Shown here: positions 1 to 64,000 of the stretch, in pieces
Position numbering within the stretch: position 1 is the stretch's first letter
Layout: every line of letters begins with the position of its first letter
Source of the DNA: Nitrosopumilus sp.
GTDB taxonomy: Archaea; Thermoproteota; Nitrososphaeria; Nitrososphaerales; Nitrosopumilaceae
Direction of reading: 5' to 3'
Assembly (NCBI GenBank): GCA_965205675.1
Contig: OZ242186.1
Location: 1,440,001-1,504,000 of the forward strand
Length of the DNA: 64,000 bases
Notes under the pieces: model-generated
Database searches by the model: none
Seen by the model: the letters and a program-made list of their open reading frames with translations, nothing else
What the model was told of the DNA's origin: nothing
Program-made: the position numbers and the translations under genes

Positions 1-1
1 C

Positions 2-421
2 CTAGATGAAGAATTAACCAAGGAAATAGAGAAAGCAAATCAACCAGATGAAAAACAAATTTTACTTGAGAAACAAAGAAGGATTTCAGAAAATTTCAAA
101 AACCAAGAAATAAAAGAATTTAAACCCGGAGCAGGGATTTATCACGGATACAGATCAGAGCATTATCTTAGTGGATTGGATTCAGAAATAAGAGATTTGA
201 TCTCAAATCAATTAAATTTTACAAAAAATAATTTTCTAGAAGCTCAGAGCATTAGAGATGAAATTCTTGCAAATGGAGGAACACAAAAAGAAGCAAGAGA
301 AGCATATTTAGATAAAATCACAATGTCAGTAAAAGATCTTGAACAGTTCAATCAAGAACAGCTAGATAAAACGCCAGAAACAACATCGGATGAGAATAAA
401 ACACAAAAAGACAATCCGTGA
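2..421 (+). CDS. C-terminal part of a hypothetical protein entering from upstream of the window
   Basis: Frame open from base 2 (LDEELTKEIEKANQ...) through the annotated ORF 176..421; charged, helical composition. Confidence 0.75.
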   Translation, partial: LDEELTKEIEKANQPDEKQILLEKQRRISENFKNQEIKEFKPGAGIYHGYRSEHYLSGLDSEIRDLISNQLNFTKNNFLEAQSIRDEILANGGTQKEAREAYLDKITMSVKDLEQFNQEQLDKTPETTSDENKTQKDNP

Positions 422-438
422 AGAATTGACAAGTTCTA

Positions 439-615
439 TAGACCTCTTGCGTAATTAGAACCAAAATCTCTTCTTCTGTTTCATTTAACATTCAATCATT
501 CTGGGACATCATGAAATCACAACAAGCTCTTGTTTCTGTCTTGTCCAAGTTGACAATTCCACATATGATGTCACTTATTCCATCGTATCTGCACAATCTG
601 TCTTAAACACTCATC
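439..615 (-). mobile_element. 3' remnant of an IS5-like (ISL2/DDE_Tnp_4-type) element
   Basis: End TA-GACCTCTTGCGTAATTA matches the inverted repeat of the MITE at 38940-39081; minus strand reads ..RLCRYDGISDIICGIVNL.., like transposase C-termini. Confidence 0.45.
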
Positions 616-718
616 CAACGTTTTACAAAAAATTAAATTTAAAAAAATAGATACACAAACAATTAGACTGGTAAACAAGCACTCAGGATTGATTTTATTC
701 CCCTACAATCATAACAAA

Positions 719-797
719 AAATAAAACACATGTAAGAGAATTAAATAAAACACATGTAAGAGAATTAAATAAAACACATGTAAGAGAATTAAATAAA
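719..797. repeat. 24-bp tandem repeat, 3 copies plus a partial copy
   Basis: AAATAAAACACATGTAAGAGAATT x3, no spacers. Confidence 0.95.
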
Positions 798-813
798 AAA
801 AATTTAAAATAAA

Positions 814-1068
814 TTAACGATTAGCATTTTCTTTGAATATTCTAATTGCTTCCAAGTGAGAACAATTTGCCTTCAACCCTTTACCATGATGAAATTTATA
901 AAAATTTTTAAATCCCGGGCATTCACAAGTATCACAAGTTACAAAATAAGATTTCTCAGGATTAGATGAAGATTTTATTTGAAACAGATCATCTTCAATT
1001 TTTACCACGCCTCCACTTTCAACAAGTTTTTTAGCTTTTCTGATTGTATTGGCACTCATACTAATCAC
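814..1068 (-). CDS. SWIM zinc-finger protein
   Basis: CxC...CxH motif (CECPGF...CSH). Confidence 0.75.
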   Translation of the reverse strand: MISMSANTIRKAKKLVESGGVVKIEDDLFQIKSSSNPEKSYFVTCDTCECPGFKNFYKFHHGKGLKANCSHLEAIRIFKENANR

Positions 1069-1184
1069 AATATACTTTAAAGTTTTATTTGTTATTTTTC
1101 ATGACAACAGATAGCAAAACATGGCAGATTCTAATGTGGGTTTTATAAAATAAAAAAGTTTGAAAATTACTCAAAACTGATTTT

Positions 1185-1487
1185 CTAATTTCTGTGATTT
1201 TGGAAGCATTCTCTACAATAAACAGGTCTGTCTTCTTTTGGTTTGAATGGTACTTGGCATTCATTTCCACAGTCACCACATGTTGTGGTATGCATTTCAC
1301 GTGGTCTGTCATCTCTTCTGCCAAATCTACCCCCACCACCACCTTGTCTTGGTTCGGGTTTGTGATTTTGGAAGCATTCTCTACAATAAACAGGTCTGTC
1401 TTCTTTTGGTTTGAATGGTACTTGGCATTCATTTCCACAGTCACCACATGTTGTGGTATGCATTTCTCTTTCTCTATCAAAGGACAT
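1185..1487 (-). CDS. CxxC-x17-CxxC domain protein with two domains
   Basis: Two identical CGDCG...PFKP...PVYCRECF units joined by a Gly/Arg-rich linker; 106-bp DNA repeat at 1193-1298 and 1361-1466. Confidence 0.85.
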   Translation of the reverse strand: MSFDREREMHTTTCGDCGNECQVPFKPKEDRPVYCRECFQNHKPEPRQGGGGGRFGRRDDRPREMHTTTCGDCGNECQVPFKPKEDRPVYCRECFQNHRN

Positions 1488-1574
1488 GTCTTTCTAAATC
1501 TAGGTATTTTTGTGCAGTAATAAACTGTGGGAAAAACATCTATTGTTATAAAGTAATCCCATATCTTCAGATTA

Positions 1575-2627
1575 TTGGGCATGAAAAAATACGTTCTCAC
1601 AAGGACGGTAACAATGTTTGGGGTCTTGATGATCACACTGCTAATCACAATTATGTTAGTAGGTTCAAATATGGATACTATTCTAAAGCAAGGAATTACA
1701 TTCCAAGTAAGATCAGAGATAACAGAGAATCCATCCATTGCAGAAAGTTTCTCATCAGTAGAAGAATTTGAAAATTTTATCCAAAATCAGATTGAACAAA
1801 GAATAAAAGTTTTAGGATTAGATGAGCCATGGTATTCTCCACAGAGAATTGGACTAGCTATGTACAAGATAGTATTACTGGATTTTGGCCATGCGACATT
1901 TCTAACAAGTGATGAGGGGTCTTCGGATGTAAAAGATATTCTCTTTGAGAAACTTCCTAGAACCATATTATTATTCACAACTGCAACCATAATGATATCC
2001 ATCATAGGAATATTTCTAGGGGCATTATCCAGTAATAAGATAGGGTCAGTTATCGACAGAATTACTTCAAGCTTTGCAATAATCAGTTCTAGTTTTCCAG
2101 TATGGTGGATAGGGATGTTGATGATATTTTTATTTGCATTTACATGGCAGGTATTTCCGGCAAGAGCTACGCCAGATATCTCATCATCGGATCCAGCATA
2201 CATAGGATCTTTGCTATATCATATGACGTTGCCAATAATTACAATTGTGATGATCGGATTTGGATCATGGGCATATCTAGTAAGAAATTTCATGGTGGGA
2301 ATTATGCAAGAAGATTTCATCATGGCAAAAAAGACCATAGGAATTAAAGAAAAGAAAATAATCTACACCCATGCATTAAAAAACGCAGCCCCTCCAATCG
2401 TTACAATTTTGGCACTTAGTCTATCAGGATCTCTTGGAGGGTCCATTATCACAGAAGCAGTCTTTGATTGGCCAGGAATGGGAAGACTGTATTTTGAAGC
2501 AATTACAGTGATGGACCTGCCAGTAATTATTGGTGCAACATACTTGCTAACAGTATTCTTTCTAATTAGCATATTCATAGCAGATCTACTTTATGGTTAT
2601 TTTGACCCGAGAGTGAGGACAGGATAA
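1575..2627 (+). CDS. Peptide/nickel ABC transporter permease (DppB/OppB-like)
   Basis: Multi-TM; EAA-type loop; ITEAVFDWPGMG motif; DPRVR end. Confidence 0.9.
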   Translation: MGMKKYVLTRTVTMFGVLMITLLITIMLVGSNMDTILKQGITFQVRSEITENPSIAESFSSVEEFENFIQNQIEQRIKVLGLDEPWYSPQRIGLAMYKIVLLDFGHATFLTSDEGSSDVKDILFEKLPRTILLFTTATIMISIIGIFLGALSSNKIGSVIDRITSSFAIISSSFPVWWIGMLMIFLFAFTWQVFPARATPDISSSDPAYIGSLLYHMTLPIITIVMIGFGSWAYLVRNFMVGIMQEDFIMAKKTIGIKEKKIIYTHALKNAAPPIVTILALSLSGSLGGSIITEAVFDWPGMGRLYFEAITVMDLPVIIGATYLLTVFFLISIFIADLLYGYFDPRVRTG

Positions 2628-3994
2628 TGAACAGCATCACACCTCATGAAATAAAACAAGAGTTCATTAAAAGCAAGATGGGAATAGCAGGAATTGCAAT
2701 CCTGTTAGCACTTGTAGCAATATCAATTATTACCATGATTGGCATTCCAGTTGAAACATTTCAAGAATGGAACAATCCGGGAAATTGGATTTCAAATCCA
2801 AAAGGAGCAGTCCCCATATGGACAAATGTTTTCATGATTGAAAAGATTCCAGAACACAGGATTTTAGATAGTCCCCATATCGAGAAAACCTCAAACCAAA
2901 GCATAAACCTCATATCACATCAATTCGGATTTAATTTTGATTATGATGAATTTCCAAATGATTTCATCTATGAATTTTCTTCAGAATATTCAGATGCACC
3001 ATTATTGCAAATCTCAGTAATAAGACCAGACGGAATTACGCTGAATTTAATATCAACGTCATTGCCACATTCTGATGAAAAAACAACACATGCTGAGAGG
3101 ATTTTCTCCACAGATAATTCTATTAAAAAAAATTTAACTCTACAATCAGATAAATTCGCATTTACATTTGAGAGAATATCTGCTGAAAACATTATCTTTT
3201 CTGAGAATCAAAAAAATACCCCATTGAAAGGAAATTATATTTTTTTAATTGATATGTACGGAATAAATTCTGAGAATCAAATTAATGAATCAAAATTAAT
3301 CATAGGCGGAAAGGCATTTGGCATAATGGGCACTGATGAATTACGAAGAGATTTAGCGATAGGATTGCTGTGGGGAACTCCACTTGCACTATTCATAGGA
3401 TTAGTTGTCTCCATAGCGTCTGTAGTGGCAGGGTTGTTGTATGGAGTATATGCAGGATACAAAGGTAAAAAAACAGACGAAACAATGATGAGATTCAATG
3501 ACGTAATATACGCACTGCCTGCATTACCGTTTTTAATCATATTATCAGTAACAATTAGCAATAGCATATTTGTCATGGTGGGATTTTTGATGATTTTTGG
3601 ATGGGTGGGAATAGCAAAAGTGGCCAGAAGCATGTCCATTCAAATTAAAACTAGAGGGTACGTAGATGCGGCAAACATGATGGGTCAGAAAGACTCCAAA
3701 ATCATACTTCGACATATAGTCCCTCAATTATTACCATATGCATTTGCAAGTATTGCAATCTCAGTTCCTGCTGCAATAACTACCGAAGCAGGTCTTAGTT
3801 TTTTAGGATTAGGAGATCCATCCTTTCCAACATGGGGACAAATCTTACATGATGCAAATACGTTTGGAGCAACAGCTAGAGGAATGTGGTGGTGGATAAT
3901 GCCTCCAGGAATAATGATAGCCATCACAGGTTTGGCATTTGTATTTATTGGAAATGCACTAGATGCAATAGTTAATCCAAAATTAAAAAGATGA
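2627..3994 (+). CDS. Peptide/nickel ABC transporter permease (DppC/OppC-like)
   Basis: GTDELRRD, EAGLSFLGLG and PTWG motifs; coupled to the upstream permease. Confidence 0.9.
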   Translation: MNSITPHEIKQEFIKSKMGIAGIAILLALVAISIITMIGIPVETFQEWNNPGNWISNPKGAVPIWTNVFMIEKIPEHRILDSPHIEKTSNQSINLISHQFGFNFDYDEFPNDFIYEFSSEYSDAPLLQISVIRPDGITLNLISTSLPHSDEKTTHAERIFSTDNSIKKNLTLQSDKFAFTFERISAENIIFSENQKNTPLKGNYIFLIDMYGINSENQINESKLIIGGKAFGIMGTDELRRDLAIGLLWGTPLALFIGLVVSIASVVAGLLYGVYAGYKGKKTDETMMRFNDVIYALPALPFLIILSVTISNSIFVMVGFLMIFGWVGIAKVARSMSIQIKTRGYVDAANMMGQKDSKIILRHIVPQLLPYAFASIAISVPAAITTEAGLSFLGLGDPSFPTWGQILHDANTFGATARGMWWWIMPPGIMIAITGLAFVFIGNALDAIVNPKLKR

Positions 3995-4306
3995 TCACAT
4001 GAAATAATTACGAATAGTATCTAATGCAGAGTCATTAAGTTTGATGGTATATGTCAAGGAGGCAGGGTTATCTTTTGTTTCAGCTAAGACTTCAGTAAAC
4101 TTTACTTTTTCATCTTCTGTAGCACCTGCTTCATGCGCACATAGATTAAACGCTTTAAGATTCAGATTATTTTTAAGCAAATATGCAATGAATTTCTTGT
4201 ATTCTTCAGGGTTTGTCCAATTGGAATTTTTTTCAGAGCATGCGGCAATCCACACGTCAACAGAATTATGGAAAATCACCTTTTTACGAATTTCATCTAA
4301 GGACAT
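3995..4306 (-). CDS. Hypothetical protein
   Basis: 103-aa ORF, normal composition, in a minus-strand gene run. Confidence 0.7.
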   Translation of the reverse strand: MSLDEIRKKVIFHNSVDVWIAACSEKNSNWTNPEEYKKFIAYLLKNNLNLKAFNLCAHEAGATEDEKVKFTEVLAETKDNPASLTYTIKLNDSALDTIRNYFM

Positions 4307-4315
4307 CTTCTATCA

Positions 4316-4708
4316 CTAAAAATCGGCTCTTTGCATTTTGGAACCACAGCGTGGACAAGTTCCACCCTTGTGTTTATTGTTACACACAAGACAGACGTAT
4401 CGTATACCTCCAGAGCCGCCCTGAGAGCCCATACCAAAGAATCCGCCGCCTCCAGTTCCAGAATTTCCGCCATAATTGCCCATACTGCTCATTTGTCGTC
4501 GCCTCATAATCATAGGCAATAAAATGAAGATTGCCATTACAAGTCCAATGCTAATATACCAAGGAACTCCAAGATACCCCAGGCCTATTTGTAATCCAAT
4601 GCTAAACACTAGAGAAGCGCCGAGAAAAATATAATATTTTTTGAGTTGTGGATTCAATTCACTAAAAGTATCTTTAAAACGGTTATAAAGTTTCTTCAAA
4701 TTTTTCAC
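4316..4708 (-). CDS. Small membrane protein with C-terminal zinc ribbon
   Basis: Two TM segments, Gly-rich linker, CLVC...CPRCG; true start may be downstream. Confidence 0.7.
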   Translation of the reverse strand: MKNLKKLYNRFKDTFSELNPQLKKYYIFLGASLVFSIGLQIGLGYLGVPWYISIGLVMAIFILLPMIMRRRQMSSMGNYGGNSGTGGGGFFGMGSQGGSGGIRYVCLVCNNKHKGGTCPRCGSKMQRADF

Positions 4709-4733
4709 GACTGCCGGCAGAATATTTGAGAGG

Positions 4734-5132
4734 TCATTCTACAGAAAGAGGAATGGAATTTCCACCACTATCCCATGCAAAAATAGAATCATCATGGTAA
4801 GGGGATTTTACAATCATTGAAACTAGTCCAAAGAAATTGTGCAAATCAGTGACCGAAGGCTCTGCTGAACCGCTAGGGTGAGAGTGTACAATTCCAACAT
4901 AGCTCATATCAAAAGGCAAGAAAGAATGAGGGAATCCTGCAAAAGTAGGGCCAGTTTCACTAAAGGGAGGTATAACTAGCCCATCCACTTTGATTTGGCC
5001 ATTTTTAGATTTTCCTTTTAAAATCAAAATTCCCTCATTAGGATGTTTCATTTGACAAAAAGACAGGATGCTGTCAAGAACTTCTTTTTTCAATAATACC
5101 GTGCGTGTAAATTTTTTCTTTTTAAATAACAT
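4734..5132 (-). CDS. JAMM/MPN (Mov34) metalloprotease
   Basis: PNE...HSHPSG..PS..D JAMM motif. Confidence 0.9.
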   Translation of the reverse strand: MLFKKKKFTRTVLLKKEVLDSILSFCQMKHPNEGILILKGKSKNGQIKVDGLVIPPFSETGPTFAGFPHSFLPFDMSYVGIVHSHPSGSAEPSVTDLHNFFGLVSMIVKSPYHDDSIFAWDSGGNSIPLSVE

Positions 5133-5163
5133 GAAAACTCTCTATCATAGAACTAATTTAATT

Positions 5164-6444
5164 TTAAGATGTCAGAATAACATATTTTGTATTGGAGAAA
5201 TGTCGTAGTTTTTCTTCAATTTCAGAGATCAATTTTGGTATATTTGAATTAATTTCATCGATTTCACCTTGAAAATTCTCAGATTTGAGTTGGGAATCAT
5301 CCTTTAAAGAAATGTTTTTTTCAAGATCAGATTCTAGTAAAATCAAATCATTAGGCAGCAAAGAATTAACATCCTTTTTGAGTTTGGCGTGTTTCTCATA
5401 ATACTCTGATACTAGTTTTACAAAGCCATCCAAGGATTCCTCAATCTCAGTTATTTGCAAAGATGTTTTTTCAATATCTTTGACAGATATAGAGCCAGAT
5501 GTAACTCCTTTACGAATATTTTCAAGTATTATAATTATAGAATCTTTATTTTCAAGAGTCATAACATTAAACGGCTCTGCAACTAGACTAACTAGAATAT
5601 TTTTTTGATCTTTGTCTAAAGAAGATGCATACTCATATCTGCTTAACGGGCGAGATATTTTAGTAAATTGTGTGTTTATTTGATTTTTGATTTTTGATTT
5701 TTGAGGAATAAATTCGTCAAGAGTATTTTTTAAACTAAGATAAGTTTTATAGTTTTCAGAAGACTTTGCCGTATCAATTGAATTTTTCAGGGTTGATATT
5801 TGTTCATTTAGTGAAAGGATAACAATGTCAATATCTTTAATTTTTTGGGATTTTTTATCACATAAAGCACGCAGTGTTTTAATTTGATCAAGCGTAGCAA
5901 GTATCTCCATTGAAGTAGTTTTTGTGGAATTGAAATTTGTCAAAAGTGTACGGATTTTAGAATGATTGGAATTCATAACTTCAAGATTGTTTTTTAATTG
6001 TGCAGCATATTTTTTAGCAAAAATATGGATTACGCGGGTTTGCCTTCCTAAAACATCGCCTACTTTTTTTAAAATAAGATTTAAAACAGAGTTTAGTTTT
6101 TCTGCATCATCAAAAGAAGAGATTTTAGGTAAAGGGACAACTCCTTTTTTGATTACCTCAATAACTTGTTTTTTGCCTCTAACTACAATAATTGCAAGAT
6201 GTTTGTCAATATCATCAATATTGAGACTGTCTTTTTCAAGAACGTTTCCAATTTTCATCAAATCATCAATTAAGGGTTCAGTCTCATTTCTTAAATTGTT
6301 AATTTCAGATAAAGTTCGTGTTTTTCGTAGAGTGCTAAGATCAGATATAATTTTAGGAATATCCTCTAGTAAGATTTCTTGATCTTGGGGGATTTCCTCC
6401 ACAGGTTTTCCTTCTTGTTTTTTTTTACCCCATCCAAATACCAT
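5164..6444 (-). CDS. Coiled-coil protein
   Basis: 426-aa ORF rich in K/E/L heptads. Confidence 0.75.
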   Translation of the reverse strand: MVFGWGKKKQEGKPVEEIPQDQEILLEDIPKIISDLSTLRKTRTLSEINNLRNETEPLIDDLMKIGNVLEKDSLNIDDIDKHLAIIVVRGKKQVIEVIKKGVVPLPKISSFDDAEKLNSVLNLILKKVGDVLGRQTRVIHIFAKKYAAQLKNNLEVMNSNHSKIRTLLTNFNSTKTTSMEILATLDQIKTLRALCDKKSQKIKDIDIVILSLNEQISTLKNSIDTAKSSENYKTYLSLKNTLDEFIPQKSKIKNQINTQFTKISRPLSRYEYASSLDKDQKNILVSLVAEPFNVMTLENKDSIIIILENIRKGVTSGSISVKDIEKTSLQITEIEESLDGFVKLVSEYYEKHAKLKKDVNSLLPNDLILLESDLEKNISLKDDSQLKSENFQGEIDEINSNIPKLISEIEEKLRHFSNTKYVILTS

Positions 6445-6524
6445 TTCATATCTTTGGGGTTTGGGGGATTAAAAATGGTTGTAAACTAAAATTTAAAATT
6501 CAGCAGTTTTAAGAAAAGAGCATT

Positions 6525-6980
6525 ATGGTAAAAAAGGCATTCCATACAGGAACAGTTAAAAAAATAATCAAGATTAAAGCGTCAAAAGAGAAAGTATGGG
6601 GAAAAATAAGTAACATTGCAGGATTGCCAACATGGGTAGCAGATGTCAAGACAACAACATATCTCTCTAAAAAGAAAAAAGGCATAGGAGCAGTTAGGTT
6701 GATCACATTTGAAGATAACCATGAAATTGAAGAACACATAGTTAGATGGGAAAAAGGAGAATATTTCACATATATTGCAACTAAAGGATTACCTCTAAGA
6801 GCATATGTGGCTACAATTTCCATGGCTGTAAAATCAAAAAATCTTGTAGAATTAACATGGCAGTCATATCTTAATAGCGAAAAAATGTCTAAGAGGGAAT
6901 TCTTAGATTTTGTAGTATTTTTAAGAGCATTTTATGAGACATCATTGAAAAATCTAAAAATTGCACTGGATAAAAAATAA
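6525..6980 (+). CDS. SRPBCC (polyketide cyclase/START-like) protein
   Basis: I.AS.EKVW...W...GIGAVR pattern. Confidence 0.8.
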   Translation: MVKKAFHTGTVKKIIKIKASKEKVWGKISNIAGLPTWVADVKTTTYLSKKKKGIGAVRLITFEDNHEIEEHIVRWEKGEYFTYIATKGLPLRAYVATISMAVKSKNLVELTWQSYLNSEKMSKREFLDFVVFLRAFYETSLKNLKIALDKK

Positions 6981-7027
6981 GCAAATTTCAGATGAAAGTG
7001 TAAATACAGTAAATCCTAAAAAGAACT

Positions 7028-7363
7028 ATGAGCGACATTAGATTTATCCTCGTTGGGATCGGCTTAATTTTTGGAGGATTTCTTATTTTAGGCGGATTTG
7101 GACACGATTATCAAGCTGCAACTTTAGAATCAAATGAATTTGGAACTTGTTACGAATATTCAAAAGATTTACCTCCAAGAGAAATTAATTGCTCAAGTAA
7201 GGTATTTGATCAGATTCTATTTTTTGGATTAGTTTTAGGATTCATCATATCGGGAATTATTGCTTTAATTAAAGGTGCAAGAGGGAATTGGGATAACAAA
7301 ATCAAACCAGAAGACATTGTGGGCCCAAGTAACAATCAAAACAGAGATTCAGATAAAGATTAA
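7028..7363 (+). CDS. Small two-TM membrane protein
   Basis: Two hydrophobic segments around a loop with a Cys pair. Confidence 0.7.
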   Translation: MSDIRFILVGIGLIFGGFLILGGFGHDYQAATLESNEFGTCYEYSKDLPPREINCSSKVFDQILFFGLVLGFIISGIIALIKGARGNWDNKIKPEDIVGPSNNQNRDSDKD

Positions 7364-7529
7364 TTTTATTTTTTAGATTTTAATTTTTCAGTCTCAAGGA
7401 TGCCCTCTTCTTTTAGTCTCTGATGACATATTTCTTCATATGACATTTTTCTCATTGTCCTATTACAGAATTTACATCTAATCCTGGAGAATAATTTGTA
7501 CGCCAACATGTGCAATAAAGAACAAAGTC

Positions 7530-7910
7530 CTAAGATTCAGATTCGATGATATTTTTCATGGAATTAAACATATCGGCAATCTCAGTCATTCTTTGATCAA
7601 ATTGTTCATCCGTTAATCCGTCGGGTTTGTTCAAAGTAATCACAATCTCAGAAACTGCACCACTGGATACTACGCGCATTGGGACATCCCATGAAGATTC
7701 TTCATCAATGTATTGATGATCTAAAATCCCTATAGATTTATTTTCATTAAATTTCAACTGAGATTTTCCATGGGGACCAGTAAATGACCACCATTCAGAA
7801 TCACTGATTTTAGCATAAGGCATCATCGTAGGAGGAATATTCAATACGGCATCAAAAGCATCCCCCGTCTTTTTTGCTACAGGGATAGAAAGAATCCTAG
7901 ATCTATCCAT
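7530..7910 (-). CDS. Hypothetical protein, possible SRPBCC-like fold
   Basis: 126-aa ORF; GILDH...VPMRVV pattern. Confidence 0.65.
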   Translation of the reverse strand: MDRSRILSIPVAKKTGDAFDAVLNIPPTMMPYAKISDSEWWSFTGPHGKSQLKFNENKSIGILDHQYIDEESSWDVPMRVVSSGAVSEIVITLNKPDGLTDEQFDQRMTEIADMFNSMKNIIESES

Positions 7911-7974
7911 AGATATAGATCATAAATAATGATTAAAAAAGATATGGCAGTAATAGTATGAATTGGTGCTATAG

Positions 7975-8151
7975 CTATCTGTTTAGAAATTCTTTAATTT
8001 TCTTAAGATTTGCAACATTTGACTCATGAAACATCACCATTGATTCAGATAAAGAATTAGGCAATATCGTTTTGAGGTTATCGACTAGTTCATCACCACT
8101 AGTTATCATATTATCAATTAGTTTATCAATTTCATTTTTCTCATCAACCAT
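7975..8151 (-). CDS. Small hypothetical protein, 58 aa (below ORF-track cut-off)
   Basis: Manual translation MVDEKNEIDKLIDNMITSGDELVDNLK...KEFLNR*; lies directly after the Lrp gene. Confidence 0.6.
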   Translation of the reverse strand: MVDEKNEIDKLIDNMITSGDELVDNLKTILPNSLSESMVMFHESNVANLKKIKEFLNR

Positions 8152-8173
8152 TTGAATTACGTATGTTCTAATC

Positions 8174-8407
8174 TTAATTATCTTTTTTTATCAGCGTAGC
8201 AGTAGAACGTATATTTTTAAGTTTTTGGATATTCCAAGAAACAATCTCACGGATTTTTTCAAAATTTTCAGCTTGCAGTTTTACCAACATATCATGAGTT
8301 CCAATAGTTTCAAAAACATCCACTACCTGTTCAATCTCCTTTAATTGTTCTATGATTGCAGATTCAGCACCAAGTTCACAGTTTAACATCACATATGCAT
8401 CTGTCAT
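8174..8407 (-). CDS. Lrp/AsnC ligand-binding-domain protein
   Basis: AYVMLNCELG...G.HD.L.K...T.TL pattern. Confidence 0.85.
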   Translation of the reverse strand: MTDAYVMLNCELGAESAIIEQLKEIEQVVDVFETIGTHDMLVKLQAENFEKIREIVSWNIQKLKNIRSTATLIKKDN

Positions 8408-8459
8408 AAAATTAGCAACAACATGTTATTATTTAAAGATGGAGAATTTTAGGCAAAGA

Positions 8460-8597
8460 TGTTGTATCCCAAAATCAGTTCGTCCCTTATTTGACATCGT
8501 ATTCTTCTCCTGTCTGCTCATCAATAACTCTTGTTCCTTTCTCTGGCATCTTTCTTGCATATGCCTTTACAGGGGTCTCAAGATTATCCCAGTCAAG
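8460..8597 (-). mobile_element. IS481-family 3' remnant truncated by IS66
   Basis: TGTTGTATCCCAAAATCAG end; almost identical to 33438-33575. Confidence 0.8.
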
Positions 8598-10008
8598 GTA
8601 ACTGTCTAGAGTTTTGAAGTACTTTCTTTAATATTTTTTATCTATATCTTTTCTGATCAGTGACAAATTACAATATACAATTGTCAGTATATGATGAGCT
8701 GGAATATTATCGTAACAGATGTCACTCGCTGGAGCAAGAAAACCGTCAGTTACGCAAAGATATTGAATCACTACACAGAGAAATTGCAGAACTAAAACAA
8801 ACAGTGTCTACACTTGTTGCAAGAAATATCAAAGCAAAACCAAACAAGACTGAAACTGCAAAAAAGAAGAAAACATCAAGACATCCTAGAAAAAGCAGAA
8901 GCAGACGGGCACACATTGATGATGCCATTACAGTTGACCAAAAAGAGTGCAACACATGTGGCAAATCACTCTCAGAACCAACTGATTCATACACCAGAAT
9001 AGTAGAAGACATCATTCCTGCAAAAGCAGTTGTGACAAAATATACGATAGTTAGACGATACTGCACAAACTGCAAAAAACAAATCTCGGGTAACATTCAC
9101 ACTGTACTGTCAAATGAAAGGTTTGGAATTAGGCTCATGGTGCTAATCACATCACTAAAAACTATCGGATTATCGTATGGTAAAATATCTCATCTTTTGC
9201 AGATGCTCTTCTCACTGCACATTACAGAATCTGCAATTAATCATGCAGTATCAATAGTATCAAAAGCATTTGGGAGCAGATATGATACAATGATTGTGGA
9301 GTTAAAAGAAGATCTAAACATACATGGTGATGAGACAAGTTGGAGGGTAGATGGCCAGAACCACTGGTTGTGGGCATTTGTGAGTAAATGGACTGTAATT
9401 TACGAGATTGACAAATCACGTTCAATGGATGTTCCCAAGAGAATTCTCAAGGAGTATAATGGCAACATTACAAGTGATTCGTACCCTGCATGGAACCATG
9501 TTGGAAACACTCACCAGAAATGTCACATCCATTATCTCAGAGAGGTTAATGATACCATTAATCACAAGAATCCCGGACCAGAATTTGCACCATTTGCCAA
9601 GAATCTCAAGAAAATAATTTATGACTCTCATGGTGTGGCAAAAATAAAATCAGAATCAGAAAGAATCCATGCAAAAAAGAATCTTGAAAGGAGAATTAAT
9701 CACATCATATCAAAAAAATACACAGAGAAAAACTGTATCAGGTTTGTAAAAAGATTGAAACGTGAGAGAAAAATGCTTTTTACATTCCTAATTACTGGAA
9801 CTGATTCACACAATAACACAGCAGAGAGGGCAATCAGACCAAATGTGATAATTCGTAAAATTACAAACGGTCATAGAACCATTCATGGTGCTGATTCTCA
9901 TAAGATACTGATGAGTATAAAGGAGACATGCAGATTACGAGGATTAAACTTTCATGATTATTCTTTAGAATATCTTGGAGATTTTACTTCAAAACTCTAG
10001 ACAGTTAC
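8598..10008 (+). mobile_element. IS66 family (single-ORF ISBst12-type) element, copy 1, 1411 bp
   Basis: Perfect 24-bp IRs GTAACTGTCTAGAGTTTTGAAGTA; no matching 8-bp TSD. Confidence 0.95.
8660..10000 (+). CDS. IS66 transposase
   Basis: Coiled coil, zinc finger, DETSW, SD.Y, CHIH and NN.AERAIR motifs. Confidence 0.95.
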   Translation: MTNYNIQLSVYDELEYYRNRCHSLEQENRQLRKDIESLHREIAELKQTVSTLVARNIKAKPNKTETAKKKKTSRHPRKSRSRRAHIDDAITVDQKECNTCGKSLSEPTDSYTRIVEDIIPAKAVVTKYTIVRRYCTNCKKQISGNIHTVLSNERFGIRLMVLITSLKTIGLSYGKISHLLQMLFSLHITESAINHAVSIVSKAFGSRYDTMIVELKEDLNIHGDETSWRVDGQNHWLWAFVSKWTVIYEIDKSRSMDVPKRILKEYNGNITSDSYPAWNHVGNTHQKCHIHYLREVNDTINHKNPGPEFAPFAKNLKKIIYDSHGVAKIKSESERIHAKKNLERRINHIISKKYTEKNCIRFVKRLKRERKMLFTFLITGTDSHNNTAERAIRPNVIIRKITNGHRTIHGADSHKILMSIKETCRLRGLNFHDYSLEYLGDFTSKL

Positions 10009-10099
10009 ATTTTTTCCCATATCGCCAATAATATGAAAATCTTTTATATCAACAGAGGCATGCCCGCAATCTTGATGAATTTGACCATCGTTTCTGATA

Positions 10100-10416
10100 C
10101 CTCCCATATTTGATTTGTTTTATAATCATTCTTACACAATAATTGACAATTATCCTCAATAGTCTTACCGCCTTTGGTTCCACAGAGTTATATGATCTGC
10201 TTCCATTTCTGATAAATCAAAGTGCTTATTGCACTTTACACAGTTTCCATTTTGTTTTTCATAGACCATTTGTTTCATATTGTCTGTAAATGCACGGATT
10301 GAAAGATATTTTTCATATTTAGTCACAGCATATATGGATAAATACCACTTTTCTTTGGTGACATCATCATCTAGGATAAGCTTCTTAATTTCATCTTCAA
10401 TTTCATCAGCCTGTAT
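10100..10416 (-). pseudogene. Fragment of an HNH endonuclease (C-terminus of DUF262/GmrSD-HNH-like protein)
   Basis: Manual translation with frameshifts: LSIRAFTDNMKQMVYEKQNGNCVKC..MEADHI..GGKT..NCQLLC. Confidence 0.65.
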
Positions 10417-10417
10417 T

Positions 10418-10666
10418 TCATTTTGTCTTTACTGATTCAATTGAATCATAACTGGCCTGAATTAGTCGAAGTGTTGAATTTAGATTTGCTCTAAGATTAG
10501 TTATCTGTTCAGATTCGACTAAAATGAAAATTTGTTCATCAAAAATAATCCTAGTCCTTACAGGATTTTCAGGATAAAATTCATTATCAGTGTTTACAGA
10601 ATCAAAAATTGCTCGAGTCTTTTCTTTTGCATCAACTGTGATTTTAGCACTAAAGTTTAATGTCAT
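10418..10666 (-). CDS. pcc1: KEOPS complex subunit Pcc1
   Basis: LRA.LNS.LRLI motif; follows rpl37ae. Confidence 0.8.
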   Translation of the reverse strand: MTLNFSAKITVDAKEKTRAIFDSVNTDNEFYPENPVRTRIIFDEQIFILVESEQITNLRANLNSTLRLIQASYDSIESVKTK

Positions 10667-10862
10667 ACGCGGTTCCAGCTACTTTGTAGCTGCACTTTTT
10701 ACAAGACCAAATTCCAACAGCGTCACGTCCAAATGTTTGAGAACCACATTCAGGACAAGTTCGTTTTTCTTTTAGTTGAAGATGGATTTTGGTATATTGT
10801 TTTCTAAGTTTGATTCCATAACGAGCGCCCAATCCTTTAAGAGATTTTTTTGCTTTTGCCAT
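10650..10862 (-). CDS. rpl37ae: 50S ribosomal protein L37Ae (eL43)
   Basis: GARYG..LR, CPEC, GIWSCKKC..VAG.AY motifs. Confidence 0.95.
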   Translation of the reverse strand: MAKAKKSLKGLGARYGIKLRKQYTKIHLQLKEKRTCPECGSQTFGRDAVGIWSCKKCSYKVAGTAYDIKL

Positions 10863-10863
10863 T

Positions 10864-11682
10864 TTATTGACTACCTTGTTGAGATTCTTTTAATTGTTCT
10901 CTTATTTTTGCGCCTACACGGACAGATATTTCACCACAGCGATTAATTTCGTCTTGGGTAAATCCATCGCCACCGCCTTTTTGTAAAGCACAGATGTTTC
11001 CATCAGAATCACTGGTAATTGTAACACGGGCATCCATGCTATCCCATTCATCACCGTTTGGATCAACTACAATATGATTGCCAATTTTTCCCATAGTTAC
11101 AGATACAGGGATTGTAGATATTGGTAAGTTAATTTCTTCACCTTCAACCAGAGTTGGTTTTTCATCAACCCAATTCCATTTTGGGGTTTTAGATGTAAGT
11201 AATGCAGCCGTAGCAGCATAAGAGCAGGCATCAAAGAGATTCCCATCATAATCGACTACAACATTATCAGCAAATACGCCAATTACAGATTTATCTTTCT
11301 CAATTACTAGTTGAGTTACATCTATCATATGACTTTCTCTTATTCCTCTATCAACAACTCTGGCTAGTTCAATAACAGGAGGTTGTGGAGGACCTGTTTC
11401 AACAGTAGAATGTGAAAGAGGTAAAAGTTCAGCAGTACAGATGAAGAGACCTTTATCACCAGTATCTGGGAAAGGCCTATCAGGTTGAATCTTTACTCCA
11501 CATATAACTTCAGTATCCCCAAGACGAATTCTTGCCGAACCATTTGCTTTAGGAATTGCATTAGTTTCAATAATAATTTCACGGGATTCATCAAATGCAC
11601 GTCCATCAACTCGTTTTCCTTGTTCTAATAGTTCAAGAATTTGTGATTTCTTTAGTTCATCAATAACAGAAATAGATGTCAA
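10864..11682 (-). CDS. rrp42: Exosome subunit Rrp42
   Basis: RNase PH fold; ELARVVDRGIRES, DGNLFDA. Confidence 0.95.
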   Translation of the reverse strand: MTSISVIDELKKSQILELLEQGKRVDGRAFDESREIIIETNAIPKANGSARIRLGDTEVICGVKIQPDRPFPDTGDKGLFICTAELLPLSHSTVETGPPQPPVIELARVVDRGIRESHMIDVTQLVIEKDKSVIGVFADNVVVDYDGNLFDACSYAATAALLTSKTPKWNWVDEKPTLVEGEEINLPISTIPVSVTMGKIGNHIVVDPNGDEWDSMDARVTITSDSDGNICALQKGGGDGFTQDEINRCGEISVRVGAKIREQLKESQQGSQ

Positions 11683-11684
11683 TT

Positions 11685-12419
11685 TTAATCTCCTCCGTTT
11701 CCAAAGTATTTGTCATGGAGTGCTTTCTTTTGCAAGTCATAAACGATTTTGCAACCTTGCACTCCCACATCTACACATTTCTTGTATTCTTCAGGAGTCA
11801 GAACTCCATCTAATTGTAGTAGAGTGATTTTTTCTAAACTTGGCATGTAGCCAATTGGCATATCTGCCTGACCAGCTTGATCTTCTTCATTATTAACGTC
11901 AAGAATTACAGTATCTGCAACTTTTCCTGCTGCAATTGCTGCAACCATATCTCGCATAGGAATACCTGCATCAGCTAAAGCTACAGAAGCTGCAGAAAGG
12001 GCAGCACATCTAGTTCCACCATCAGCTTGCAATACTTCGATAAACACGTCAACTGCTGTTCTTGGGAATTTTTCTAGCATCACTGCAGGTTCTAATGCTT
12101 CTTTGATTACTTTGGAAATTTCAATTTCTCTTCTTGAAGGTGCAGGATTTTTTCGTTCACCAACAGAAAAGGGTTCCATATGATATCTAACACGTAAGAT
12201 TCCAGTATCAGTATTTGACATGTGTTTTGGATGTACGTCACGTGGACCGAAGACTCCAACTAGAATTTTGTTATCGCCAAATTCAATGTATGCTGAGCCA
12301 TCAGCATTTTTTAGCCCACCAGCTTTTATCATAATTCGTCGTGGTTCATCTATCTTACGGCCATCACAACGAATACCATTCTCGTCCAGTAGGACCATTG
12401 TTGCGTCTCGTCCGCCCAT
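11685..12419 (-). CDS. rrp41: Exosome subunit Rrp41
   Basis: ADGSAY, PSRREIEIS, DGGTR motifs. Confidence 0.95.
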   Translation of the reverse strand: MGGRDATMVLLDENGIRCDGRKIDEPRRIMIKAGGLKNADGSAYIEFGDNKILVGVFGPRDVHPKHMSNTDTGILRVRYHMEPFSVGERKNPAPSRREIEISKVIKEALEPAVMLEKFPRTAVDVFIEVLQADGGTRCAALSAASVALADAGIPMRDMVAAIAAGKVADTVILDVNNEEDQAGQADMPIGYMPSLEKITLLQLDGVLTPEEYKKCVDVGVQGCKIVYDLQKKALHDKYFGNGGD

Positions 12420-13102
12420 TATGATTCATCATCCTTTATTTCTAACATTTCTTTCACTTGATCAGTTAAATTAGCAACATGTGCTTTTTCATTAATCATT
12501 TCAATTGCTTTTTTGGCCTTTAATAATCCCTCTGGAGATTCACAAGAAACAACCACCCAACCGTTTTGGCCAATAGTAACTGCTGCATTAGTAGCCATTT
12601 CTATCATCTGAATCATACTACCTCTCTTACCAATTAGACGGGGAACTTTGCTAGGTGAAATTTTTACCAAGTCGCCAGAGTCAATTTGACCTAAATCTCT
12701 ATCAGAAATTGTCACTAGGGGATCTCTTGTTCTATCAAAATTAGCTATTCTTGCTGCAACCAAATCGCCAGATTTTAGTTTAGATGCGAGTTCATCAGCA
12801 TGAGCAGAAAAATCTCGTCCAAATACATCTTGAGCAGGCAAGAATCCAACATAGCAAGAATTGATATCTAATTCCCAAGACAATGAGGTATGTGAGATTA
12901 CTTTACCAATTACAAGATCGTTGATTTTAGGGATGTATTTTCCAGTTAATGGGATAACTTTAACAGAATCATCATAAATTTCAGAAATACCAATAGTTGT
13001 AGAAATTATCTTATTTCCATCTAACACTACATTTTGTTCAGGTCTAAAAGGTCCAGTGGTTACAACATCGCCAGGAATAACGTATTTTCTTTTATTATCC
13101 AT
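12419..13102 (-). CDS. rrp4: Exosome RNA-binding subunit Rrp4
   Basis: S1 plus KH domains (VPRLIGKRGSM, GQNG). Confidence 0.95.
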   Translation of the reverse strand: MDNKRKYVIPGDVVTTGPFRPEQNVVLDGNKIISTTIGISEIYDDSVKVIPLTGKYIPKINDLVIGKVISHTSLSWELDINSCYVGFLPAQDVFGRDFSAHADELASKLKSGDLVAARIANFDRTRDPLVTISDRDLGQIDSGDLVKISPSKVPRLIGKRGSMIQMIEMATNAAVTIGQNGWVVVSCESPEGLLKAKKAIEMINEKAHVANLTDQVKEMLEIKDDES

Positions 13103-13788
13103 TATTGGATTACCTCAACTGTGGCAGAACCCTTAGTTATAGAACCTAATCTGTCTATCACATTGGGTCTTGCCGCAGCGGGTATTTCAAGTATTGCTTT
13201 TAGAGAGCCATTATTTTGCCATTCTTCTTTTTTGAGTGAACCAACTGATTTTAAAACCGCATATGATTGAGATGCAAACTGTGCAGGAATAGTAATTTCC
13301 AATTCTAAACTTTCAGATTTGAGGGCAATTATTAAACGTAATTTTTGGACAATGTCTCTGACTTGTTCATCGACATTTTTTTGGGGATCGACTGAAATTC
13401 GACCATCTTTCATAGCCTGTTCGATTCTTAGTGGAGGATGAGGAAAATGTGTTTTTGGATCAACATAGGTCTTAGCAATAAAGGTGACAATTTGTTTTTT
13501 CTTGTCTTCTATCATCTTTCTTCTTTGATCAGTAGTAAGATTCAGATCGCCTTTCTCAAGAATAATTTGAGCAATTTCACTCTGATCTTCAGTTTTGAAT
13601 GCTTTTAGTAATTTCTCAGAAGAGGGTCTAGAACCTTTTCCAGAATCAGTATAAATTTCATCAGATACCAATACAGCAGAAATATCTTTTTTCTTGCCCA
13701 TTTTGTAATCCAAGGCAGGATCAGGTTTTACCATAATCTCAAATTTTTCCCCTTCAAAAGAGTATCTCACTAATGTTACATCAACCAT
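13102..13788 (-). CDS. Ribosome maturation factor SBDS/Sdo1
   Basis: KFEI, LTTDQRR, PHPP.RI motifs; exosome operon context. Confidence 0.95.
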   Translation of the reverse strand: MVDVTLVRYSFEGEKFEIMVKPDPALDYKMGKKKDISAVLVSDEIYTDSGKGSRPSSEKLLKAFKTEDQSEIAQIILEKGDLNLTTDQRRKMIEDKKKQIVTFIAKTYVDPKTHFPHPPLRIEQAMKDGRISVDPQKNVDEQVRDIVQKLRLIIALKSESLELEITIPAQFASQSYAVLKSVGSLKKEEWQNNGSLKAILEIPAAARPNVIDRLGSITKGSATVEVIQ

Positions 13789-13875
13789 TCCTACAATAGT
13801 AACAGAGATTTACTATTTATCTATAAGGAAAACTAGCTAGATTTTTATGTGGATTTTGAAGATTTTCTTCAAGAT

Positions 13876-14514
13876 TTGTCATCCTTAGAGGTAATTAGTA
13901 AAGATAATCAGAAAATGGCTGTAAAGCTAAAAGGCATACCATTGCAGTATGCAAATGCACTTAGACGTGTATGTCTTAATGGAGTTCCAGTTTTTGCAAT
14001 TGATACTGTAGATATTATTGAAAATTCTTCAGTATTACCAGATGAAGGACTAGCACACAGACTAGGACTTGTTCCATTAATAACAGATCTGGCTAGATTT
14101 AACGAGCCATCCAAATGTGAGTGTCAAAGTGAGGCAGGGTGTTCAAATTGTAGAGTGATGTTAGTCTTAGATTCAGGAGATTCAGACATCACAAGAACAG
14201 TTCTTTCAGATGAATTATCATCAGAAGATGATTCAATTAAACCAACTTCAGATAAAATTCCAATAGTTCAACTAGCGCCAGGCCAGAAAATCAAAATCGA
14301 GTGCTATGCAAGACTAGGACGCGGAACAGAGCATGCAAAATGGAATGCTTCAACAATTTCAACACTTACAGATACTGAGAAAGAAGATGTCAAAGTTTTA
14401 ACCGTCGAATCAACTGGAGCTCTTAATCCAGAGCAGATCATTATCTCAGGGGTAGACGAAGTAAGTAATAGAATAGGCCAATTCAAAGAGATGATTGGCC
14501 AAGTTGAAGAGTAA
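13876..14514 (+). CDS. rpoD: DNA-directed RNA polymerase subunit D (Rpo3)
   Basis: NALRR, N.SVL.DE.LAHRLGL, HAKW; TTG at 13876 preferred over 13849. Confidence 0.95.
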   Translation: MSSLEVISKDNQKMAVKLKGIPLQYANALRRVCLNGVPVFAIDTVDIIENSSVLPDEGLAHRLGLVPLITDLARFNEPSKCECQSEAGCSNCRVMLVLDSGDSDITRTVLSDELSSEDDSIKPTSDKIPIVQLAPGQKIKIECYARLGRGTEHAKWNASTISTLTDTEKEDVKVLTVESTGALNPEQIIISGVDEVSNRIGQFKEMIGQVEE

Positions 14515-14559
14515 ACTAAGCATAGGCATTATATTTGGGTTTCAAACCGCATTATTCAC

Positions 14560-14907
14560 ATGACTAATCAAGTCGTTATACGTATGGCAAAGGATTTAAA
14601 GAAAGCATCTACAAAAGAGAATGCGCCAATTTGGGCAAAATTGGCAGAATATGCGTTAAAACCATCAATTGCCAGAAGAGATCTCAATTTGAATAGAATT
14701 AACCAATTAACCAAAGAAAACGATATCGTAGTATTTCCAGGCAAAGTTCTCGGAGCAGGCAATATTTCTCACAAAATTACATTGTTCTCATTTTCAATTT
14801 CAGATTCTGCAGCAACTAAAATTATTGAAAATGGTGGAAAACTAATCAGTCATTCAGATTTGATTGAGCAAAATCCAACTGGAAAAGGAGTGGTACTACT
14901 TGGCTAA
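14560..14907 (+). CDS. rpl18e: 50S ribosomal protein L18e
   Basis: PGKVLG.G motif; operon order. Confidence 0.95.
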   Translation: MTNQVVIRMAKDLKKASTKENAPIWAKLAEYALKPSIARRDLNLNRINQLTKENDIVVFPGKVLGAGNISHKITLFSFSISDSAATKIIENGGKLISHSDLIEQNPTGKGVVLLG

Positions 14908-15397
14908 CGGAAGAATAAACAAACCCACCAGAAGGACTGAACAAAAAACAATCGTAAGAACAGACAGACCGATTGTAGTAGATGCAACAGATCACATTGC
15001 TGGAAGATTAGCATCAAATGTAGCAAAATTACTAATGAAAGGAAATAGAGTATCAGTTGTGAATTGTGAAAAAATTATGATGAGTGGAACAAGGAGTAAT
15101 CAAATTAAAGAATATAGAGAATTTTTAGAGATTAACAGTATCATCAATTACAAACACGGACCAGTTCACTATAGAAGACCAGATACGGTAATGGCAAAAA
15201 TGATTCGTCAAATGTTACCCTTTGATAGAAAACCATCAGGAAAAGAAGCACATCAAAGACTTAGAACATACATTGGCTCACCTAAAGAAATCAAGTCATT
15301 AGAAAAGATTCGGTTTGAAAAAGCAAAAATAAGAAAGACACCATCAAACTATACAGAGTTAGGAGAATTATGTAGAGTAGTGGGGTGGACTAAATGA
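14900..15397 (+). CDS. rpl13: 50S ribosomal protein L13
   Basis: VVDA..H.AGRLAS..AK.L; TTG start after a GGAGTGGT RBS. Confidence 0.95.
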   Translation: MANGRINKPTRRTEQKTIVRTDRPIVVDATDHIAGRLASNVAKLLMKGNRVSVVNCEKIMMSGTRSNQIKEYREFLEINSIINYKHGPVHYRRPDTVMAKMIRQMLPFDRKPSGKEAHQRLRTYIGSPKEIKSLEKIRFEKAKIRKTPSNYTELGELCRVVGWTK

Positions 15398-15843
15398 CAA
15401 CTCCAAAAACTGAAATTTATTTTGCAACTAGAAAAACAGCTAGTGCCCATGTTTATATTACTAAAGGTAAAGGCAAAGTCCGAATTAACAACATCCCAGT
15501 AGAAATGATTCCACAAGAAACTGCACGAGAAGTAATTCTTGCACCATTGGAAATTACAGGGGATTTGAGAGATAAGATAGATATCTCTGTAAGGGTAAGA
15601 GGAGGAGGTTTTATGGGCCAAGCAAGTGCAACAGCAACAGGAATTTCAAGAGCCTTAACAGGATGGACAAAATCTAAAAAAGAACCAAGAGATCATCCCT
15701 TCCCAAAATCAATCAGGGAAGACCTTAGAAAAAGAATCACTGATTTTGATAAATATCTAGTCAGTGGAGACGCCAGAAGAAAAGAACCAAAGAAATTTGG
15801 CGGACCTAGTGCAAGAAGAAGAAAGCAGAAATCATACCGTTAG
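15394..15843 (+). CDS. rps9: 30S ribosomal protein S9
   Basis: GGGFMGQA; C-terminal ARRRKQKSYR. Confidence 0.97.
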   Translation: MTTPKTEIYFATRKTASAHVYITKGKGKVRINNIPVEMIPQETAREVILAPLEITGDLRDKIDISVRVRGGGFMGQASATATGISRALTGWTKSKKEPRDHPFPKSIREDLRKRITDFDKYLVSGDARRKEPKKFGGPSARRRKQKSYR

Positions 15844-15846
15844 GCT

Positions 15847-16566
15847 GTGAAAGCTGTAATTCTTGCAGGCGGCAAAGGAACCAGAGGCAAACCATATACA
15901 GAATATTTTCCAAAAGCAATGATTCCCATCAATGGAAAACCATTGATATCTTATGTTGTAAAATATTTGAAATCATTCAAATTTATAGATGAAGTAATAA
16001 TCCTATCAGATTTTAAAGGCATAGGAGGACAAATCAAAAATTATTATGAAAACCAAAAAAACATCACTTTTGTTCAAGACTCTCAAAGCGGAACTGGAGG
16101 CGATTTGTTACATATTGCAAACAAGATTAAAAATGAATCAGAATTTGTGTTATGGTTTGTAGATAATTTGTGTGCAATTGATCTTAAGAAAATGAAAGAG
16201 CAATTTAGAAGAAAGAATAGCTTTGCATGTATTGCAACTAGAACAAAAAGAAAAGAAGAAACAGGATTTGCAAGAGTAGAAGATGGGATGATAAAAGAAT
16301 TTAAAGAAAAGCCAGTAATGAAATTACAATTATCAGAGTGTCTTGGAATCTATATGCTTGAAAAAGACATCATAAAGAAGATCAAAACAAAGCAAAAGCA
16401 AAAACAGATCAACCTCTCATTTGATATTTTGCAAGAATTATCAAAAGAGGGAAAAGTCAGTGCATTTGACATTGGAAACAACGAATGGATAGATGCAGAA
16501 TCACCAACGATATTAGACAGAAATGAAAAAACAGTAAAGCAGATTATAAAACAGATGGGATTTTAG
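15847..16566 (+). CDS. Sugar-phosphate nucleotidyltransferase
   Basis: KAVILAGGKGTR...PKAMIP motif. Confidence 0.9.
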   Translation: MKAVILAGGKGTRGKPYTEYFPKAMIPINGKPLISYVVKYLKSFKFIDEVIILSDFKGIGGQIKNYYENQKNITFVQDSQSGTGGDLLHIANKIKNESEFVLWFVDNLCAIDLKKMKEQFRRKNSFACIATRTKRKEETGFARVEDGMIKEFKEKPVMKLQLSECLGIYMLEKDIIKKIKTKQKQKQINLSFDILQELSKEGKVSAFDIGNNEWIDAESPTILDRNEKTVKQIIKQMGF

Positions 16567-17128
16567 ACTGTTTTTCAAATTCTAGAATTCTATCTTCATA
16601 TTGAAAAGTTTGTGCAATATCATCTAGTCCTTCTAAAAGAATTTTTTTCTTGTAATGGTCAATCTCAAAAGGGATTTCTTTAGAAGACGTTTTGATAGTT
16701 TGGTTTTCTAAATCCACTTCAACTAAACCAATCTCTTGTTGAAGTTTTTCCACAATTTTTTGGTCCAATATGATGGGCAAAACACCATTTTTGAAACAAT
16801 TACTAAAGAAAATATCTGCAAATGAAGGGGCAACGATAACAGAAAAACCATAATCTAGTAAAGCCCATACAGCATGCTCACGACTAGAACCACAACCGAA
16901 ATTATCTCCTGCAACAAGAATTTGAGAATTTCCATATTTTGAGTCATTTAGTATGAAATCGGGTTTTTTGTTTTCATTTTCATCATACCTCCAATTAAAA
17001 AATAAAAATTTTCCAAATCCTGATTTTTGAACTAATTTTAAGAATTGTTTGGGAATAATTTGATCAGTATCAACATTTACCTTATCAAGAGGAGTGACAA
17101 TACTAGATATTTTTTTAAAAGATTCCAT
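16544..17128 (-). CDS. leuD: 3-isopropylmalate dehydratase small subunit (bacterial type)
   Basis: [24 protein letters not shown]. Confidence 0.93.
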   Translation of the reverse strand: MESFKKISSIVTPLDKVNVDTDQIIPKQFLKLVQKSGFGKFLFFNWRYDENENKKPDFILNDSKYGNSQILVAGDNFGCGSSREHAVWALLDYGFSVIVAPSFADIFFSNCFKNGVLPIILDQKIVEKLQQEIGLVEVDLENQTIKTSSKEIPFEIDHYKKKILLEGLDDIAQTFQYEDRILEFEKQSKIPSVL

Positions 17129-17129
17129 G

Positions 17130-18545
17130 TTAATTCAAGTCCAAGTTCCTTACATCCACAAAATGTCCTTCAATAGCAGCAGCTGCTGCCATAACCGGAC
17201 TTACCAAATGGGTTAGTCCACCAGTACCTTGCCTACCCTCAAAGTTTCGATTTGAAGTACTTGCACAACGCTCACCAGGAGATAAAATATCAGGATTCAT
17301 TCCAAGACACATACTACAACCAGATTCTCGCCATTCAAAATTTGCATCAATGAAGATTTTATCTAATCCCATTTCTTCAGCTTGTTTTTTTACCATTTGC
17401 GAGCCGGGCACAACCATTGCAGTTACATTTGAAGCAATTTTTTGTCCTTTGATTACTTTTGATGCCGCAATAAGATCTTCTAATCTAGCATTAGTACATG
17501 AACCAATAAACACTCTGTCAATTTTGATATCTTCAATTGCAGTCCCAGGTTCTAAATCCATGTAATCAAGAGCCTTTTTAGCTCCTTTCTTTTGATTTGC
17601 ATCACCTTTAGAGAATTCATCCGGAGACGGAATAGATTCAGTCACATCACATGTCATTTCAGGATTTGTACCCCAACTTACTTGAGGCGCAATATCATCA
17701 ATGTGTAAAATGAATTGTTTTTCAAACTTTGCATCACTATCACTTTTAAGATGATCTTTCCATGAATCCACCAAAGATTCGTAATTCTTGGGAGTGTACT
17801 CTCTATCTCTCAAATAATCAAAAGTCTTTTTATCAGGTGCTATCAAACCGGCTCTGGCACCTGCCTCAATAGACATATTACAAATAGTCATTCTTTGCTC
17901 CATTGAAAGATCAGTTATTCCTTGACCACGATATTCAATTACAGTGCCTGTACCACCTCCAGTACCAATGTTTTTGATAATAGATAGCACAATATCCTTG
18001 GCAGTGACTGCATGAATGTTCTTTCGTTTTCCTTCAACTCTAATTTCAAAAGGTTTTGGCTTTTCAAGCCATATGGTTTGAGAGGCTAAGACATGTTCAA
18101 CATCACTTGTTCCAATACCAAGAGCAAGAGCTCCAAATGCTCCATGTGTAGATGTATGGCTATCACCACAAACAATAGTAGAGCCAGGCAACGTTATCCC
18201 CAGCTGAGGACCAATCACATGCACAATTCCTTGATTAGGACTATTAACATCAAATAATTTTATTCCGAAATCTTTACAATTCTTTTCCAGGGTTTTGATT
18301 TGCACATAAGAGGTTTGATCTAAAATTGGAAGTGAACGATCAGTTGTTTGAACATTATGATCCATGGTCGCAATTGTAAGATCAGGCCGTCGGACTTGCC
18401 TATTATTCATACGCAATCCATCAAAAGCTTGAGGAGAGGTTACTTCATGAACAAGATGCCTGTCAATGTAAATTAATGATGGATCATTTTGTTTTTCAAC
18501 AACCATATGAGAGTCCCAAATCTTTTCAAAAAGTGTTGTTCCCAT
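17130..18545 (-). CDS. leuC: 3-isopropylmalate dehydratase large subunit (bacterial type)
   Basis: [36 protein letters not shown]; start set at MGTTLFEK. Confidence 0.95.
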
Positions 18546-18546
18546 T

Positions 18547-19038
18547 TTAATCCTGTTCTGGTTTATACTTGAAGAGGCCGCCAGCAGCAATTATTTTTCC
18601 AATAATTTCTGAAAAAGGTTTCATTTTGTATGTCTGATTTTTTGTGATGTTTTTAATTTCATTAGCATCGACATCGATTGTTACCTCATCTCCTTCTGAA
18701 ATGCCATCATAAGCATCATGCCCTATTTCAATAGGTAACAAAAATGCTCCATCAACAGCATTTCTATAAAAGATTCTTGCAAAAGATAGTGCTAAAACGG
18801 CCTTTATTCCAGAATGAGATAATGCAATAGGGGCATGTTCCCTAGAAGAACCACAGCCAAAATTTTTACCAGATAAAATAAAATCACCTTCTTTTACTTT
18901 GGAATGAAAATCAGGATCCAATCCTTCCATTGCATGTGTTGCAAGTTCTGCATAGTCATGTACTTTGAGATATTGACCGGGAATTATGACATCAGTGTCA
19001 ATGTTATCTTGAGCGTATTTTATGACGTTGCCTTTCAT
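18547..19038 (-). CDS. LeuD/HacB-type aconitase-family small subunit (archaeal type)
   Basis: [31 protein letters not shown]. Confidence 0.9.
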
Positions 19039-20306
19039 TACAAATCCCTCGGATCAGTGATTTTTCCAGTCACAGCAGAGGCGGCAGCTACTAACGGAGA
19101 TGCAAGATATGTCTGAGATTCCACATGGCCCATTCTGCCAGGGAAGTTTCGGTTTGTAGTACTAATGCAAATTTCATCTTTTGCCAAAACCCCCATGTGA
19201 GCACCGCAACATGCACCACAGGTAGGAGGTCCAACAGTAACTCCAGCATCCAAGAAAATCTTCAACAATCCATTCTCCATAGATCTTTGATAAATCGAAA
19301 TTGCAGCAGGTAAAATTTCTGTTCTAATTTTTACCTTTTTTCCTTTAAGAATTTTTGCAACAGCTTCTAAATCTTCGTATTTTGCTCCAGTGCAAGAACC
19401 AATGTAAGATTTATCCAATTCAACAGAAGGAGCTTCTCTTACAACACATGTGTTTTCAGGGGAGAATGGTTTTGCCACTGTGGGTTCTATTTCTGAACTT
19501 TCAAACTCAAAAACTTTAGCATATTCAGCATCAGCATCACCTTTTATCAAATTCATATTAGTTGCACCTCTTTGAGTAAGATAGTCTACTACTTTTTGAT
19601 CGGGCTCAACGATACCGTTCTTTGCACCAGCTTCTGTAGTCATGTTACATAACGTCAATCTACTTTCTACAGACATTTCATCAATGCCGGTACCTCCAAA
19701 CTGCATCGTTTGATATGCCCCACCATCAGTCCCAATTTCTCCAATAATTTTTAAAATTAGATCTTTGGCCATTACATGACTAGGCAATTTTCCATTTAGC
19801 TTAAAGTAACAAGTCTCAGGAACTTTGAACCAAATTTCCCCATTTAATAAGACATAAGCAATATCAGTGTGTCCCAAACCGCAAGCAAATGCACCTAATG
19901 CACCAGTAGTGTTTGTATGAGAATCCCCACCAACATAAACATCACCAGGCATTACCATTGCCTCTTCATGAGAAATGGTGTGGCAAATTCCATATTGACC
20001 CATTCCATATTTGAAATGTTTTTCAATTCCATAATTTTTGGTAAAATTAGATAATTTTACAATATTTTCAGCAGAAATTTTTTCAGCAGAAGGAACAAAA
20101 TGATCTTCGGCCACCCAAACCTTAGATGAATCCCATAATTTATCGACAGAAATCCCTTGCTTTTTTAGCTTATCAAATACCTTAAGCACACCAGGTCCAG
20201 ATACGTCATGCATCATAACCTTGTCAACTTTAGCAAAAACCACGTCATCTGGAGCAACTGAAGGTTTTCCAGCACCACGAGCAAGAATCTTCTCAACAAT
20301 ATTCAT
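19038..20306 (-). CDS. LeuC/HacA-type aconitase-family large subunit (archaeal type)
   Basis: DSHT, GSCTG, CGACCG, TTNRNFPGRMG. Confidence 0.9.
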   Translation of the reverse strand: MNIVEKILARGAGKPSVAPDDVVFAKVDKVMMHDVSGPGVLKVFDKLKKQGISVDKLWDSSKVWVAEDHFVPSAEKISAENIVKLSNFTKNYGIEKHFKYGMGQYGICHTISHEEAMVMPGDVYVGGDSHTNTTGALGAFACGLGHTDIAYVLLNGEIWFKVPETCYFKLNGKLPSHVMAKDLILKIIGEIGTDGGAYQTMQFGGTGIDEMSVESRLTLCNMTTEAGAKNGIVEPDQKVVDYLTQRGATNMNLIKGDADAEYAKVFEFESSEIEPTVAKPFSPENTCVVREAPSVELDKSYIGSCTGAKYEDLEAVAKILKGKKVKIRTEILPAAISIYQRSMENGLLKIFLDAGVTVGPPTCGACCGAHMGVLAKDEICISTTNRNFPGRMGHVESQTYLASPLVAAASAVTGKITDPRDL

Positions 20307-20378
20307 ATTGAAAAAAGCTCGTCTTACAGATTAAAAGCTTTTCAGAACAATAAAAAAGAAAAAGAACCTCAGAATATT

Positions 20379-21155
20379 ATGCAGTTGACAGTTTTGCCAC
20401 TTTTAGCAGAAAGAATGGAGATGAAATTTGACGTTTTTGGAACGTTGTTAAAAACACTTCAAAGCAATAATGCAAGATTAGAGGAAGGGGATGTCCTAGT
20501 AATATCTACAAAGTACATCTCAAATTCACAGGGAAGAATTGTGGATTTGGACGAAATTACAACATCAGAAGAAGGTCTAAGAATTTCAAAGAAATTCCAA
20601 TTAAAATCAGAGATTGCAGAAATCATCATAAGAGAATCAGATAAAATTTTTGGAGGAATTGGAGGATTTGTAATTACATCATCAAATAATATAATGGCCC
20701 CCAATGCAGGAATCGATAAATCAAATGCAAAAAAAGGCAGAGCTATACTATACCCAGCAGAGCCATATCTGACAGCAGAAGAAATTCGCAGAAAAATTTT
20801 CTTAAAATTCTTTATTCATGTAGGGATTATTCTAGCAGACAGCAGATTGATGCCCGCAAGAATTGGTACATCAGGCGTTGCAGTAGCTTGTGCCGGAATT
20901 GAACCAGTCTTAGATATGAGAGCGAAAAAAGATCTTAATGGCAATCCATTAAAAGTTACATTTCAAGCAGTAGCGGATAGTCTTGCTACAATTGCAAATC
21001 ACAAAATGGGGGAAGGTGCAGAATCAAAACCATTTGCGATAATTAAAAACTCAGAAGCAAATCTCACAGACAGAAAAATCCATCCATCAGAAATGACAAT
21101 TTCCCCTGATCAATGTGTGTATGTGAGAGGATTATCAAATCCTCCAAAACTTTAA
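20379..21155 (+). CDS. cofE: Coenzyme F420-0:L-glutamate ligase
   Basis: NAGIDKSN, DS...P.R.G, DLNGNPL, MGEG.E. Confidence 0.9.
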   Translation: MQLTVLPLLAERMEMKFDVFGTLLKTLQSNNARLEEGDVLVISTKYISNSQGRIVDLDEITTSEEGLRISKKFQLKSEIAEIIIRESDKIFGGIGGFVITSSNNIMAPNAGIDKSNAKKGRAILYPAEPYLTAEEIRRKIFLKFFIHVGIILADSRLMPARIGTSGVAVACAGIEPVLDMRAKKDLNGNPLKVTFQAVADSLATIANHKMGEGAESKPFAIIKNSEANLTDRKIHPSEMTISPDQCVYVRGLSNPPKL

Positions 21156-21189
21156 CCTAGAAATCTAGTTCTGCTTTAAATAGAGCAAT

Positions 21190-21756
21190 TTGATGGAAAA
21201 AATAATGGAATATCTTACAACATATCCCAAAACAGTGTCATTTTTTGATGGAATAAAACACAAGATTGACGTTGATAGTAAAAACGGCGTAGAGCAACTC
21301 CACATTGTTGTAAAAAAAAGTTTTGAAGAGTTGACAAAAATTTTTGCAGCCGAAGGATTTACCAAAGTTAAACTTGAACATAAACAACCAGATCAAATTG
21401 GAAGTGGCCTTAATCTAAAATTAAAAAAACCTTGGGAAATGCACATCAGGATGGTGGATTTGAAAAAAGAATTAATCGGAATTCATGCAGAAGTAGAAGT
21501 GTCTAGAGATTACCTGCAACATTTGTTTTCTCAGAGAACACCAGTAGTTTATGAAGTAGAAGAGATTTTAAAAAAATACCAAATAGACTACAATATTTGG
21601 CATGACAAAATTAAGAAAAATGTTCATACAATAGTAGATAATTACAAAGTTAAACTTGCCACACCGAGTATTCCAGTATTTGCATGGAAACCAATGTTAT
21701 TTGTTATTGGCACCATTGCAGCATTTTATGGTTGGAAATATTTTAACACAATCTGA
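21190..21756 (+). CDS. Hypothetical protein with C-terminal membrane anchor
   Basis: 188-aa ORF with terminal TM helix. Confidence 0.7.
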   Translation: MMEKIMEYLTTYPKTVSFFDGIKHKIDVDSKNGVEQLHIVVKKSFEELTKIFAAEGFTKVKLEHKQPDQIGSGLNLKLKKPWEMHIRMVDLKKELIGIHAEVEVSRDYLQHLFSQRTPVVYEVEEILKKYQIDYNIWHDKIKKNVHTIVDNYKVKLATPSIPVFAWKPMLFVIGTIAAFYGWKYFNTI

Positions 21757-21764
21757 CAGACAGG

Positions 21765-22118
21765 TTAAACACCTAGAGATTCAGCTTTACTTAGTTCCAA
21801 AAAGACTTTATCTCCTACTGAGAGTCCCATCTCCTTGTATTCATGCATTTCAAGTTTTAGTTGAGTAACTCCAGACGGCATTCCTGCTCCACCCATACCC
21901 GACATCATCTTGTTTAGGTCTTTCATCATATCATTCATGTTTGAGAATCCCATTACTTTTGGAGTTCCAAAAGGAGGTTGTTGAGGATTATGAGTCTCTT
22001 CTTTCAAATCCTTTAGTGAGGATAATGAAATTACAACATATGGCGCCCCATCAGGTGCAGAATCAATGCTTTTTACTACAAATTCTTTCTTCATGGCTAA
22101 ACTTGTATCTAATTCCAT
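21765..22118 (-). CDS. Hypothetical protein with Met/Gly-rich insert
   Basis: 117-aa ORF. Confidence 0.7.
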   Translation of the reverse strand: MELDTSLAMKKEFVVKSIDSAPDGAPYVVISLSSLKDLKEETHNPQQPPFGTPKVMGFSNMNDMMKDLNKMMSGMGGAGMPSGVTQLKLEMHEYKEMGLSVGDKVFLELSKAESLGV

Positions 22119-22198
22119 ATAATTTTAATTTTAAGGTCAATTTGCACTATATTTGACTAGTTTGAAGCTTTAATTACGATTTTTGGGATTTTAAGTCA

Positions 22199-22732
22199 TT
22201 GTCAGAGAATGTAAAAACAACATTACAATATTATGGAATTTCACCATGGGAGATTGAAGTAATATACGGATTTCTAAACTCACATTTTACCATAATTCAA
22301 GAAGAAATAGAAGTAAATGATGAAAATTTTGTTAGTTTCTTAGATATCGATATTCCATTACAATTCAACGAAGAGTTTTTCCAATGGTTTGATTTTAAGC
22401 GTTGGGAGAAAGTCAAGGCAGTTTTCAAAGAAATGAAACGACGACGTGGTAGTGGAAATGCATTAAAGATTGTAATTAATTTTTCGGGAAACCCAAAAAT
22501 TATTTTTACCATAGATATTGAAGATAAACAATGGTTTGATAATGCATTAGAAAAAATGGATTTTGTTTTAGAATTATTACCATATCATTTAGATCCCAAA
22601 AAAATTCCAAGAGATATTTCTGAAATCAGATACAAATTTGATGCAGAATCAATTAGATGGCGTATAAACACAGCTTTATCTGAGAACAAAAAATACACAT
22701 TCAGCGGAGATTCATGGAATGAAATTACTTGA
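22199..22732 (+). CDS. Hypothetical protein
   Basis: 177-aa ORF, host-like composition. Confidence 0.7.
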   Translation: MSENVKTTLQYYGISPWEIEVIYGFLNSHFTIIQEEIEVNDENFVSFLDIDIPLQFNEEFFQWFDFKRWEKVKAVFKEMKRRRGSGNALKIVINFSGNPKIIFTIDIEDKQWFDNALEKMDFVLELLPYHLDPKKIPRDISEIRYKFDAESIRWRINTALSENKKYTFSGDSWNEIT

Positions 22733-23165
22733 GATCTTTTTGCAAGGGTTTCAACAATTTACAATGTTCTTTATACTTTGATTTTAAAAACTCTAAAGCA
22801 TCAACAAGTTTTTTAGATTTTCCATACTTGTATCGAATTAATTCACGATGGTGCCAAAAAAAATTATTTTCATCAACAGATAATGTGGTAAAATAATCAG
22901 CACCTTTCAGAGAATCTGGCAATTTTATATCATGAGGAAATAGCAATTCTACAATAAACCATTCATCTCCATCAGGATAATCAGAACCAGTCTCTACATC
23001 AAAAAATACATGCAGTAAATCCGATTGCATGAGACCATCATCATGAATAAAAGGATGTTTGACATATGATTTTTTAAAATCTAGATTAAGTAATTGAGGT
23101 TCAAAGAAACCCTTGATAATGGATTTTCTAAATATTTTATTTGCTTCATTAACATTCAAATCCAA
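22725..23165 (-). CDS. Hypothetical protein
   Basis: 146-aa ORF convergent with the previous gene. Confidence 0.65.
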   Translation of the reverse strand: MDLNVNEANKIFRKSIIKGFFEPQLLNLDFKKSYVKHPFIHDDGLMQSDLLHVFFDVETGSDYPDGDEWFIVELLFPHDIKLPDSLKGADYFTTLSVDENNFFWHHRELIRYKYGKSKKLVDALEFLKSKYKEHCKLLKPLQKDLK

Positions 23166-23355
23166 AATAGTATTCTACAAAACTTGCCTATAACTTATTA
23201 GGTTATACTAGGATGGCCACTAATTCTTTGAAGGTAATCTAAGAGCAATGCCTTAGATAAGACACATTTGATATTGATTGAAGTAGTTGAGGCAATCTTT
23301 GTTTATAGATTTTATCTATGAATGTCTCACCTTCCTGAATTTTTATAGATTTTAT

Positions 23356-23660
23356 GAGACTTGGCATAATTAATTCTCATTTTTGATTAGTTTCTCAAAT
23401 TATTCAAATCAAAAAAGCTAAGGATCTTTACAATATTGTTTCATTGCAACATGAATACAAAATCCTCAGGCAAGGTATTCTCAGAGTCATTTCTTATTGG
23501 TGTGTTGCATTTGATAGAAACATTATCTCTGTATGAGGATGCAATGAGAAGATGACTGACCACAGGTCCATCCAACTGTTCTGATTTTATGCAGAGAAGA
23601 GTTATGATGCCAAATACATTAGAAATTATTTAAGATACAATGGAATTAGATGTTGTATTT
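23356..23660 (+). mobile_element. Decayed 5' part of an element related to the IS at 55596
   Basis: GAGAC..GCATAA.TAATTCT...CAAAAAAGCTAAGGATCTTTA shared with 55596-55670. Confidence 0.7.
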
Positions 23661-23699
23661 CATACAAAAAAAATTCCAAATTTATTGTACCAGAAAATA

Positions 23700-23865
23700 T
23701 GCAAAATGACAAGACGAGATTTGTAGTAAAACGATTCTTCTTTGCATGATTGAAAAATGGATTTCATGGAACACGGATTCAATACGAAAGAAATGCAGAA
23801 AACTATTTGGGATTAATCAACATTGCATCATTTTTGATGTATTGCAGGGTTTTAAGATGAGTTGA
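23700..23865 (+). mobile_element. IS5-family 3' remnant
   Basis: Reads RFFFA*LKNGFH..RIQYERNAENYLGLINIA, typical of IS5 transposase ends. Confidence 0.55.
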
Positions 23866-23979
23866 TCATGTGTTGTGTACATACTACAGTACATCAAAAC
23901 TCCGAAATTCTATCTTTCAATGATACAAGTCAAACTTGCATTCAATGCATTTTCTAATTTTTAAAACATAAGACATAAA

Positions 23980-24471
23980 CTAGAATCCTATGTCAAAATC
24001 AAATCCCCCGTCATCCATCCCTGGGTCTTCTGTATCAGGCATACTTTCTGCTGGAACATAATCGGACATTGTCATTCCCATCATGCTAAACATCATTGAA
24101 AACATCATCATATCCATTATGCCAAAAAACATCATAGCTGGAAGAAATGATTTGCTGTCTTCCATCTTTTGTTTTAATTTCTCTTTGTCTCCTGTTTTGT
24201 ATACTAGTGACATTTGTTCCCATTTTGTTTGTAATTCACGAATTCTTTCATCTACTTCTATGTCTCCTTTTTCTGTAGATGTGATTTCTACTTTCATTCC
24301 AAACAATCCTTTTCTTTCCAGAGCTTGGATGAATCCTTTTTTTTCTAATTGATCTAAAATTGAATTTAATTCATCCGGGGGGATCTGTGTTATTTTCTGA
24401 ATCTTATCAAATTTTTTAGATCCTCGCTTAATTGCCCCTAATACGATAAGATCTTTTGGTTCGGATTCCAC
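23980..24471 (-). CDS. Winged-helix protein with Met-rich C-terminus
   Basis: LIVLGAI...L..L..LEKKGFI...T.KG wHTH pattern. Confidence 0.7.
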   Translation of the reverse strand: MESEPKDLIVLGAIKRGSKKFDKIQKITQIPPDELNSILDQLEKKGFIQALERKGLFGMKVEITSTEKGDIEVDERIRELQTKWEQMSLVYKTGDKEKLKQKMEDSKSFLPAMMFFGIMDMMMFSMMFSMMGMTMSDYVPAESMPDTEDPGMDDGGFDFDIGF

Positions 24472-24553
24472 ATTTTTTTACTATTTTTCTTAGTAAAAAA
24501 TTTTTTGTTTATCAAAATTCAAAAATTATATTCTGCATGATTATTTGTTTTGT

Positions 24554-24967
24554 ATGGTACAAGAGATATCTTCTGATCAGGAAATTCGGAATATCCTCTC
24601 TGAAAACAGAGCAGCTACTGTGGGAGTATCTAAAGATTCATCAAAAACTGCTCATTGCATACCAAAATACTTTGAGGGCAATGGATCTGATATAACTCCT
24701 GTAAACCTTACTGCTAATGAAATTTTAGGCACAAATTGTTTTGATTCTATTTCTGAAATTAAAAGTCATATTGGTGTTGATGCATTCAGACATTTTGATC
24801 AGATTTTGTCTGTTATTGTTAAAGCAATAAAGAAAAGACCCAAAGTCATTGGTCTACAAGAAGAAAATCACAACATCGAAACTGAGAATTTAGCGCATCA
24901 AACGATAATCAAAATTATTTTCAATCGACGTATGCTAACAGAATATCAGGGATTTTTATCATCATGA
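24554..24967 (+). CDS. CoA-binding (YccU-like) protein, divergent and possibly decaying
   Basis: VGVS.D..K.AH..P.Y....G..I.PVN and LQE.. motifs, partly eroded. Confidence 0.6.
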   Translation: MVQEISSDQEIRNILSENRAATVGVSKDSSKTAHCIPKYFEGNGSDITPVNLTANEILGTNCFDSISEIKSHIGVDAFRHFDQILSVIVKAIKKRPKVIGLQEENHNIETENLAHQTIIKIIFNRRMLTEYQGFLSS

Positions 24968-25329
24968 CTGATTTTGAAAATTTTTATCATGATTTGTTAG
25001 CTCTTACAAAAAAACATGAAGATCAAAACGTGCCTTTAAAAATTGAGAAAGATCTTGAACATGACATAATCAAGATATTTGGAGAGAAAATTACTTCTTT
25101 ATCTAGAGCTCAAAACGGTCTTAATGATGTAACTGAACTCGCATATGCTACTGCAGAACATCATCCTTTTTGGAATTTGATTTACAACTGTTCGGAAATT
25201 ACAAATACTGTTCTAGAGAAATGGGAAGATTCTCTGTCTGAAGAGGATTTTTCTGATATTCGATGGGCAATTCAGGAATTAAATCAAACTCTTGAAAAAA
25301 TTAAGAATAAAAAATCCATCTATTCTTAG
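24964..25329 (+). CDS. Hypothetical protein
   Basis: 121-aa helical ORF overlapping the upstream stop (ATGA). Confidence 0.7.
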   Translation: MTDFENFYHDLLALTKKHEDQNVPLKIEKDLEHDIIKIFGEKITSLSRAQNGLNDVTELAYATAEHHPFWNLIYNCSEITNTVLEKWEDSLSEEDFSDIRWAIQELNQTLEKIKNKKSIYS

Positions 25330-25361
25330 GCTGAGATGAATATTCTACATGAATCATTATT

Positions 25362-25600
25362 GAACTCATCCTGATAATCTCCAATACATTATGATTGATA
25401 ACAAGTAAATAAATCCCAAATAATTCTTACAGTTCTTTTCATATCTGATGCTTGTTCTGCAAAATCCATTCTTCAGCAACCCAAAGAATCATTCCACAAC
25501 ATATTGAATTGTATTTCTTGCAGGATTTGGTTTCTAATGATTCACTATCCTTTCTAAATGAAATGCAATCTTTAATGTTTTTATTTTTGGTTCTGTCGGG
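25362..25600 (-). mobile_element. IS5-family 3' remnant
   Basis: Minus strand reads VE*FFGLLKNGFCRTSIRYEKNCKNYLGFI; related to 23700-23865. Confidence 0.55.
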
Positions 25601-25884
25601 TTATAGAGACCTGAAAAATATTTTTTTATTCTAATAAATTAGGTGATTAGACATATTCTATAGCGACGATCAAAAGTTCGTGAACTAAATAATTCCAAAA
25701 CAAGGACATAATTTGAACAGAGGAATCACATATGAATGGTCATCATTAGTAAATCGCATAAAACAGGTTGGAATTTTGGATTTTCTTTTCAAGTTTTAGA
25801 AATATTGGTATAGAAGCAGAGAGTCCAAGAACTGTAAAGAGAATGCTTTGCTGTTAGAGAATATTCTAGCCTAATATTTTATTT

Positions 25885-26790
25885 GGTGATTGGGTAAATC
25901 TTACCCCTAGATTATTATGGAATATTTTATGACAAATATACATGGATTTTGTATCTTTTGCAAAAATAATCTATGATGATATAACATCTCTAAAATTTAT
26001 AGAATCATGATGCTCTAAGAATGTTATTTGTAAGTTCTGCAACAGCAAACAAATCTATATCATGAAAAGTAGAAACCAATTGCGATGTAAAACCTGCAAG
26101 AAAGATTTCAAACCATTTACAAATTCAAATTTTTCAGTACTCAAAATCTCACATTCAAAATGGTTAGCGTTAATCAAACTCTTTGAATTATCAGTATCTG
26201 CAAAGACTGCATCAGAACAGATGCATCTAAGTTACAAGACAACTCTAAAAGCATTTGATGCAATCAGATATTCCATCTTAGCAGAACTAGCAAAGACTGA
26301 TCGTGTATTGAAAGGCAAAATTGAGGCTGACGAGGTACTATTTTGGAGGAAAAAGAGAGGGAAATCGTGGCAGAGGTGCTAAAAACAAGACCATTGTATT
26401 TGGCATATTGGAGAGAAGAGGAAAAGTGCATGTTGAGATTATCACCAATGTAAAAGCTAAGACATTGCTTGCAGGAACAATCAAGAAAGTAAAAAAAGGA
26501 AGCATTGTGTATGCGGACAAGTGGAGAGGTTATGATTCTCTGATTTTTAATGGATACAAGCATTTGTCCATTGACCACAGCAAGATGTTTGGCAAAGGAG
26601 ATGTATACATCAATGGGATTGAAGGGTTTTGGAGTTTTGCTAAAGAGAATATGGCAAAGTATCATGGAGTCAGTCCAGGTAAATTTTTACTATACCTCAA
26701 AGAGATGGAATGGAGATACAACAACGGAGATGAAGATACTTTCTCAGTATTACTTGATTATATGTTGGGGGTAAATAATTGATAATCACC
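25885..26790 (+). mobile_element. IS1595-family (ISXO2-like) element with pseudogenised transposase
   Basis: Imperfect IRs GGTGATT...TTACCCC; ORF 25942-26782 has a TGA at 26008 and a frameshift at EADE (~26335); motifs EADE.YFGG, D.WRGY, NGIEGFWS, YLKE.EWRYN. Confidence 0.85.
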
Positions 26791-26833
26791 TAAAATTTTA
26801 TTTTTGTAAATCATCACAAGTCTCAAAATATCA

Positions 26834-29800
26834 TCATTTTGCAATTCTAATGACGCGCTCTTCTATGAGAGTCTCAATGAGTTCGGTGAATTCCATATCA
26901 GTGAGATTGCCATCAGTGTAGTTACCTACATCATTAAGCAGCCACTGTGGATAGGTATCGATATCTTGCAGGCTTTTTGATTTTTCCCAGTCCTCATAGA
27001 CAATATAGTGGTTATCAATTAGATAGTCAATGGAATTAAAGAAGAATATGTCACGTGCAGGACTTCCATTCCACAATTTTAGATCAGACTTTATCCACAA
27101 AGGTATAGGATCAGTATTTTTTTGAACAGTCTTATCTGCTATGGGTCTTGGATCATCTTCTATTGCATTTAGAATATCAAGTGAACTCTGCTGTTCGCTA
27201 GTATACCCTGTACGATGATGGTATTTCTTTTCAACAAAGTCGTCACTTAGCGTTATGGTCTGAGTAAATGTGTCTCGTTTGTCTTTTGCTGTAACTGCAA
27301 AAGAGTCTGCATCAGAATTAATTGTGGCAGAGTATACGAGGTGCTGTTTCTCTGCTTCATTTGCAGAGGACTGTGGTGACTGCTCAGATGTCAGAGACAA
27401 TGCTGCCAGGTGCACGCCTGCATCAGTGCTGACAGAGACAGATGCTGGTCCGCATGTAGAGAGCAGTTCCACATTGACAGTGCTAGTTTCCCTGTCATAT
27501 CCTATACTGAATATTCGAAGCGAGATGCCCATTCCAAATCCCTTAGAGTCACAACTGGATTTGTTGATATCTTTGTGTAAGAATTCAGCGTGGGACTCTT
27601 CAGATACTGCCACGTTGATTCTGCCGCTACCGCCGCTAGAGGATGTGGGGGGTGGGGGAAGAGTGCCAGTACTAGTAATGAGGTTATTCTCTGAGGATAT
27701 AATGTTATTTTGTGCAGTGTCTCGTATGGCACCTGCTGCAATATCCAGATGCAAGTCATCACTGTTACTATTAGCGATGTAAGAGATTATCTCTTCTCGC
27801 TGCTGCTCAGTTACAGTTATTTCAAGTGTATCAGAGTTGGGACTAGCATGTATGGCACCAGCAAGGGATACAGACATGCTGCTACCTGTAGTGCCAGATA
27901 TTGTAAAGCTATCCACGGTGATATTATCAGGGTCTATTGTTTCTGAAAAGGTTACAGTTAGCAGACCTGTTACTTTGTGTATGACACCTGAGACAAAGGT
28001 TGGCTCAATCTGATCATCGACCATTTCAAGTGGGTTGTCTTCTGATGCTGCAATGCCATTTTCTGAAGTATCCTGTACGGCACCTTCTGCAATGTCTAGA
28101 TGCAGGTTATCACTAGTACCGGTGTAACCTATTACTCGCTGTCGTTGTTGCTCATTTAGAGTTATTGTAATGGTATGAGCAGAAATAGGGTCGATGGCAG
28201 ATGCTGTACCTGCAAGGGATACAGGTATGCTGTTACCTACAGTGTCAGATATTGTAAAGTTACCTACTATGATACTATCAGGGGATATTGTCTCTGAGAA
28301 ATTTACAGTCAGTACACCTGTGCCCTCTTGTACTACAGCAGAGACAAAGGTTGGCAGAATTGTATCACCAACACTTGTAATAGGATCATCTTCAGAAGCT
28401 GCAACATCATTTTCTGAAGTGTCCTGTACGGCGCCTTCTGCAATGTCTAGATGCAAGTTTGTGTCATTGTTATTAACAGTACCAGTGTAAGCTATTACTT
28501 GCTGTCGTTGTGTTTCAGTCAGAGTTATTGTAAGAGTATCAGTAGAGGTAGAATCAATGTCGGGTGTTGCACCTGCAAGGGACACTGGTGGTAGTGCGTT
28601 GCCAGTTACAGTATCAGATATTGTAAAGCTATCCACTGTAACATCAGAGTCAATTGCCTCTGAGAAGGTTACAGAGAGTACACCTGTGCCCTCTTGTACT
28701 ACAGCAGAAACAAATGTTGGCAGAATTGTATCAACAACCATTGTAATCTCGTTATCCACAGAAGCTGCAATGTTATTCTGTACAGTGTCTCGCACGGCAC
28801 CTGCTGCAATGTCAAGATGCAAGTTACCACCAGTGCCGGTGTAACCTATTACTTGCTGTCGCTGTGCCTCAGTCAGGGTTATTGTAATGGTGTCAGGGGA
28901 GCCAGGGTCAACGGCGGTCGCTAGACCTGCAAGGGATACGGGTGGTGATGCGTTGCTAGATATGGTATCAGATATTGTAAATCCGTCCACTGTGATATGA
29001 CTAGGGTCAATTGTCTCTGAGAAATTTACAGTCAGTACACCTGTGCCCTCTTGCATCACACCAGAGACAAATGTTGGCAGAATTGTATCAACAACCATTG
29101 TAATCTCGTTATCCACAGAAGCTGCAATGTTATTCTGTACAGTGTCTCGCACGGCACCTGCTGCAATGTCAAGATGCAAGTTACCACCAGTGCCGGTGTA
29201 ACCTATTACTTGCTGTCGCTGTGCCTCAGTCAGGGTTATTGTAATGGTGTCAGGGGAGCCAGGGTCAACGGCGGTCGCTAGACCTGCAAGGGATACGGGT
29301 GGTGATGCGTTGCTAGATATGGTATCAGATATTGTAAATCCGTTCACTGTGATATGACTAGGGTCAATTGTCTCTGAGAAATTTACAGTCAGTACACCTG
29401 TGCCCTCTTGCATCACACCAGAGACAAATGTTGGCAGAATTGTATCAACAACCATTGTAATCTCGTTATCCACAGAAGCTACAATGTTATTCTGTGCAGT
29501 GTCTCGCACGGCACCTGCTGCAATGTCAAGATGCAAGTTACCACCAGTGCCGGTGTAACCTATTACTTGCTGTCGCTGTGCCTCAGTCAGGGTTATTGTA
29601 ATGGTGTCAGGGGAGCCAGGGTCAACGGCGGTCGCTAGACCTGCAAGGGATACGGGTGGTGATGCGTTGCTAGATATGGTATCAGATATTGTAAATCCGT
29701 CCACTGTGATATGACTAGGGTCAATTGTCTCTGAGAAATTTACAGTCAGTACACCTGTGCCCTCTTGCATCACACCAGAGACAAATGTTGGCGGGATTGC

Positions 29801-32800
29801 ATCATTAGTTCTTATAATAAGATTATCCTCAGAAGCTGCAATGTTATTCTGTACAGTGTCTCGCACGGCACCTGCTGCAATGTCAAGATGCAATGAACCG
29901 GTATAAGGTAATATTAGCTGTCGCTGTGCCTCAGTCAGGGTTATTGTAAGGGTATCAGGAGCGCCAAAAATAATGGCGGGCGTTGCACCTGCAAGGGATA
30001 CGGAGAGACGTGCCTCAATGCCGCTCTCCAAATCATCAGTTATTGTAAATCTTTCCACCATGATATTACTAGGGTCAATTGTCTCTGAGAAGGTTACAAA
30101 GAGGACGCCTGCGCCCTCTTGTAGCACACCAAAGACAAATGTTGGCAGAATTGTATCAACAACCATTGTAATCTCGTTATCCACAGAAGCTGCAATGTTA
30201 TTCTGTACAGTGTCTCGCACGGCACCTGCTGCAATGTCAAGATGCAAGTTACCACCAGTGCCGGTGTAACCTATTACTTGCTGTCGCTGTGCCTCAGTCA
30301 GGGTTATTGTAATGGTGTCAGGGGAGCCAGGGTCAACGGCGGTCGCTAGACCTGCAAGGGATACGGGTGGTGATGCGTTGCTAGATATGGTATCAGATAT
30401 TGTAAATCTTTCCACCATGATATTACTAGGGTCAATTGTCTCTGAGAAATTTACAGTCAGTACACCTGTGCCCTCTTGCATCACACCAGAGACAAATGTT
30501 GGCAGAATTGTATCAACAACCATTGTAATCTCGTTATCCACAGAAGCTACAATGTTATTCTGTGCAGTGTCTCGCACGGCACCTGCTGCAATGTCAAGAT
30601 GCAAGTTACCACCAGTGCCGGTGTAACCTATTACTTGCTGTCGCTGTGCCTCAGTCAGGGTTATTGTAATGGTGTCAGGGGAGCCAGGGTCAACGGCGGT
30701 CGCTAGACCTGCAAGGGATACGGGTGGTGATGCGTTGCTAGATATGGTATCAGATATTGTAAATCCGTTCACTGTGATATGACTAGGGTCAATTGTCTCT
30801 GAGAAATTTACAGTCAGTACACCTGTGCCCTCTTGCATCACACCAGAGACAAATGTTGGCAGAATTGTATCAACAACCATTGTAATCTCGTTATCCACAG
30901 AAGCTGCAATGTTATTCTGTACAGTGTCTCGCACGGCACCTGCTGCAATGTCAAGATGCAAGTTACCACCAGTGCCGGTGTAACCTATTACTTGCTGTCG
31001 CTGTGCCTCAGTCAGGGTTATTGTAATGGTGTCAGGGGAGCCAGGGTCAACGGCGGTCGCTAGACCTGCAAGGGATACGGGTGGTGATGCGTTGCTAGAT
31101 ATGGTATCAGATATTGTAAATCTTTCCACCATGATATTACTAGGGTCAATTGTCTCTGAGAAATTTACAGTCAGTACACCTGTGCCCTCTTGCATCACAC
31201 CAGAGACAAATGTTGGCAGAATTGTATCAACAACCATTGTAATCTCGTTATCCACAGAAGCTACAATGTTATTCTGTGCAGTGTCTCGCACGGCACCTGC
31301 TGCAATGTCAAGATGCAAGTTACCACCAGTGCCGGTGTAACCTATTACTTGCTGTCGCTGTGCCTCAGTCAGGGTTATTGTAATGGTGTCAGGGGAGCCA
31401 GGGTCAACGGCGGTCGCTAGACCTGCAAGGGATACGGGTGGTGATGCGTTGCTAGATATGGTATCAGATATTGTAAATCCGTTCACTGTGATATGACTAG
31501 GGTCAATTGTCTCTGAGAAATTTACAGTCAGTACACCTGTGCCCTCTTGCATCACACCAGAGACAAATGTTGGAGCTGTAGTGTCAAGGGTTACAGTAAC
31601 AGGATCAGAGAGTGCAGACTTATTACCTGCGGTATCAGTAGCTATAACAGTCAATTCGTTATTGCCTTGGACTAGCGTAAATGAGTCAAATGACCAAGTA
31701 CCGTCAGATGCAGCTGTTGTGCTTCTACCAGGTACTTCATTAGAGTTTCTTAATAACTGGACTGTGGAGCCAGGCTCAGCAGTACCTGAAATGTCAATTG
31801 ACTCTGTGTTGACAGTTGAAGTAGATGGCGACGTAATGATTGGTATAATATTCACAGCTACGGAGATGGTCTGAGATACAGTACTTTGTCCATCAGATAC
31901 AATAACATCAAAGGTGTGTGTACCGGCTTGTAATTCAGTTGGAGTCCATGAGAATGCGCCTGTGTTACTATTGATGGTAGCACCTTCAGGTTCATCATTC
32001 AGAGAATATACAAGTACATCAGCATCATCAGCGTCACTGGCTGATACAATAAAGGTTAGCGGTATATTGGCAATTGCTGATTGCGGAGTTGTAATGGGAC
32101 TGATTACCGGCACTGCATTGAGATCTCCCACAGTTAGCGTAAAGCTATCAGATGCAGAGTCGTCAGAATCTGACCCACTGACTATAAAATTAAATTCTTT
32201 GAGAAACTCAGAATCACTAGTAATTACATCAAATGGAGGATTAGATATAATCTGATCACCATTAATGGTCAACCAATCAGGAACTGCTTCGTTATCAGTT
32301 GTAGTTAATGTAAATGTTGGATTTGTAAAACCAGTGTGTGAGATATTAATAATGGACTGGATACCTTCAAATGAAAAAGAATCTTCTACAAATACAAATG
32401 GTGATACAATATCCACAGCTACGGAGATGGTCTGAGATACAGTACTTTGTCCATCAGATACAAAAACATCAAAGGTGTGTGTACCGGCTTGTAATTCAGT
32501 TGGAGTCCATGAGAATGCGCCTGTGTTACTATTGATGGTAGCACCTTCAGGTTCATCATTCAGAGAATATACAAGTACATCAGCATCATCAGCGTCACTG
32601 GCTGATACAATAAAGGTTAGCGGTATATTGGCAATTGCTGATTGCGGAGTTGTAATGGGACTGATTACCGGCACTGCATTGAGATCTCCCACAGTTAGCG
32701 TAAAGCTATCAGATGCAGAGTCGTCAGAATCTGACCCACTGACTATAAAATTAAATTCTTTGAGAAACTCAGAATCACTAGTAATTACATCAAATGGAGG

Positions 32801-33325
32801 ATTAGATATAATCTGATCACCATTAATGGTCAACCAATCAGGAACTGCTTCGTTATCAGTTGTAGTTAATGTAAATGTTGGATTTGTAAAACCAGTGTGT
32901 GAGATATTAATAATGGACTGGATACCTTCAAATGAAAAAGAATCTTCTACAAATACAAATGGTGATACAATATCCACAGCTACGGAGATGGTCTGAGATA
33001 CAGTACTTTGTCCATCAGATACAAAAACATCAAAGGTGTGTGTACCGGCTTGTAATTCAGTTGGAGTCCATGAGAATGCGCCTGTGTTACTATTGATGGT
33101 AGCACCTTCAGGTTCATCATTCAGAGAATATACAAGTACATCAGCATCAGCGTCACTGGCTGATACAATAAAGGTTAGCGGTATATTGGCAATTGCTGAT
33201 TGCGGAGTTGTAATGGGACTGATTACCGGCGCAGTATTCACCTGAGCAAGAACGTTGTTGACAGGAACTAACGCTAAAACAAAAATCAGTATTGCAGAGT
33301 ATAATATTAGTCTTGTAGAAATCAT
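26834..33325 (-). CDS. Giant secreted/surface protein with cadherin-like/putative-Ig and bacterial Ig-like repeats, 2163 aa
   Basis: Signal peptide; 3 PEGATI..TG.FSWTP domains; one GTAEPGSTV...TDTAGN Ig domain; 11 units of ~119 aa; Pro/Ser/Gly linker; C-terminal IP.WIK-type domain as in nitrosopumilid surface proteins. Confidence 0.85.
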   Translation of the reverse strand: MISTRLILYSAILIFVLALVPVNNVLAQVNTAPVISPITTPQSAIANIPLTFIVSASDADADVLVYSLNDEPEGATINSNTGAFSWTPTELQAGTHTFDVFVSDGQSTVSQTISVAVDIVSPFVFVEDSFSFEGIQSIINISHTGFTNPTFTLTTTDNEAVPDWLTINGDQIISNPPFDVITSDSEFLKEFNFIVSGSDSDDSASDSFTLTVGDLNAVPVISPITTPQSAIANIPLTFIVSASDADDADVLVYSLNDEPEGATINSNTGAFSWTPTELQAGTHTFDVFVSDGQSTVSQTISVAVDIVSPFVFVEDSFSFEGIQSIINISHTGFTNPTFTLTTTDNEAVPDWLTINGDQIISNPPFDVITSDSEFLKEFNFIVSGSDSDDSASDSFTLTVGDLNAVPVISPITTPQSAIANIPLTFIVSASDADDADVLVYSLNDEPEGATINSNTGAFSWTPTELQAGTHTFDVIVSDGQSTVSQTISVAVNIIPIITSPSTSTVNTESIDISGTAEPGSTVQLLRNSNEVPGRSTTAASDGTWSFDSFTLVQGNNELTVIATDTAGNKSALSDPVTVTLDTTAPTFVSGVMQEGTGVLTVNFSETIDPSHITVNGFTISDTISSNASPPVSLAGLATAVDPGSPDTITITLTEAQRQQVIGYTGTGGNLHLDIAAGAVRDTAQNNIVASVDNEITMVVDTILPTFVSGVMQEGTGVLTVNFSETIDPSNIMVERFTISDTISSNASPPVSLAGLATAVDPGSPDTITITLTEAQRQQVIGYTGTGGNLHLDIAAGAVRDTVQNNIAASVDNEITMVVDTILPTFVSGVMQEGTGVLTVNFSETIDPSHITVNGFTISDTISSNASPPVSLAGLATAVDPGSPDTITITLTEAQRQQVIGYTGTGGNLHLDIAAGAVRDTAQNNIVASVDNEITMVVDTILPTFVSGVMQEGTGVLTVNFSETIDPSNIMVERFTISDTISSNASPPVSLAGLATAVDPGSPDTITITLTEAQRQQVIGYTGTGGNLHLDIAAGAVRDTVQNNIAASVDNEITMVVDTILPTFVFGVLQEGAGVLFVTFSETIDPSNIMVERFTITDDLESGIEARLSVSLAGATPAIIFGAPDTLTITLTEAQRQLILPYTGSLHLDIAAGAVRDTVQNNIAASEDNLIIRTNDAIPPTFVSGVMQEGTGVLTVNFSETIDPSHITVDGFTISDTISSNASPPVSLAGLATAVDPGSPDTITITLTEAQRQQVIGYTGTGGNLHLDIAAGAVRDTAQNNIVASVDNEITMVVDTILPTFVSGVMQEGTGVLTVNFSETIDPSHITVNGFTISDTISSNASPPVSLAGLATAVDPGSPDTITITLTEAQRQQVIGYTGTGGNLHLDIAAGAVRDTVQNNIAASVDNEITMVVDTILPTFVSGVMQEGTGVLTVNFSETIDPSHITVDGFTISDTISSNASPPVSLAGLATAVDPGSPDTITITLTEAQRQQVIGYTGTGGNLHLDIAAGAVRDTVQNNIAASVDNEITMVVDTILPTFVSAVVQEGTGVLSVTFSEAIDSDVTVDSFTISDTVTGNALPPVSLAGATPDIDSTSTDTLTITLTETQRQQVIAYTGTVNNNDTNLHLDIAEGAVQDTSENDVAASEDDPITSVGDTILPTFVSAVVQEGTGVLTVNFSETISPDSIIVGNFTISDTVGNSIPVSLAGTASAIDPISAHTITITLNEQQRQRVIGYTGTSDNLHLDIAEGAVQDTSENGIAASEDNPLEMVDDQIEPTFVSGVIHKVTGLLTVTFSETIDPDNITVDSFTISGTTGSSMSVSLAGAIHASPNSDTLEITVTEQQREEIISYIANSNSDDLHLDIAAGAIRDTAQNNIISSENNLITSTGTLPPPPTSSSGGSGRINVAVSEESHAEFLHKDINKSSCDSKGFGMGISLRIFSIGYDRETSTVNVELLSTCGPASVSVSTDAGVHLAALSLTSEQSPQSSANEAEKQHLVYSATINSDADSFAVTAKDKRDTFTQTITLSDDFVEKKYHHRTGYTSEQQSSLDILNAIEDDPRPIADKTVQKNTDPIPLWIKSDLKLWNGSPARDIFFFNSIDYLIDNHYIVYEDWEKSKSLQDIDTYPQWLLNDVGNYTDGNLTDMEFTELIETLIEERVIRIAK
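27680..31575 (-). repeat. Intragenic ~357-bp tandem repeat, 11 units (7 near-identical)
   Basis: Each unit starts PTFV.....EGTGVL; 357-bp period visible in DNA and in shadow ORFs. Confidence 0.95.
31853..33230 (-). repeat. Intragenic 561-bp tandem repeat, ~2.5 units
   Basis: Near-identical DNA with a 561-bp period; 3-bp indel (DADADV vs DADDADV). Confidence 0.95.
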
Positions 33326-33437
33326 ATTATATCACACATTAAATTTATAGGCACATACGAGAAAAGCATTTGATTTGAGAACATTAAATCACTTCTCAAC
33401 AAAGATAATTTAAGTATATTGCTTTGTTGGAACTGGT

Positions 33438-33761
33438 TGTTGTATCCCAAAATCAGTTCGTCCCTTATTTGACATCGTATTCTTCTCCTGTCTGCTCATC
33501 AATAACTCTTGTTCCTTTCTCTGGCATCTTTCTTGCATATGCCTTTACAGGGGTCTCAAGATTATCCCAGTCAAGTGACATGTGTGGCTTTATGTGGTTG
33601 TACCAGTGGACCAGCTCATCAATGGTGCCAAACCATTTCTGCTTTCTCTGAATCTCGCCGTGAAATCTTTCTAACTTTCCGTTTGTCTGGGGATGATTCA
33701 CTCTTGCCATGATGTGTTTTATTCCAAGTCTAACCAGTTCTTGCTCAAACTGTGATGCTCC
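33438..33761 (-). mobile_element. IS481-family 3' remnant truncated by IS66
   Basis: TGT terminus; HPQTNGKLERFH...YNHIKPHMSL...TP integrase-core end. Confidence 0.85.
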
Positions 33762-35245
33762 GTAACTGTCTAGAGTTTTGAAGTAAAATCTCCAAGATAT
33801 TCTAAAGAATAATCATGAAAGTTTAATCCTCGTAATCTGCATGTCTCCTTTATACTCATCAGTATCTTATGAGAATCAGCACCATGAATGGTTCTATGAC
33901 CGTTTGTAATTTTACGAATTATCACATTTGGTCTGATTGCCCTCTCTGCTGTGTTATTGTGTGAATCAGTTCCAGTAATTAGGAATGTAAAAAGCATTTC
34001 TCTCTCACGTTTCAATCTTTTTACAAACCTGATACAGTTTTTCTCTGTGTATTTTTTTGATATGATGTGATTAATTCTCCTTTCAAGATTCTTTTTTGCA
34101 TGGATTCTTTCTGATTCTGATTTTATTTTTGCCACACCATGAGAGTCATAAATTATTTTCTTGAGATTCTTGGCAAATGGTGCAAATTCTGGTCCGGGAT
34201 TCTTGTGATTAATGGTATCATTAACCTCTCTGAGATAATGGATGTGACATTTCTGGTGAGTGCTTCCAACATGGTTCCATGCAGGGTACGAATCACTTGT
34301 AATGTTGCCATCATATCCCTTGAGAATTCTCTTGGGAACATCCATTGAACGTGATTTGTCAATCTCGTAAATTACAGTCCATTTACTCACAAATGCCCAC
34401 AACCAGTGGTTCTGGCCATCTACCCTCCAACTTGTCTCATCACCATGTATGTTTAGATCTTCTTTTAACTCCACAATCATTGTATCATATCTGCTCCCAA
34501 ATGCTTTTGATACTATTGATACTGCATGATTAATTGCAGATTCTGTAATGTGCAGTGAGAAGAGCATCTGCAAAAGATGAGATATTTTACCATACGATAA
34601 TCCGATAGTTTTTAGTGATGTGATTAGCACCATGAGCCTAATTCCAAACCTTTCATTTGACAGTACAGTGTGAATGTTACCCGAGATTTGTTTTTTGCAG
34701 TTTGTGCAGTATCGTCTAACTATCGTATATTTTGTCACAACTGCTTTTGCAGGAATGATGTCTTCTACTATTCTGGTGTATGAATCAGTTGGTTCTGAGA
34801 GTGATTTGCCACATGTGTTGCACTCTTTTTGGTCAACTGTAATGGCATCATCAATGTGTGCTGTGCATTTCCAAAGACGCACATAATGGATTTTCTTCTT
34901 TTTGGTCAACTGTAATGGCATCATCAATGTGTGCCCGTCTGCTTCTGCTTTTTCTAGGATGTCTTGATGTTTTCTTCTTTTTTGCAGTTTCAGTCTTGTT
35001 TGGTTTTGCTTTGATATTTCTTGCAACAAGTGTAGACACTGTTTGTTTTAGTTCTGCAATTTCTCTGTGTAGTGATTCAATATCTTTGCGTAACTGACGG
35101 TTTTCTTGCTCCAGCGAGTGACATCTGTTACGATAATATTCCAGCTCATCATATACTGACAATTGTATATTGTAATTTGTCACTGATCAGAAAAGATATA
35201 GATAAAAAATATTAAAGAAAGTACTTCAAAACTCTAGACAGTTAC
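33762..35245 (-). mobile_element. IS66 family element, copy 2 (1484 bp), transposase frameshifted by a 73-bp insertion
   Basis: Same 24-bp IRs; 73 bp longer than copies 1 and 3; ORF split into 34851..35183 and 33770..35029. Confidence 0.95.
34824..34934. repeat. Repeat-spacer-repeat unit: 38-bp exact duplication around a 35-bp unique insert
   Basis: TCTTTTTGGTCAACTGTAATGGCATCATCAATGTGTGC at 34824-34861 and 34897-34934; single in the other IS66 copies. Confidence 0.95.
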
Positions 35246-35251
35246 AAAAAA

Positions 35252-35412
35252 TGTTGTATCCTAGAATCGGCTCGTCTCTTATTTCACATCATATTCTTCC
35301 CCTGTCTGCTCATCCATAACACCCTTGTTTCCCTTTTCTGGCATCTTTTTCACATTGCTTTTGCAGGTGTCCTTAGATTGTCCCAGTCAAGTAACATATG
35401 CGGTTTTATATA
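35252..35412 (-). mobile_element. Degenerate IS481 3' remnant
   Basis: Diverged copy of 33438-33600. Confidence 0.7.
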
Positions 35413-35549
35413 ATTACTTGATAATAATAATCAGACAAATAATCGAGATTGATGAGAAGGCCAAGTGGAAAACTATTATTCAAAATACTAGTCTACACAA
35501 GGAAAATTCAATTTGAATAAGATCTGTATTTCATATAACCCCTCGAAGA

Positions 35550-35897
35550 TTACATAGAATCGGATTTCTTTTTACTTTTCTGAATCAAAATTTTCTTTAT
35601 TCTAGAAATTGTAGGATAACTGTAACTCCTCCTACGATAATTTGCAATCATAATTTTCCAATTTTTTAATCTCCATTGAGCTTGTTCGGCAGTAACAGAA
35701 TGAACTTCTTTCTGAATGATACTTTTCCTGCCTACTTTTAGAGTTCCAGCATCTTTTGCAGACCATCTATTTTTTGCAAATTTAAGACCAGAAAGGATCT
35801 CAGACACAGGCATTTCTTTGAAATAGGCTTTCAATCTTTTTAATTCTGCATCAGACGGCTTTTTAGAAATTAGTAATTCGATAGTAGACTTTGCCAC
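35550..35897 (-). CDS. Basic hypothetical protein
   Basis: 115-aa Lys/Arg-rich ORF. Confidence 0.65.
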   Translation of the reverse strand: MAKSTIELLISKKPSDAELKRLKAYFKEMPVSEILSGLKFAKNRWSAKDAGTLKVGRKSIIQKEVHSVTAEQAQWRLKNWKIMIANYRRRSYSYPTISRIKKILIQKSKKKSDSM

Positions 35898-36089
35898 AAT
35901 AAACAGTTCGGGTTATTGCTTAAGAGAATCTTGCTAAAGAATCATTTACTAATTGGTTCTAGTCATGTTTATTTATCAAAAATTGTCATTTTAGGCATGA
36001 GATATGCAATAATCTATGAAAAAATTAATAATTTTGATGTATTGGAGAGTATTGGGATGAGTTGTATGTATGGGAAATTGATATTTGTG

Positions 36090-36403
36090 AAACATTTGAG
36101 CAGGAACTGGTAAAACTAGAGATAAAACACATCATGGCAAGAGTAAACCATCCACAGATAAACGGCAAGCTGGAAAGATTCCACGATGAGATTCAAAGAA
36201 AACAGAAATGGTTTGAGACTGTAGATGAGATGGTCCACTGGTATAACTATATCAAACCACACATGTAACTTGACTGGGATTAATTTTGAGACACCAGCAA
36301 AGACTGCAAGAAAGATGCCAGAGAAAAGAACAAGAGTTGTTGATGAGCAGACAGGAGAAGAGTACGATGCAGAATAAGGGGCGAACTGATTTTGGGAAAT
36401 ATC
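36090..36403 (+). mobile_element. Degenerate IS481 3' remnant
   Basis: ARVNHPQINGKLERFH...YNYIKPHM*; homologous to 33438-33761. Confidence 0.75.
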
Positions 36404-36513
36404 AATTGAAATTCTCAAATATTTCTTTGTAAAGATAATTATTCATTACTTTAGAAATAACAAAAATAATTATTTCCTAGAATGTGTAATTTGATGTACT
36501 TTCCCATCTGCTG

Positions 36514-36691
36514 ATGATTGAAGAGATTTGGAGACAGTGCAAACATGCTAATGTTGAATCAGATTTTTATGAATCTATTCATGAAATGAGGCATACAGTT
36601 ATGGAATATTTTAGAACCCATAAATTTGATTTGAATATGTATCAGTATTTTGCAAGAACAGTGAATTGAAAAGACTTATGATCTGGGGTAT
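36514..36691 (+). mobile_element. 3' remnant of the IS630 element found intact at 42575
   Basis: Near-identical to ~43487-43665, including the right IR. Confidence 0.85.
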
Positions 36692-36740
36692 AAGTATGGT
36701 GAAAATATACTTTTAATAGTTGAATTTAAGATAATTCGTA

Positions 36741-37280
36741 TTGATAGATAAGATTGATGAATTGATAATTTCTGCCCTCTCTCAAAATTCAAAACAAAAA
36801 GTTTTTGAGATTTGGGATTTTTTGAAGGGATTTAATTATGATTTAACAGAAGATGAAATTGAATCAAGAATATCAAAACTTGAAGAAGATAAAATTATTA
36901 AAGGATACACAATAACTGTAGATGCAAAGAAAATTTTACACAAGGTCATACGCGTAGATCTTGTCACGTTTAGGATATCTCAAGCACTTCCAAAAAGAGT
37001 AGATGGATTAAAAAAATATCTCAATGATGCGCCATTTGTTTTATTCTCAGGTAAAACGCGTGGGGGGTATGATTGGATTACAGTAAAATCATTTTTATCA
37101 AACGATATGGCGGATGAAGAAAGTGATATTTATCGAAATTTGTTTGGAGATATTATTCAAACATATGAGGTATATGATTTTGTTCCACAGACAGATGCAT
37201 CAATTTATGCATTAACTTATACAGAAATTGAATATAAAAAATTTCTCAAAGAATGGACACCTCCATTTATTGGATCATAA
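36741..37280 (+). CDS. Lrp/AsnC-family transcriptional regulator
   Basis: DKIDELII..L..NS...RI.KLEE..IIKGYT HTH plus RAM-like domain. Confidence 0.8.
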   Translation: MIDKIDELIISALSQNSKQKVFEIWDFLKGFNYDLTEDEIESRISKLEEDKIIKGYTITVDAKKILHKVIRVDLVTFRISQALPKRVDGLKKYLNDAPFVLFSGKTRGGYDWITVKSFLSNDMADEESDIYRNLFGDIIQTYEVYDFVPQTDASIYALTYTEIEYKKFLKEWTPPFIGS

Positions 37281-37281
37281 A

Positions 37282-38118
37282 TTATAACTTTGTTTTTTTA
37301 AAGTGAATTGTCTCATCTATCATTGAATGGGTTTGTAATCTCAAACTCATCAAAAATTTAATCACCTCTGCTCTTTGTTTTGGATTAATTCCATGTGCAT
37401 CTTCTATCAGGTCATCAATTCTTGAAAGCGTAATTTTTAGAGATAAATGAGTTTTTTTTATCAAATTAAGTGCCTTTGAATTTTTGTTAGTAACTTGATT
37501 GTTATTTTTAATCGTTTTTTTGATGACACGGATTTGTTTTACAGTCATCTTTTTGTTGACTATCTCATCTACTAGATCACTATTTTGTGATCCATTAATT
37601 GAAGTTAATTCCAATGCTTGACTTACACTCAAATCATTTTGAAGGATTTTTTCTTGTATATTATTTGAAAGTTTTAAGAGCTGCATTCGATGAGACACAT
37701 ATTCTTCACTCTTTCCAATTTTTTGAGCTAAATCTCTTACTGCTCCCCATCCGTATTCATTTACATATTTTTGGTAAGCTTCTGCCTCCTCTATCGGATC
37801 CATAGATTTTCTCTGAATGTTTTCAGTTAATTGAATCTCATATGCCTGTTTGTCTGTCAAGTCTCGAATTTTACTTGGAATGAATCTCCAACGTAGGGAT
37901 CTACATGCTACATATCTACGATGTCCTGCAACTACCTCAAACCCATGATCAAGAGGTCTAATTACAATTGGTTGCAATAGCCCATGTGTCTTTATGCTAG
38001 ATTTTAGATTTGCTAGTTCTTGAGAATTTGAAGCTGCCATATACCTGACAGGGGATTTTGATGGTCGAATCATTCGAATTTCAATGGGCTCTACAATTGA
38101 ATTATCAATTATTTCCAT
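37282..38118 (-). CDS. ParB/Spo0J-like protein
   Basis: L..SI..HGLLQPI, VVAGHRR, ENIQR, HTH (LAQKIGKS..YVS). Confidence 0.9.
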   Translation of the reverse strand: MEIIDNSIVEPIEIRMIRPSKSPVRYMAASNSQELANLKSSIKTHGLLQPIVIRPLDHGFEVVAGHRRYVACRSLRWRFIPSKIRDLTDKQAYEIQLTENIQRKSMDPIEEAEAYQKYVNEYGWGAVRDLAQKIGKSEEYVSHRMQLLKLSNNIQEKILQNDLSVSQALELTSINGSQNSDLVDEIVNKKMTVKQIRVIKKTIKNNNQVTNKNSKALNLIKKTHLSLKITLSRIDDLIEDAHGINPKQRAEVIKFLMSLRLQTHSMIDETIHFKKTKL

Positions 38119-38537
38119 TTGGAATCCTCATATTCTAAATTGATAAAATGAAAATAGTATTTAACTTTTAATCAAAAAATTACAATAATTTTTAATTGCT
38201 GTTAAATTAATTTTATAATAACTAAAATTTCATAAAATCATCATATAGCGACGATCAAAAGTTCGTAAACATCTTTACAGTATTTCTAAAGATACAATTT
38301 GCAACATCAATCTTGAATCTTGTCATTCTAAAATATTTTGACACTGTATCATTTATCGTAAACATTGTATAATATTCTGAAACCTGCAACGCATACTTGC
38401 TTATCTTCCAGCATTGTTCTATCATGTTCTTCAAGTACGGCGATCCTTTTGGCAACCATATTAGTTTGACATCTCTATTGTTTGCAAGATATTCTTTTAC
38501 TTTTTTTGATTTGTGAACTGATGCTCAGTATAGCATG

Positions 38538-38632
38538 ATTGCAATCTTGCCATATTTCCAGTGCGACCTTGGAGCATGAAGTAGCTCACGCCAACTTTGA
38601 CAATTGCAATCTTGCCATATTTCCAGTGCGAC
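38538..38632. repeat. Repeat-spacer-repeat unit: 30-bp exact duplication around a 35-bp unique insert
   Basis: ATTGCAATCTTGCCATATTTCCAGTGCGAC at 38538-38567 and 38603-38632. Confidence 0.95.
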
Positions 38633-38939
38633 TCCTTTAGATATTCTACAAATCTTCCAGCATTGAATCTGTCATAAATTTTAAACAGCTGATTGTTATT
38701 TTCCATAATTGTTCCATACTGCCAAACTTTCATGATTGCCTAGGTATGAAAGAAATATTCTCTTGGCAACTGGTGACTGGGTATTTTTTCCTGTCTTTGT
38801 ATCCCTTAGAAAAAATGCCTCATCAGCCATTGCAATGACAAATCCTTCTTTTTTAGGCGTAAAATTCTCTTTCTGATGCGTTGCTGCCAGCTTTTCACAG
38901 CAGATACGCTTGCATGGTGGATGTGATATTTTTGTGCAG

Positions 38940-39081
38940 TAGATGTCTTGCGTAATTATTTCTAGGCGTGAATTTTGCTGCAGGATTTTTCAAATTGGTT
39001 GAGAAATTTGAATTTTCAGGTATGAATTCTGTTAAAATACAAAATTTGAGAAAAAATCTCTATAATTACGCAAGAGGTCTA
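38940..39081. mobile_element. MITE (~140 bp) nested in the IS630 relic
   Basis: IRs TAGA(TG/CC)TCTTGCGTAATTA; same end at 439. Confidence 0.7.
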
Positions 39082-39352
39082 GTTTTTGCAGATATCCTAC
39101 TGGTGCATTATCTTTCTGATGTGAGTAATGTGAAATTTCACTCCAGTGGAATAAGATATTGCTTGCTGTAGCATCACAGGCGTAAACAAAGTTAGCATTG
39201 CCTTTGAGATGATACAGTCCGTTTTCTTCTTTGAAATTGTTCTTGGTCTTCCACTCCTTGGATGGTCGTAGAGGCCATCGATTTCAAAACAATTCACTCA
39301 TTTTCGTACCCAGATTGTGCAGTGTCTTTGCAGTGTGTTCTATTTCCTTACC

Positions 39353-39462
39353 ATCTTTTAGAATCATCAATACTGCCAAGCATTCTTACCTCTAGTCAGA
39401 ATTTCTTGATGTCGTTGGATTAATTATCTTTTAGAATCATCAATACTGCCAAGCATTCTTAC
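39353..39462. repeat. Repeat-spacer-repeat unit: 37-bp exact duplication around a 36-bp unique insert
   Basis: ATCTTTTAGAATCATCAATACTGCCAAGCATTCTTAC at 39353-39389 and 39426-39462. Confidence 0.95.
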
Positions 39463-39650
39463 TGCAACTTTTGAATTTTTTGTAATGCTGCTTTCAAGGG
39501 ATTCTAACTTCCATGTATTTTGTTGGGTTGACTGATCAAAAGGTTTTTTGTTTTGGAATTATTTAGTTCACGAACTTTGTCTTTTCGCTATACAATACTA
39601 TTGATTTGACATGAGGATCATTCTAATACATCATTTCTCAAAGAATCCTG

Positions 39651-40460
39651 ATGAGAAATCCGACTGCAATAATCGGACTGCTGGTTTTGAGCGTAGCATT
39701 GCTTACTATGACAATATACGCAATTGACACTCAGATAATTACTATCGGAGATAAATCATCTGCTGTTCCCATAAAGACCACGTTAATCAATGATTCATTT
39801 AGCACCACACTTGATTCTTGGACATTTCAAGAAAATCCCAACACTGTAGCAAATCAGAGATATTGTAACACGCAAAATACTAATGTATACAGTCTGACTC
39901 ATAATTCAAATCATGATGGTTCTGCACTAATTGATAATTCAAATCATGATGGTTCTGCACTAATTGATAATTCAAATACCTGTTGGTTTGGTACAGTAGG
40001 CGGTGTAAAGTCATTTACAGTTCCAACAGTTCATGATGGCAGCACATTGGAAATGACTCTTGATTATCGAAGTGTTGCCGGTTTAATACCCACAACTGAT
40101 GCGCCTAGTGCCATTTTTACATTGGAAAGGACTCTTGATTATCGAAGTGATGCTGGAGCAATTTCTGCAGGAGTTGGCCATGTAAATAACATGTCTGTCT
40201 TGATTACTGATTCTGATGGTAATATCCTAAAAGAAGAAATATTGTATTCTGGTGCACGCAGCTCGGACTTGAGGGATACTGGCTGGCAAGAAAAGACAAT
40301 TATCGTAAACTCGATAAACGCTACAAAATGCCCATGTGATGTATTTATTTATACTGCGGATTCCTGGCTTGCAGAATGGCAAAAAAAGATTTACTTTGAC
40401 AATGTCAATGTAACACTATCTCATCCAATATCTGATATTGATTACATTTCCTTTCCGTGA
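39651..40460 (+). CDS. Secreted or membrane-anchored protein of unknown function, beta-rich
   Basis: N-terminal hydrophobic helix; ends IYFDNVNV like lectin/jelly-roll domains; carries two in-frame internal duplications. Confidence 0.7.
   Translation: MRNPTAIIGLLVLSVALLTMTIYAIDTQIITIGDKSSAVPIKTTLINDSFSTTLDSWTFQENPNTVANQRYCNTQNTNVYSLTHNSNHDGSALIDNSNHDGSALIDNSNTCWFGTVGGVKSFTVPTVHDGSTLEMTLDYRSVAGLIPTTDAPSAIFTLERTLDYRSDAGAISAGVGHVNNMSVLITDSDGNILKEEILYSGARSSDLRDTGWQEKTIIVNSINATKCPCDVFIYTADSWLAEWQKKIYFDNVNVTLSHPISDIDYISFP
39901..39977 (+). repeat. 33-bp in-frame tandem duplication
   Basis: ATAATTCAAATCATGATGGTTCTGCACTAATTG x2 plus a partial copy (NSNHDGSALID x2). Confidence 0.95.
40044..40156. 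repeat. Older repeat-spacer-repeat unit: 38-bp duplication (3 mismatches) around a 37-bp insert, in frame
   Basis: ACATTGGAAATGACTCTTGATTATCGAAGTGTTGCCGG vs ACATTGGAAAGGACTCTTGATTATCGAAGTGATGCTGG; period 75 bp. Confidence 0.85.
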
Positions 40461-40489
40461 TGCTGGTGCTTCCAGTTCTGGCAGATGTG

Positions 40490-41060
40490 CAGCATCATGG
40501 GATGAATCATCAGTAATTTTGAGTGAAATTATTTTTTTGTTTTGAGATCAGCACCAACATGAATTTTCAGAAATGCTCTTCTCATATGCCATTTCTGTCT
40601 CATCCATTTACCTCTGTTTGTAACTTTAATTCCAGTACTATCAGTTGCTAGAATAATTTCATTTTTAGAATTATCATCCATAGACTCATCAATTGAGATC
40701 AAGCTTGTTTACTCTCTTGTGAATTGATGTAAAACCAGGAACTGTTGGGATTCTATTACAATATGCATGAGTCATTTCTTCTGTTTGTCTGAATGGTAAT
40801 CCAAAATACACTCTGGCATATCCAAGCAATTTCATAAACGAATCAGTATAATCAAACTTTTACCTCTCTTGTTATGATTCATGACCCCTAGTTCTTTGTG
40901 CCAGTTATCAATAATATCAAATGACATTATGATTTCACCTCTTCAGACTAGTTTCTCATTGTATTGATTCTAATTTTCCATAAAACTAGTCAGAATGTAG
41001 GATCCAAAGCTGTTACCATGAAATAAAGTTGATCAGATTGTTATTTGTTCGACAGAGTAC
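40490..41060 (-). mobile_element. Decayed IS5-family (IS903-like) 5' fragment
   Basis: Reads MEN*NQYNEKLV*RGEI...YTDSF...FGLPFRQTE...ATDSTGIKV. Confidence 0.65.
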
Positions 41061-41531
41061 CTTTCAGACAGAGTTAATGTACGGGCACCCATCAAATCAG
41101 GGAAATTATCCCTCATAGTTGTATAGTTTGAGAATTTCTTTGAGATATCTTGCTTGATTATTAGTTCTGAATGTAAAGTTAAACAATTGCCTGCTTTCAG
41201 GCCAGATTGTCTTTATCTTCTTTTCCCCCGTATCTGAATTGCTACCATCAGAGTATGCAGCCCCTCAAAGATAATTCCTTTTTTGCTAATCTCAACTATT
41301 ATTGCATTTGTTGTAACATACAGAATTCCTTTACCTACACTGAATTGATTTGAAGCTGTTTCTCAATTTTTTCTTTATTTCTTAGAACAAGTGTCATACT
41401 CTAAATGCCTCCTTTTTGATAAAAGCTTGATTTTACTCTGTTTTTAGCAATATCAACTAATATCAAACTGTTACCCAACATAATTTTATTGTTTTAAAAA
41501 AGATTAAATATTTAGTTGGGTAAAGAATTAC

Positions 41532-42401
41532 ATGGTTTCAGTAGTCAAAAGAAAAAAGGGAAATGAGTATTATTATTTGATTTATCATTCAGGCAAAACT
41601 TTGCATGAAAGATATCTCGGTAAACAGATCCCAAAAAACATTGATTCAATCAAACTAGAATTTGAAGAAAAAATGTTTACAAAAGAGAACATTCCATTAT
41701 TGGAGAAAATACGTGATAATCATTCAAAACATATCATCAAAGCAGATCAGAAAATAATACAATCAGAAAATCATGAATTCAAAATATATCATATCTACAG
41801 CACCCAGAGAATAGAAGGCAGTACTATGACATATGGTCAGACAAAAAAACTATTGGAATACAACTTGTCTCCTAAAGACACGGCAACAGAACATATCATA
41901 GAAGCTAAACAAATGGAAGAAATATTTGATGATTTACTTGTGACAAAATCAGACATTTCCAAAAAATTAATCCTTCATTGGCATGAAAAACTATTTGAAA
42001 AAACAGACATAAACAATTCGGGGAGTTTTAGACGAGAAGATGTTGCACCATCTGGAGGAAAAACGGAATATGTGTTATGGGCAGATGTAATTGCTGATAT
42101 GGAAGAACTCGTAAAATGGTATGACAAAAATAAAAAATCAATGAATTCTGTAATACTATCTGCGTTATTCCATAGAAAATTTGAGTTGATACATCCATTC
42201 ATAGATGGAAATGGACGAATTGGCAGATTGTTAATGTTGCTAATCTTACACAAAAATAGATATCCTTTAATGAATATTTTGCCAAAAGAAAAACTCACCT
42301 ATATCAATAAACTTGAATCATCATATCTGAAAGATAGTAGCTTGATTTTTCTAAAATGGGTTATGGCAAAGTATCTCAGAGATAATAAAAAATATCTCTG
42401 A
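41532..42401 (+). CDS. Fic family protein
   Basis: Canonical HPFIDGNGRIGR motif; S..IEG.T. Confidence 0.92.
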   Translation: MVSVVKRKKGNEYYYLIYHSGKTLHERYLGKQIPKNIDSIKLEFEEKMFTKENIPLLEKIRDNHSKHIIKADQKIIQSENHEFKIYHIYSTQRIEGSTMTYGQTKKLLEYNLSPKDTATEHIIEAKQMEEIFDDLLVTKSDISKKLILHWHEKLFEKTDINNSGSFRREDVAPSGGKTEYVLWADVIADMEELVKWYDKNKKSMNSVILSALFHRKFELIHPFIDGNGRIGRLLMLLILHKNRYPLMNILPKEKLTYINKLESSYLKDSSLIFLKWVMAKYLRDNKKYL

Positions 42402-42474
42402 TTTTTTTGTATGTATAGCGAAAAGATAAAGTTCGTGAACTAAATTTCAAAAAACTAGAAATCAATTGAACTTA

Positions 42475-42572
42475 TACCTCGGAGCATAATTCTTTGCAAT
42501 TTTTCAAAACAAATAGCAATACTTTTTGATCAGTAGTTAGAAATAATTTCATGGACATCACAAATGACGAGT
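42475..42572 (+). mobile_element. Left-end stub of IS630, interrupted at a TA by an identical element
   Basis: Exact 100-bp-period duplicate of the start of the 42575 element. Confidence 0.85.
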
Positions 42573-42574
42573 TA

Positions 42575-43664
42575 TACCTCGGAGCATAATTCTTTGCAAT
42601 TTTTCAAAACAAATAGCAATACTTTTTGATCAGTAGTTAGAAATAATTTCATGGACATCACAAATGACGAGTTACTCCAGGCCTACAAAAAAGAAAAGTA
42701 CGGTAAGAAAAAGGAAAGACTGCATGCAATGTGTATAATTAAGATCAACAAATCTACAATTGCTGAAACTGCAAGCCAAATGTTTTGTACATACAATTCT
42801 GTAAGGAACTGCCTTGATTCATTTGAAAAATATGGATTGGGGGGTCTGGAGGACCTCCCTCGTTCTGGCCGTCCGCCATTAATTTCACACAAAAAATTAC
42901 AAAAAATAGAGCGTACATTTAAGAGAATTTCAGATGGAATGACTCCAAAAAAACTGATACAATTCATATTTTACAGAACACGCATTACATATCATATCAC
43001 TCATGTGCGTCGTTTGATGTACAAATGGAATCTAAAACCAAAGGTTCCACAAAAGGTACATGTGCGAGCAGCATCCAAGGATGTGTGCCGCAAGTGGAAA
43101 AACCGCATCATTTCACGCATAGAAAAGGCAAAAAAGAAAGGTTTTACAGTATTTATCCAAGACGAGTCTGTATTTGTAGACGATGTACGTCTTGGCAAAA
43201 AATACTGGACAGATGCACACCAACGAATGATTGTACGTTGGAGAGGATCACATCAAAGATTTTTGGTTTATGGAAATGATGATAATCAAAGTTTTTTTAG
43301 ATCGTATGAAAAATTTAATTCAATTGCATTTATAGATTATTTGGAGGCAGCTCGTAGAAAATTTGGAAAAATATTTGTTATCGTCGATAGAGCACCACAA
43401 CACAAAGCTAATGATGTAAAAAAATATCTGCACAAAAACAAAGATGTCAAACTGGCATATCTTCTGAGAGGCTCCCCGCATTTGAGTATGATTGAAGAGA
43501 TTTGGAGACAGTGCAAACATGTTAATGTTGAATCAGATTTTTATGAATCTATTCATGAGATGAGGCATACAGTTATGGAATATTTTAGAACCCATAAATT
43601 TGATTTGAATATGTATCAGTATTTTGCAAGAACAGTGAATTGAAAAGACTTATGATCTGGGGTA
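42575..43664 (+). mobile_element. IS630-family element
   Basis: TA-flanked IRs TACCTCGGAGCATAATTCTT / TACCCCAGATCATAAGTCTT. Confidence 0.9.
42651..43643 (+). CDS. IS630 transposase
   Basis: PRSGRP HTH region; QDES, VDRAPQH, SPHL..IEEIW DDE triad. Confidence 0.9.
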   Translation: MDITNDELLQAYKKEKYGKKKERLHAMCIIKINKSTIAETASQMFCTYNSVRNCLDSFEKYGLGGLEDLPRSGRPPLISHKKLQKIERTFKRISDGMTPKKLIQFIFYRTRITYHITHVRRLMYKWNLKPKVPQKVHVRAASKDVCRKWKNRIISRIEKAKKKGFTVFIQDESVFVDDVRLGKKYWTDAHQRMIVRWRGSHQRFLVYGNDDNQSFFRSYEKFNSIAFIDYLEAARRKFGKIFVIVDRAPQHKANDVKKYLHKNKDVKLAYLLRGSPHLSMIEEIWRQCKHVNVESDFYESIHEMRHTVMEYFRTHKFDLNMYQYFARTVN

Positions 43665-44294
43665 TACATAGAAAATACAATGTGCAACTAGTAATCAACA
43701 CCACACACAACAAAACTAGGCAGTTTTCAGATTTGTGCCATCTTCAATCAAATTTTATCATATATGCTATTAAAATCATTTAGATGTTTGATATTTGCAA
43801 TTTGTATAGCGAGAAGCATGAGTTCGTGAGTTATTTTTTAGGTGTTTCAATTTGTTTATAGTCAAATCATGATTCATTTGACATTACCAAGTACATAATT
43901 TGTAAGAATGAAATTCACAAAATACAAGATTATCAAATATTATTTTTAATATGATCAATTATGCCAACAGGTCCATGGAGGGTTTTACAAGATTCCAGAA
44001 TTCAAAAGGTCTTATTAGATTCAAGCCAGTTAAATTCTTAATCTGATCTTTGTTTTTCAAAAGTTTTTCATCCATAGTCATGAAATAATAACAACAAAGT
44101 CTTATTGCTACTTTACACGAAGATCCATACTTTGAGGTCTCATTATTTCTGGTCCTGAAAAGGTAGGAGATTAGGCGTAAAAGTCATAACTATATGAAAT
44201 AAAAAAAGCGAAACCCTGAGATCAATTCAACTTTAACAAATTTTATTTATTCTAGATTAAAATATTTCATTTCCTGATGATTTTATTTTAATAC

Positions 44295-46622
44295 ATGTTT
44301 TTAATCTCATTTTACATGGGCGTTATTTTGTCTGAAAATATTGGATTTGTCCTATTAATTGGAGTTGGATTAATCATGGCATTATCAGTCACATTGATGG
44401 TAAAGGCTGAAACAAAATGGCTTCATACTAGAAAAACATCTGAGTGGTTCTACACTGCAGGTAGAACTATTAAAACAGGATTAATTGCATCATCAATTGT
44501 TTCTGCATGGACCTGGGCTGCAACTCTTTTACAATCAACTACTGTCACTTTTGAATTTGGATTGGGAGGTTCTTTTTGGTATGCAGCTGGTGCAAGTATT
44601 CAGGTGATCTTGTTTTCAATTCTTGCAATAGAATTAAAAAGAAAGGCACCCATGACGCATACTTTTCCTGAAATGATTTATGTTAGATTTGGAAAACACT
44701 CTCACAAAGTTTTTTTGTTTTTTGCATTAATGACTAATACTATAGTTACTGCAATGCTAGTATTAGGAGGTACAGCAGTAATTAACTCCTTAACTGGAAT
44801 CGACGTTACTCTAGCTGCATTTTTGATTCCTGTTGGAATAATTGTTTATACCATCTTTGGTGGTTTAAAGGCAACATTTTTTGCAGAATATCTTAATGCT
44901 GCTTTAATTTTTGTTGTCGTACTAATCTTTGTAACTGTCATTTATTTTAACACTCCAGAAATTGGCGGAATCTCTGGAATGTATGAAAAACTAACCCAAG
45001 CATCTATTCTAAAACCTGTAGAAGGAAATGCATTTGGAACGTATTTGACATTAGCATCAATGGGAGCTTTGATATTTGGTATTATTAACATTGTAGGAAA
45101 CTTTGGAACAGTTTTTGTAGACCAATCTTACTGGCAACGAACAATTGCATCAAGACCAAAGGGTGCCACTGGGGGATTTATTTTGGGAGGGCTGGCATGG
45201 TTTGCAATCCCTTTTACTCTTGCCACTACACTTGGGTTGGCAGCAATTGCAACTGGAGTTACGTTGACTGAAAATGATATTGGAATGGGACTTGTTGCAC
45301 CCACTACTGCATCAAATCTTATGGGTGATTTTGGAGCTATTCTTCTTTTAACAATTATCTTTACTGCTGTAACTGCTGCAGGTTCTTCTCAATTAGTTAG
45401 TGTTTCATCTCTTGTTACCTATGATGTTTTTCGTACATACCTAAAACCCTCCTCATCTGGTCGTGAATTAATTAGAATTTCTCGATTTACTATTCTGGGG
45501 TTTGGAATGGGAATGGGGTTACTGTCATCTTTGTTATTCCATTCAGGTTTTAGTTTACAATATGTCTATCTCATGATGGGAATTTTAATTGGCTCTGCTG
45601 TAGCTCCAATATCACTTTCTATTTTATGGAAAAAAACCAACAAGTATGCCGCAACCTCAGCAGCTATTGCAGGATTGATTTGTGGTGTTTTATCATGGAT
45701 TTGGTCTGCTGATTTGATGTATGGTGAAATCACTCTGTCTTCAACTGGAAATCTATTACCTCTTTTGATAGGAAATATCATATCAATTTCTGTAGGACTA
45801 TGTATTACAGTTATTGGAAGTATGATAAAACCTGAAAACTTTGATTTTGTTATCATGAAACAAAAAATTCTCCTAGTTGATGAGAAGATTAGCTCTATGT
45901 TAATGCATGATACTGATAAAGAATTCCTTGAGCGTTCTTTGAAATTTTGTAAAAGAGCTGGTCTTTCAATATCTATTTTTCTTGTAATAGTTTGGCCTGC
46001 ATCTTTTTATCTTACTGAATTTGTATTTGAAGAACAATCATTTCATGCATGGGTCTGGCTTGCAATAATTTGGGCTTTTGCAGCTGCTGGCATCATAATA
46101 TTTTTACCACTAATTGAGGCAAGAAAAAGCATCAGTGAAATTTTTCACAAAGCGAGTATGGATTCAGATGTCATGAAACGATCTGATAATTCATTATATG
46201 AAAAAAATTTGCTTGTAATGAACATTCTAGTTCCAATAGATGGTTCTGCAAGATCTCTAAAAGCAATCTATCATGCAAATTATCTCTTCAGAGGATCAGT
46301 GCAAGTAAGAATTTACTTGGTGCATGTTATAGAACGTACTAGTAAAAATGAAGAAAACATTGATGAAGAATTATCAAATCAGATCCAAGAAGAAGGAAGA
46401 CTGATTCTTAGAAGTGTTATGGTGCCCAAACAGATCAATAACTACAAACGTATTGTCAAATTAGGAGATCCTTCTGAGAAAATTACAGAACTTGCAGAAA
46501 AACTCAAAGTAGATGTGATAATTATGAACAAAAAAGGTATTGGAAAATCTAATTCAAATTTGGGACGTGTAACTCAAAACGTACTCAAGCTTTGCTCAAA
46601 ACCTATAATTTTACTGGACTAG
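44295..46622 (+). CDS. DUR3-type urea:sodium solute symporter fused to a C-terminal universal stress protein domain
   Basis: SAWTWAATLLQS, NFGTVFVDQSYWQR; C-terminal NILVPIDGS...GDP..KI..LA....VDVIIM...LGRVT..VL; start may be 44316. Confidence 0.88.
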   Translation: MFLISFYMGVILSENIGFVLLIGVGLIMALSVTLMVKAETKWLHTRKTSEWFYTAGRTIKTGLIASSIVSAWTWAATLLQSTTVTFEFGLGGSFWYAAGASIQVILFSILAIELKRKAPMTHTFPEMIYVRFGKHSHKVFLFFALMTNTIVTAMLVLGGTAVINSLTGIDVTLAAFLIPVGIIVYTIFGGLKATFFAEYLNAALIFVVVLIFVTVIYFNTPEIGGISGMYEKLTQASILKPVEGNAFGTYLTLASMGALIFGIINIVGNFGTVFVDQSYWQRTIASRPKGATGGFILGGLAWFAIPFTLATTLGLAAIATGVTLTENDIGMGLVAPTTASNLMGDFGAILLLTIIFTAVTAAGSSQLVSVSSLVTYDVFRTYLKPSSSGRELIRISRFTILGFGMGMGLLSSLLFHSGFSLQYVYLMMGILIGSAVAPISLSILWKKTNKYAATSAAIAGLICGVLSWIWSADLMYGEITLSSTGNLLPLLIGNIISISVGLCITVIGSMIKPENFDFVIMKQKILLVDEKISSMLMHDTDKEFLERSLKFCKRAGLSISIFLVIVWPASFYLTEFVFEEQSFHAWVWLAIIWAFAAAGIIIFLPLIEARKSISEIFHKASMDSDVMKRSDNSLYEKNLLVMNILVPIDGSARSLKAIYHANYLFRGSVQVRIYLVHVIERTSKNEENIDEELSNQIQEEGRLILRSVMVPKQINNYKRIVKLGDPSEKITELAEKLKVDVIIMNKKGIGKSNSNLGRVTQNVLKLCSKPIILLD

Positions 46623-47033
46623 GAATTTTAAATGCAAGTTCTAGATTTCTCATTGGGCAGTTGTCTATTTTGACTTCAATTGACATATTTTGGATGTCCT
46701 TGATAGTTTGCATGACACATTGATATTTAGATAATTCTACTATCAATCTATCTGCTATAATTTCATCTATGGTATTTTTTCGAATCTCATTGGTTAAATG
46801 AAAACAACAGATTAACATTAATTGATCCCAATCACATTTGAGATTTTGATGAATTGTCTCTGTAATAATTCCATATATTATGTGGAGATTTTTTTCATTA
46901 TTTTTATAAAATTGAATTTTCTTTGTCTTTGTGTTATGATAGCTTTGAATATGAAATTTAATCTGAATCATTTCATAATATCAAATAAAATAGAACATAG
47001 CATTTTATCTTGTAAAATGATTTAAAAGGAAAT

Positions 47034-47966
47034 TCAGTTTTTTCTTATTTTGGAAAATTCTATTCCGAGAATTTTTTTCCTGCTGATATCAAGTATTTTG
47101 TAAATCACGTTAATGATATTCTCTGTTTTATTTCCCAAAATTCTAATTATTATTCCTGATTCATCAGGAAGAATAGACATTCCAACAGACATTTTATCTA
47201 AAATCTTGAGATATTCATAAAGATTATTTTCTAATTCATTTATGGTTTTTTTCCTAGTTAAAATATAAACTGTTCCAACTATTTCATATTCGCCTAATAT
47301 TCCAAAATCATTTAATTTCTTGTCTTTTGGCTTAATCTTTGTATTCTCCAAAAATCTGATTTTTTTGTCTTGATCTGAGCAATGTGTTCTAAGATAGCAA
47401 ATATCGTATTCAAAAGATTCACCTGATGCAACTCTGCCTGGAGTTAAGATTTCTGAATAAATCAATGTAGAGTTGTTATGAACATTGAGATTTGCTTTTT
47501 GATAGTATCTAGAGTTTTTGTAGGGGATGATCTGGTCAGGAATATATTCAAAATAACAATTCTCTTCAATTGTAATATTGAGAATGTGTGATGCCCAATT
47601 AGAATTCATTCCATAAATTCTGGTGGCTCCCTGCGTTGTCATATGCGCAACTGCTGTATTTTTTAATACAACATTTGTTTTGTATCTGTCACCTTGCAAA
47701 ATTCCCCCTGATGGTGAAATTACATAAAGATATGCCATGTTGGGATTTGAGATTTCAGGATAAAGAGCTCGCTGAATTAATAATGGAACTTGAGAAAATT
47801 GTTTTGTAATTACTGTTTTTTTCTCATTATTTGTACCAAGTTCCAAATCCAGAATTCCTATTTTGCCTGATTTTCCAACGCCTAATTGATCTACTTTAGT
47901 ATCATGTGCTTGAATTTCTTTTGGAATATCGCCTGGAATAAAATTTTTCAATTTATTGTTTATCAT
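47034..47966 (-). CDS. ureD: Urease accessory protein UreD
   Basis: SGGILQGD, TTQGATRIY, EYIPDQIIPY, PGRVA.GE.F. Confidence 0.92.
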   Translation of the reverse strand: MINNKLKNFIPGDIPKEIQAHDTKVDQLGVGKSGKIGILDLELGTNNEKKTVITKQFSQVPLLIQRALYPEISNPNMAYLYVISPSGGILQGDRYKTNVVLKNTAVAHMTTQGATRIYGMNSNWASHILNITIEENCYFEYIPDQIIPYKNSRYYQKANLNVHNNSTLIYSEILTPGRVASGESFEYDICYLRTHCSDQDKKIRFLENTKIKPKDKKLNDFGILGEYEIVGTVYILTRKKTINELENNLYEYLKILDKMSVGMSILPDESGIIIRILGNKTENIINVIYKILDISRKKILGIEFSKIRKN

Positions 47967-48613
47967 CTCTCTGTAATTGATTTTGGTGGTCTGTCTAATA
48001 ATAAATCACGAATAATGTGTCTAGTTACTTTCATAACTCCCTCATCAGTTTTACAATTAATAAATTCGAATGGTTTTTCTTCTCTAATCTTTTTTGCGTC
48101 TTTTCTCATAATTTCAAGATTTGCACCAACCATATCTGATAAATCAATCTTGTTAATTATCAAAAGATCACAATTCTCAATTCCTAATCCTCCTTTGCGT
48201 GGATATTTATCGCCACCAGCTACATCAATTAGGTAAATAAAATAATCAGCCAAAAGGGGACTAAATGTAGTTGTAATGTTATCCCCACCGCTTTCAATAA
48301 TTATTAGATCAAGATGAGGATATTTTGATTCTATTTCCTCTATTACAGAAAGATTCATCGAGGGGTCTTCTCTTATTGCAGTATGTGGACATCCGCCAGT
48401 TGCCAGACCAATTACCAGATTTTCATCCAGTAATCCTCTTTTGGTGGCTAAATTAGCTCTTATTCTATCTGCATCCTCTTTTGAAATTACATCATTTGAG
48501 ATTATGCTTACACTATATCCAATATCTGCAAGCATTGGAACTATTCTTTCAATAAGCATGGTTTTTCCTGAACCGACTGGTCCCCCTATTCCAATTCTAG
48601 GAATGTGAGACAT
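47963..48613 (-). CDS. ureG: Urease accessory GTPase UreG
   Basis: GGPVGSGKT, TGGCPHTAIRED, ESGGDN, NKID. Confidence 0.96.
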   Translation of the reverse strand: MSHIPRIGIGGPVGSGKTMLIERIVPMLADIGYSVSIISNDVISKEDADRIRANLATKRGLLDENLVIGLATGGCPHTAIREDPSMNLSVIEEIESKYPHLDLIIIESGGDNITTTFSPLLADYFIYLIDVAGGDKYPRKGGLGIENCDLLIINKIDLSDMVGANLEIMRKDAKKIREEKPFEFINCKTDEGVMKVTRHIIRDLLLDRPPKSITER

Positions 48614-48630
48614 GATAAAAAATTAAATTT

Positions 48631-49323
48631 TTATGTAATAAACATTTTAGAATCCATTTGTTCATGGGACATTTGAGAAATATCTATCTGAGGCGCAAAC
48701 TGTTACATATCTAAAAGCGATTTGTTTGAATATTTTTTGACACTTTCACTAATTATTAGCTTGATATTGTAAATGATCTTGTCCTTCAAAATGTTGAATT
48801 AATTCTAATCGTAATGCAGCTCCTGCAGTAAAACCCAATGGTATCAGTATCATGATACTTTTTTTTAATTTCTAATGCATTACAACAAACTGCAAATGCC
48901 ACAGGAAAAACTCTTTTTGCTTTGTTCTCAATTATACTGTTATAATATTGTGTTAATAGTTTATCATCTTTTAGAAATTAGGATTGTATTTGATTAACTG
49001 AATCCCTGTCTTACAGAAGCATCACGAATTTCTTTAATTATCTTTCTGGCAAAAGCAACATTTCTCATTATCAGAGATAATAATTTGCTCAAAATTATTC
49101 TTATTTGCATTATCAAATATATCTCCTACAGCAAAACACAATCAGACGGATCTATTTGGTGTAATGATTGGTTTTAATCCTCTGAATTAATTCACTTATT
49201 TCACAAATCTTTTTTTCTTTAAAAAAAATACCCTAATCTGTTTGATGTAGCATAAATTCCTGTAGGAAAAAAATCCTACAACTGCATTACAGAGAGTTCT
49301 TGCTCTATTTCTTCAGTGTCTAT
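48631..49323 (-). pseudogene. ureF: ureF pseudogene
   Basis: Remnants LSVMQL*D.FFPTGIYATSN at the 5' end and FAPQIDISQMSHEQMDSKMFIT* at the 3' end; many stops/frameshifts; no ORF of 60 aa or more. Confidence 0.85.
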
Positions 49324-49672
49324 GAATATTGGCCCCTTCCCTAAATGAGGCAAAAATATTTGCTCACTTTGTCTTATCTTGATGTAATTATACTGTAAAA
49401 CAATTTTGTAAACACTTTTTTTTCAGAATCATACAGATTATCTTTTCTGGTAATTGTTCAACAATAATTTTCTTATCTTCATTATCAATCATATCTCAAT
49501 GACAAAGTCTTTGAGCTCTGAATTCGAACCAATATCTGTTCCATGTGCACATTTTTTCCCAAAATCTTTTCCCCCCAAGTCTATTTAAGATATCTAGCTT
49601 TAATCTCTCAAAAGATTCATCTTTAAACTAGTCAAGAAAAATATTTCCAATCGCTCTCTTTATTTCTAACAT
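49324..49672 (-). pseudogene. ureE: ureE pseudogene
   Basis: Remnants MLEIKRAIGNIF..*, GTDIG, IIVEQLPEK; shortened and frameshifted; canonical position before ureF. Confidence 0.7.
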
Positions 49673-49763
49673 TCAAAACCTTGTTTTTTTGATGAAATTA
49701 TACCCTCTTAGATTCTTTTTTATATTTTAAATTATTAAAATACATTAAAATATTATTAATTCT

Positions 49764-50066
49764 ATGATGCTTACTCCTAAAGAAATAGAGAAACTGAATA
49801 TCTTTGTAACATCAGAACTTGCACGTAGAAGAAAAGCAAGGGGGGTAAAACTCAACCATCCAGAAACCGTATCTATTTTAGCTGATCATATTTTGGAGGG
49901 CGCACGGGATGGAAAAAATGTAGTAGAATTAATGAGTTCAGGGAAAACTGTTCTAACTAGAGACGATGTATTGCCAGGCGTTGCAGAATTAATTCATTCT
50001 ATTCAAGTCGAAGCCACTTTTGAGGATGGAACCAAATTGGTGACAGTTCATGATCCTATTGTGTGA
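49764..50066 (+). CDS. ureA: Urease gamma subunit
   Basis: [29 protein letters not shown]. Confidence 0.97.
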
Positions 50067-50071
50067 GAACT

Positions 50072-50440
50072 ATGATTCCTGGTGAATATTTCATATCTGA
50101 AAAACCAATTATTGCACATGTACAAAAATCTACAATTTCTCTTAGTGTTAGAAATACTGGAGATAGGCCAATACAGGTAGGTTCACACACACACTTTTTT
50201 GAAATAAACAAGGCGCTAGATTTTCCACGAAAACAATCTTATGGTTATCATCTAAATATTCCTGCTGGAACATCAGTACGATTTGAGTCCGGAGAGACAA
50301 AAGGAGTTGAATTATCAGAATTTGGTGGCAAAAAAATTGTATATGGATTTAGTGGTCTCGTAAATGGAAATCTAAAAGAAAAACAAGAAGAGGCATTTGA
50401 CAAAGCCATAGAACAAGAATTTCAAGGAATGACAAAATGA
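50072..50440 (+). CDS. ureB: Urease beta subunit
   Basis: [29 protein letters not shown]. Confidence 0.97.
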
Positions 50441-52149
50441 CTCTAACTATTCCTAGAAAAAATTATGTTGATTTGTTTGGTCCCACAACTGGAGATAGAA
50501 TTCGTCTTGCCGATACTGATTTGATTATAGAAATTGAAAAAGATTTGATAAAGTATGGTGATGAGGCAGTTTTTGGTGGCGGAAAAAGTATTCGAGATGG
50601 ATTAGGACAAGCAAGTGGAGTATCAAGGGCTGACTCACTTGATCTTGTAATTACTAATGCAATAGTGATGGATCCTATATTGGGAATTATTAAAGGAGAC
50701 ATTGGAATTAAAGATGGAAAAATTGTCGGTATAGGAAACGCTGGAAATCCAAACATTATGGATGATATTGATATGATAATTTCATCAAACACTGAAATTA
50801 TTGCAGGAGAGCATACAATTTGTACTCCTGGCACAATTGATTCACACATTCATTTTATTTCTCCACAACAAGCTACTCATGCAATTTGTAATGGAACCAC
50901 TACAATGATTGGGGGAGGGACCGGTCCTGCAGATGGAACAAATGCAACTACCTGCACTCCAGGCAAATGGAATATTCATAGGATGATTGAAGCAGTTGAT
51001 GATATGCCTCTGAACTTTGGGTTTCTTGCAAAGGGTAATGATTCACTTGAAACTGCATTATTTGAGCAGGTAAAAGCAGGCGCTTGTGGATTAAAACTGC
51101 ATGAGGACTGGGGCTCTACTCCTGCTGCCATAAATTCTGCTTTGAATGTTGCAGATAAAACAGACATTCAAGTTGCAATCCATACTGACACTCTAAATGA
51201 ATGTGGATTTGTTGATGATACAATTAAAGCAATTGCTGGAAGAACCATCCACACATATCACACTGAAGGAGCTGGAGGCGGTCATGCTCCTGATATTATA
51301 AAAATTGCAGGAGAGCAAAACATACTTCCATCATCTACAAATCCAACAAGACCATTTACAGTAAATACTCTATCAGAACATCTAGATATGATGATGGTCT
51401 GCCATCATCTTAATTCTGCAGTACCTGAAGATGTGTCTTTTGCAGAGTCAAGAATTAGGGGAGAAACAATTGCAGCTGAAGATGTTTTACATGATATGGG
51501 AGTACTTAGTATGATGTCCTCAGACAGTCAGGCAATGGGAAGAGTAGGGGAAGTCACAACTCGAAATTGGCAGACAGCTGATAAAATGAAAAAGATGAAA
51601 GGTCCTCTGCCAGAAGACAATATGGGAAATGATAATTTTCGAGTAAAAAGATACTTGGCTAAAATTACAATAAATCCTGCAATCACTCATGGGATTTCTA
51701 ATCATGTTGGTTCCTTACATCCAGGCGCGTTGGCTGATATTGTTATTTGGTCTCCTCAATTCTTTGGTGTTAAACCAAAAATGATCATAAAAGGCGGCTT
51801 TATTGCATATGCATTAATGGGTGACCCAAATGCTTCGATTCCTACTACCGAGCCTGTAATGTATCGTCCCATGTTTGGTGCACTTGGTAAAACAGTACAA
51901 TCAACTTCTGTAATTTTTACATCTCAATTAGCATTAGATAATAAAATTGAATCCGAACTTGTTTCAAAAAAGAACCTGGTTGCTGTAAAAAATTGTCGCT
52001 CTATTGGAAAAAAAGATATGCTGTACAATAATTTAACTCCGAAAATAAAAGTCAATTCCGAAACATATGAGGTTAGAGTTGATGGGAAATTAGCAACTGT
52101 AGATCCTACAAATACAGTTTCTATGGCTAGACTATACAACTTGTTTTAA
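50437..52149 (+). CDS. ureC: Urease alpha subunit
   Basis: All Ni-site motifs present: [41 protein letters not shown]. Confidence 0.98.
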
Positions 52150-52215
52150 ATTCTGTCGACGTCGACTAGAATTTTATTTCAAAAGTTAAAATCTCATTAG
52201 AATAAACTAAAGGAG

Positions 52216-52425
52216 ATGAAAAGTATTGCATTTTTTGGAATTTTGATTGTTTTTGTTTTTATATTAACAATAATATCTACAGCAGATGCTCATCCTCATG
52301 CAACCATAGATCTTATGGGCTCTCATTCTCATGATGAGGGATTTCAAGAAAATCTCCTAGTTCATACATTTACTGATGTAATATTTTCAATCTTTGATTT
52401 TTTCAATGGTTCTTTCAAAAATTGA
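52216..52425 (+). CDS. Small secreted His-rich protein
   Basis: AAGGAG RBS; signal peptide ending ADA, followed by HPH...SHSHD. Confidence 0.65.
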   Translation: MKSIAFFGILIVFVFILTIISTADAHPHATIDLMGSHSHDEGFQENLLVHTFTDVIFSIFDFFNGSFKN

Positions 52426-52482
52426 GTACTTTAAGACACATGATTCTTTAATCTATAAGTAAATCTCAAAATAATCGTCTTT

Positions 52483-54483
52483 GTGGATCAAACAAAGCAA
52501 TTAACTATCACATTAAGCACAATTTTTGTTATTATCACTTTGGCTGCCAGTCCACAATTAGCTTTTGGTGCTGGTGCTATCTCTGATGGGTTTGCAGTAG
52601 GTGAAGCATTACCTGAATGGATTGGATGGGTAATTGTTGTAGGATTGGGCATGGTTTTTGCTGTAATTATTACAGTTGAGGTAAAAATTGAAGAAAAATA
52701 TCTTGGAGTCCACCAGACCTCTGAGATGTTTAACACAGCAGGACGTACTATCAAAACAGGTCTAACTGCTGCAGCTATTGTTTCAGCCTGGACATGGGCT
52801 GCCACATTACTTCAATCATCCACTGTAGCTTATCAGTATGGAATTAGTGGCCCATTTTGGTATGCCGCAGGCGCATCAATTCAGGTTTTACTATTTGGAA
52901 TTTTAGCTATTGAACTAAAACGCAAAGCGCCAAATGCCCATACATTTTTAGAAATTATTCGTGCAAGGTATGGGAATGGTTCTCATAAAATTTTCTTAAT
53001 CTTTGCATTAATGACTAACATGATTGTGACTGCAATGTTACTCCTTGGAGGCTCGGCAGTTGTTAATGGTTTGACTGGAATGGATATTTCACTAGCTGCA
53101 TTTTTGATTCCAATTGGTGTTATGATTTACACGCTAGTTGGAGGATTAAAGGCAACTTTTGTTGCAGACTATATGCATACCATAATCATCTTTATTACAA
53201 TACTGATATTTGTTGGAGCAGTATACATCAACACTGACATTACAGGTGGAATCGGGGGCCTATATGATAAACTAGTAGAGGCTGCAAAGTTAACTCCTGT
53301 TGAAGGAAACGCAGCAGGCGCATTTCTAACAATGGCATCAGCTGGTGGTTTGATGTTTGGCATTATCAATATCGTTGGAAACTTTGGTACAGTCTTTGTT
53401 GATCAAGCATATTGGCAACGAGCTATTGCTGCAAAACCATCATCTACTGTTAAAGGATTCTTACTTGGCGGACTATGCTGGTTTGCAATTCCTTTCACAC
53501 TTGCCACTACAATGGGACTGACGGCAGTCGCGCTTGATGTTGATTTAACCCCAGCTCAAGCTCAAATGGGACTAGTAGTTCCAGCTGCTGCTACTGCATT
53601 AATGGGTGAGATTGGTGCCATTCTGGTGCTAACTATGTTATTTATGGCAGTAACTTCAGCAGGGTCTGCTGAACTAATTGCAGTATCTTCATTATTCACT
53701 TATGATATCTATCGGACATACAAAAATCCAAACGCAACAGGTAAACAACTCGTTAAAATATCCCGGGCTACAATTGTGGCCTTTGGGCTTGGTATGGGTG
53801 GTTTAGCTGTTATACTGTTGGGAATGGGTCTAAGTCTTGGCTTTGTCTATTTGGCAATGGGTATCATAATTGGTTCGGCTGTAATTCCAATTGCATTAAC
53901 AATTCTTTGGAAGAGGACAAACCGAGTAGCTGCCACTACAGGAGCTGTAGTTGGATTACTAATTGCAGTAACTACATGGGTATCAGTTGCATCCTCTATA
54001 CCCGAATTTAATGGCGAGATATCTCTTGCAAGTCTTGGCCATAACCACTCTATGCTATTTGGAAACATTGCAGGAATTCTTTCGGGCGGTGCCATTGCAT
54101 TATTTGGAAGTCTTGCTATGAAGACTGACTTTGATTGGAAGGATCTCAAAGAGAAAATCACTCTTGTTGAAGTGTCTGCAGCAGAGTCTGCTCAAATTTC
54201 AGAAGATGAGGAGACTCTAAAGAAAGCATTCAAGTTCAGTCTCAAAGGTGGGGGCATCATGACTTTGTTGTTAATCATTGTTTGGCCACTGCCATTAATT
54301 GCATCAGGATATGTCTTTGAACTAGGCTCATACACTGTCTGGGTAATAATATCATTACTCTGGGTAGGAATTGCATCAGCTATAATCATATTCTTACCAA
54401 TAATTGAAGCACGACAAGGCATAGTCCAAGTCTTTAGAGGTAAAAAATCAGTTTCAGAATCCTCCACAGGGGATAAAAATTGA
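52483..54483 (+). CDS. DUR3-type urea:sodium solute symporter
   Basis: SEMFNTAGR, SAWTWAATLLQSS, NFGTVFVDQAYWQRAIAA; next to urease. Confidence 0.92.
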   Translation: MDQTKQLTITLSTIFVIITLAASPQLAFGAGAISDGFAVGEALPEWIGWVIVVGLGMVFAVIITVEVKIEEKYLGVHQTSEMFNTAGRTIKTGLTAAAIVSAWTWAATLLQSSTVAYQYGISGPFWYAAGASIQVLLFGILAIELKRKAPNAHTFLEIIRARYGNGSHKIFLIFALMTNMIVTAMLLLGGSAVVNGLTGMDISLAAFLIPIGVMIYTLVGGLKATFVADYMHTIIIFITILIFVGAVYINTDITGGIGGLYDKLVEAAKLTPVEGNAAGAFLTMASAGGLMFGIINIVGNFGTVFVDQAYWQRAIAAKPSSTVKGFLLGGLCWFAIPFTLATTMGLTAVALDVDLTPAQAQMGLVVPAAATALMGEIGAILVLTMLFMAVTSAGSAELIAVSSLFTYDIYRTYKNPNATGKQLVKISRATIVAFGLGMGGLAVILLGMGLSLGFVYLAMGIIIGSAVIPIALTILWKRTNRVAATTGAVVGLLIAVTTWVSVASSIPEFNGEISLASLGHNHSMLFGNIAGILSGGAIALFGSLAMKTDFDWKDLKEKITLVEVSAAESAQISEDEETLKKAFKFSLKGGGIMTLLLIIVWPLPLIASGYVFELGSYTVWVIISLLWVGIASAIIIFLPIIEARQGIVQVFRGKKSVSESSTGDKN

Positions 54484-55004
54484 CTTCTTGTACTGGATGT
54501 AATGCATCACTTGGTTGGAAAAAATATAATTTTCAAAAACAATGGCACGTTCATGGATATTTTTGTAAGCCATGTATGATAAAAATGGGAGAGGATTGGG
54601 ATGTGCATGGAAAAATCACATTACCAAAAAGATCTTGTGATTCATGCAAAGGCGATTTTTTCTTTTTAACTACAACTTGGCAAAACAAACAACGTCATAG
54701 ATGCTGTCAAGTATGTAAGGATCTTGATTTTACTGAAAACTCTACAAAAGAATTCACATTGCCTCCAGTTCCTTCGCGTATCCCTGTTATGATGGGGGCA
54801 TTTGCAGCGTTTGGAATATTACTAATGATCATAGGATTTGCATATGTAATGTTAGTAGCTCCGCAACAAGATTCAAACATTCTTCATATAATTATTGGTA
54901 GCTCAATGTCTGGTGGTGGATTCATGTTGGCACGAAAGATGGTAAAGGTTAGAAATATCATTCTGGGAAAAACTCCTAAAGCTTCAACCCTGAGCTCAAA
55001 CTAG
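54480..55004 (+). CDS. Cys-rich (4x CxxC) protein with two TM helices
   Basis: CTGC, CKPC, CDSC, CQVC then two hydrophobic segments; overlaps the DUR3 stop. Confidence 0.7.
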   Translation: MTSCTGCNASLGWKKYNFQKQWHVHGYFCKPCMIKMGEDWDVHGKITLPKRSCDSCKGDFFFLTTTWQNKQRHRCCQVCKDLDFTENSTKEFTLPPVPSRIPVMMGAFAAFGILLMIIGFAYVMLVAPQQDSNILHIIIGSSMSGGGFMLARKMVKVRNIILGKTPKASTLSSN

Positions 55005-55012
55005 AAATTATA

Positions 55013-55153
55013 GTGAAAAGAATAGAAGCGATAGTTTTACTATCTAAAGAAAAAGAAATTATAGATGCTTTACAAAAAACCCAAATCGATGGTAGCGGAA
55101 AAGGAGTAAGACAGATCATTCCGGGATTGAGTCGCCATAGTTTAGGCATATAA
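55013..55153 (+). pseudogene. Truncated P-II (GlnB/GlnK-like) nitrogen regulator
   Basis: Manual translation VKRIEAIV..SKEKEIIDAL..TQI-DGSGKG.. resembles a P-II N-terminus with an internal deletion; only 46 codons. Confidence 0.55.
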
Positions 55154-55268
55154 ATTTTGAATGAATTATCAACTATTCTAACTCAAAAGATCTAGATCGT
55201 AGTTTACACTTACAGAATCACCTCAAAACAAACTAGAGCATTAATGGTAATCTTCAGGAAACCATTTC

Positions 55269-55589
55269 ATGAAAGAAACAAGCATTAATTTTTTGAGAAA
55301 AGCATGCAAGAATGAAAAAAATGCAAAAGCAAAGATGAAGGCTGCAATACTAAGAAAACAAAATATTCCGTATTCTGTGATATGTGCCAGTTTGGATGTC
55401 ATACCATCAACTCTGTCCTACTGGCTAAATCAAATGGATAAAGAGGGGATAACTGCATCACACCACAGAAAATATTTAGCCTCTCGTTGTTTTTTGAGCG
55501 AAAAACAGCTATTATCATTAAGAGATGATTTAATTTTAGGTCCCAGAAATTTGGATTCAGTCAATTCATGTGGAGTACAAGAATGGTAA
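55269..55589 (+). pseudogene. IS630-type transposase N-terminal relic, resuming at ~57720-57871
   Basis: HTH-like N-terminus; downstream part YSARGMHELLHKIG.S.KKPR is typical of IS630. Confidence 0.6.
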
Positions 55590-56549
55590 TTAATTGAGAC
55601 ATGGGCATAACTAATTCTAATTTTTGAGTCAATTCTCAAATTATTCAAATCAAAAAAGCTAAGGATCTTATCATGTTTTGTTCATTGTAATGTCAAAACA
55701 AATGAAAATCCCTAGGCAAGATTCTATCGGAATCATTTCTTATTGGTATGTTACATTTGGTGGGAATGTTGTCTTTGTATGAGGAGATACTGAAACCTGG
55801 TAGACCATACGTATACTCTACAATTCTGATGGTACAGCTGTTCATCATAAAGTCATGGATGAGAATTCCAAGCAACAATACATTACATTATTTCCTTTCG
55901 ACTAAAGGTACCAATGATAAATTGCTCAAGGTTTGCAGACTAGCTCAAATTCCAAACAGAAGAACCATCGACAGGAGATTCCAAGTTCTGCCAATTGGTG
56001 ATATAATCAGTAATATGGGAAGTCTGTTTGTATCAGAGAAACTAGTCGATGACATATCTGCATCAGTGGATAGTTCCATGCTAAAAGCAGATGGTCCAGT
56101 ATGGCACAAGTCAGATATGAAAAAGAATAGAATTCCAATCTCAGGAATTGACACAGATGCAAAATGGGGTTTTTCAAAATCAAAGGGTTGGGTATTTGGG
56201 TACAAACTGCATATGAGTTGCAGTACTGGCAAACTGGTTGTTCCACTATCTGCTGATGTCTCAACTGCAAATGTTTCTGATGGTAAAATGTATTATACAA
56301 TAGTTGAATCGCTTTCAGGACTGGTTGAGAATATTTTATGTGATCCAGCATATGATGATAAATCATTATATCAGTTTAGTGATGAGAGACATTTGAGATT
56401 GATTTGTCCTATCAAAATATATCCATCAACACCACCAGAGCGAATCAAACTTGCAGATTTTTATAATTCTGTACAAGGTCAAGAGTTATACTCACAAAGA
56501 AAAGTTTCAATTGAACCTTTATTTGAAATATTCAAAGATACGTTCAACA

Positions 56550-57509
56550 TTAGAACTGTACATGTGAAAGGATTTGACAACGTGAAATCATTTGTGTTGG
56601 TTTGTGTGTTGGTGTATCAGTTGACAGGCCTTGTAGAAACCATAATAAAATAACAAAATCTAATTTTCTAATCCTGTAAGCATTGTATGCAATTAACCTG
56701 TACAACATCTCATTGTCCTGAGTTGTAACATTTCTTGATGTGACATCTCCTGACATTATCTGTTTGATCACAAAAAAGATTGTTTCAGATTTGTTTCTCT
56801 GATGGTACAATTGTACAGGAAAGTTCCTCTTCATCTCCTTTCTGTGAATTCCGCTGGTTCTGTAAATTGGAACTGTTCCATATCGAGTTGGAATTATTGC
56901 AGCTGTGTTGATCTGTTCTGCACCAACATGGTTATTCTCATCATCAAAACCCATGTCACCTAACACAATATCAACTGGAACAATATTGTTGGTTTTGTAC
57001 AACAATGGCAGAAAATCAGGATTATCATGTTGCATGTTGTGGTGTGTCATGACACAGCAAACAAGCTGTGTATTCATGTCAGCACAAACAACAACTTTTA
57101 GGAAATTCCTGCGTAACTGTACTCTTTTTGTATAATAGTATGATGCTGTACTGTAACTGAATCCGCTACCATCAATTCCAGCTAGAACCAGTCTGACTTT
57201 TTTGTACAAAATGAATTCCTGCAACATTTTATGTAACAGATTTCCTTCCAGTCTTGCAGCTGCCTTTTGTAGTGTGGTGTAATGTGGAATGGTAGACAAA
57301 CCAAGATATTCCTGAATTCCTACACATTCTTCTAAAAATTCTGTAAATCTTCTATAACTCTTTGATTCGTACTGTCGTATTGCCAAGAGTATGAGATGTG
57401 TCCAAACAGAATAGATATGATTTGATTTTGGATGTAAGAACCTGGGAATTCTGCATCTGGTGATTATATTGAGTAGTGTTTTGCACATTTTGACGTATGA
57501 TGAGACCAT
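56550..57509 (-). CDS. IS5-family transposase (reads through the element end)
   Basis: PHYTTL, IDGSG, GDMGFD, YHQRNKSETIF motifs. Confidence 0.88.
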   Translation of the reverse strand: MVSSYVKMCKTLLNIITRCRIPRFLHPKSNHIYSVWTHLILLAIRQYESKSYRRFTEFLEECVGIQEYLGLSTIPHYTTLQKAAARLEGNLLHKMLQEFILYKKVRLVLAGIDGSGFSYSTASYYYTKRVQLRRNFLKVVVCADMNTQLVCCVMTHHNMQHDNPDFLPLLYKTNNIVPVDIVLGDMGFDDENNHVGAEQINTAAIIPTRYGTVPIYRTSGIHRKEMKRNFPVQLYHQRNKSETIFFVIKQIMSGDVTSRNVTTQDNEMLYRLIAYNAYRIRKLDFVILLWFLQGLSTDTPTHKPTQMISRCQILSHVQF

Positions 57510-57597
57510 ACTGTAATCTGCAAATACAATCCTAATGGATCTAAATTAGCTAAAATGTATCACAATTGGGTTAAAATCAGATGGTTTCTACAAGGCC
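56627..57597 (-). mobile_element. IS5-family element, 971 bp, recent insertion
   Basis: Perfect 17-bp IRs GGCCTTGTAGAAACCAT; exact 9-bp TSD CAGTTGACA at 56618-56626 and 57598-57606. Confidence 0.93.
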
Positions 57598-57929
57598 CAG
57601 TTGACAGTATATTACAACTGTATAATTGGAGCAGAAAATCCAAGAACTGTAAAGAGAATGCTTTGCTGTTAGAGAATTTAGAATGAAATTAGATTTTATT
57701 TTTGTAAATCATTATGCCCAAGTCTCAATTAATCATGTGAATAAAAAATACAACAAGCCATACTCTGCAAGAGGAATGCATGAATTACTACATAAAATTG
57801 GATCCTCATCTAAAAAACCAAGACAGACTCAGTCACAAATCAGCCTCAAAAGAGGAGCAGAATCGTTTTAAAAAAACAGTCGTTCCAGAATATGCTTAAA
57901 AATAAAGATAAAAAGAGACCGGAGAGGTC

Positions 57930-58234
57930 TTACTCCAATTCTAAAGGAATGTTTACGCTTCCAAAGTCTTCGTTGATTCTAAAGGCATAACTTTTTGAAG
58001 AATCATACTCAAACTCGGTTCCACCATATCCGATGTTTGGTCCAAAGAGAAAATTAAATTCTCTGGAGTCACCAGGATTCAATACAATTTGTCCACTTGT
58101 AAAATCCATTCCAGAGTACTTGAAAACTTTGGAACCATCCCAGACATCATATGCGCAGATAGAAGGACTGGTACAGTTAATTGATGTGATGTCTGAACCA
58201 GTATTTTCTGCAAGCATGCGAATTGTCAATAGAG
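57930..58234 (-). pseudogene. 3' part of a secreted beta-sandwich (DUF4352-like) gene decapitated by IS66
   Basis: ENTGS...LNPGDSR pattern; frame runs into the IS66 IR. Confidence 0.55.
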
Positions 58235-59645
58235 GTAACTGTCTAGAGTTTTGAAGTACTTTCTTTAATATTTTTTATCTATATCTTTTCTGATCAGTGA
58301 CAAATTACAATATACAATTGTCAGTATATGATGAGCTGGAATATTATCGTAACAGATGTCACTCGCTGGAGCAAGAAAACCGTCAGTTACGCAAAGATAT
58401 TGAATCACTACACAGAGAAATTGCAGAACTAAAACAAACAGTGTCTACACTTGTTGCAAGAAATATCAAAGCAAAACCAAACAAGACTGAAACTGCAAAA
58501 AAGAAGAAAACATCAAGACATCCTAGAAAAAGCAGAAGCAGACGGGCACACATTGATGATGCCATTACAGTTGACCAAAAAGAGTGCAACACATGTGGCA
58601 AATCACTCTCAGAACCAACTGATTCATACACCAGAATAGTAGAAGACATCATTCCTGCAAAAGCAGTTGTGACAAAATATACGATAGTTAGACGATACTG
58701 CACAAACTGCAAAAAACAAATCTCGGGTAACATTCACACTGTACTGTCAAATGAAAGGTTTGGAATTAGGCTCATGGTGCTAATCACATCACTAAAAACT
58801 ATCGGATTATCGTATGGTAAAATATCTCATCTTTTGCAGATGCTCTTCTCACTGCACATTACAGAATCTGCAATTAATCATGCAGTATCAATAGTATCAA
58901 AAGCATTTGGGAGCAGATATGATACAATGATTGTGGAGTTAAAAGAAGATCTAAACATACATGGTGATGAGACAAGTTGGAGGGTAGATGGCCAGAACCA
59001 CTGGTTGTGGGCATTTGTGAGTAAATGGACTGTAATTTACGAGATTGACAAATCACGTTCAATGGATGTTCCCAAGAGAATTCTCAAGGGATATGATGGC
59101 AACATTACAAGTGATTCGTACCCTGCATGGAACCATGTTGGAAGCACTCACCAGAAATGTCACATCCATTATCTCAGAGAGGTTAATGATACCATTAATC
59201 ACAAGAATCCCGGACCAGAATTTGCACCATTTGCCAAGAATCTCAAGAAAATAATTTATGATTCTCATGGTGTGGCAAAAATAAAATCAGAATCAGAAAG
59301 AATCCATGCAAAAAAGAATCTTGAAAGGAGAATTAATCACATCATATCAAAAAAATACACAGAGAAAAACTGTATCAGGTTTGTAAAAAGATTGAAACGT
59401 GAGAGAAAAATGCTTTTTACATTCCTAATTACTGGAACTGATTCACACAATAACACAGCAGAGAGGGCAATCAGACCAAATGTGATAATTCGTAAAATTA
59501 CAAACGGTCATAGAACCATTCATGGTGCTGATTCTCATAAGATACTGATGAGTATAAAGGAGACATGCAGATTACGAGGATTAAACTTTCATGATTATTC
59601 TTTAGAATATCTTGGAGATTTTACTTCAAAACTCTAGACAGTTAC
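58235..59645 (+). mobile_element. IS66 family element, copy 3, 1411 bp
   Basis: Same 24-bp IRs; only a few SNPs from copy 1. Confidence 0.95.
58297..59637 (+). CDS. IS66 transposase
   Basis: Identical to 8660..10000 apart from 3 aa. Confidence 0.95.
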   Translation: MTNYNIQLSVYDELEYYRNRCHSLEQENRQLRKDIESLHREIAELKQTVSTLVARNIKAKPNKTETAKKKKTSRHPRKSRSRRAHIDDAITVDQKECNTCGKSLSEPTDSYTRIVEDIIPAKAVVTKYTIVRRYCTNCKKQISGNIHTVLSNERFGIRLMVLITSLKTIGLSYGKISHLLQMLFSLHITESAINHAVSIVSKAFGSRYDTMIVELKEDLNIHGDETSWRVDGQNHWLWAFVSKWTVIYEIDKSRSMDVPKRILKGYDGNITSDSYPAWNHVGSTHQKCHIHYLREVNDTINHKNPGPEFAPFAKNLKKIIYDSHGVAKIKSESERIHAKKNLERRINHIISKKYTEKNCIRFVKRLKRERKMLFTFLITGTDSHNNTAERAIRPNVIIRKITNGHRTIHGADSHKILMSIKETCRLRGLNFHDYSLEYLGDFTSKL

Positions 59646-59951
59646 CATTTTTTGGAAATTATTTCATCCCTTAACTAGGAGAACATTATGGCCTATTATC
59701 GTATGTATAGACATCATGGAATATCTATGATAAAGTTAGAGATAGCAGATATCCACTCATCTTCTTTTATTGTGATAAAGACAATATTTTTTATTTTTTT
59801 TAAAAAAGACTTTAGAAAATCCAAGTGTGATTAAAGGATCATTTTTCATAGGTTTCAATGGGTTCATAATAGAAAATTATTTCCAATACACATTAGAAAA
59901 ACTATCAGGTGCAGGTTTTGATATTTATTACCAGAATTCAACAAAACAAAC

Positions 59952-60779
59952 ATGGAAATTTCTGTAGGACATACGCCTGATTCAGATGATGCATTCATGT
60001 TCTACGGAATGTTTACAGGCAAAGTGACATCTCCAGATTTTAAGGTAAATCATGTTATTGAGGATATTGAAAAATTAAATCGTAAGGCTACAAATCCAGA
60101 ACTAGATGTAACAGCTGTTTCAGTTCATGCATGTGCATTTATTCCAAGATATACCATATTGAGAAGCGGTGGGAGTTTTGGGATTAATTACGGTCCAATA
60201 GTTACGGCTAGAAAACAGATGAGTCTTGATGAGATTAAAAAATGTAAAATTGCAATTCCTGGGAAAATGACTTCGGCGTTCTTATTATTACAACTAATGA
60301 TTGGAAAGTTTGATTATGTTGAGATGAATTTCAGCGACATTCCCGAGGCGGTAAAATCAGGAAAAGCAGATGTGGGATTAGTAATTCATGAAACACAATT
60401 ATCTTATGAACAAGAAGGAAATGTCAAAATTTTAGATGTTGGTGAGTGGTGGAATAAAACAACAGGCGGATTGCCAGTTCCACTAGGCATCAATGTGATG
60501 AGAACAGATTTAGGCATGGATACTATAGTAAAATTTGACAAATATCTACAATCATCAATTGAGTTCGGTATTGAAAACTTTGATCATGCAATAGAATATG
60601 CCATGCAGTATGCTCGAGGAAAAGAACGAAGTTTAATTGAAAAATTTGTGAAAATGTATGTAAACAAAATCACTGTAAACATGGAAGATTCAGGTGAAGA
60701 ATCAATTAGAAGATTATTCAAAATGGCAAAAGAACAAAAACTAGTCCCAGATTTTGAAATCAATATTGCCAGCAGGTAA
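59952..60779 (+). CDS. mqnD: MqnA/MqnD-family menaquinone (futalosine pathway) enzyme, MqnD-like
   Basis: GHTPD.DDAFMFY, DIE.LN, G.NYGP, AIPG..TSA, IHE, LP.PLG. Confidence 0.8.
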   Translation: MEISVGHTPDSDDAFMFYGMFTGKVTSPDFKVNHVIEDIEKLNRKATNPELDVTAVSVHACAFIPRYTILRSGGSFGINYGPIVTARKQMSLDEIKKCKIAIPGKMTSAFLLLQLMIGKFDYVEMNFSDIPEAVKSGKADVGLVIHETQLSYEQEGNVKILDVGEWWNKTTGGLPVPLGINVMRTDLGMDTIVKFDKYLQSSIEFGIENFDHAIEYAMQYARGKERSLIEKFVKMYVNKITVNMEDSGEESIRRLFKMAKEQKLVPDFEINIASR

Positions 60780-60805
60780 TTATAGTACAAAAAAATTTAA
60801 CAATT

Positions 60806-61096
60806 ATGGGAGATGGCATAGGTGGAGCAGTTCTTTCAATTCTTACAAATAATGTTTTTGAATTACTAATCAGCCACACAAGAAAAGACAATCAGGAACA
60901 ATATGGAAAAATTGAAAAAATCATCATGAGCAAAATTGATGACCCAGAACAATCACAATATGAAGAAAAAACAAAAGAAGATTTAGAGAGAGCATTAAAG
61001 GGTAAATTTGTTTCATGTAATGTTCAATACAGAGATGGAAAAACAGATGCACTGGTGTGTAATGTATTTGTACAAAGACCGCCAGAAGGCTTTTGA
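60806..61096 (+). CDS. Hypothetical protein (nuclease-like OB fragment possible)
   Basis: 96-aa ORF. Confidence 0.6.
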   Translation: MGDGIGGAVLSILTNNVFELLISHTRKDNQEQYGKIEKIIMSKIDDPEQSQYEEKTKEDLERALKGKFVSCNVQYRDGKTDALVCNVFVQRPPEGF

Positions 61097-61249
61097 GAAT
61101 TCAAAATCCATAAAAAACTTTTGAGACAACTCTCCATGCAGTTATCGTCTAGGGATTAAAAGAACAGCATCTATAATTATCCATGTGAATTGTTTTTATA
61201 CATTTCCTCTCTTTCTATACATCAGGGCATGGCTTTCGCTAGAGAATGG

Positions 61250-61381
61250 TTTCAATCAAAAGATGGCAGACATGTATCCATACGAGACTATTCTCTCAAT
61301 GCTATCTTCATCCTAGTTAGGATTGTTCGCAGTTATTAGACGAGGCCTTGTCCCTCAATAATTACAACGCGACTTGCAGTC
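61250..61381 (-). ncRNA. Putative bridge/seek RNA in the downstream non-coding end of IS110 copy A
   Basis: Homologous to 62573-62709 with covarying stems; two stem/internal-loop modules. Confidence 0.65.
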
Positions 61382-62540
61382 CTAACTATAATTTTGTACA
61401 AATTCTCTCCTCTCCTTTAACATCCAATAAATCACCCTCAGGATCTTTGATGCACCAGCTACTGCAGCTTTGGATGATCCTCTTTTCTTTTTAATGCGAT
61501 TGTAAAATTTTGTAATGTCACTATCCTTGGCATGAATTGCATGAGTGTGTATGCATTCTGTTAGAACCCATCTCAATGTCATGCTTCCCCTTTTTGTTAT
61601 TCTGCCATGGTGTATTGTATCTGCAGAGTTTCTAACTGATGGTACAACTCCTGCATATGCACACAGTTTGTGGGAATCATTGAATCTTTCAATATCTGCA
61701 ATCTCTGATGCAATGACAAGCGAAGAATAATGCCCAATTCCCGGAATCGAGTTTATCAAAATTGCATCAGGATTAACTTTTACAGCAGCATACACTTTGG
61801 AATTAATCTCTGCAATCTGTAAATTAAGGTGGCTGATTTGTTGCAAGAATCCGTCTATTCTGTAATCTCCTAGTGCCTTGAGTCTTCTGTTGTATGTTTC
61901 AGTGAATGTAACTCCTGGAATCTTGATTCCTTCTTGTAACAATATTCCATGAACTGAATTCTTGACAGATGTTCTCCATTGGATTAGTTTTTTCCTATAT
62001 CTTACAAGCTGTCTTTGTTGTACAATCTTTTTGTCTGGAACATAACATGTGGCAATGTATCCTCCTCGTAAAAGATCTGCCAATATCTTGGCATCAATCT
62101 TGTCTGTTTTCTTTTTTGATGCAGCAATTGCCTTTGTCAAATATGGGTTTGAGAGTGTGACGTTTTTGTATCCCAAAGTATCTGTGAGAAATCGATACGT
62201 GTCATACCAGACTGATGAGGATTCCATTACAATATTTGCAGAAATTGGTATTTTTGCAAAATGCTTTTTTATGGATTCATGCGTGTTATCCACTTTGTCA
62301 TTTTGTAATACTTTGCCTGCATCATCCATTTATTACTTGAAGAAACTTCTTGTGCAGGTCAATGCCCACAAACATGCCTTTCTTTGGATTTTTTCTAATC
62401 TGTTTGTTTGTAATCTTTTTTGGAGCCGAGTATTTACGAACCTTGGAACTAGATTCATTTTTTATGCTATCTGATTTCCTTGCTTTCTTATTCACATATC
62501 CATGTGAATCCCTTTTAACTATTGTCGGTATTTTTGCCAT
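61382..62540 (-). pseudogene. IS110-family transposase A, one frameshift at ~62330
   Basis: GIDLH, MESS, KTDKIDA (DEDD), SIPGIG, YAG..PS...S, GRITKRG. Confidence 0.9.
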
Positions 62541-62572
62541 ATTAATTACAGCTTACGCTAATACACTCATAC

Positions 62573-62709
62573 TTTCAATCACAGATGAAACCAGACACAT
62601 ATCCATTCGGGGTTCTCCCCCAGTACCATCTTCATCCATTTATTAGGTGAAACCGCGGTTATAGTTTCGAGGTATTATGCATCCTCAATGTGAAAACGCG
62701 GCCAAACTC
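62573..62709 (-). ncRNA. Putative bridge/seek RNA in the downstream non-coding end of IS110 copy B
   Basis: CCGCG/CGCGG and GAGG/CCUC stems around an internal loop; GGGG/CCCC hairpin replaces GAGA/UCUC of copy A. Confidence 0.65.
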
Positions 62710-62730
62710 CTAACTGTAATGTTTTACAAA

Positions 62731-63823
62731 TTATTGATGACATTGAACAAATTCTCTCCTCTCTTTTAGCATCCAATATATGACACGCAATAACTTTGAT
62801 GCAGCAGCAACTGCTGCCTTTGAGGTCCCTCTCTTTTTCTTAATGCGATTATAAAATTTTGTAATGTCGCTATCTAGTGCGTATCTAACATGTGCATGAA
62901 TCGCCTCCACTAGCAACCATCTTAGCATGGTGCTTCCTCTCTTTGTAATTCTTCCGTGATGTATTGTATCTGCAGAATTTCTCACCGATGGAACAATCCC
63001 TGCATATGCACATAACTTGTGAGAATTTGAAAATCTACTAATCTCTGCAATTTCTGAGAATATGCTCAATGCAGTGTATGGTCCAACTCCAGGTATTGAT
63101 GTCAAAATACACACACCAGGATTATCATTTACCATGCGACGTATCATGGAATCTATCTTTGCAACCTCCTTTTTGTGAAATTTTATGCTTTGTAGGTACG
63201 AATCTATTCTATAACTCTCCAATTTTCCAAGTGCACGTATGTGTTCTGAGGAAAATGGTGTTGCTTTGATATGGATTCCCTCCTGTAGTGTAATACCATG
63301 TATGGAATTCTTCATCTTTACAATGATGCGCACAATCTTGTGTCGATGTCTTACAAGCTGTCTGTATTGCACAATTGTGTGATCTGGCACAAATGATTCT
63401 GCAATGTATCCCTCCTCGTAGCAAATTTGCAAGATGGTACGCATCAATTTTATCAGTCTTTTTGAGTGATGATGCTATTATCTTTGTGTTGTATGGATTA
63501 GATAGTATAACATCAAGATGTAATTTGTCTGTCATGTGTCTATAAAGGCCATACCAGACAGATGATGACTCTAAAACATATTTTGCGTTCTTTGGAATTT
63601 TGGATGTAATTTTGCTAATAGCAGAAAAATCACTGGAAATCTTTTTGTTAAATAATAATTTGCCAATCTCATCTACTGCTGCCACCTGTACAGAGTTCTT
63701 GTGAACATCCAATCCTACAAACATCAAATATTTTTTTTCAGGAAGGGTAGTGTGTTTGTTTGCATTTCTTACTTTCTTGATACGAATGCAAGTACCATCT
63801 AATTTCCTAGCTGATTTTGGCAC
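62731..63823 (-). pseudogene. IS110-family transposase B, one frameshift at ~63410
   Basis: GLDVH, LESS, KTDKIDA in ORF 63209..63823; C-terminal half in 62731..63447. Confidence 0.9.
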
Positions 63824-64000
63824 ATATGGTTATAGTTATTAGTAAAGTTATGATTAAAATTAATATTGTAAAATCATATGTATTATCTTGATTTTTTGTA
63901 TTTTGGGCTATTTTGAGAGCAGTTAGATTCATTGGCTGATCCATATTGATTTCTGAAGCATCAATTAAAATTTCTGTTAATTTTAAAAAAAGTATTGATT

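What the first reader, a model, noticed from the sequence alone, without database searches (positions are those of the whole stretch)
34824..40156. Cluster of four ectopic repeat-spacer-repeat insertions with CRISPR-adaptation geometry at non-CRISPR sites
Seen: four unrelated loci within 5.3 kb each have a unique insert flanked by a direct duplication of local sequence. Duplication+insert sizes are 38+35 (34824), 30+35 (38538), 37+36 (39353) and 38+37 (40044), with +/-1 bp boundary ambiguity. The duplicated segments are ordinary IS or gene sequence and differ from each other. The inserts have no IRs and I found no other copy in the window. Established: Cas1-Cas2 integrates a fixed-length prespacer and duplicates a repeat-length target; 30 bp and 36-37 bp are common archaeal repeat lengths with ~35-37 bp spacers; off-target integration has been shown experimentally. 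DDE transposases give much shorter TSDs, and slippage gives no foreign insert. Inference: a promiscuous Cas1-type integrase, possibly two given the two duplication sizes, is writing DNA fragments across this chromosome. That would act as a mutagen that disables IS copies, diversifies proteins and may seed new arrays. No cas gene is in this window.
Basis: partly seen in the sequence, partly recalled or inferred. Interest (0 to 1): 0.92.

Follow-up and report, generated by a model that had tools for sequence, protein, structure and literature searches.

The report
Stray CRISPR spacer insertions outside arrays
Four spots in this ammonia-oxidising archaeon's chromosome each carry a spacer-sized foreign DNA fragment flanked by a repeat-sized duplication of local sequence, which looks like the CRISPR memory-writing enzyme inserting DNA at the wrong addresses.

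Summary
All four repeat-insert-repeat units are at the stated coordinates. They belong to a genome-wide set: 15 of 21 isolated direct-repeat pairs have a period of 64-75 bp.

The genome is a 2.01-Mb Nitrosopumilus. It has one intact cas4-cas1-cas2 module beside a 12-repeat array with a 30-nt repeat and 34-37-nt spacers.

The insertions are derived. Removing one repeat plus the insert restores 338/338 identity to at least 9 other IS66 copies, and paralogues, orthologues and a co-occurring strain show empty sites.

The 30+35 class matches the resident system, and its targets resemble the resident repeat (15, 18 and 19 of 30 positions). The commoner 36-38+32-37 class has no cognate array or cas1 in this genome. 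It matches 36/37-nt-repeat systems of congeners, and three relatives still carry remnants of such systems.

Best reading: fossil off-target Cas1-Cas2 spacer integrations. Which integrase made the 36-class is open: a lost second module, or a second ruler mode of the resident one.

The process is known from E. coli experiments and Pyrococcus in vitro work. A natural record this dense is new. Interest is moderate to high.

The parts
34824..34861 (.). Event 1, target copy 1 (38 nt as maximal repeat; true duplication probably 36-38)
   Evidence: Lies inside an IS66-family element.
34862..34896 (.). Event 1, 35-nt foreign insert (spacer-like)
   Evidence: No other copy in the genome. No match with up to 3 mismatches in 150 congeners. 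No exact match in viral or metagenome contigs.
34897..34934 (.). Event 1, target copy 2
   Evidence: 100% identical to copy 1. Deleting 73 bp restores 338/338 identity to at least 9 other IS66 copies.
33762..35245 (-). IS66-family element that hosts event 1. Its transposase frame is split into ORFs 33770-35029 and 34851-35183.
   Evidence: Pfam DDE_Tnp_IS66 E 1e-32 and zf-IS66. After removing the 73 bp, the copy differs by 1 mismatch in 1411-1415 bp from its nearest copies. The genome holds at least 23 near full-length copies. Element ends are inferred from the BLAST ranges.
38538..38567 (.). Event 2, target copy 1 (30 nt); a pseudo-repeat of the resident CRISPR repeat
   Evidence: 19 of 30 positions equal the resident repeat, and it ends TTGCAAT against the repeat's TTGAAAT when read on the minus strand. 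Orientation-free test p<0.0003.
38568..38602 (.). Event 2, 35-nt foreign insert
   Evidence: No other copy in the genome.
38603..38632 (.). Event 2, target copy 2
   Evidence: 100% identical to copy 1. The paralogue at genome 873553-873881 (91% identity) shows a single 65-bp gap here.
38244..39600 (.). Degraded IS630-like (DDE_3 family) copy that hosts events 2 and 3. Ends are approximate.
   Evidence: Junction-spanning paralogues at 873.4-874.5 kb and elsewhere. Intact relatives of this family carry Pfam DDE_3. No long ORF is left here.
39353..39389 (.). Event 3, target copy 1 (37 nt)
   Evidence: Starts GTAAGAATG when read on the minus strand.
39390..39425 (.). Event 3, 36-nt foreign insert
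   Evidence: No other copy in the genome.
39426..39462 (.). Event 3, target copy 2
   Evidence: The paralogue at genome 874160-874485 (98.9% identity over aligned columns) shows a single 73-bp gap here.
40044..40081 (.). Event 4, target copy 1 (38 nt)
   Evidence: Its right edge is fixed by the protospacer match.
40082..40118 (.). Event 4, 37-nt insert, self-derived or from a close homologue
   Evidence: 33 of 35 bases match genome 1021736-1021770, inside a PALP-family gene.
40119..40156 (.). Event 4, target copy 2 (3 mismatches to copy 1, so an older event)
   Evidence: A contig of a co-occurring strain skips 40080-40154 (75 bp), while another contig spans the event with 0 differences.
39651..40460 (+). 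269-aa lineage-specific ORF that carries event 4 as an in-frame 25-codon addition
   Evidence: No Pfam family. No orthologue among the 40 relatives searched.

Best explanation
The four structures are fossil products of complete (full-site) spacer integration by CRISPR Cas1-Cas2 adaptation complexes at non-CRISPR sites.

Proposed mechanism: a prespacer of about 35 bp held by the integrase attacks the two strands of target DNA at staggered positions. Gap repair then duplicates the stretch between the two attack sites. The result is target copy, foreign insert, target copy.

The 30+35 event at 38538 was most likely written by the genome's resident type I (I-B-like) cas4-cas1-cas2 module, at a sequence that mimics its own repeat.

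The three events with 37-38-bp duplications (34824, 39353, 40044) were written by an integrase with a 36-37-bp ruler. By a small margin I think this was a second adaptation module of the 36/37-nt-repeat kind that is common in congeners and is now absent from this assembly.

The insertions persist because they fell in IS copies, pseudogenes and a dispensable ORF within an accessory island.

Shown: the geometry, the derived state, the presence of the resident module, and the resemblance of the 30-class targets to the repeat. Inferred: catalysis by Cas1-Cas2, and which integrase made the 36-class.

The confidence of 0.8 is for Cas1-Cas2-type integration as the origin of the units. The sub-claim that a second integrase made the 36-class stands at about 0.45.
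For: 1. Geometry. Genome-wide there are two classes.
- 30+35/35/37 at three sites, plus a probable 29+35 site at 98271.
- 36-39 + 32-37 at ten sites, with periods of 70-75.
- The resident array has 12 repeats of 30 nt and spacers of 34-37 nt.

2. One intact adaptation module: Cas4 E 3e-53, Cas1 E 3e-93 over the full profile, Cas2 E 1e-16. cas3 and cas5 lie beside it.

3. The insertions are derived.
- Clean gaps of 73, 65, 73, 70-72 and 70 bp appear against paralogues.
- Event 1505435 is empty in orthologues of two congeners.
- A co-occurring strain has an empty allele at 40044.

4. The 30-class targets match the resident repeat at 15, 18 and 19 of 30 positions (G1 ... TTGNAAT). The orientation-free test gives p = 0.055, 0.0013 and <0.0003. 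Pyrococcus furiosus Cas1-Cas2 behaves the same way in vitro, integrating at repeat-like sites with G or C 30 bp apart (PMC6698737, passages read).

5. Without any trimming, 8 of 13 sites have G at one border, and 5 of 13 have GT (sequences). My hand binomial estimates are about p = 0.02 and 0.009.

6. The inserts are unrelated to each other and to their flanks. Eleven of 13 have no copy in the genome. Two are exact or near-exact genomic fragments of 34 and 35 nt, which is spacer length.

7. Congeners carry arrays with 36- and 37-nt repeats and periods of 70-75. A congener whose only Cas1 hit belongs to that kind of system (G139) has ectopic 37+36 and 36+35 units in the 400 kb scanned.

8. Remnants of such systems sit in three relatives that carry the 30-nt system. 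G147 has a truncated cas1 and a solitary repeat. G130 has 2 truncated repeats. G142 has 3 repeats. G000 has a possible relic at genome 64870-64906.
Against: - No biochemical link was made.
- The majority class (36-38 bp) has no cognate repeat, array or second cas1/cas2/cas4 in this 99.9%-complete single-contig genome.
- At least one such event is very young. Its IS66 host differs by 1 base in about 1411 bp from sister copies, and 7 of the 10 events have identical repeat copies. A lost module would therefore have to have been lost very recently, or be extrachromosomal.
- The 36-class targets do not significantly resemble the resident repeat (p 0.24), the first 36/37-nt family (p 0.13 and 0.27) or the second (p 0.009 and 0.53, uncorrected for 6 tests).
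- The G-at-border rule needed post-hoc orientation and 1-2 nt of trimming at 4 sites, and it fails at 40044.
- No protospacer was found in viruses or metagenomes for the one insert searched, so no PAM could be derived.
- A Cas1-negative congener (G140) has one 30+42 unit in 400 kb.
- A congener with only the 30-nt-type Cas1 (G142) has none in 400 kb.
Confidence: 0.8

Rival explanations
1. One integrase, two rulers. The resident 30-nt-repeat Cas1-Cas2(-Cas4) wrote all events. Where the target carries the repeat-end anchor (TTGNAAT, 24-30 bp from a border G), the second attack falls at 30 bp. Where no anchor exists, it falls at a default distance of 36-37 bp.
For: - It is the only cas1/cas2/cas4 in this genome. 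It is also the only Cas1 hit in G130, which has period 72-74 units at four sites in 800 kb. Two of these have empty orthologous sites in this genome.
- Both classes have similar ages. Most have identical repeat copies, and a few have 1-3 mismatches.
- Both classes fall in the same 5.3-kb hot spot.
- Insert lengths equal the resident spacer lengths.
- G or GT sits at one border in both classes.
- In Haloarcula hispanica type I-B, the far cut is set by a ruler anchored on a mid-repeat motif, and moving the motif changes the duplication size (PMC4872114, abstract and passages).
Against: - No case is known to me of a bimodal 30/36-37 ruler. The aberrant sizes in H. hispanica were 29-33 bp.
- The second mode would coincide, unexplained, with the repeat lengths of the other CRISPR systems of the genus.
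- G130 and G142 carry remnants of 36/37-nt arrays, so 'only the 30-nt system' was not true of their ancestors.
- Site 541166 holds ATTGAAAC ending at position 31, yet it was duplicated over 36 bp.
Confidence: 0.35
2. A process unrelated to Cas made the 36-38-bp class. Examples would be filler-DNA capture at staggered double-strand breaks made by an unknown nuclease, or template switching during repair. The match to CRISPR geometry would then be coincidental.
For: - No cognate repeat or cas1 for this class exists in the genome.
- The targets are not repeat-like.
- One 30+42 unit sits in a Cas1-negative congener.
- One G130 unit is 33+41, so there the sum (74) is kept better than its two parts.
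Against: - Both the duplication (36-38 bp) and the insert (true 34-37 nt, where a protospacer fixes it) are narrowly sized. That implies a protein ruler.
- Recalled knowledge: Cas1-Cas2 is the only enzyme I know of with this geometry.
- The sizes equal those of real arrays in congeners.
- Such units occur in a congener that has a 36/37-nt system.
- None of this type was found in 400 kb each of two Cas1-negative genomes, apart from the 30+42 case. Those two genomes are 53-54% GC, so they are poor controls.
Confidence: 0.12
3. The structures are artefacts or ancestral sequence. Either they are assembly errors, or the full form is ancestral and the empty copies arose by deletion between the direct repeats.
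For: - Only Logan contigs from one study were available (3 runs, 2 samples). This is possibly the sample the assembly came from.
- Contig support was visible for event 40044 only.
Against: - Thirteen independent loci share one geometry but have different sequences.
- A 248-nt contig spans 40007-40254 with 0 differences.
- For event 34824, 24 other IS66 copies matched the empty form across the junction, and the copy is otherwise 99.93% identical to its nearest copies.
- Orthologues in other species are empty.
- An ancestral full form would require pre-existing perfect 30-38-bp direct repeats around unrelated DNA at each locus.
Confidence: 0.03

Closest known systems
Off-target ('non-canonical') spacer integration and neo-CRISPR formation by E. 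coli type I-E Cas1-Cas2 (Nivala, Shipman and Church, Nat Microbiol 2018)
   Same: A spacer-sized fragment is inserted at a non-CRISPR chromosomal site, with duplication of a repeat-length stretch of target. It is proposed as a source of new arrays and as a cost of adaptation.
   Different: I could not read that paper (not held). I know it only from citing passages and from recall. According to those passages it used overproduced Cas1-Cas2 and found only 'circumstantial evidence' in two other species. Here the record is natural: at least 13 events in one genome, with further units in scanned parts of two congeners. It is in a thaumarchaeon, shows two duplication sizes, and one event has an empty allele in a co-occurring strain.
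In vitro off-target full-site integration by Pyrococcus furiosus Cas1-Cas2 (PMC6698737)
   Same: A 30-bp repeat system. The off-target sites have G or C 30 bp apart and share positions with the repeat (G1, T2 and others). The three 30-class sites here show the same pattern (G1 ... TTGNAAT; 15-19 of 30 matches).
   Different: That work is in vitro, on plasmids, and reports only 30-31-bp spacing. It has no 36-37-bp class.
Anchored molecular ruler of Haloarcula hispanica type I-B adaptation (PMC4872114)
   Same: A type I-B-like system with a 30-bp repeat and cas4-cas1-cas2. The duplication size is set by a motif-anchored ruler and can be aberrant.
   Different: The aberrant sizes reported there are 29-33 bp, at mutated repeats inside an array. 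They are not 36-38 bp at unrelated sites.
Casposon integration by casposases (Cas1 homologues) of Nitrosopumilus
   Same: A Cas1-family integrase active in the same genus. Multi-copy Cas1 hits with open frames of about 410-420 aa in congeners are probably casposases (the label is my inference from length and copy number).
   Different: The 14-15-bp target duplication of casposons comes from a passage in PMC4872114. Casposons are kilobase-sized elements, and this genome has no second Cas1 hit.

Membership tests
Product of Cas1-Cas2 full-site spacer integration | The target duplication equals the repeat length of a CRISPR system of the same genome | tested here: inconclusive
   Met for the 30-bp class (event 38538 and two more genome-wide), since the resident repeat is 30 nt. 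Not met for the 36-38-bp class (events 34824, 39353, 40044 and seven more): the genome has no such array. The length does equal the repeats of congeners.
Product of Cas1-Cas2 full-site spacer integration | The insert has the spacer length of the system and is unrelated to its flanks | tested here: met
   Apparent insert lengths are 32-37 nt. Protospacers fix two of them at 34 nt and at least 35 nt. Resident spacers are 34-37 nt. Each insert matches only itself in the genome, except for two.
Product of Cas1-Cas2 full-site spacer integration | cas1 and cas2 are present and look intact | tested here: met
   PF01867 matches positions 1-283 of 283, E 1e-93, with no stops. PF09827 E 1e-16. PF01930 E 3e-53.
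Product of Cas1-Cas2 full-site spacer integration | The state is derived: an empty site exists in paralogues, orthologues or other strains | tested here: met
   Shown for 8 of 13 events: 1474824, 1478538, 1479353, 541166, 1774762 and 439378 through paralogues, 1505435 through orthologues, and 1480044 through a strain contig. No comparator was found for the other 5.
Product of Cas1-Cas2 full-site spacer integration | The target resembles the cognate repeat or leader-repeat junction | tested here: inconclusive
   30-class: p = 0.055, 0.0013 and <0.0003. 36-class: only G or GT at one border; there is no significant likeness to any sampled repeat family.
Product of Cas1-Cas2 full-site spacer integration | Catalysis by the integrase at these sites | not testable with these tools
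   Needs an integration assay.
Bona fide CRISPR array | Several copies of one conserved repeat with a leader, giving crRNAs | tested here: not met
   Each locus has its own 'repeat' sequence and a single insert. None grew to three copies. Expression was not tested.
IS or MITE insertion with target-site duplication | A shared element sequence with terminal inverted repeats and a short duplication | tested here: not met
   The inserts share no sequence with each other. The duplications are 30-38 bp. Inverted repeats were not examined.
Casposon | A casposase gene and a kilobase-sized element | tested here: not met
   The genome has one Cas1 hit, and it is the CRISPR-linked one. The inserts are 32-37 nt.
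Tandem duplication or slippage | The inserted material is a copy of adjacent sequence | tested here: not met
   Alignments to empty sites show that only the 30-38 bp are duplicated and the rest is foreign. True tandem cases in the same scan look different.

The most novel reading that the evidence does not exclude
The resident type I Cas1-Cas2(-Cas4) of these IS-rich Nitrosopumilus has a second integration mode. This mode is sequence-independent, needs little more than a border G, and measures 36-37 bp instead of 30. It would make the adaptation module a chronic endogenous mutagen. In this genome it has already cut an IS66 transposase, hit an IS630-like copy twice, damaged a tRNA-like gene, and added 24-25 in-frame codons to two ORFs. 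It also produces the raw material from which arrays with a new repeat length could arise.
Probability: 0.3. Interest if true: 0.8.

Novelty: new member of a known kind. Interest (0 to 1): 0.62.

Why it matters
Off-target spacer integration has been shown with overproduced E. coli Cas1-Cas2 and in vitro. How often it happens in nature, what it costs, and whether it seeds new arrays are hardly documented.

This genome preserves a dated series of such events, from one in a transposon copy 99.9% identical to its sisters to one with diverged repeats. For 8 of the 13 events an empty-site control is available.

It therefore gives natural in vivo data on target choice: a pseudo-repeat requirement for the 30-bp class, and almost none for the 36-bp class. 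It also gives data on ruler length, and on self-derived spacers that can survive only outside an array.

It also offers a way to detect past CRISPR systems from their footprints after the cas genes are gone. And it sets up a clear biochemical question: one integrase with two rulers, or two integrases?

Tried and rejected
Protospacer and PAM hunt.
- The 35-nt insert of event 1 gave no exact match in viral contigs or metagenome contigs, and no match with up to 3 mismatches in 150 congeners.
- The whole 5.3-kb region gave nothing in the phage collection.
- 1,400 spacers taken from arrays of fetched loci were blasted against this genome and all fetched loci. This gave only overlaps between loci of one genome, a mis-called repeat, and one marginal 27/30 hit. 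No PAM could be derived.
- The other inserts were not searched outside this genome.

Orthologue test for the ORF carrying event 4: no orthologue was found among the 40 relatives searched.

Target likeness. Likeness of the 36-class targets to congeners' 36/37-nt repeats is not significant overall. Two sites reach p = 0.01 and 0.04 among 10, which I do not count as support.

Relative scans that found nothing.
- G142, 400 kb: none.
- G129, 400 kb: none.
- These are partial genomes, and G129 and G140 are 53-54% GC, so they are weak controls.
- Three G130 pairs (17723, 742907, 777239) were dropped because they share one repeat and a poly-C insert, so they are a repeat family.

Reads. For events 1 and 2 the 'skips' of 73 and 65 bp are at depths in the thousands, so they come from other IS copies and say nothing about this locus. 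No listed contig shows whether events 1-3 are spanned.

Other points.
- The Nivala 2018 paper is not held.
- Paper searches for natural off-target events found no report for Thaumarchaeota in the listings returned. These are listing-level searches only, and supplements were not consulted.
- The rejected alternatives (transposon TSD, casposon, tandem duplication, assembly artefact) are covered in the membership tests.

Full report
**Observation.**
- 38+35 at 34824.
- 30+35 at 38538.
- 37+36 at 39353.
- 38+37 at 40044. Here the two copies differ at 3 of 38 positions.

The window is G000:C1:1440001-1504000 of a single-contig genome of 2,011,361 bp with 33.7% G+C.

**Size distribution.** I scanned the whole genome for direct repeats with periods of 30-160 bp, using seeds of 12 nt and extended lengths of at least 24 nt. 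This gave 163 pairs, of which 39 are isolated.
- Of the 21 isolated pairs with a 26-45-nt repeat and an insert of at least 20 nt, 15 have a period of 64-75 bp.
- The other 6 are tandem or protein-internal repeats, or a single 35+109 case.

Two of the 15 are relatives of the real CRISPR repeat.
- 9807 is a two-repeat mini-array with 28 of 30 identity to the repeat.
- 98271 is a probable 29+35 event at a repeat-like site.

The remaining 13 fall in two classes.
- 30+35, 30+35 and 30+37 at genome positions 439378, 1478538 and 199961.
- Ten with maximal repeats of 36-39 nt and apparent inserts of 32-37 nt, at 541166, 732792, 1247936, 1474824, 1479353, 1480044, 1505435, 1599699, 1704607 and 1774762.

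Chance matches at the borders can only lengthen the apparent repeat. At 1774762 the protospacer shows that the true geometry is 36+34.

Four of the 13 events lie within 5.2 kb of each other. Under uniform placement p is about 3.5e-5.

**The insertions are derived.**
- Leaving out one repeat plus the insert at 1474824 (window 34824) gives 338 of 338 identity to at least 9 other IS66 copies, and 325 of 325 to more. The alignment shows a single 73-bp gap.
- That IS66 copy otherwise differs from its nearest sisters by 1 mismatch in 1411-1415 bp, so the event is very young.
- Single gaps of 65 and 73 bp appear against paralogues of the IS630-like element that hosts events 2 and 3, at 91% and 98.9% identity.
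- Comparable gaps appear for 541166, 1774762 and 439378.
- Event 1505435 is absent from orthologues in two congeners, at 76% and 75% identity with end-to-end alignment.
- Logan contigs of three runs were laid on the region. The runs come from two samples of one study, possibly the sample the assembly came from. One contig spans 40007-40254 with no differences. A second contig, which carries many SNPs and so belongs to a co-occurring strain, skips 40080-40154, which is exactly 75 bp.
- No comparator was found for 5 of the 13 events.

**The CRISPR system of the genome.**
- There is one Cas1 hit, at 699655-700497. It is flanked by cas4 and cas2.
- Next come an IS630-like insertion, then cas3 and cas5.
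- I found no second Cas1, Cas2 or CRISPR-type Cas4, and no RAMP protein.
- The array at 698254-699002 has 12 repeats of 30 nt and spacers of 34-37 nt.
- Record titles of loci that encode close Cas1 relatives place the lineage in Nitrosopumilus. Those loci have large arrays with the same 30-nt repeat next to cas4.
- The repeat reads best as GTTTGAATCG...GGATTGAAAT, with the leader on the cas4 side. This orientation rests on the usual ATTGAAA-type repeat end (recalled) and on degenerate repeats at the far end of the arrays.

**Targets of the 30-bp class.**
- Read in that orientation, the three 30-bp targets start with G and end TTGNAAT.
- They match the repeat at 15, 18 and 19 of 30 positions.
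- In a test without a chosen orientation and with shifts allowed, p = 0.055, 0.0013 and <0.0003.
- Pyrococcus furiosus Cas1-Cas2 behaves the same way in vitro. It makes full-site integration at non-CRISPR sites that have G or C 30 bp apart and share positions such as G1 and T2 with the repeat (PMC6698737, passages read).
- I regard this class as the work of the resident module.

**Targets of the 36-38-bp class.**
- After orienting the sites and trimming 1-2 nt at four of them, 9 of 10 start with G and 8 with GT. This orientation is post hoc.
- Without trimming, 8 of all 13 sites have G at a border and 5 have GT (sequences). My hand binomial estimates are about 0.02 and 0.009.
- Beyond that, these sites do not resemble the resident repeat (p 0.24). 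They also do not clearly resemble the 36/37-nt repeats of congeners (p 0.13 and 0.27 for one family; 0.009 and 0.53 for the other; six tests).

**Where a 36-37-bp ruler could come from.** A Cas1 search of 151 genomes of the genus, this one included, found hits in 59. I fetched ten loci around hits that differ from the resident type.
- One kind has Cas1 open frames of about 333-364 aa, 36- or 37-nt repeats, and periods of 69-78 bp.
- The other kind has open frames of about 557-578 aa, a 36-nt repeat, and periods of 71-80 bp.
- For genomes I did not fetch, I assigned Cas1 types from frame length and score only.
- By that assignment, 4 of the 8 genomes with the resident-type Cas1 also have an intact Cas1 of one of these kinds.
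- The closest sampled relative, G147 (Cas1 92% identical), has a 205-aa truncated cas1 of the first kind next to an IS.
- This genome has no such cas gene and no such repeat.

Remnants of arrays of the first kind exist in three relatives.
- G130 has two truncated repeats about 9 kb from its cas1.
- G142 has three repeats.
- G147 has a solitary repeat near the truncated cas1.

This genome has a possible relic at 64870-64906. Its first 15 nt are exact, and 12 of the remaining 22 match the G142 repeat (p about 0.01).

**Partial scans of congeners.**
- G130 has only the resident-type Cas1. In 800 kb of its 1.94 Mb it has units of 40+33, 38+35 and 33+41, plus one of about 36+36 with an indel. It has no 30+35 unit. 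Two of these units have empty orthologous sites in this genome.
- G139 has only a 36/37-type Cas1. In 400 kb it has 37+36 and 36+35 units and a two-repeat mini-array. Its two ectopic targets do not resemble its own repeats either. Lack of likeness is therefore no argument against that kind of integrase.
- G142 has the resident type plus array remnants. In 400 kb it has none.
- Two Cas1-negative genomes were scanned, 400 kb each: G129 gave none and G140 gave one 30+42 unit. Both have 53-54% G+C, so they are poor controls.

**The inserts.**
- Eleven of 13 have no other copy in the genome.
- The insert of 1774762 is an exact 34-nt piece of a roughly 1.9-kb unit present five times in tandem at 1336605-1345228. 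That unit encodes a 336-aa ORF with no Pfam family.
- The insert of window event 4 matches a PALP-family enzyme gene at 33 of 35 positions.
- None of the 9 resident-array spacers that were tested matched elsewhere in the genome.
- Inference: self-derived spacers can persist only where they are not turned into guides. That fits ectopic sites without a leader or a processable repeat.

**Context in the window.**
- Event 1 splits the transposase of an IS66-family element.
- Events 2 and 3 lie in a degraded IS630-like copy.
- Event 4 adds 25 codons in frame to a 269-aa ORF that has no family and no orthologue found.
- The stretch from about 33.7 to 43.7 kb also holds a ParB-like gene, a Fic/DOC gene and an intact IS630-like copy. 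It lies between a 2163-aa Ig-domain protein gene and the urease genes.
- I read this stretch as an accessory island where insertions are tolerated. That may explain part of the clustering. Whether the site is also a preferred target cannot be told.

**Mechanism and odds.**
- All 13 units are products of Cas1-Cas2-type full-site integration: 0.8.
- The 36-38-bp class came from a second integrase of the 36/37-nt-repeat kind, now lost or extrachromosomal: about 0.45. In favour: the exact length match, the co-occurrence and decay of such systems in this clade, and the ectopic units in G139. Against: the youth of several events and the complete absence of the module.
- The resident integrase made both classes, using a default ruler when the repeat-end anchor is missing: about 0.35. 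In favour: it is the only module in G000 and G130, the two classes have similar ages, and they share a hot spot. The anchored ruler of H. hispanica type I-B gives a partial precedent, but only for 29-33 bp (PMC4872114).
- A process unrelated to Cas, or an artefact, takes the rest.

**Comparison with what is known.**
- Off-target integration by E. coli Cas1-Cas2, and the idea of neo-CRISPR arrays, come from Nivala et al. 2018. I could not read that paper.
[quoted passage not shown] They also say there was circumstantial evidence in two other species (bioRxiv 10.1101/148544).
- My paper searches returned no report of such events in Thaumarchaeota, and none of a natural genome with many events. 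These covered listings and a few passages only.
- I therefore file this as a new, unusually rich natural member of a known kind of event. The open question it carries, one integrase or two, could make it more.

Noticed in passing
window 39894-39959: A 33-bp tandem duplication (91% identity) in the same 269-aa ORF as event 4. A contig of the co-occurring strain skips 33 bp here, so it is polymorphic.
   Followed up: partly
window 26834-33325 (-): A 2163-aa ORF with many Ig-like, cadherin-like and He_PIG domains. It has 39-46% G+C against about 34% around it, and lies directly beside the insertion cluster.
   Followed up: no
genome 541136-541274 (outside the window): Ectopic event 541166 lies inside a 72-nt tRNA-like gene that ARAGORN calls tRNA-Phe(GAA). 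The empty form has a perfect 7-bp acceptor stem. The present form has mismatches at its first two acceptor-stem pairs. ARAGORN calls four other tRNA-Phe genes in the genome.
   Followed up: partly
genome 701265-702263 (locus L002:15265-16263): An IS630-like (DDE_3) element sits between cas2 and cas3 of the resident CRISPR-cas locus. It belongs to the same family as the degraded copy that hosts window events 2 and 3.
   Followed up: partly
genome 1336605-1345228: Five tandem copies, each about 1.9 kb, carrying a 336-363-aa ORF without a Pfam family. This is the source of the 34-nt insert of event 1774762.
   Followed up: partly
genome 64870-64906: A possible solitary relic of a 37-nt CRISPR repeat of the kind found in congeners. 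Its first 15 nt are exact to the family motif, and 12 of the other 22 match the G142 repeat.
   Followed up: partly
genome 732642-733050: Event 732792 is flanked on both sides by a repeat of about 132 bp that has roughly 50 copies at 92-100% identity across the genome. It looks like a MITE.
   Followed up: no
G140:C1:106319-106420: A perfect 30-nt direct repeat around a 42-nt insert, in a congener that gave no Cas1 hit. Unexplained.
   Followed up: no
genus-wide: Several congeners carry 3-9 Cas1 hits with open frames of about 410-420 aa. These are probably casposases (label inferred). Others carry Cas1 hits of about 340 aa split into two matched stretches.
   Followed up: no
genome 1732495-1732673: A perfect 35-nt direct repeat around a 109-nt unique insert. 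It fits neither size class.
   Followed up: no

Follow-up and report, generated by a model that had tools for sequence, protein, structure and literature searches.

A 65-bp insertion in a decayed transposase gene of the archaeon Nitrosopumilus sp. is very probably the product of an off-target (ectopic) spacer integration carried out by the resident type I-B Cas4-Cas1-Cas2 proteins, an interpretation drawn from the footprint left in the DNA and from published biochemistry. The window in which it lies is a stretch of 64,000 nucleotides (positions 1,440,001 to 1,504,000 of the forward strand of contig OZ242186.1); plain coordinates refer to this window, and those preceded by C1 to the whole genome. 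The segment spanning positions 38538-38567 is found again, without a single change, at 38603-38632, with 65 bp from start to start, and 35 bp of DNA of spacer length (38568-38602) sit between both 30-mers. Chance cannot produce an exact 30-bp repeat at such spacing. The length of the duplication equals that of the repeat in the CRISPR array of this genome (30 nt), the insert falls within the range of its spacers (34-37 nt), cas1 and cas2 are intact, an empty form of the site exists, and the target resembles the repeat. We infer that Cas1-Cas2 was the agent and that the inserted DNA has its source outside this genome. In the proposed course of events, Cas1-Cas2 together with Cas4 would have captured a 35-nt prespacer and attacked a repeat-like stretch of the dead transposase gene by strand transfer at two staggered positions, 30 bp from each other. 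Gap repair would then have copied the 30 bp onto both sides of the new spacer, and the outcome would be a unit with the geometry of a repeat-spacer-repeat (30+35+30) built of transposon DNA.

A dead transposase gene and its empty copies

The host of the scar is a decayed IS630-like element of the DDE_3 family (38244-39560, minus strand), which is represented elsewhere in the genome by about 10 other copies at 85-93% identity (blastn). This relic keeps short open frames only and is broken by the 65-bp scar, by a 142-bp MITE and by a second scar. At C1:701265-702263 a copy of the element is intact; its product of 332 aa, in which DDE_3 and helix-turn-helix domains are present, is taken for an IS630-like transposase. 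An earlier note on this stretch, prepared from the letters of the DNA, had described an exact 30-bp duplication inside an IS630 relic, the peptide SHWKYGKIAI encoded by it and an insert with a GC content above that of its surroundings. All of this was recovered: the duplication is present at the two segments named above, the peptide is found in the minus-strand frame 38497-38733, and the GC content of the insert is 0.49, compared to 0.32 for the flanking 1 kb. Both copies of the target duplication are assigned to the minus strand; that of the first copy (denoted here as the pseudo-repeat) is in register with the resident CRISPR repeat, and the second copy is the place where a 65-bp alignment gap, described below, comes to its end. 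The insert, or stray spacer, is given no strand. The 30-mer has two exact copies in the genome, both in the relic, and eight further copies with 1-3 mismatches, all of them single and all in paralogues of the element. The scar is most likely functionless and merely frameshifts an already dead gene. Its orientation is that of the sense strand of the transposase gene, so that a hypothetical transcript would have the polarity of a crRNA precursor.

The state of the locus before the event can be read from the other copies of the element. A blastn comparison across the whole genome showed that nine of the nine paralogous copies covering the site (at about 591k, 701k, 873k, 879k, 1034k, 1049k, 1066k, 1098k and 1816k) are without the 65 bp, and in all nine the alignment passes from just before the insert directly to the second 30-mer, so that each has one 30-mer and no trace of the 35 bp. 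Similarly, the alignment to six other copies presents one clean gap of 65 columns, with all six empty. These empty sites are paralogues within the genome rather than the orthologous site of a sister strain. The earlier note had made its reading depend on whether intact IS630 copies also bear the extra 65 bp, and none of the copies compared by either method does. A joint that skips the 65 bp, encountered in runs X1-X4, whose contigs are fragmented by repeats, was considered as an empty allele and rejected, as the contig carrying it has 9 differences over 75 nt and corresponds to another copy of the element.

The relic has received further insertions. The MITE-like element (38940-39081, no strand assigned) is 142 bp in length, has 20-nt inverted ends and is found in about 30 copies in the genome at 94-99% identity; it is missing from the other IS630-like copies and is separate from the CRISPR-type scar. 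The second scar (39353-39462, minus strand) belongs to a longer class, and has 36 bp of inserted DNA (39390-39425) lying between the two copies of a 37-bp duplication (39353-39389 and 39426-39462). In blastn, the alignments to other copies of the element close over it and overlap by 37 bp, and a contig of 103 nt found in runs X1 and X2 spans positions 39360-39462 with no differences. A third scar of the window, also of the long class, is located in an insertion sequence of another family (34824-34934, minus strand), where a 38-bp duplication (34824-34861 and 34897-34934) encloses an insert of 35 bp (34862-34896). All eight other copies of that element are without the 73 bp, and their identity to it amounts to 99-100% over the 1062 bp that precede the scar and to 93-100% after it. 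The existence of near-identical empty copies (99-100%) indicates that the event giving rise to the third scar was very recent. The insertion-sequence family itself (33800-35257), with its eight near-identical other copies, points to a very recent burst of transposition.

Other repeated features were observed in the window. A long tandem array occupies positions 27895-31573, where a unit of 357 bp is repeated 10.3 times with 88% identity. In addition, a frame of 269 aa (39651-40460) contains in-frame tandem repeats at 39901-39977 (33-bp unit, 2.3 copies) and at 40042-40160 (75-bp period).

The resident CRISPR-Cas system, the target and the insert

The earlier note had made its proposal subject to the existence of a CRISPR system with 30-bp repeats in the genome or in relatives. 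Such a system was found in this genome, with cas genes adjacent. The array, at C1:698253-699002, contains 12 repeats of 30 nt and 11 spacers of 34-37 nt (mean 35.4), and is adjoined by cas4, cas1 and cas2, which are intact and all above the Pfam cut-off. The Cas1 protein, the one Cas1 counted in the genome, was recognized with E=1e-93 and its gene has no stops. Beyond the intact IS630-like copy, and on the opposite strand, lie cas3 (887 aa), cas5, cas7, cas8b (so assigned from the position of a gene of 562 aa) and cas6, each as an open frame. From its content and gene order, without the use of a classifier, this complete cas set is type I-B.

The locus has some peculiarities. Between C1:699158 and C1:709487, the block cas6-cas8b-cas7-cas5-cas3 is inverted with respect to cas4-cas1-cas2, and the intact IS630-like copy stands at the junction. 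All eight cas genes are colinear and on one strand in the relative G014, which indicates that it is the effector block that became inverted in the present genome; this rearrangement might have altered the expression of the cas genes. The array holds only 11 spacers, compared with 57-112 in relatives. A free-standing mini-array was also observed at C1:9808-9905, on the opposite strand and 690 kb away from the cas locus. It consists of a 38-nt spacer flanked by two repeats, one with 28 and the other with 26 of 30 positions identical to the array repeat, and may be what is left of an old array or, alternatively, an ectopic unit that has aged at a site very similar to the repeat. No Rfam family matched the array locus or the relic, and neither the true repeat nor the pseudo-repeat folded better than their shuffled versions.

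The earlier note had proposed that the insertion site mimics the cognate repeat, and had left the comparison with the repeat of the organism to be made. Read on the minus strand, the duplicated 30-mer shares 19 of its 30 positions with the resident repeat, the best offset being exactly 0, and such a score is reached by 0.11% of random genomic sites (p=0.0011, displacements of up to 3 nt and both strands being allowed). The shared positions include the first two bases (G and T) and seven of the last eight nucleotides. In such systems, the last eight nucleotides of the repeat form the 5' handle of the crRNA. The repeat of Pyrococcus furiosus is of the same terminal type, with a G-T start and an end of the ATTGAAA type. 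GTCGC, which the earlier note had quoted as a typical terminus, is not a terminus of the repeat of this organism; at their termini, the duplicated segment and this repeat have only a G-T start and an ATTG-AAT end in common. Overall resemblance is no predictor of integration, given that better-matching sites were left untouched. At least eight other copies of the element contain a pseudo-repeat that is equally good or better, and outside the two arrays there are 13 sites with 21-22 of 30 positions identical to the repeat; none of these bears an insertion.

As for the insert, the 35-bp sequence occurs once in the window (none of 100 shuffled versions found a match with up to 3 mismatches), and no second copy exists in the 2,011,361-bp single-contig genome. 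It had no match with up to 3 mismatches in 150 congeners, no match among metagenome contigs in an exact search (exact matching being insensitive) and no match by blastn in a plasmid collection. The idea, advanced in the earlier note, that it might be foreign DNA recognizable in viral databases did not find support there, since no exact match was obtained in IMG/VR, in a scan that is insensitive, and no blastn match among phages. The inserts of three other units equally lacked an exact match in IMG/VR in the same insensitive type of scan. A foreign origin is compatible with the data; as neither a protospacer nor a PAM was found for the focal insert, its capture from an invader is something that we infer. 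The search for a PAM in three self-derived inserts of other events yielded flanks that were inconsistent across cases, and a fourth self-derived candidate (G014, 255647) was discarded as a locus matching itself. No bias in the end nucleotides of spacers that might serve to orient the inserts was detected in the 374, 370 and 74 spacers of relatives. The inserts of the different units are mutually unrelated in sequence, and their mean GC content is 0.40, compared to 0.337 for the genome.

Units of two sizes in the genome and in the genus

The genome was scanned for other units of the same design in two ways. An exact scan for isolated repeat pairs of at least 20 bp at spacings up to 1000, with heuristic filters for complexity and tandem arrays, kept 37 pairs, 20 of them at periods 60-79. 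These 20 comprise six rows of the true array, one unrelated pair (C1:380323, 21+57, not counted as an event) and 13 units of the scar design. A second scan, which tolerated mismatches (at least 25 of 28 identical, periods 40-160) and applied the same kind of heuristic filters, gave no pairs at periods 40-61, 22 at periods 62-75 and one at periods 76-107 (period 81). Among these 22 are six array rows, the mini-array at C1:9808, one coding tandem repeat (position 40042 of the window, period 75, not counted as an event) and 14 units.

Four of the units, denoted class I, have a 30-bp duplication and a period of 64-67: C1:98273 (30 with one mismatch, +34), C1:199961 (30+37), C1:439378 (30+35) and C1:1478538 (30+35), the last being the focal scar. 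Nine others, denoted class II, have duplications of 36-39 bp and periods of 70-73, and two of them are inside the window (C1:1474824, 38+35, and C1:1479353, 37+36). The remaining members of this class are located at C1:541166 (37+35), C1:732792 (37 with one mismatch, +35), C1:1247936 (36 with two mismatches, +36), C1:1505435 (36+35), C1:1599699 (38+34), C1:1704607 (39+33) and C1:1774762 (38+32). One unit, at C1:30670 (23+39), fits neither class. A stretch of 31 kb in which dead mobile elements abound holds four of the 14 scars (34824-39462 of the window, plus C1:1505435), and three of these are crowded into 4.7 kb. Insertions may be tolerated in this stretch, or it may be a local hot spot; the presence of three scars within 4.7 kb in dead insertion sequences fits their retention where insertions cost nothing.

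All four class I sites align with the resident repeat at offset 0, with 18, 15, 18 and 19 identities out of 30 (p=0.004, 0.13, 0.004 and 0.001, so that the site with 15 is not significant by itself). All of them also have G as the first base and a TTG-N-AAT-like end. When the ends of the four sites were tested jointly against those of the resident repeat, allowing two orientations and small offsets and giving equal freedom to the simulations, z values of 4.9-6.2 were obtained, and none of 3000 simulations scored as high. The profile of the inward-reading half-site motif showed its sole peak at the cut (mean 5.75 out of 9, compared with a background of 2.99; z=5.4). The three further class I footprints, which show the same target preference as the focal scar, are assigned to the same process.

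Class II behaves differently. Over their whole length its sites have no significant similarity to the resident repeat, nor a significant one to repeats of 36 or 37 nt; the class has no fixed half-site motif, and a displaced motif peak is absent at any offset. Instead, a G-T start lies within 0-2 nt of one end in eight of the nine sites (score 17 out of 18, reached in none of 4000 simulations). A sequence that occurs five times at C1:1337331-1344897 is reproduced exactly by the insert of the C1:1774762 unit, as expected of a captured prespacer. The source of this insert continues with two bases that also open the duplication, indicating that the event was probably 36+34, counted from G-T. Three repeat families exist among the congeners: one of 30 nt with a period of 65-68, one of 36 nt with a period of 72-75 that adjoins a 555-aa Cas1 fusion, and one of 37 nt with a period of 72-74 and its own Cas1. 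At their ends, class II sites are similar to the ends of the 37-nt repeat (z=4.5; none of 3000 simulations, and none of 2000 in a separate test) and show no such similarity to those of the 36-nt repeat (z about 1). Class II is in keeping with the systems of 36/37-nt repeats that exist in the genus and are missing from the present genome: a search for a second CRISPR system, in which at least 24-25 matches to the 36- or 37-nt repeats were required, gave no array-like remnants, and the 18-nt core of the 37-nt repeat has no matches in this genome. A 37-nt module may have been lost very recently, the 30-nt integrase may work at sites of the 37-nt type, or another process may be responsible.

The same scan script was applied to 800 kb from each of three relatives (G014, G017 and G007), samples that are partial and come from related genomes, and which therefore are not independent tests. 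G014, where the 30-, 36- and 37-nt systems are all present, yielded 11 clean units in the sampled region (C1:100001-900000 of that genome), with periods of 72-74, duplications of 36-38 and inserts of 35-37. At least four units of G014 (24523, 672618, 255647 and 277456) are in a repeat element of roughly 0.85 kb, which has more than 25 copies, most of them empty at that place. One target of G014 was used twice, independently and with different inserts; one insert exactly reproduces a segment of the cas3 gene of that genome, and another copies a second locus. The ends of the G014 sites resemble the 37-nt repeat (z=2.7, p=0.0055). G017, whose one Cas1 is of the 30-nt type and in which two repeats of the 37-nt type are left over, gave two clean and two looser units. 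In G007, Cas1 was not found and 13 orphan repeats of the 37-nt type persist; it provided one unit with a mismatch and one doubtful unit. These data show that a class of roughly 72 nt is common in the genus and tends to accompany present or former 36/37-nt systems. A search of 61 genomes of the genus also revealed, in several congeners, weaker Cas1 homologues, with open frames of 409-442 aa and E values of about 1e-55 to 1e-62, sometimes in three copies per genome and absent from the present one. Cas1 of the casposon type is known in this group.

The long class is also where an alternative to off-target integration finds most of its arguments. An insertion-plus-duplication process independent of CRISPR could have made the focal unit, the likeness to the repeat being then coincidental, and we consider this improbable. 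It is favored by the existence of nine units of period 70-73 in a genome without a 36/37-nt repeat system, by similar units in the three congeners sampled, including the one where Cas1 was not found, and by a half-site profile of the long class that lacks a fixed target motif. The nine class II units are not obviously explained by the 30-nt system, meaning that another process operates or operated, and this process could in principle also make units of 65 nt. Counter-evidence to our preferred reading also comes from a 31+35 unit of G014, whose target matches the 30-nt repeat of that genome at just 7 of 30 positions. However, from an unrelated process one would not expect four 30-bp units in exact register with the resident repeat, and the lengths of the inserts are those of spacers. 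Moreover, the orphan arrays of G007 are of the 37-nt family and imply that this genome once had such a system, and the ends of the long class are like those of the 37-nt repeat of the genus in two genomes.

An even smaller probability is given to an accident of replication or repair, in which a staggered break or slippage would have duplicated the 30 bp, with filler DNA captured between the copies. Break repair can yield duplications with filler DNA, and the failure to find a protospacer for the insert suits an accident as well. Nevertheless, accidents are expected to produce a broad range of sizes, and what was observed are two narrow bands, at 64-67 and 70-73, with one unit at 62, none at periods 40-61 and one pair at 76-107; an accident would also leave the register with the repeat unexplained. 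The last explanation to be weighed is that a piece of a true CRISPR array was carried into the transposon, the 30-mers of the unit being real repeats. The repeat-spacer-repeat geometry and the repeat-like ends would agree with it, but the 30-mer is ordinary transposase coding sequence, single and at the same place in every other copy of the element, and it departs from the true repeat at 11 of 30 positions, features that are equally at odds with a functional array. This origin, to which we concede practically no probability, was ruled out by the alignment with the six other copies.

Off-target integration by the type I-B proteins therefore stays as the preferred explanation for the focal scar. 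A much broader proposal, which is offered tentatively and which we regard as rather unlikely, is that off-target integration constitutes a frequent mutational force in the genus and works with two discrete rulers, the long class having three alternative sources. Either the type I-B integrase possesses a second mode of about 37 bp, triggered by sites sharing only the leader-proximal G-T end, or an adaptation module for 37-nt repeats acted very recently and has since been lost completely, or about 72 nt are added by machinery that is yet to be described. If the first of these were true, the ruler for repeat length would reside in the target DNA and not in the protein, and the scars would represent raw material for new arrays with new repeat lengths. 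One scar is in the sense of a transposase promoter and has a near-perfect 8-nt crRNA handle sequence.

Relation to known systems

The process itself is already known, both in vivo in E. coli and in vitro with Pyrococcus proteins. In E. coli, off-target integration gave rise to "neo-CRISPR" loci (Nivala, Shipman and Church 2018, Nat Microbiol 3:310, as cited in passages of 10.1101/148544, PMC6698737 and PMC7054753); according to the same passages, that work dealt with a type I-E system and over-produced Cas1-Cas2, and for two other species offered no more than circumstantial evidence. The units described here share with those loci, as they are presented there, an insert of spacer length, a duplication of non-CRISPR DNA with the length of a repeat and the presence of Cas1-Cas2 in the genome. 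They differ in that they belong to a natural archaeal type I-B system at native expression, and in that four repeat-like events are accompanied by nine of another size, several of them with paralogous empty sites.

The closest biochemical parallel is Pyrococcus furiosus, whose Cas1-Cas2 attacks in vitro paired non-CRISPR sites that are 30-31 bp apart, with a preference for G (Grainy et al. 2019, in passages of PMC6698737), the off-target sites resembling the repeat at its borders. The repeat of 30 nt, the paired sites at 30-31 bp, the G at the attacked base and the resemblance at the borders are thus common to both cases. In contrast with that assay, carried out on plasmids, the products are here fixed in the chromosome, and the class of 36-39 bp has no counterpart reported for Pyrococcus in the passages of PMC6698737. 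A second archaeal system, that of Haloarcula hispanica, is like the present one of type I-B and has a repeat of 30 bp; in the parts of PMC4872114 (Wang et al. 2016) that concern it, motifs in the DNA are described as setting the length of the duplication. The aberrant sizes given there are 29-33 bp, obtained in engineered arrays in which motifs had been shifted, as opposed to the 36-39 bp found here. Finally, ectopic acquisition inside arrays has been described for Streptococcus thermophilus and S. mutans (passages of PMC7999890, PMC5338259 and PMC8265633). Those cases have in common with ours that integration occurs away from the leader-proximal repeat, and are distinguished by the target, which in them is a true repeat of the array and here is non-CRISPR DNA.

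No paper on such footprints in these archaea was found in literature searches that were aimed at other questions. Natural evidence of Cas1-Cas2 acting on non-CRISPR DNA is sparse, and this genome offers a clean case with built-in controls. The 14 scars make it possible to read the rules of off-target integration; in the 30-bp class, a site opens with G and closes with TTG-N-AAT. Besides disrupting genes, the integrase can seed repeat-spacer-repeat units, which is the proposed first step in the birth of an array. The class of 36-39 bp, being common to congeners, converts the question of what sets repeat length into one that is testable on natural substrates. Compared with the systems reviewed above, what is new is a natural archaeal case in which a single genome combines an intact integrase with the cognate repeat and with many paralogous sites that are empty, together with a set of 14 scars and a second, unexplained duplication length.

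Follow-up and report, generated by a model that had tools for sequence, protein, structure and literature searches.

In the window analysed here (64,000 nt, C1:1440001–1504000 of a genome that forms a single contig, C1, of 2,011,361 bp with 33.7 per cent G+C), a short segment of an IS630 transposase relic is present twice, and the two copies enclose a spacer-sized piece of other sequence. What kind of event duplicated this segment and placed new sequence between the copies, and which enzyme carried it out? Off-target integration of CRISPR spacers is known experimentally, and most accounts present it as a rare, harmful event. We find it highly probable that the unit is a scar of such ectopic spacer integration. 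The complete reading, in which Cas1–Cas2 integrated a spacer ectopically and the integrase was most likely of type I-G and has since been lost, is one that we consider fairly probable. The support that this analysis provides consists of empty paralogous sites, of duplications that fall into two distinct lengths, and of the agreement of these lengths and the corresponding periods with two CRISPR types found in the genus.

Structure of the unit and its empty sites

The two 37-nt copies are 100 per cent identical and start 73 nt apart (table 1); in contig coordinates, the unit starts at C1:1479353. An earlier note on this DNA had described a 37-bp duplication with a 36-bp insert near the 5′ end of an IS630 relic, with the same net gain of 73 bp as at position 34824, and this description is confirmed. 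The insert is the sequence that the note had quoted, and the unit at 34824 likewise has a period of 73, made up of a 38-nt exact repeat and a 35-nt insert. The duplicated segment aligns to about C1:880471–880507 in an intact IS630 paralogue (C1:879558–880541), close to the 5′ end of its transposase gene, which codes for a 327-aa DDE_3 transposase. In the relic, the transposase frame is broken and the longest stop-free stretch is 97 aa.

If the unit is an insertion, the insert should be missing from uninterrupted IS630 homologues, as had been said beforehand. It is missing from all those aligned: in the multiple alignment, seven of the seven IS630 paralogues used contain a single copy of the 37 nt and are without the other 73 nt. 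The unit is therefore an insertion with target duplication. A BLAST search of the genome with the unit and its 300-nt flanks gave six paralogues in which the left and right matches overlap by 34–38 nt, i.e. empty sites.

Exact repeats lying 73 nt apart in a multi-copy element are slip-prone for assemblers and polymerases, and the unit could in principle be a tandem duplication produced by replication slippage or an assembly artefact. The 36-nt insert has no other copy in the genome, however, and so cannot have arisen by tandem duplication of what adjoins it; in the paralogues the 37-nt segment continues directly into the right flank. A 103-nt contig from the public runs X1 and X2, which come from a single sample that may be the source of the assembly itself, matches positions 39360–39462 with 0 differences and thus spans the insert and the second copy; no joined, empty-site form is present among the contigs of these runs that align to the unit. 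The same anatomy occurs 14 times in this genome and is also found in three others. Slippage or artefact is, in our opinion, extremely improbable.

Table 1. Positions of the repeat–insert–repeat units and of the IS630 relic. Positions are those of the window unless preceded by C1.
Feature	Position	Strand	Remarks
IS630-type (DDE_3) element relic	38244..39596	-	hosts the units 39353–39462 and 38538–38632; limits approximate, from paralogue alignment
First 37-nt target-site duplication copy	39353..39389	.	IS630 transposase coding sequence, single in paralogues
36-nt spacer-like insert	39390..39425	.	unique in genome
Second 37-nt target-site duplication copy	39426..39462	.	from paralogue alignment
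30-nt-class unit in the same IS630 relic	38538..38632	.	exact repeats 38538–38567 / 38603–38632, 35-nt insert
36–39-nt-class unit in IS66 transposase gene	34824..34934	.	exact 38-nt repeats 34824–34861 / 34897–34934
Older 36–39-nt-class unit	40044..40156	.	38-nt repeats 40044–40081 / 40119–40156, 35/38 identical
30-nt class, four units	C1:98273, 199961, 439378, 1478538 (= window 38538)		periods 64–67
36–39-nt class, units 1–5 of 10	C1:541166, 732792, 1247936, 1474824 (= window 34824), 1479353 (= unit 39353–39462)		periods 70–75
36–39-nt class, units 6–10 of 10	C1:1480044 (= window 40044), 1505435, 1599699, 1704607, 1774762		periods 70–75

Solitary units of two length classes

The 2.01-Mb genome was scanned for exact direct repeats and, in a tolerant scan, for repeats with at least 25 of 28 matches at a spacing of 55–90. 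The scans identified one canonical CRISPR array, one orphan repeat pair and 14 solitary repeat–insert–repeat units. The tolerant scan gave 117 clusters in the real genome against 0 in a second-order Markov simulation; the anatomy of the units is not due to chance. By the length of the duplication they form two classes, one of 30 nt with four members and one of 36–39 nt with ten (table 1). In the larger class the copies are perfectly identical in seven units and mismatched in three.

Empty sites could be demonstrated for nine of the 14 units. For six of them these are found in paralogues (2, 9, 1, 24, 6 and 15 subject pairs), and for three further units in the orthologues of congeners: C1:1505435, C1:1704607 (5/5 genomes) and C1:98273 (5/5). 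The remaining five units are C1:199961, 732792, 1247936, 1480044 and 1599699; the regions of C1:1599699 and of window 40044 are not conserved in the five congeners tried, hence no orthologous site is available for them. The unit in the IS66 transposase gene has an empty counterpart in 24 paralogous IS66 copies, many with 100 per cent identical flanks. These flanks, together with the identical copies in seven of the ten units of the larger class, indicate that these events are recent, which tells against an enzyme that, like the one proposed below, is absent from the genome. The older unit at 40044 has a 37-nt insert and a period of 75, and is in frame within the ORF 39651–40460.

The units are not evenly spread. 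Four of the 14 lie within 5.4 kb (window 34824–40156, C1:1474824–1480156; simulation P = 4e-5), and five lie within 31 kb (P = 3e-4), the fifth being C1:1505435, 25 kb further on. Both length classes have scarred the single IS630 relic, where the 30-nt-class unit has an empty site in nine paralogues. Three units are situated in insertion-sequence copies counted as repeats (at least 80 per cent identity), and repeats so defined constitute 16.8 per cent of the genome. ParB-like, Fic and IS genes are found in the neighbourhood of the cluster. An exact 100-nt tandem duplication at window 42472–42671 reaches into the beginning of an intact IS630 transposase ORF (42651–43643).

The unit at 39353–39462 was also considered as a canonical CRISPR array and rejected as such: it has two copies only, and its 'repeat' is IS630 transposase sequence, unlike the type I-B or type I-G repeats described below.

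Spacer-like properties of the inserts

As delimited by the exact repeats, the 14 inserts measure 32–40 nt, and the lengths in the two classes overlap. The longest word common to any two of them is 9 nt, they have no common ends, and their mean G+C content is 41 per cent against 33.7 per cent for the genome. The inserts thus resemble spacers both in length and in having an unrelated sequence at each event. A chromosomal source was found for two of the 14, and the other 12 have none in the genome. The insert at C1:1774800 is an exact 34-nt match to a chromosomal gene present in five tandem copies, from which it follows that the true duplication at this unit is 36 nt; the insert at window 40082 matches C1:1021736–1021770 at 33 of 35 positions. 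The flanks of these two protospacers have no common motif, and no consistent PAM could be read from them. The 36-nt insert of the unit at 39353 has no match in 150 congeners at up to three mismatches. Exact matches in viral contigs were found neither for its central 26-mer nor for a 25-mer of the insert at 34862.

An origin outside CRISPR would require either a miniature mobile element whose insertion duplicates a long target, or the capture of short DNA fragments by some undescribed integrase or repair pathway. The 14 inserts, all different, with no common word longer than 9 nt and no common ends, are not copies of one element, and one of them reproduces 34 nt of a chromosomal gene exactly. 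Such an origin would agree with the absence of an encoded integrase with a 36-bp ruler, with the lack of a target motif (see below) and with the failure of two protospacers to define a PAM; it would leave aside that the lengths of inserts and duplications fall in narrow, CRISPR-like ranges and that the duplications of the 30-nt class have the length of the resident repeat. To our knowledge, no family of transposons duplicates about 36 bp of its target, and we consider a non-CRISPR origin very unlikely.

The resident type I-B system and the 30-nt class

The genome codes for one Cas1 and one Cas2, both located in a type I-B locus. This locus comprises the array (12 repeats of 30 nt, with spacers of 34–37 nt), Cas4, Cas1b (437 bits, cut-off 304), Cas2, an IS630 copy, Cas3 (an 887-aa open frame), Cas5b, Cas7, a large unnamed protein and Cas6. 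The IS630 copy (C1:701265–702263, with a 332-aa DDE_3 transposase) lies between cas2 and cas3, and the flanking cas genes keep open frames. Far from the cas locus, C1:9812–9909 contains two diverged 30-nt repeats of I-B type, an orphan pair that encloses a 38-nt spacer.

The duplications of the 30-nt class have the length of the resident I-B repeat. Their four targets are identical to this repeat at 18, 15, 18 and 19 of 30 positions, all at shift 0, where the 99th percentile of the null is 17; the last value is that of the unit at 38538 in the IS630 relic, also in register. The 30-nt class fits off-target integration by the resident I-B integrase at repeat-like sites. The targets of the 36–39-nt class in this genome show no similarity to the I-B repeat, and the two classes differ in that a cognate Cas1–Cas2 is present in the same genome for the former and absent for the latter.

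The 36–39-nt class and the type I-G systems of congeners

Two congeners, G009 and G014, carry a second CRISPR system, of type I-G, besides type I-B. It includes a Cas4g/Cas1g fusion protein of 555 aa (713 bits on the NCBIfam model, cut-off 560) accompanied by Cas2; Cas3g and Cas7g are also found. The I-G arrays, to which the fusion protein is adjacent, consist of a 36-nt repeat in 131 or 140 copies; their periods are 71–77, and the 223 spacers are mostly 35–41 nt long. The duplications of 36–39 nt with periods of 70–75 observed here are comparable to the repeats associated with this adaptation module (NCBIfam NF049935), the match being to congeners, and exact duplications somewhat longer than the 36-nt repeat are expected from chance extension at the ends.

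The same scan was applied to 396,200 nt tiled from each of four related genomes (G009, G014, G017 and G036, about a fifth of each), units being called there by the direct-repeat scan alone. The samples contain seven units of the 36–39-nt class in G009, plus one with a period of 66, and eight in G014, both with type I-G and type I-B. There are three clear units and a partial one in G017, which has the type I-B Cas1 only and no I-G genes, and none in the 396-kb sample of G036, a type I-B-only genome with an array of more than 130 repeats. G017 retains one solitary 36-nt I-G repeat (G017:C1:1535367–1535402) with three changes, two of them compensatory in the stem, and this relic indicates that G017 once had a type I-G system; G036 has neither I-G genes nor a relic 36-nt repeat. 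Taken together, the unit counts and the relic repeat show the 36–39-nt class to track the presence, current or past, of type I-G, as a correlation drawn from four related and partly sampled genomes. The gene for the fusion protein occurs in 12 of 150 congeners, with 7 stop codons in one copy, and is both patchy and decaying in the genus. In four of the seven G009 units (G009:C1:5187, 34474, 41414 and 186737), the copies match over 33 nt, after which, at one end, a single mismatch is followed by two matches; this mismatch is at a fixed place, third from the boundary.

No part of a type I-G system was detected in the genome studied here. It has no second Cas1 or Cas2, no remnant of Cas4g/Cas1g or of the congeners' Cas2 in tblastn searches with the fusion protein and Cas2, and no Cas3g or Cas7g in family searches; the 36-nt repeat of the congeners is likewise absent, even with nine mismatches allowed. 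Nor do the targets resemble that repeat: those of the 36–39-nt class here are identical to it at 12–16 of 36 positions (null mean 14.1), and those in the congeners at a mean of 14.0 (null 14.0). The link of this class to type I-G is one of length, period and co-occurrence only, and the apparent promiscuity of the I-G module is read from the unit counts in the congeners. One of the 223 I-G array spacers of the congeners matches this genome (34/36, at C1:840459–840494), which is too few to define a PAM.

The main rival assigns both classes to the resident I-B Cas4–Cas1b–Cas2, with a spacing of 30 bp at repeat-like targets and a default of about 36–37 bp elsewhere. This complex contains the only Cas1–Cas2 of the genome, it looks intact, and most events are recent. 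Two rulers would also account for the overlapping insert lengths, for targets that are repeat-like and in register in the 30-nt class and not in the other, and for the units of G017, whose only Cas1 is of type I-B. That genome, however, keeps the relic 36-nt repeat and so formerly had another system, whereas G036, with type I-B only and more than 130 repeats, has no such unit in 396 kb; moreover, the length and period of the class equal those of the type I-G arrays of the genus. Biochemical data point in the same direction. In the part of the Pyrococcus furiosus study that deals with off-target events (Grainy et al. 2019, PMC6698737), an archaeal Cas1–Cas2 with a 30-nt repeat is reported to hold a spacing of 30–31 bp in vitro in full-site integration at non-CRISPR sites; the spacing is credited there to the architecture of the complex, and the off-target sites resembled the repeat. 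By analogy, an integrase adapted to a 30-nt repeat is not expected to give 36-bp duplications.

We therefore regard production of both classes by the I-B complex as unlikely. The enzyme behind the 36–39-nt class is most likely not one that the genome still encodes, and there is, in our estimate, somewhat more than an even chance that it was a type I-G integrase. It is more probable that the I-G integrases of the genus scatter spacers over the chromosome, at about 20 per Mb and preferentially near their own locus, than that the I-B complex has two rulers. Were the latter true all the same, which we think improbable, the 36–39-nt class would report an intrinsic, sequence-independent geometry of that complex.

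Target choice and proposed mechanism

The earlier note had remarked that, read on the minus strand, the targets at 39353 and 34824 both start with G, contain ATTGATGAT and end in AAAAGA(T), and had proposed a single enzyme with a ruler mechanism and a weak sequence preference. The description of these two targets is accurate, but ATTGATGAT and AAAAGA are confined to them and absent from the other eight of the ten targets of the class. The ruler has been borne out, the ten units forming one class (36–39 nt, periods 70–75); the sequence preference has not, none being measurable. The hint at CRISPR in the same note was right.

Among the 28 targets from this genome and the congeners, no word or register test was significant. 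A leading 5′ G is present in all ten local targets only after trimming to 36 nt; untrimmed, it is present in five of ten here and in six of the 18 congener units, as judged by eye. The words ATTG and TTGA are marginal (inside five of ten targets, P about 0.013–0.018, uncorrected), and T[CG]AA is found near a 5′ end of seven of the 28 targets, where the null is 0.24. A target motif common to the 36–39-nt class is rejected. Integration in this class looks sequence-independent, with a ruler of about 36–37 bp.

The following course of events would produce the unit. A Cas1–Cas2 integrase loaded with a prespacer of about 36 bp would attack the two strands of a non-CRISPR target about 36–37 bp apart, and gap repair would then duplicate the stretch between the two points of attack. 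The expected product is a copy of the target, the spacer and a second copy of the target, which is the anatomy of repeat–spacer–repeat in an array. For the 36–39-nt class, the integrase would be the type I-G adaptation module, that is the Cas4g/Cas1g fusion together with Cas2. Once formed, the unit at 39353–39462 probably has no activity, since its 'repeat' belongs to the coding sequence of IS630 and would not serve Cas6 as a substrate.

A possible site of a presumed lost module

In G014, the I-G locus lies between the orthologues of C1:673.5–680.3 kb and C1:710.2–731.8 kb, which in the present genome is the site of the I-B locus. Beside this site, C1:710155–716731 is 91–98 per cent identical to G014:C1:114106–120665, compared with about 78 per cent elsewhere between the two genomes; such a block suggests recent exchange at a shared defence site. 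The I-G module that is presumed lost may have been located at the site that now holds the type I-B locus. The next syntenic piece in G014 corresponds to C1:1463968–1465349, about 10 kb before the unit cluster of the window, and four of the eight units of G014 lie within 26 kb of its I-G locus (binomial P about 1e-3, estimated by hand). If cassettes were exchanged at this site, and if stray integration favoured the surroundings of the locus, the clustering of units both here and in G014 would be accounted for. The urease accessory and sodium:solute symporter genes are split between window 44295–47966 (SSF-Usp, UreD) and C1:687488–692520 (SSF, UreE, UreF), which hints at a rearrangement that separated the window region from the flank of the CRISPR locus.

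Comparison with known systems

Off-target spacer integration in vivo has reportedly been described by Nivala, Shipman and Church in 2018 for the type I-E system of Escherichia coli, giving rise to 'neo-CRISPR' units. The units described here share with off-target Cas1–Cas2 integration a spacer-length insert at a non-CRISPR site, a duplication of repeat length, a spacing set by the integrase and the appearance of repeat–spacer–repeat. They differ from the published cases in being natural and fixed, 14 in one genome and of two length classes. Furthermore, the published sites are repeat-like, as are those of the 30-nt class, whereas the larger class is unlike any repeat and has no cognate integrase in the genome.

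As two-repeat, one-spacer units far from cas genes, the scars are also similar to the isolated or orphan mini-arrays of Shmakov et al., most of which are said to have repeats identical to those of cas-adjacent arrays (2020). The 'repeats' of the present units, by contrast, are host coding or IS sequence, and their empty sites can be demonstrated directly. Among the origins suggested for isolated arrays is off-target spacer acquisition (Shmakov et al. 2020, as cited in a passage of PMC13142298).

The units have Cas1-family chemistry, on the reading preferred here, and target-site duplication in common with casposon integration. Casposons are kilobase-sized elements with duplications of about 14–15 bp, unlike the inserts of about 35 nt and the duplications of 30 or 36–39 nt found here, and the single Cas1 of the genome is not casposase-like.

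The mechanism itself is known. What is new is the density of natural, verifiable events, the occurrence of two duplication lengths in one genome and the deduction of a lost module from a length. In open-access text, we found no description of such scars for these archaea or for type I-G.

Consequences of the insertions

Several units affect genes of the host. The unit C1:541166 (C1:541136–541274) splits a tRNA gene, which ARAGORN still calls as tRNA-Phe, with 5 nt of the insert as its 5′ end; there are five tRNA-Phe(GAA) calls among the 42 tRNAs of the genome. At C1:1704607–1704717, the glutamyl-tRNA reductase gene is interrupted and its frame ends after 362 aa, within the second copy; the orthologues of five out of five congeners are uninterrupted. 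The final 12 codons of a UbiA-family gene are the site of the unit C1:1505435, and C1:98273 is situated between the TFS and PCNA genes.

Off-target integration is frequent and fixed here, and directly datable against empty paralogous sites, with 14 events in one genome and seven to eight per 396 kb in two congeners. If type I-G integrases do scatter spacers as proposed, they would constitute an endogenous mutagen, and their scars would remain as a datable footprint of CRISPR systems lost at a later time. The length of the duplication serves as the fingerprint of an integrase; here it points to a CRISPR adaptation module no longer present, and scars of this kind could therefore reveal, from a genome sequence, immune systems that have been lost. 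In addition, the approximately 28 natural and apparently motif-free targets of a 36-bp ruler constitute a data set for how Cas1–Cas2 measures the length of a repeat.

Two other repetitive features were observed in the window. Positions 695–814 contain about four tandem copies of a 24-nt unit, and the minus strand of 26834–33325 carries an ORF of 2163 aa with many internal repeats, opposite which there is a ladder of ORFs of 76–113 aa.
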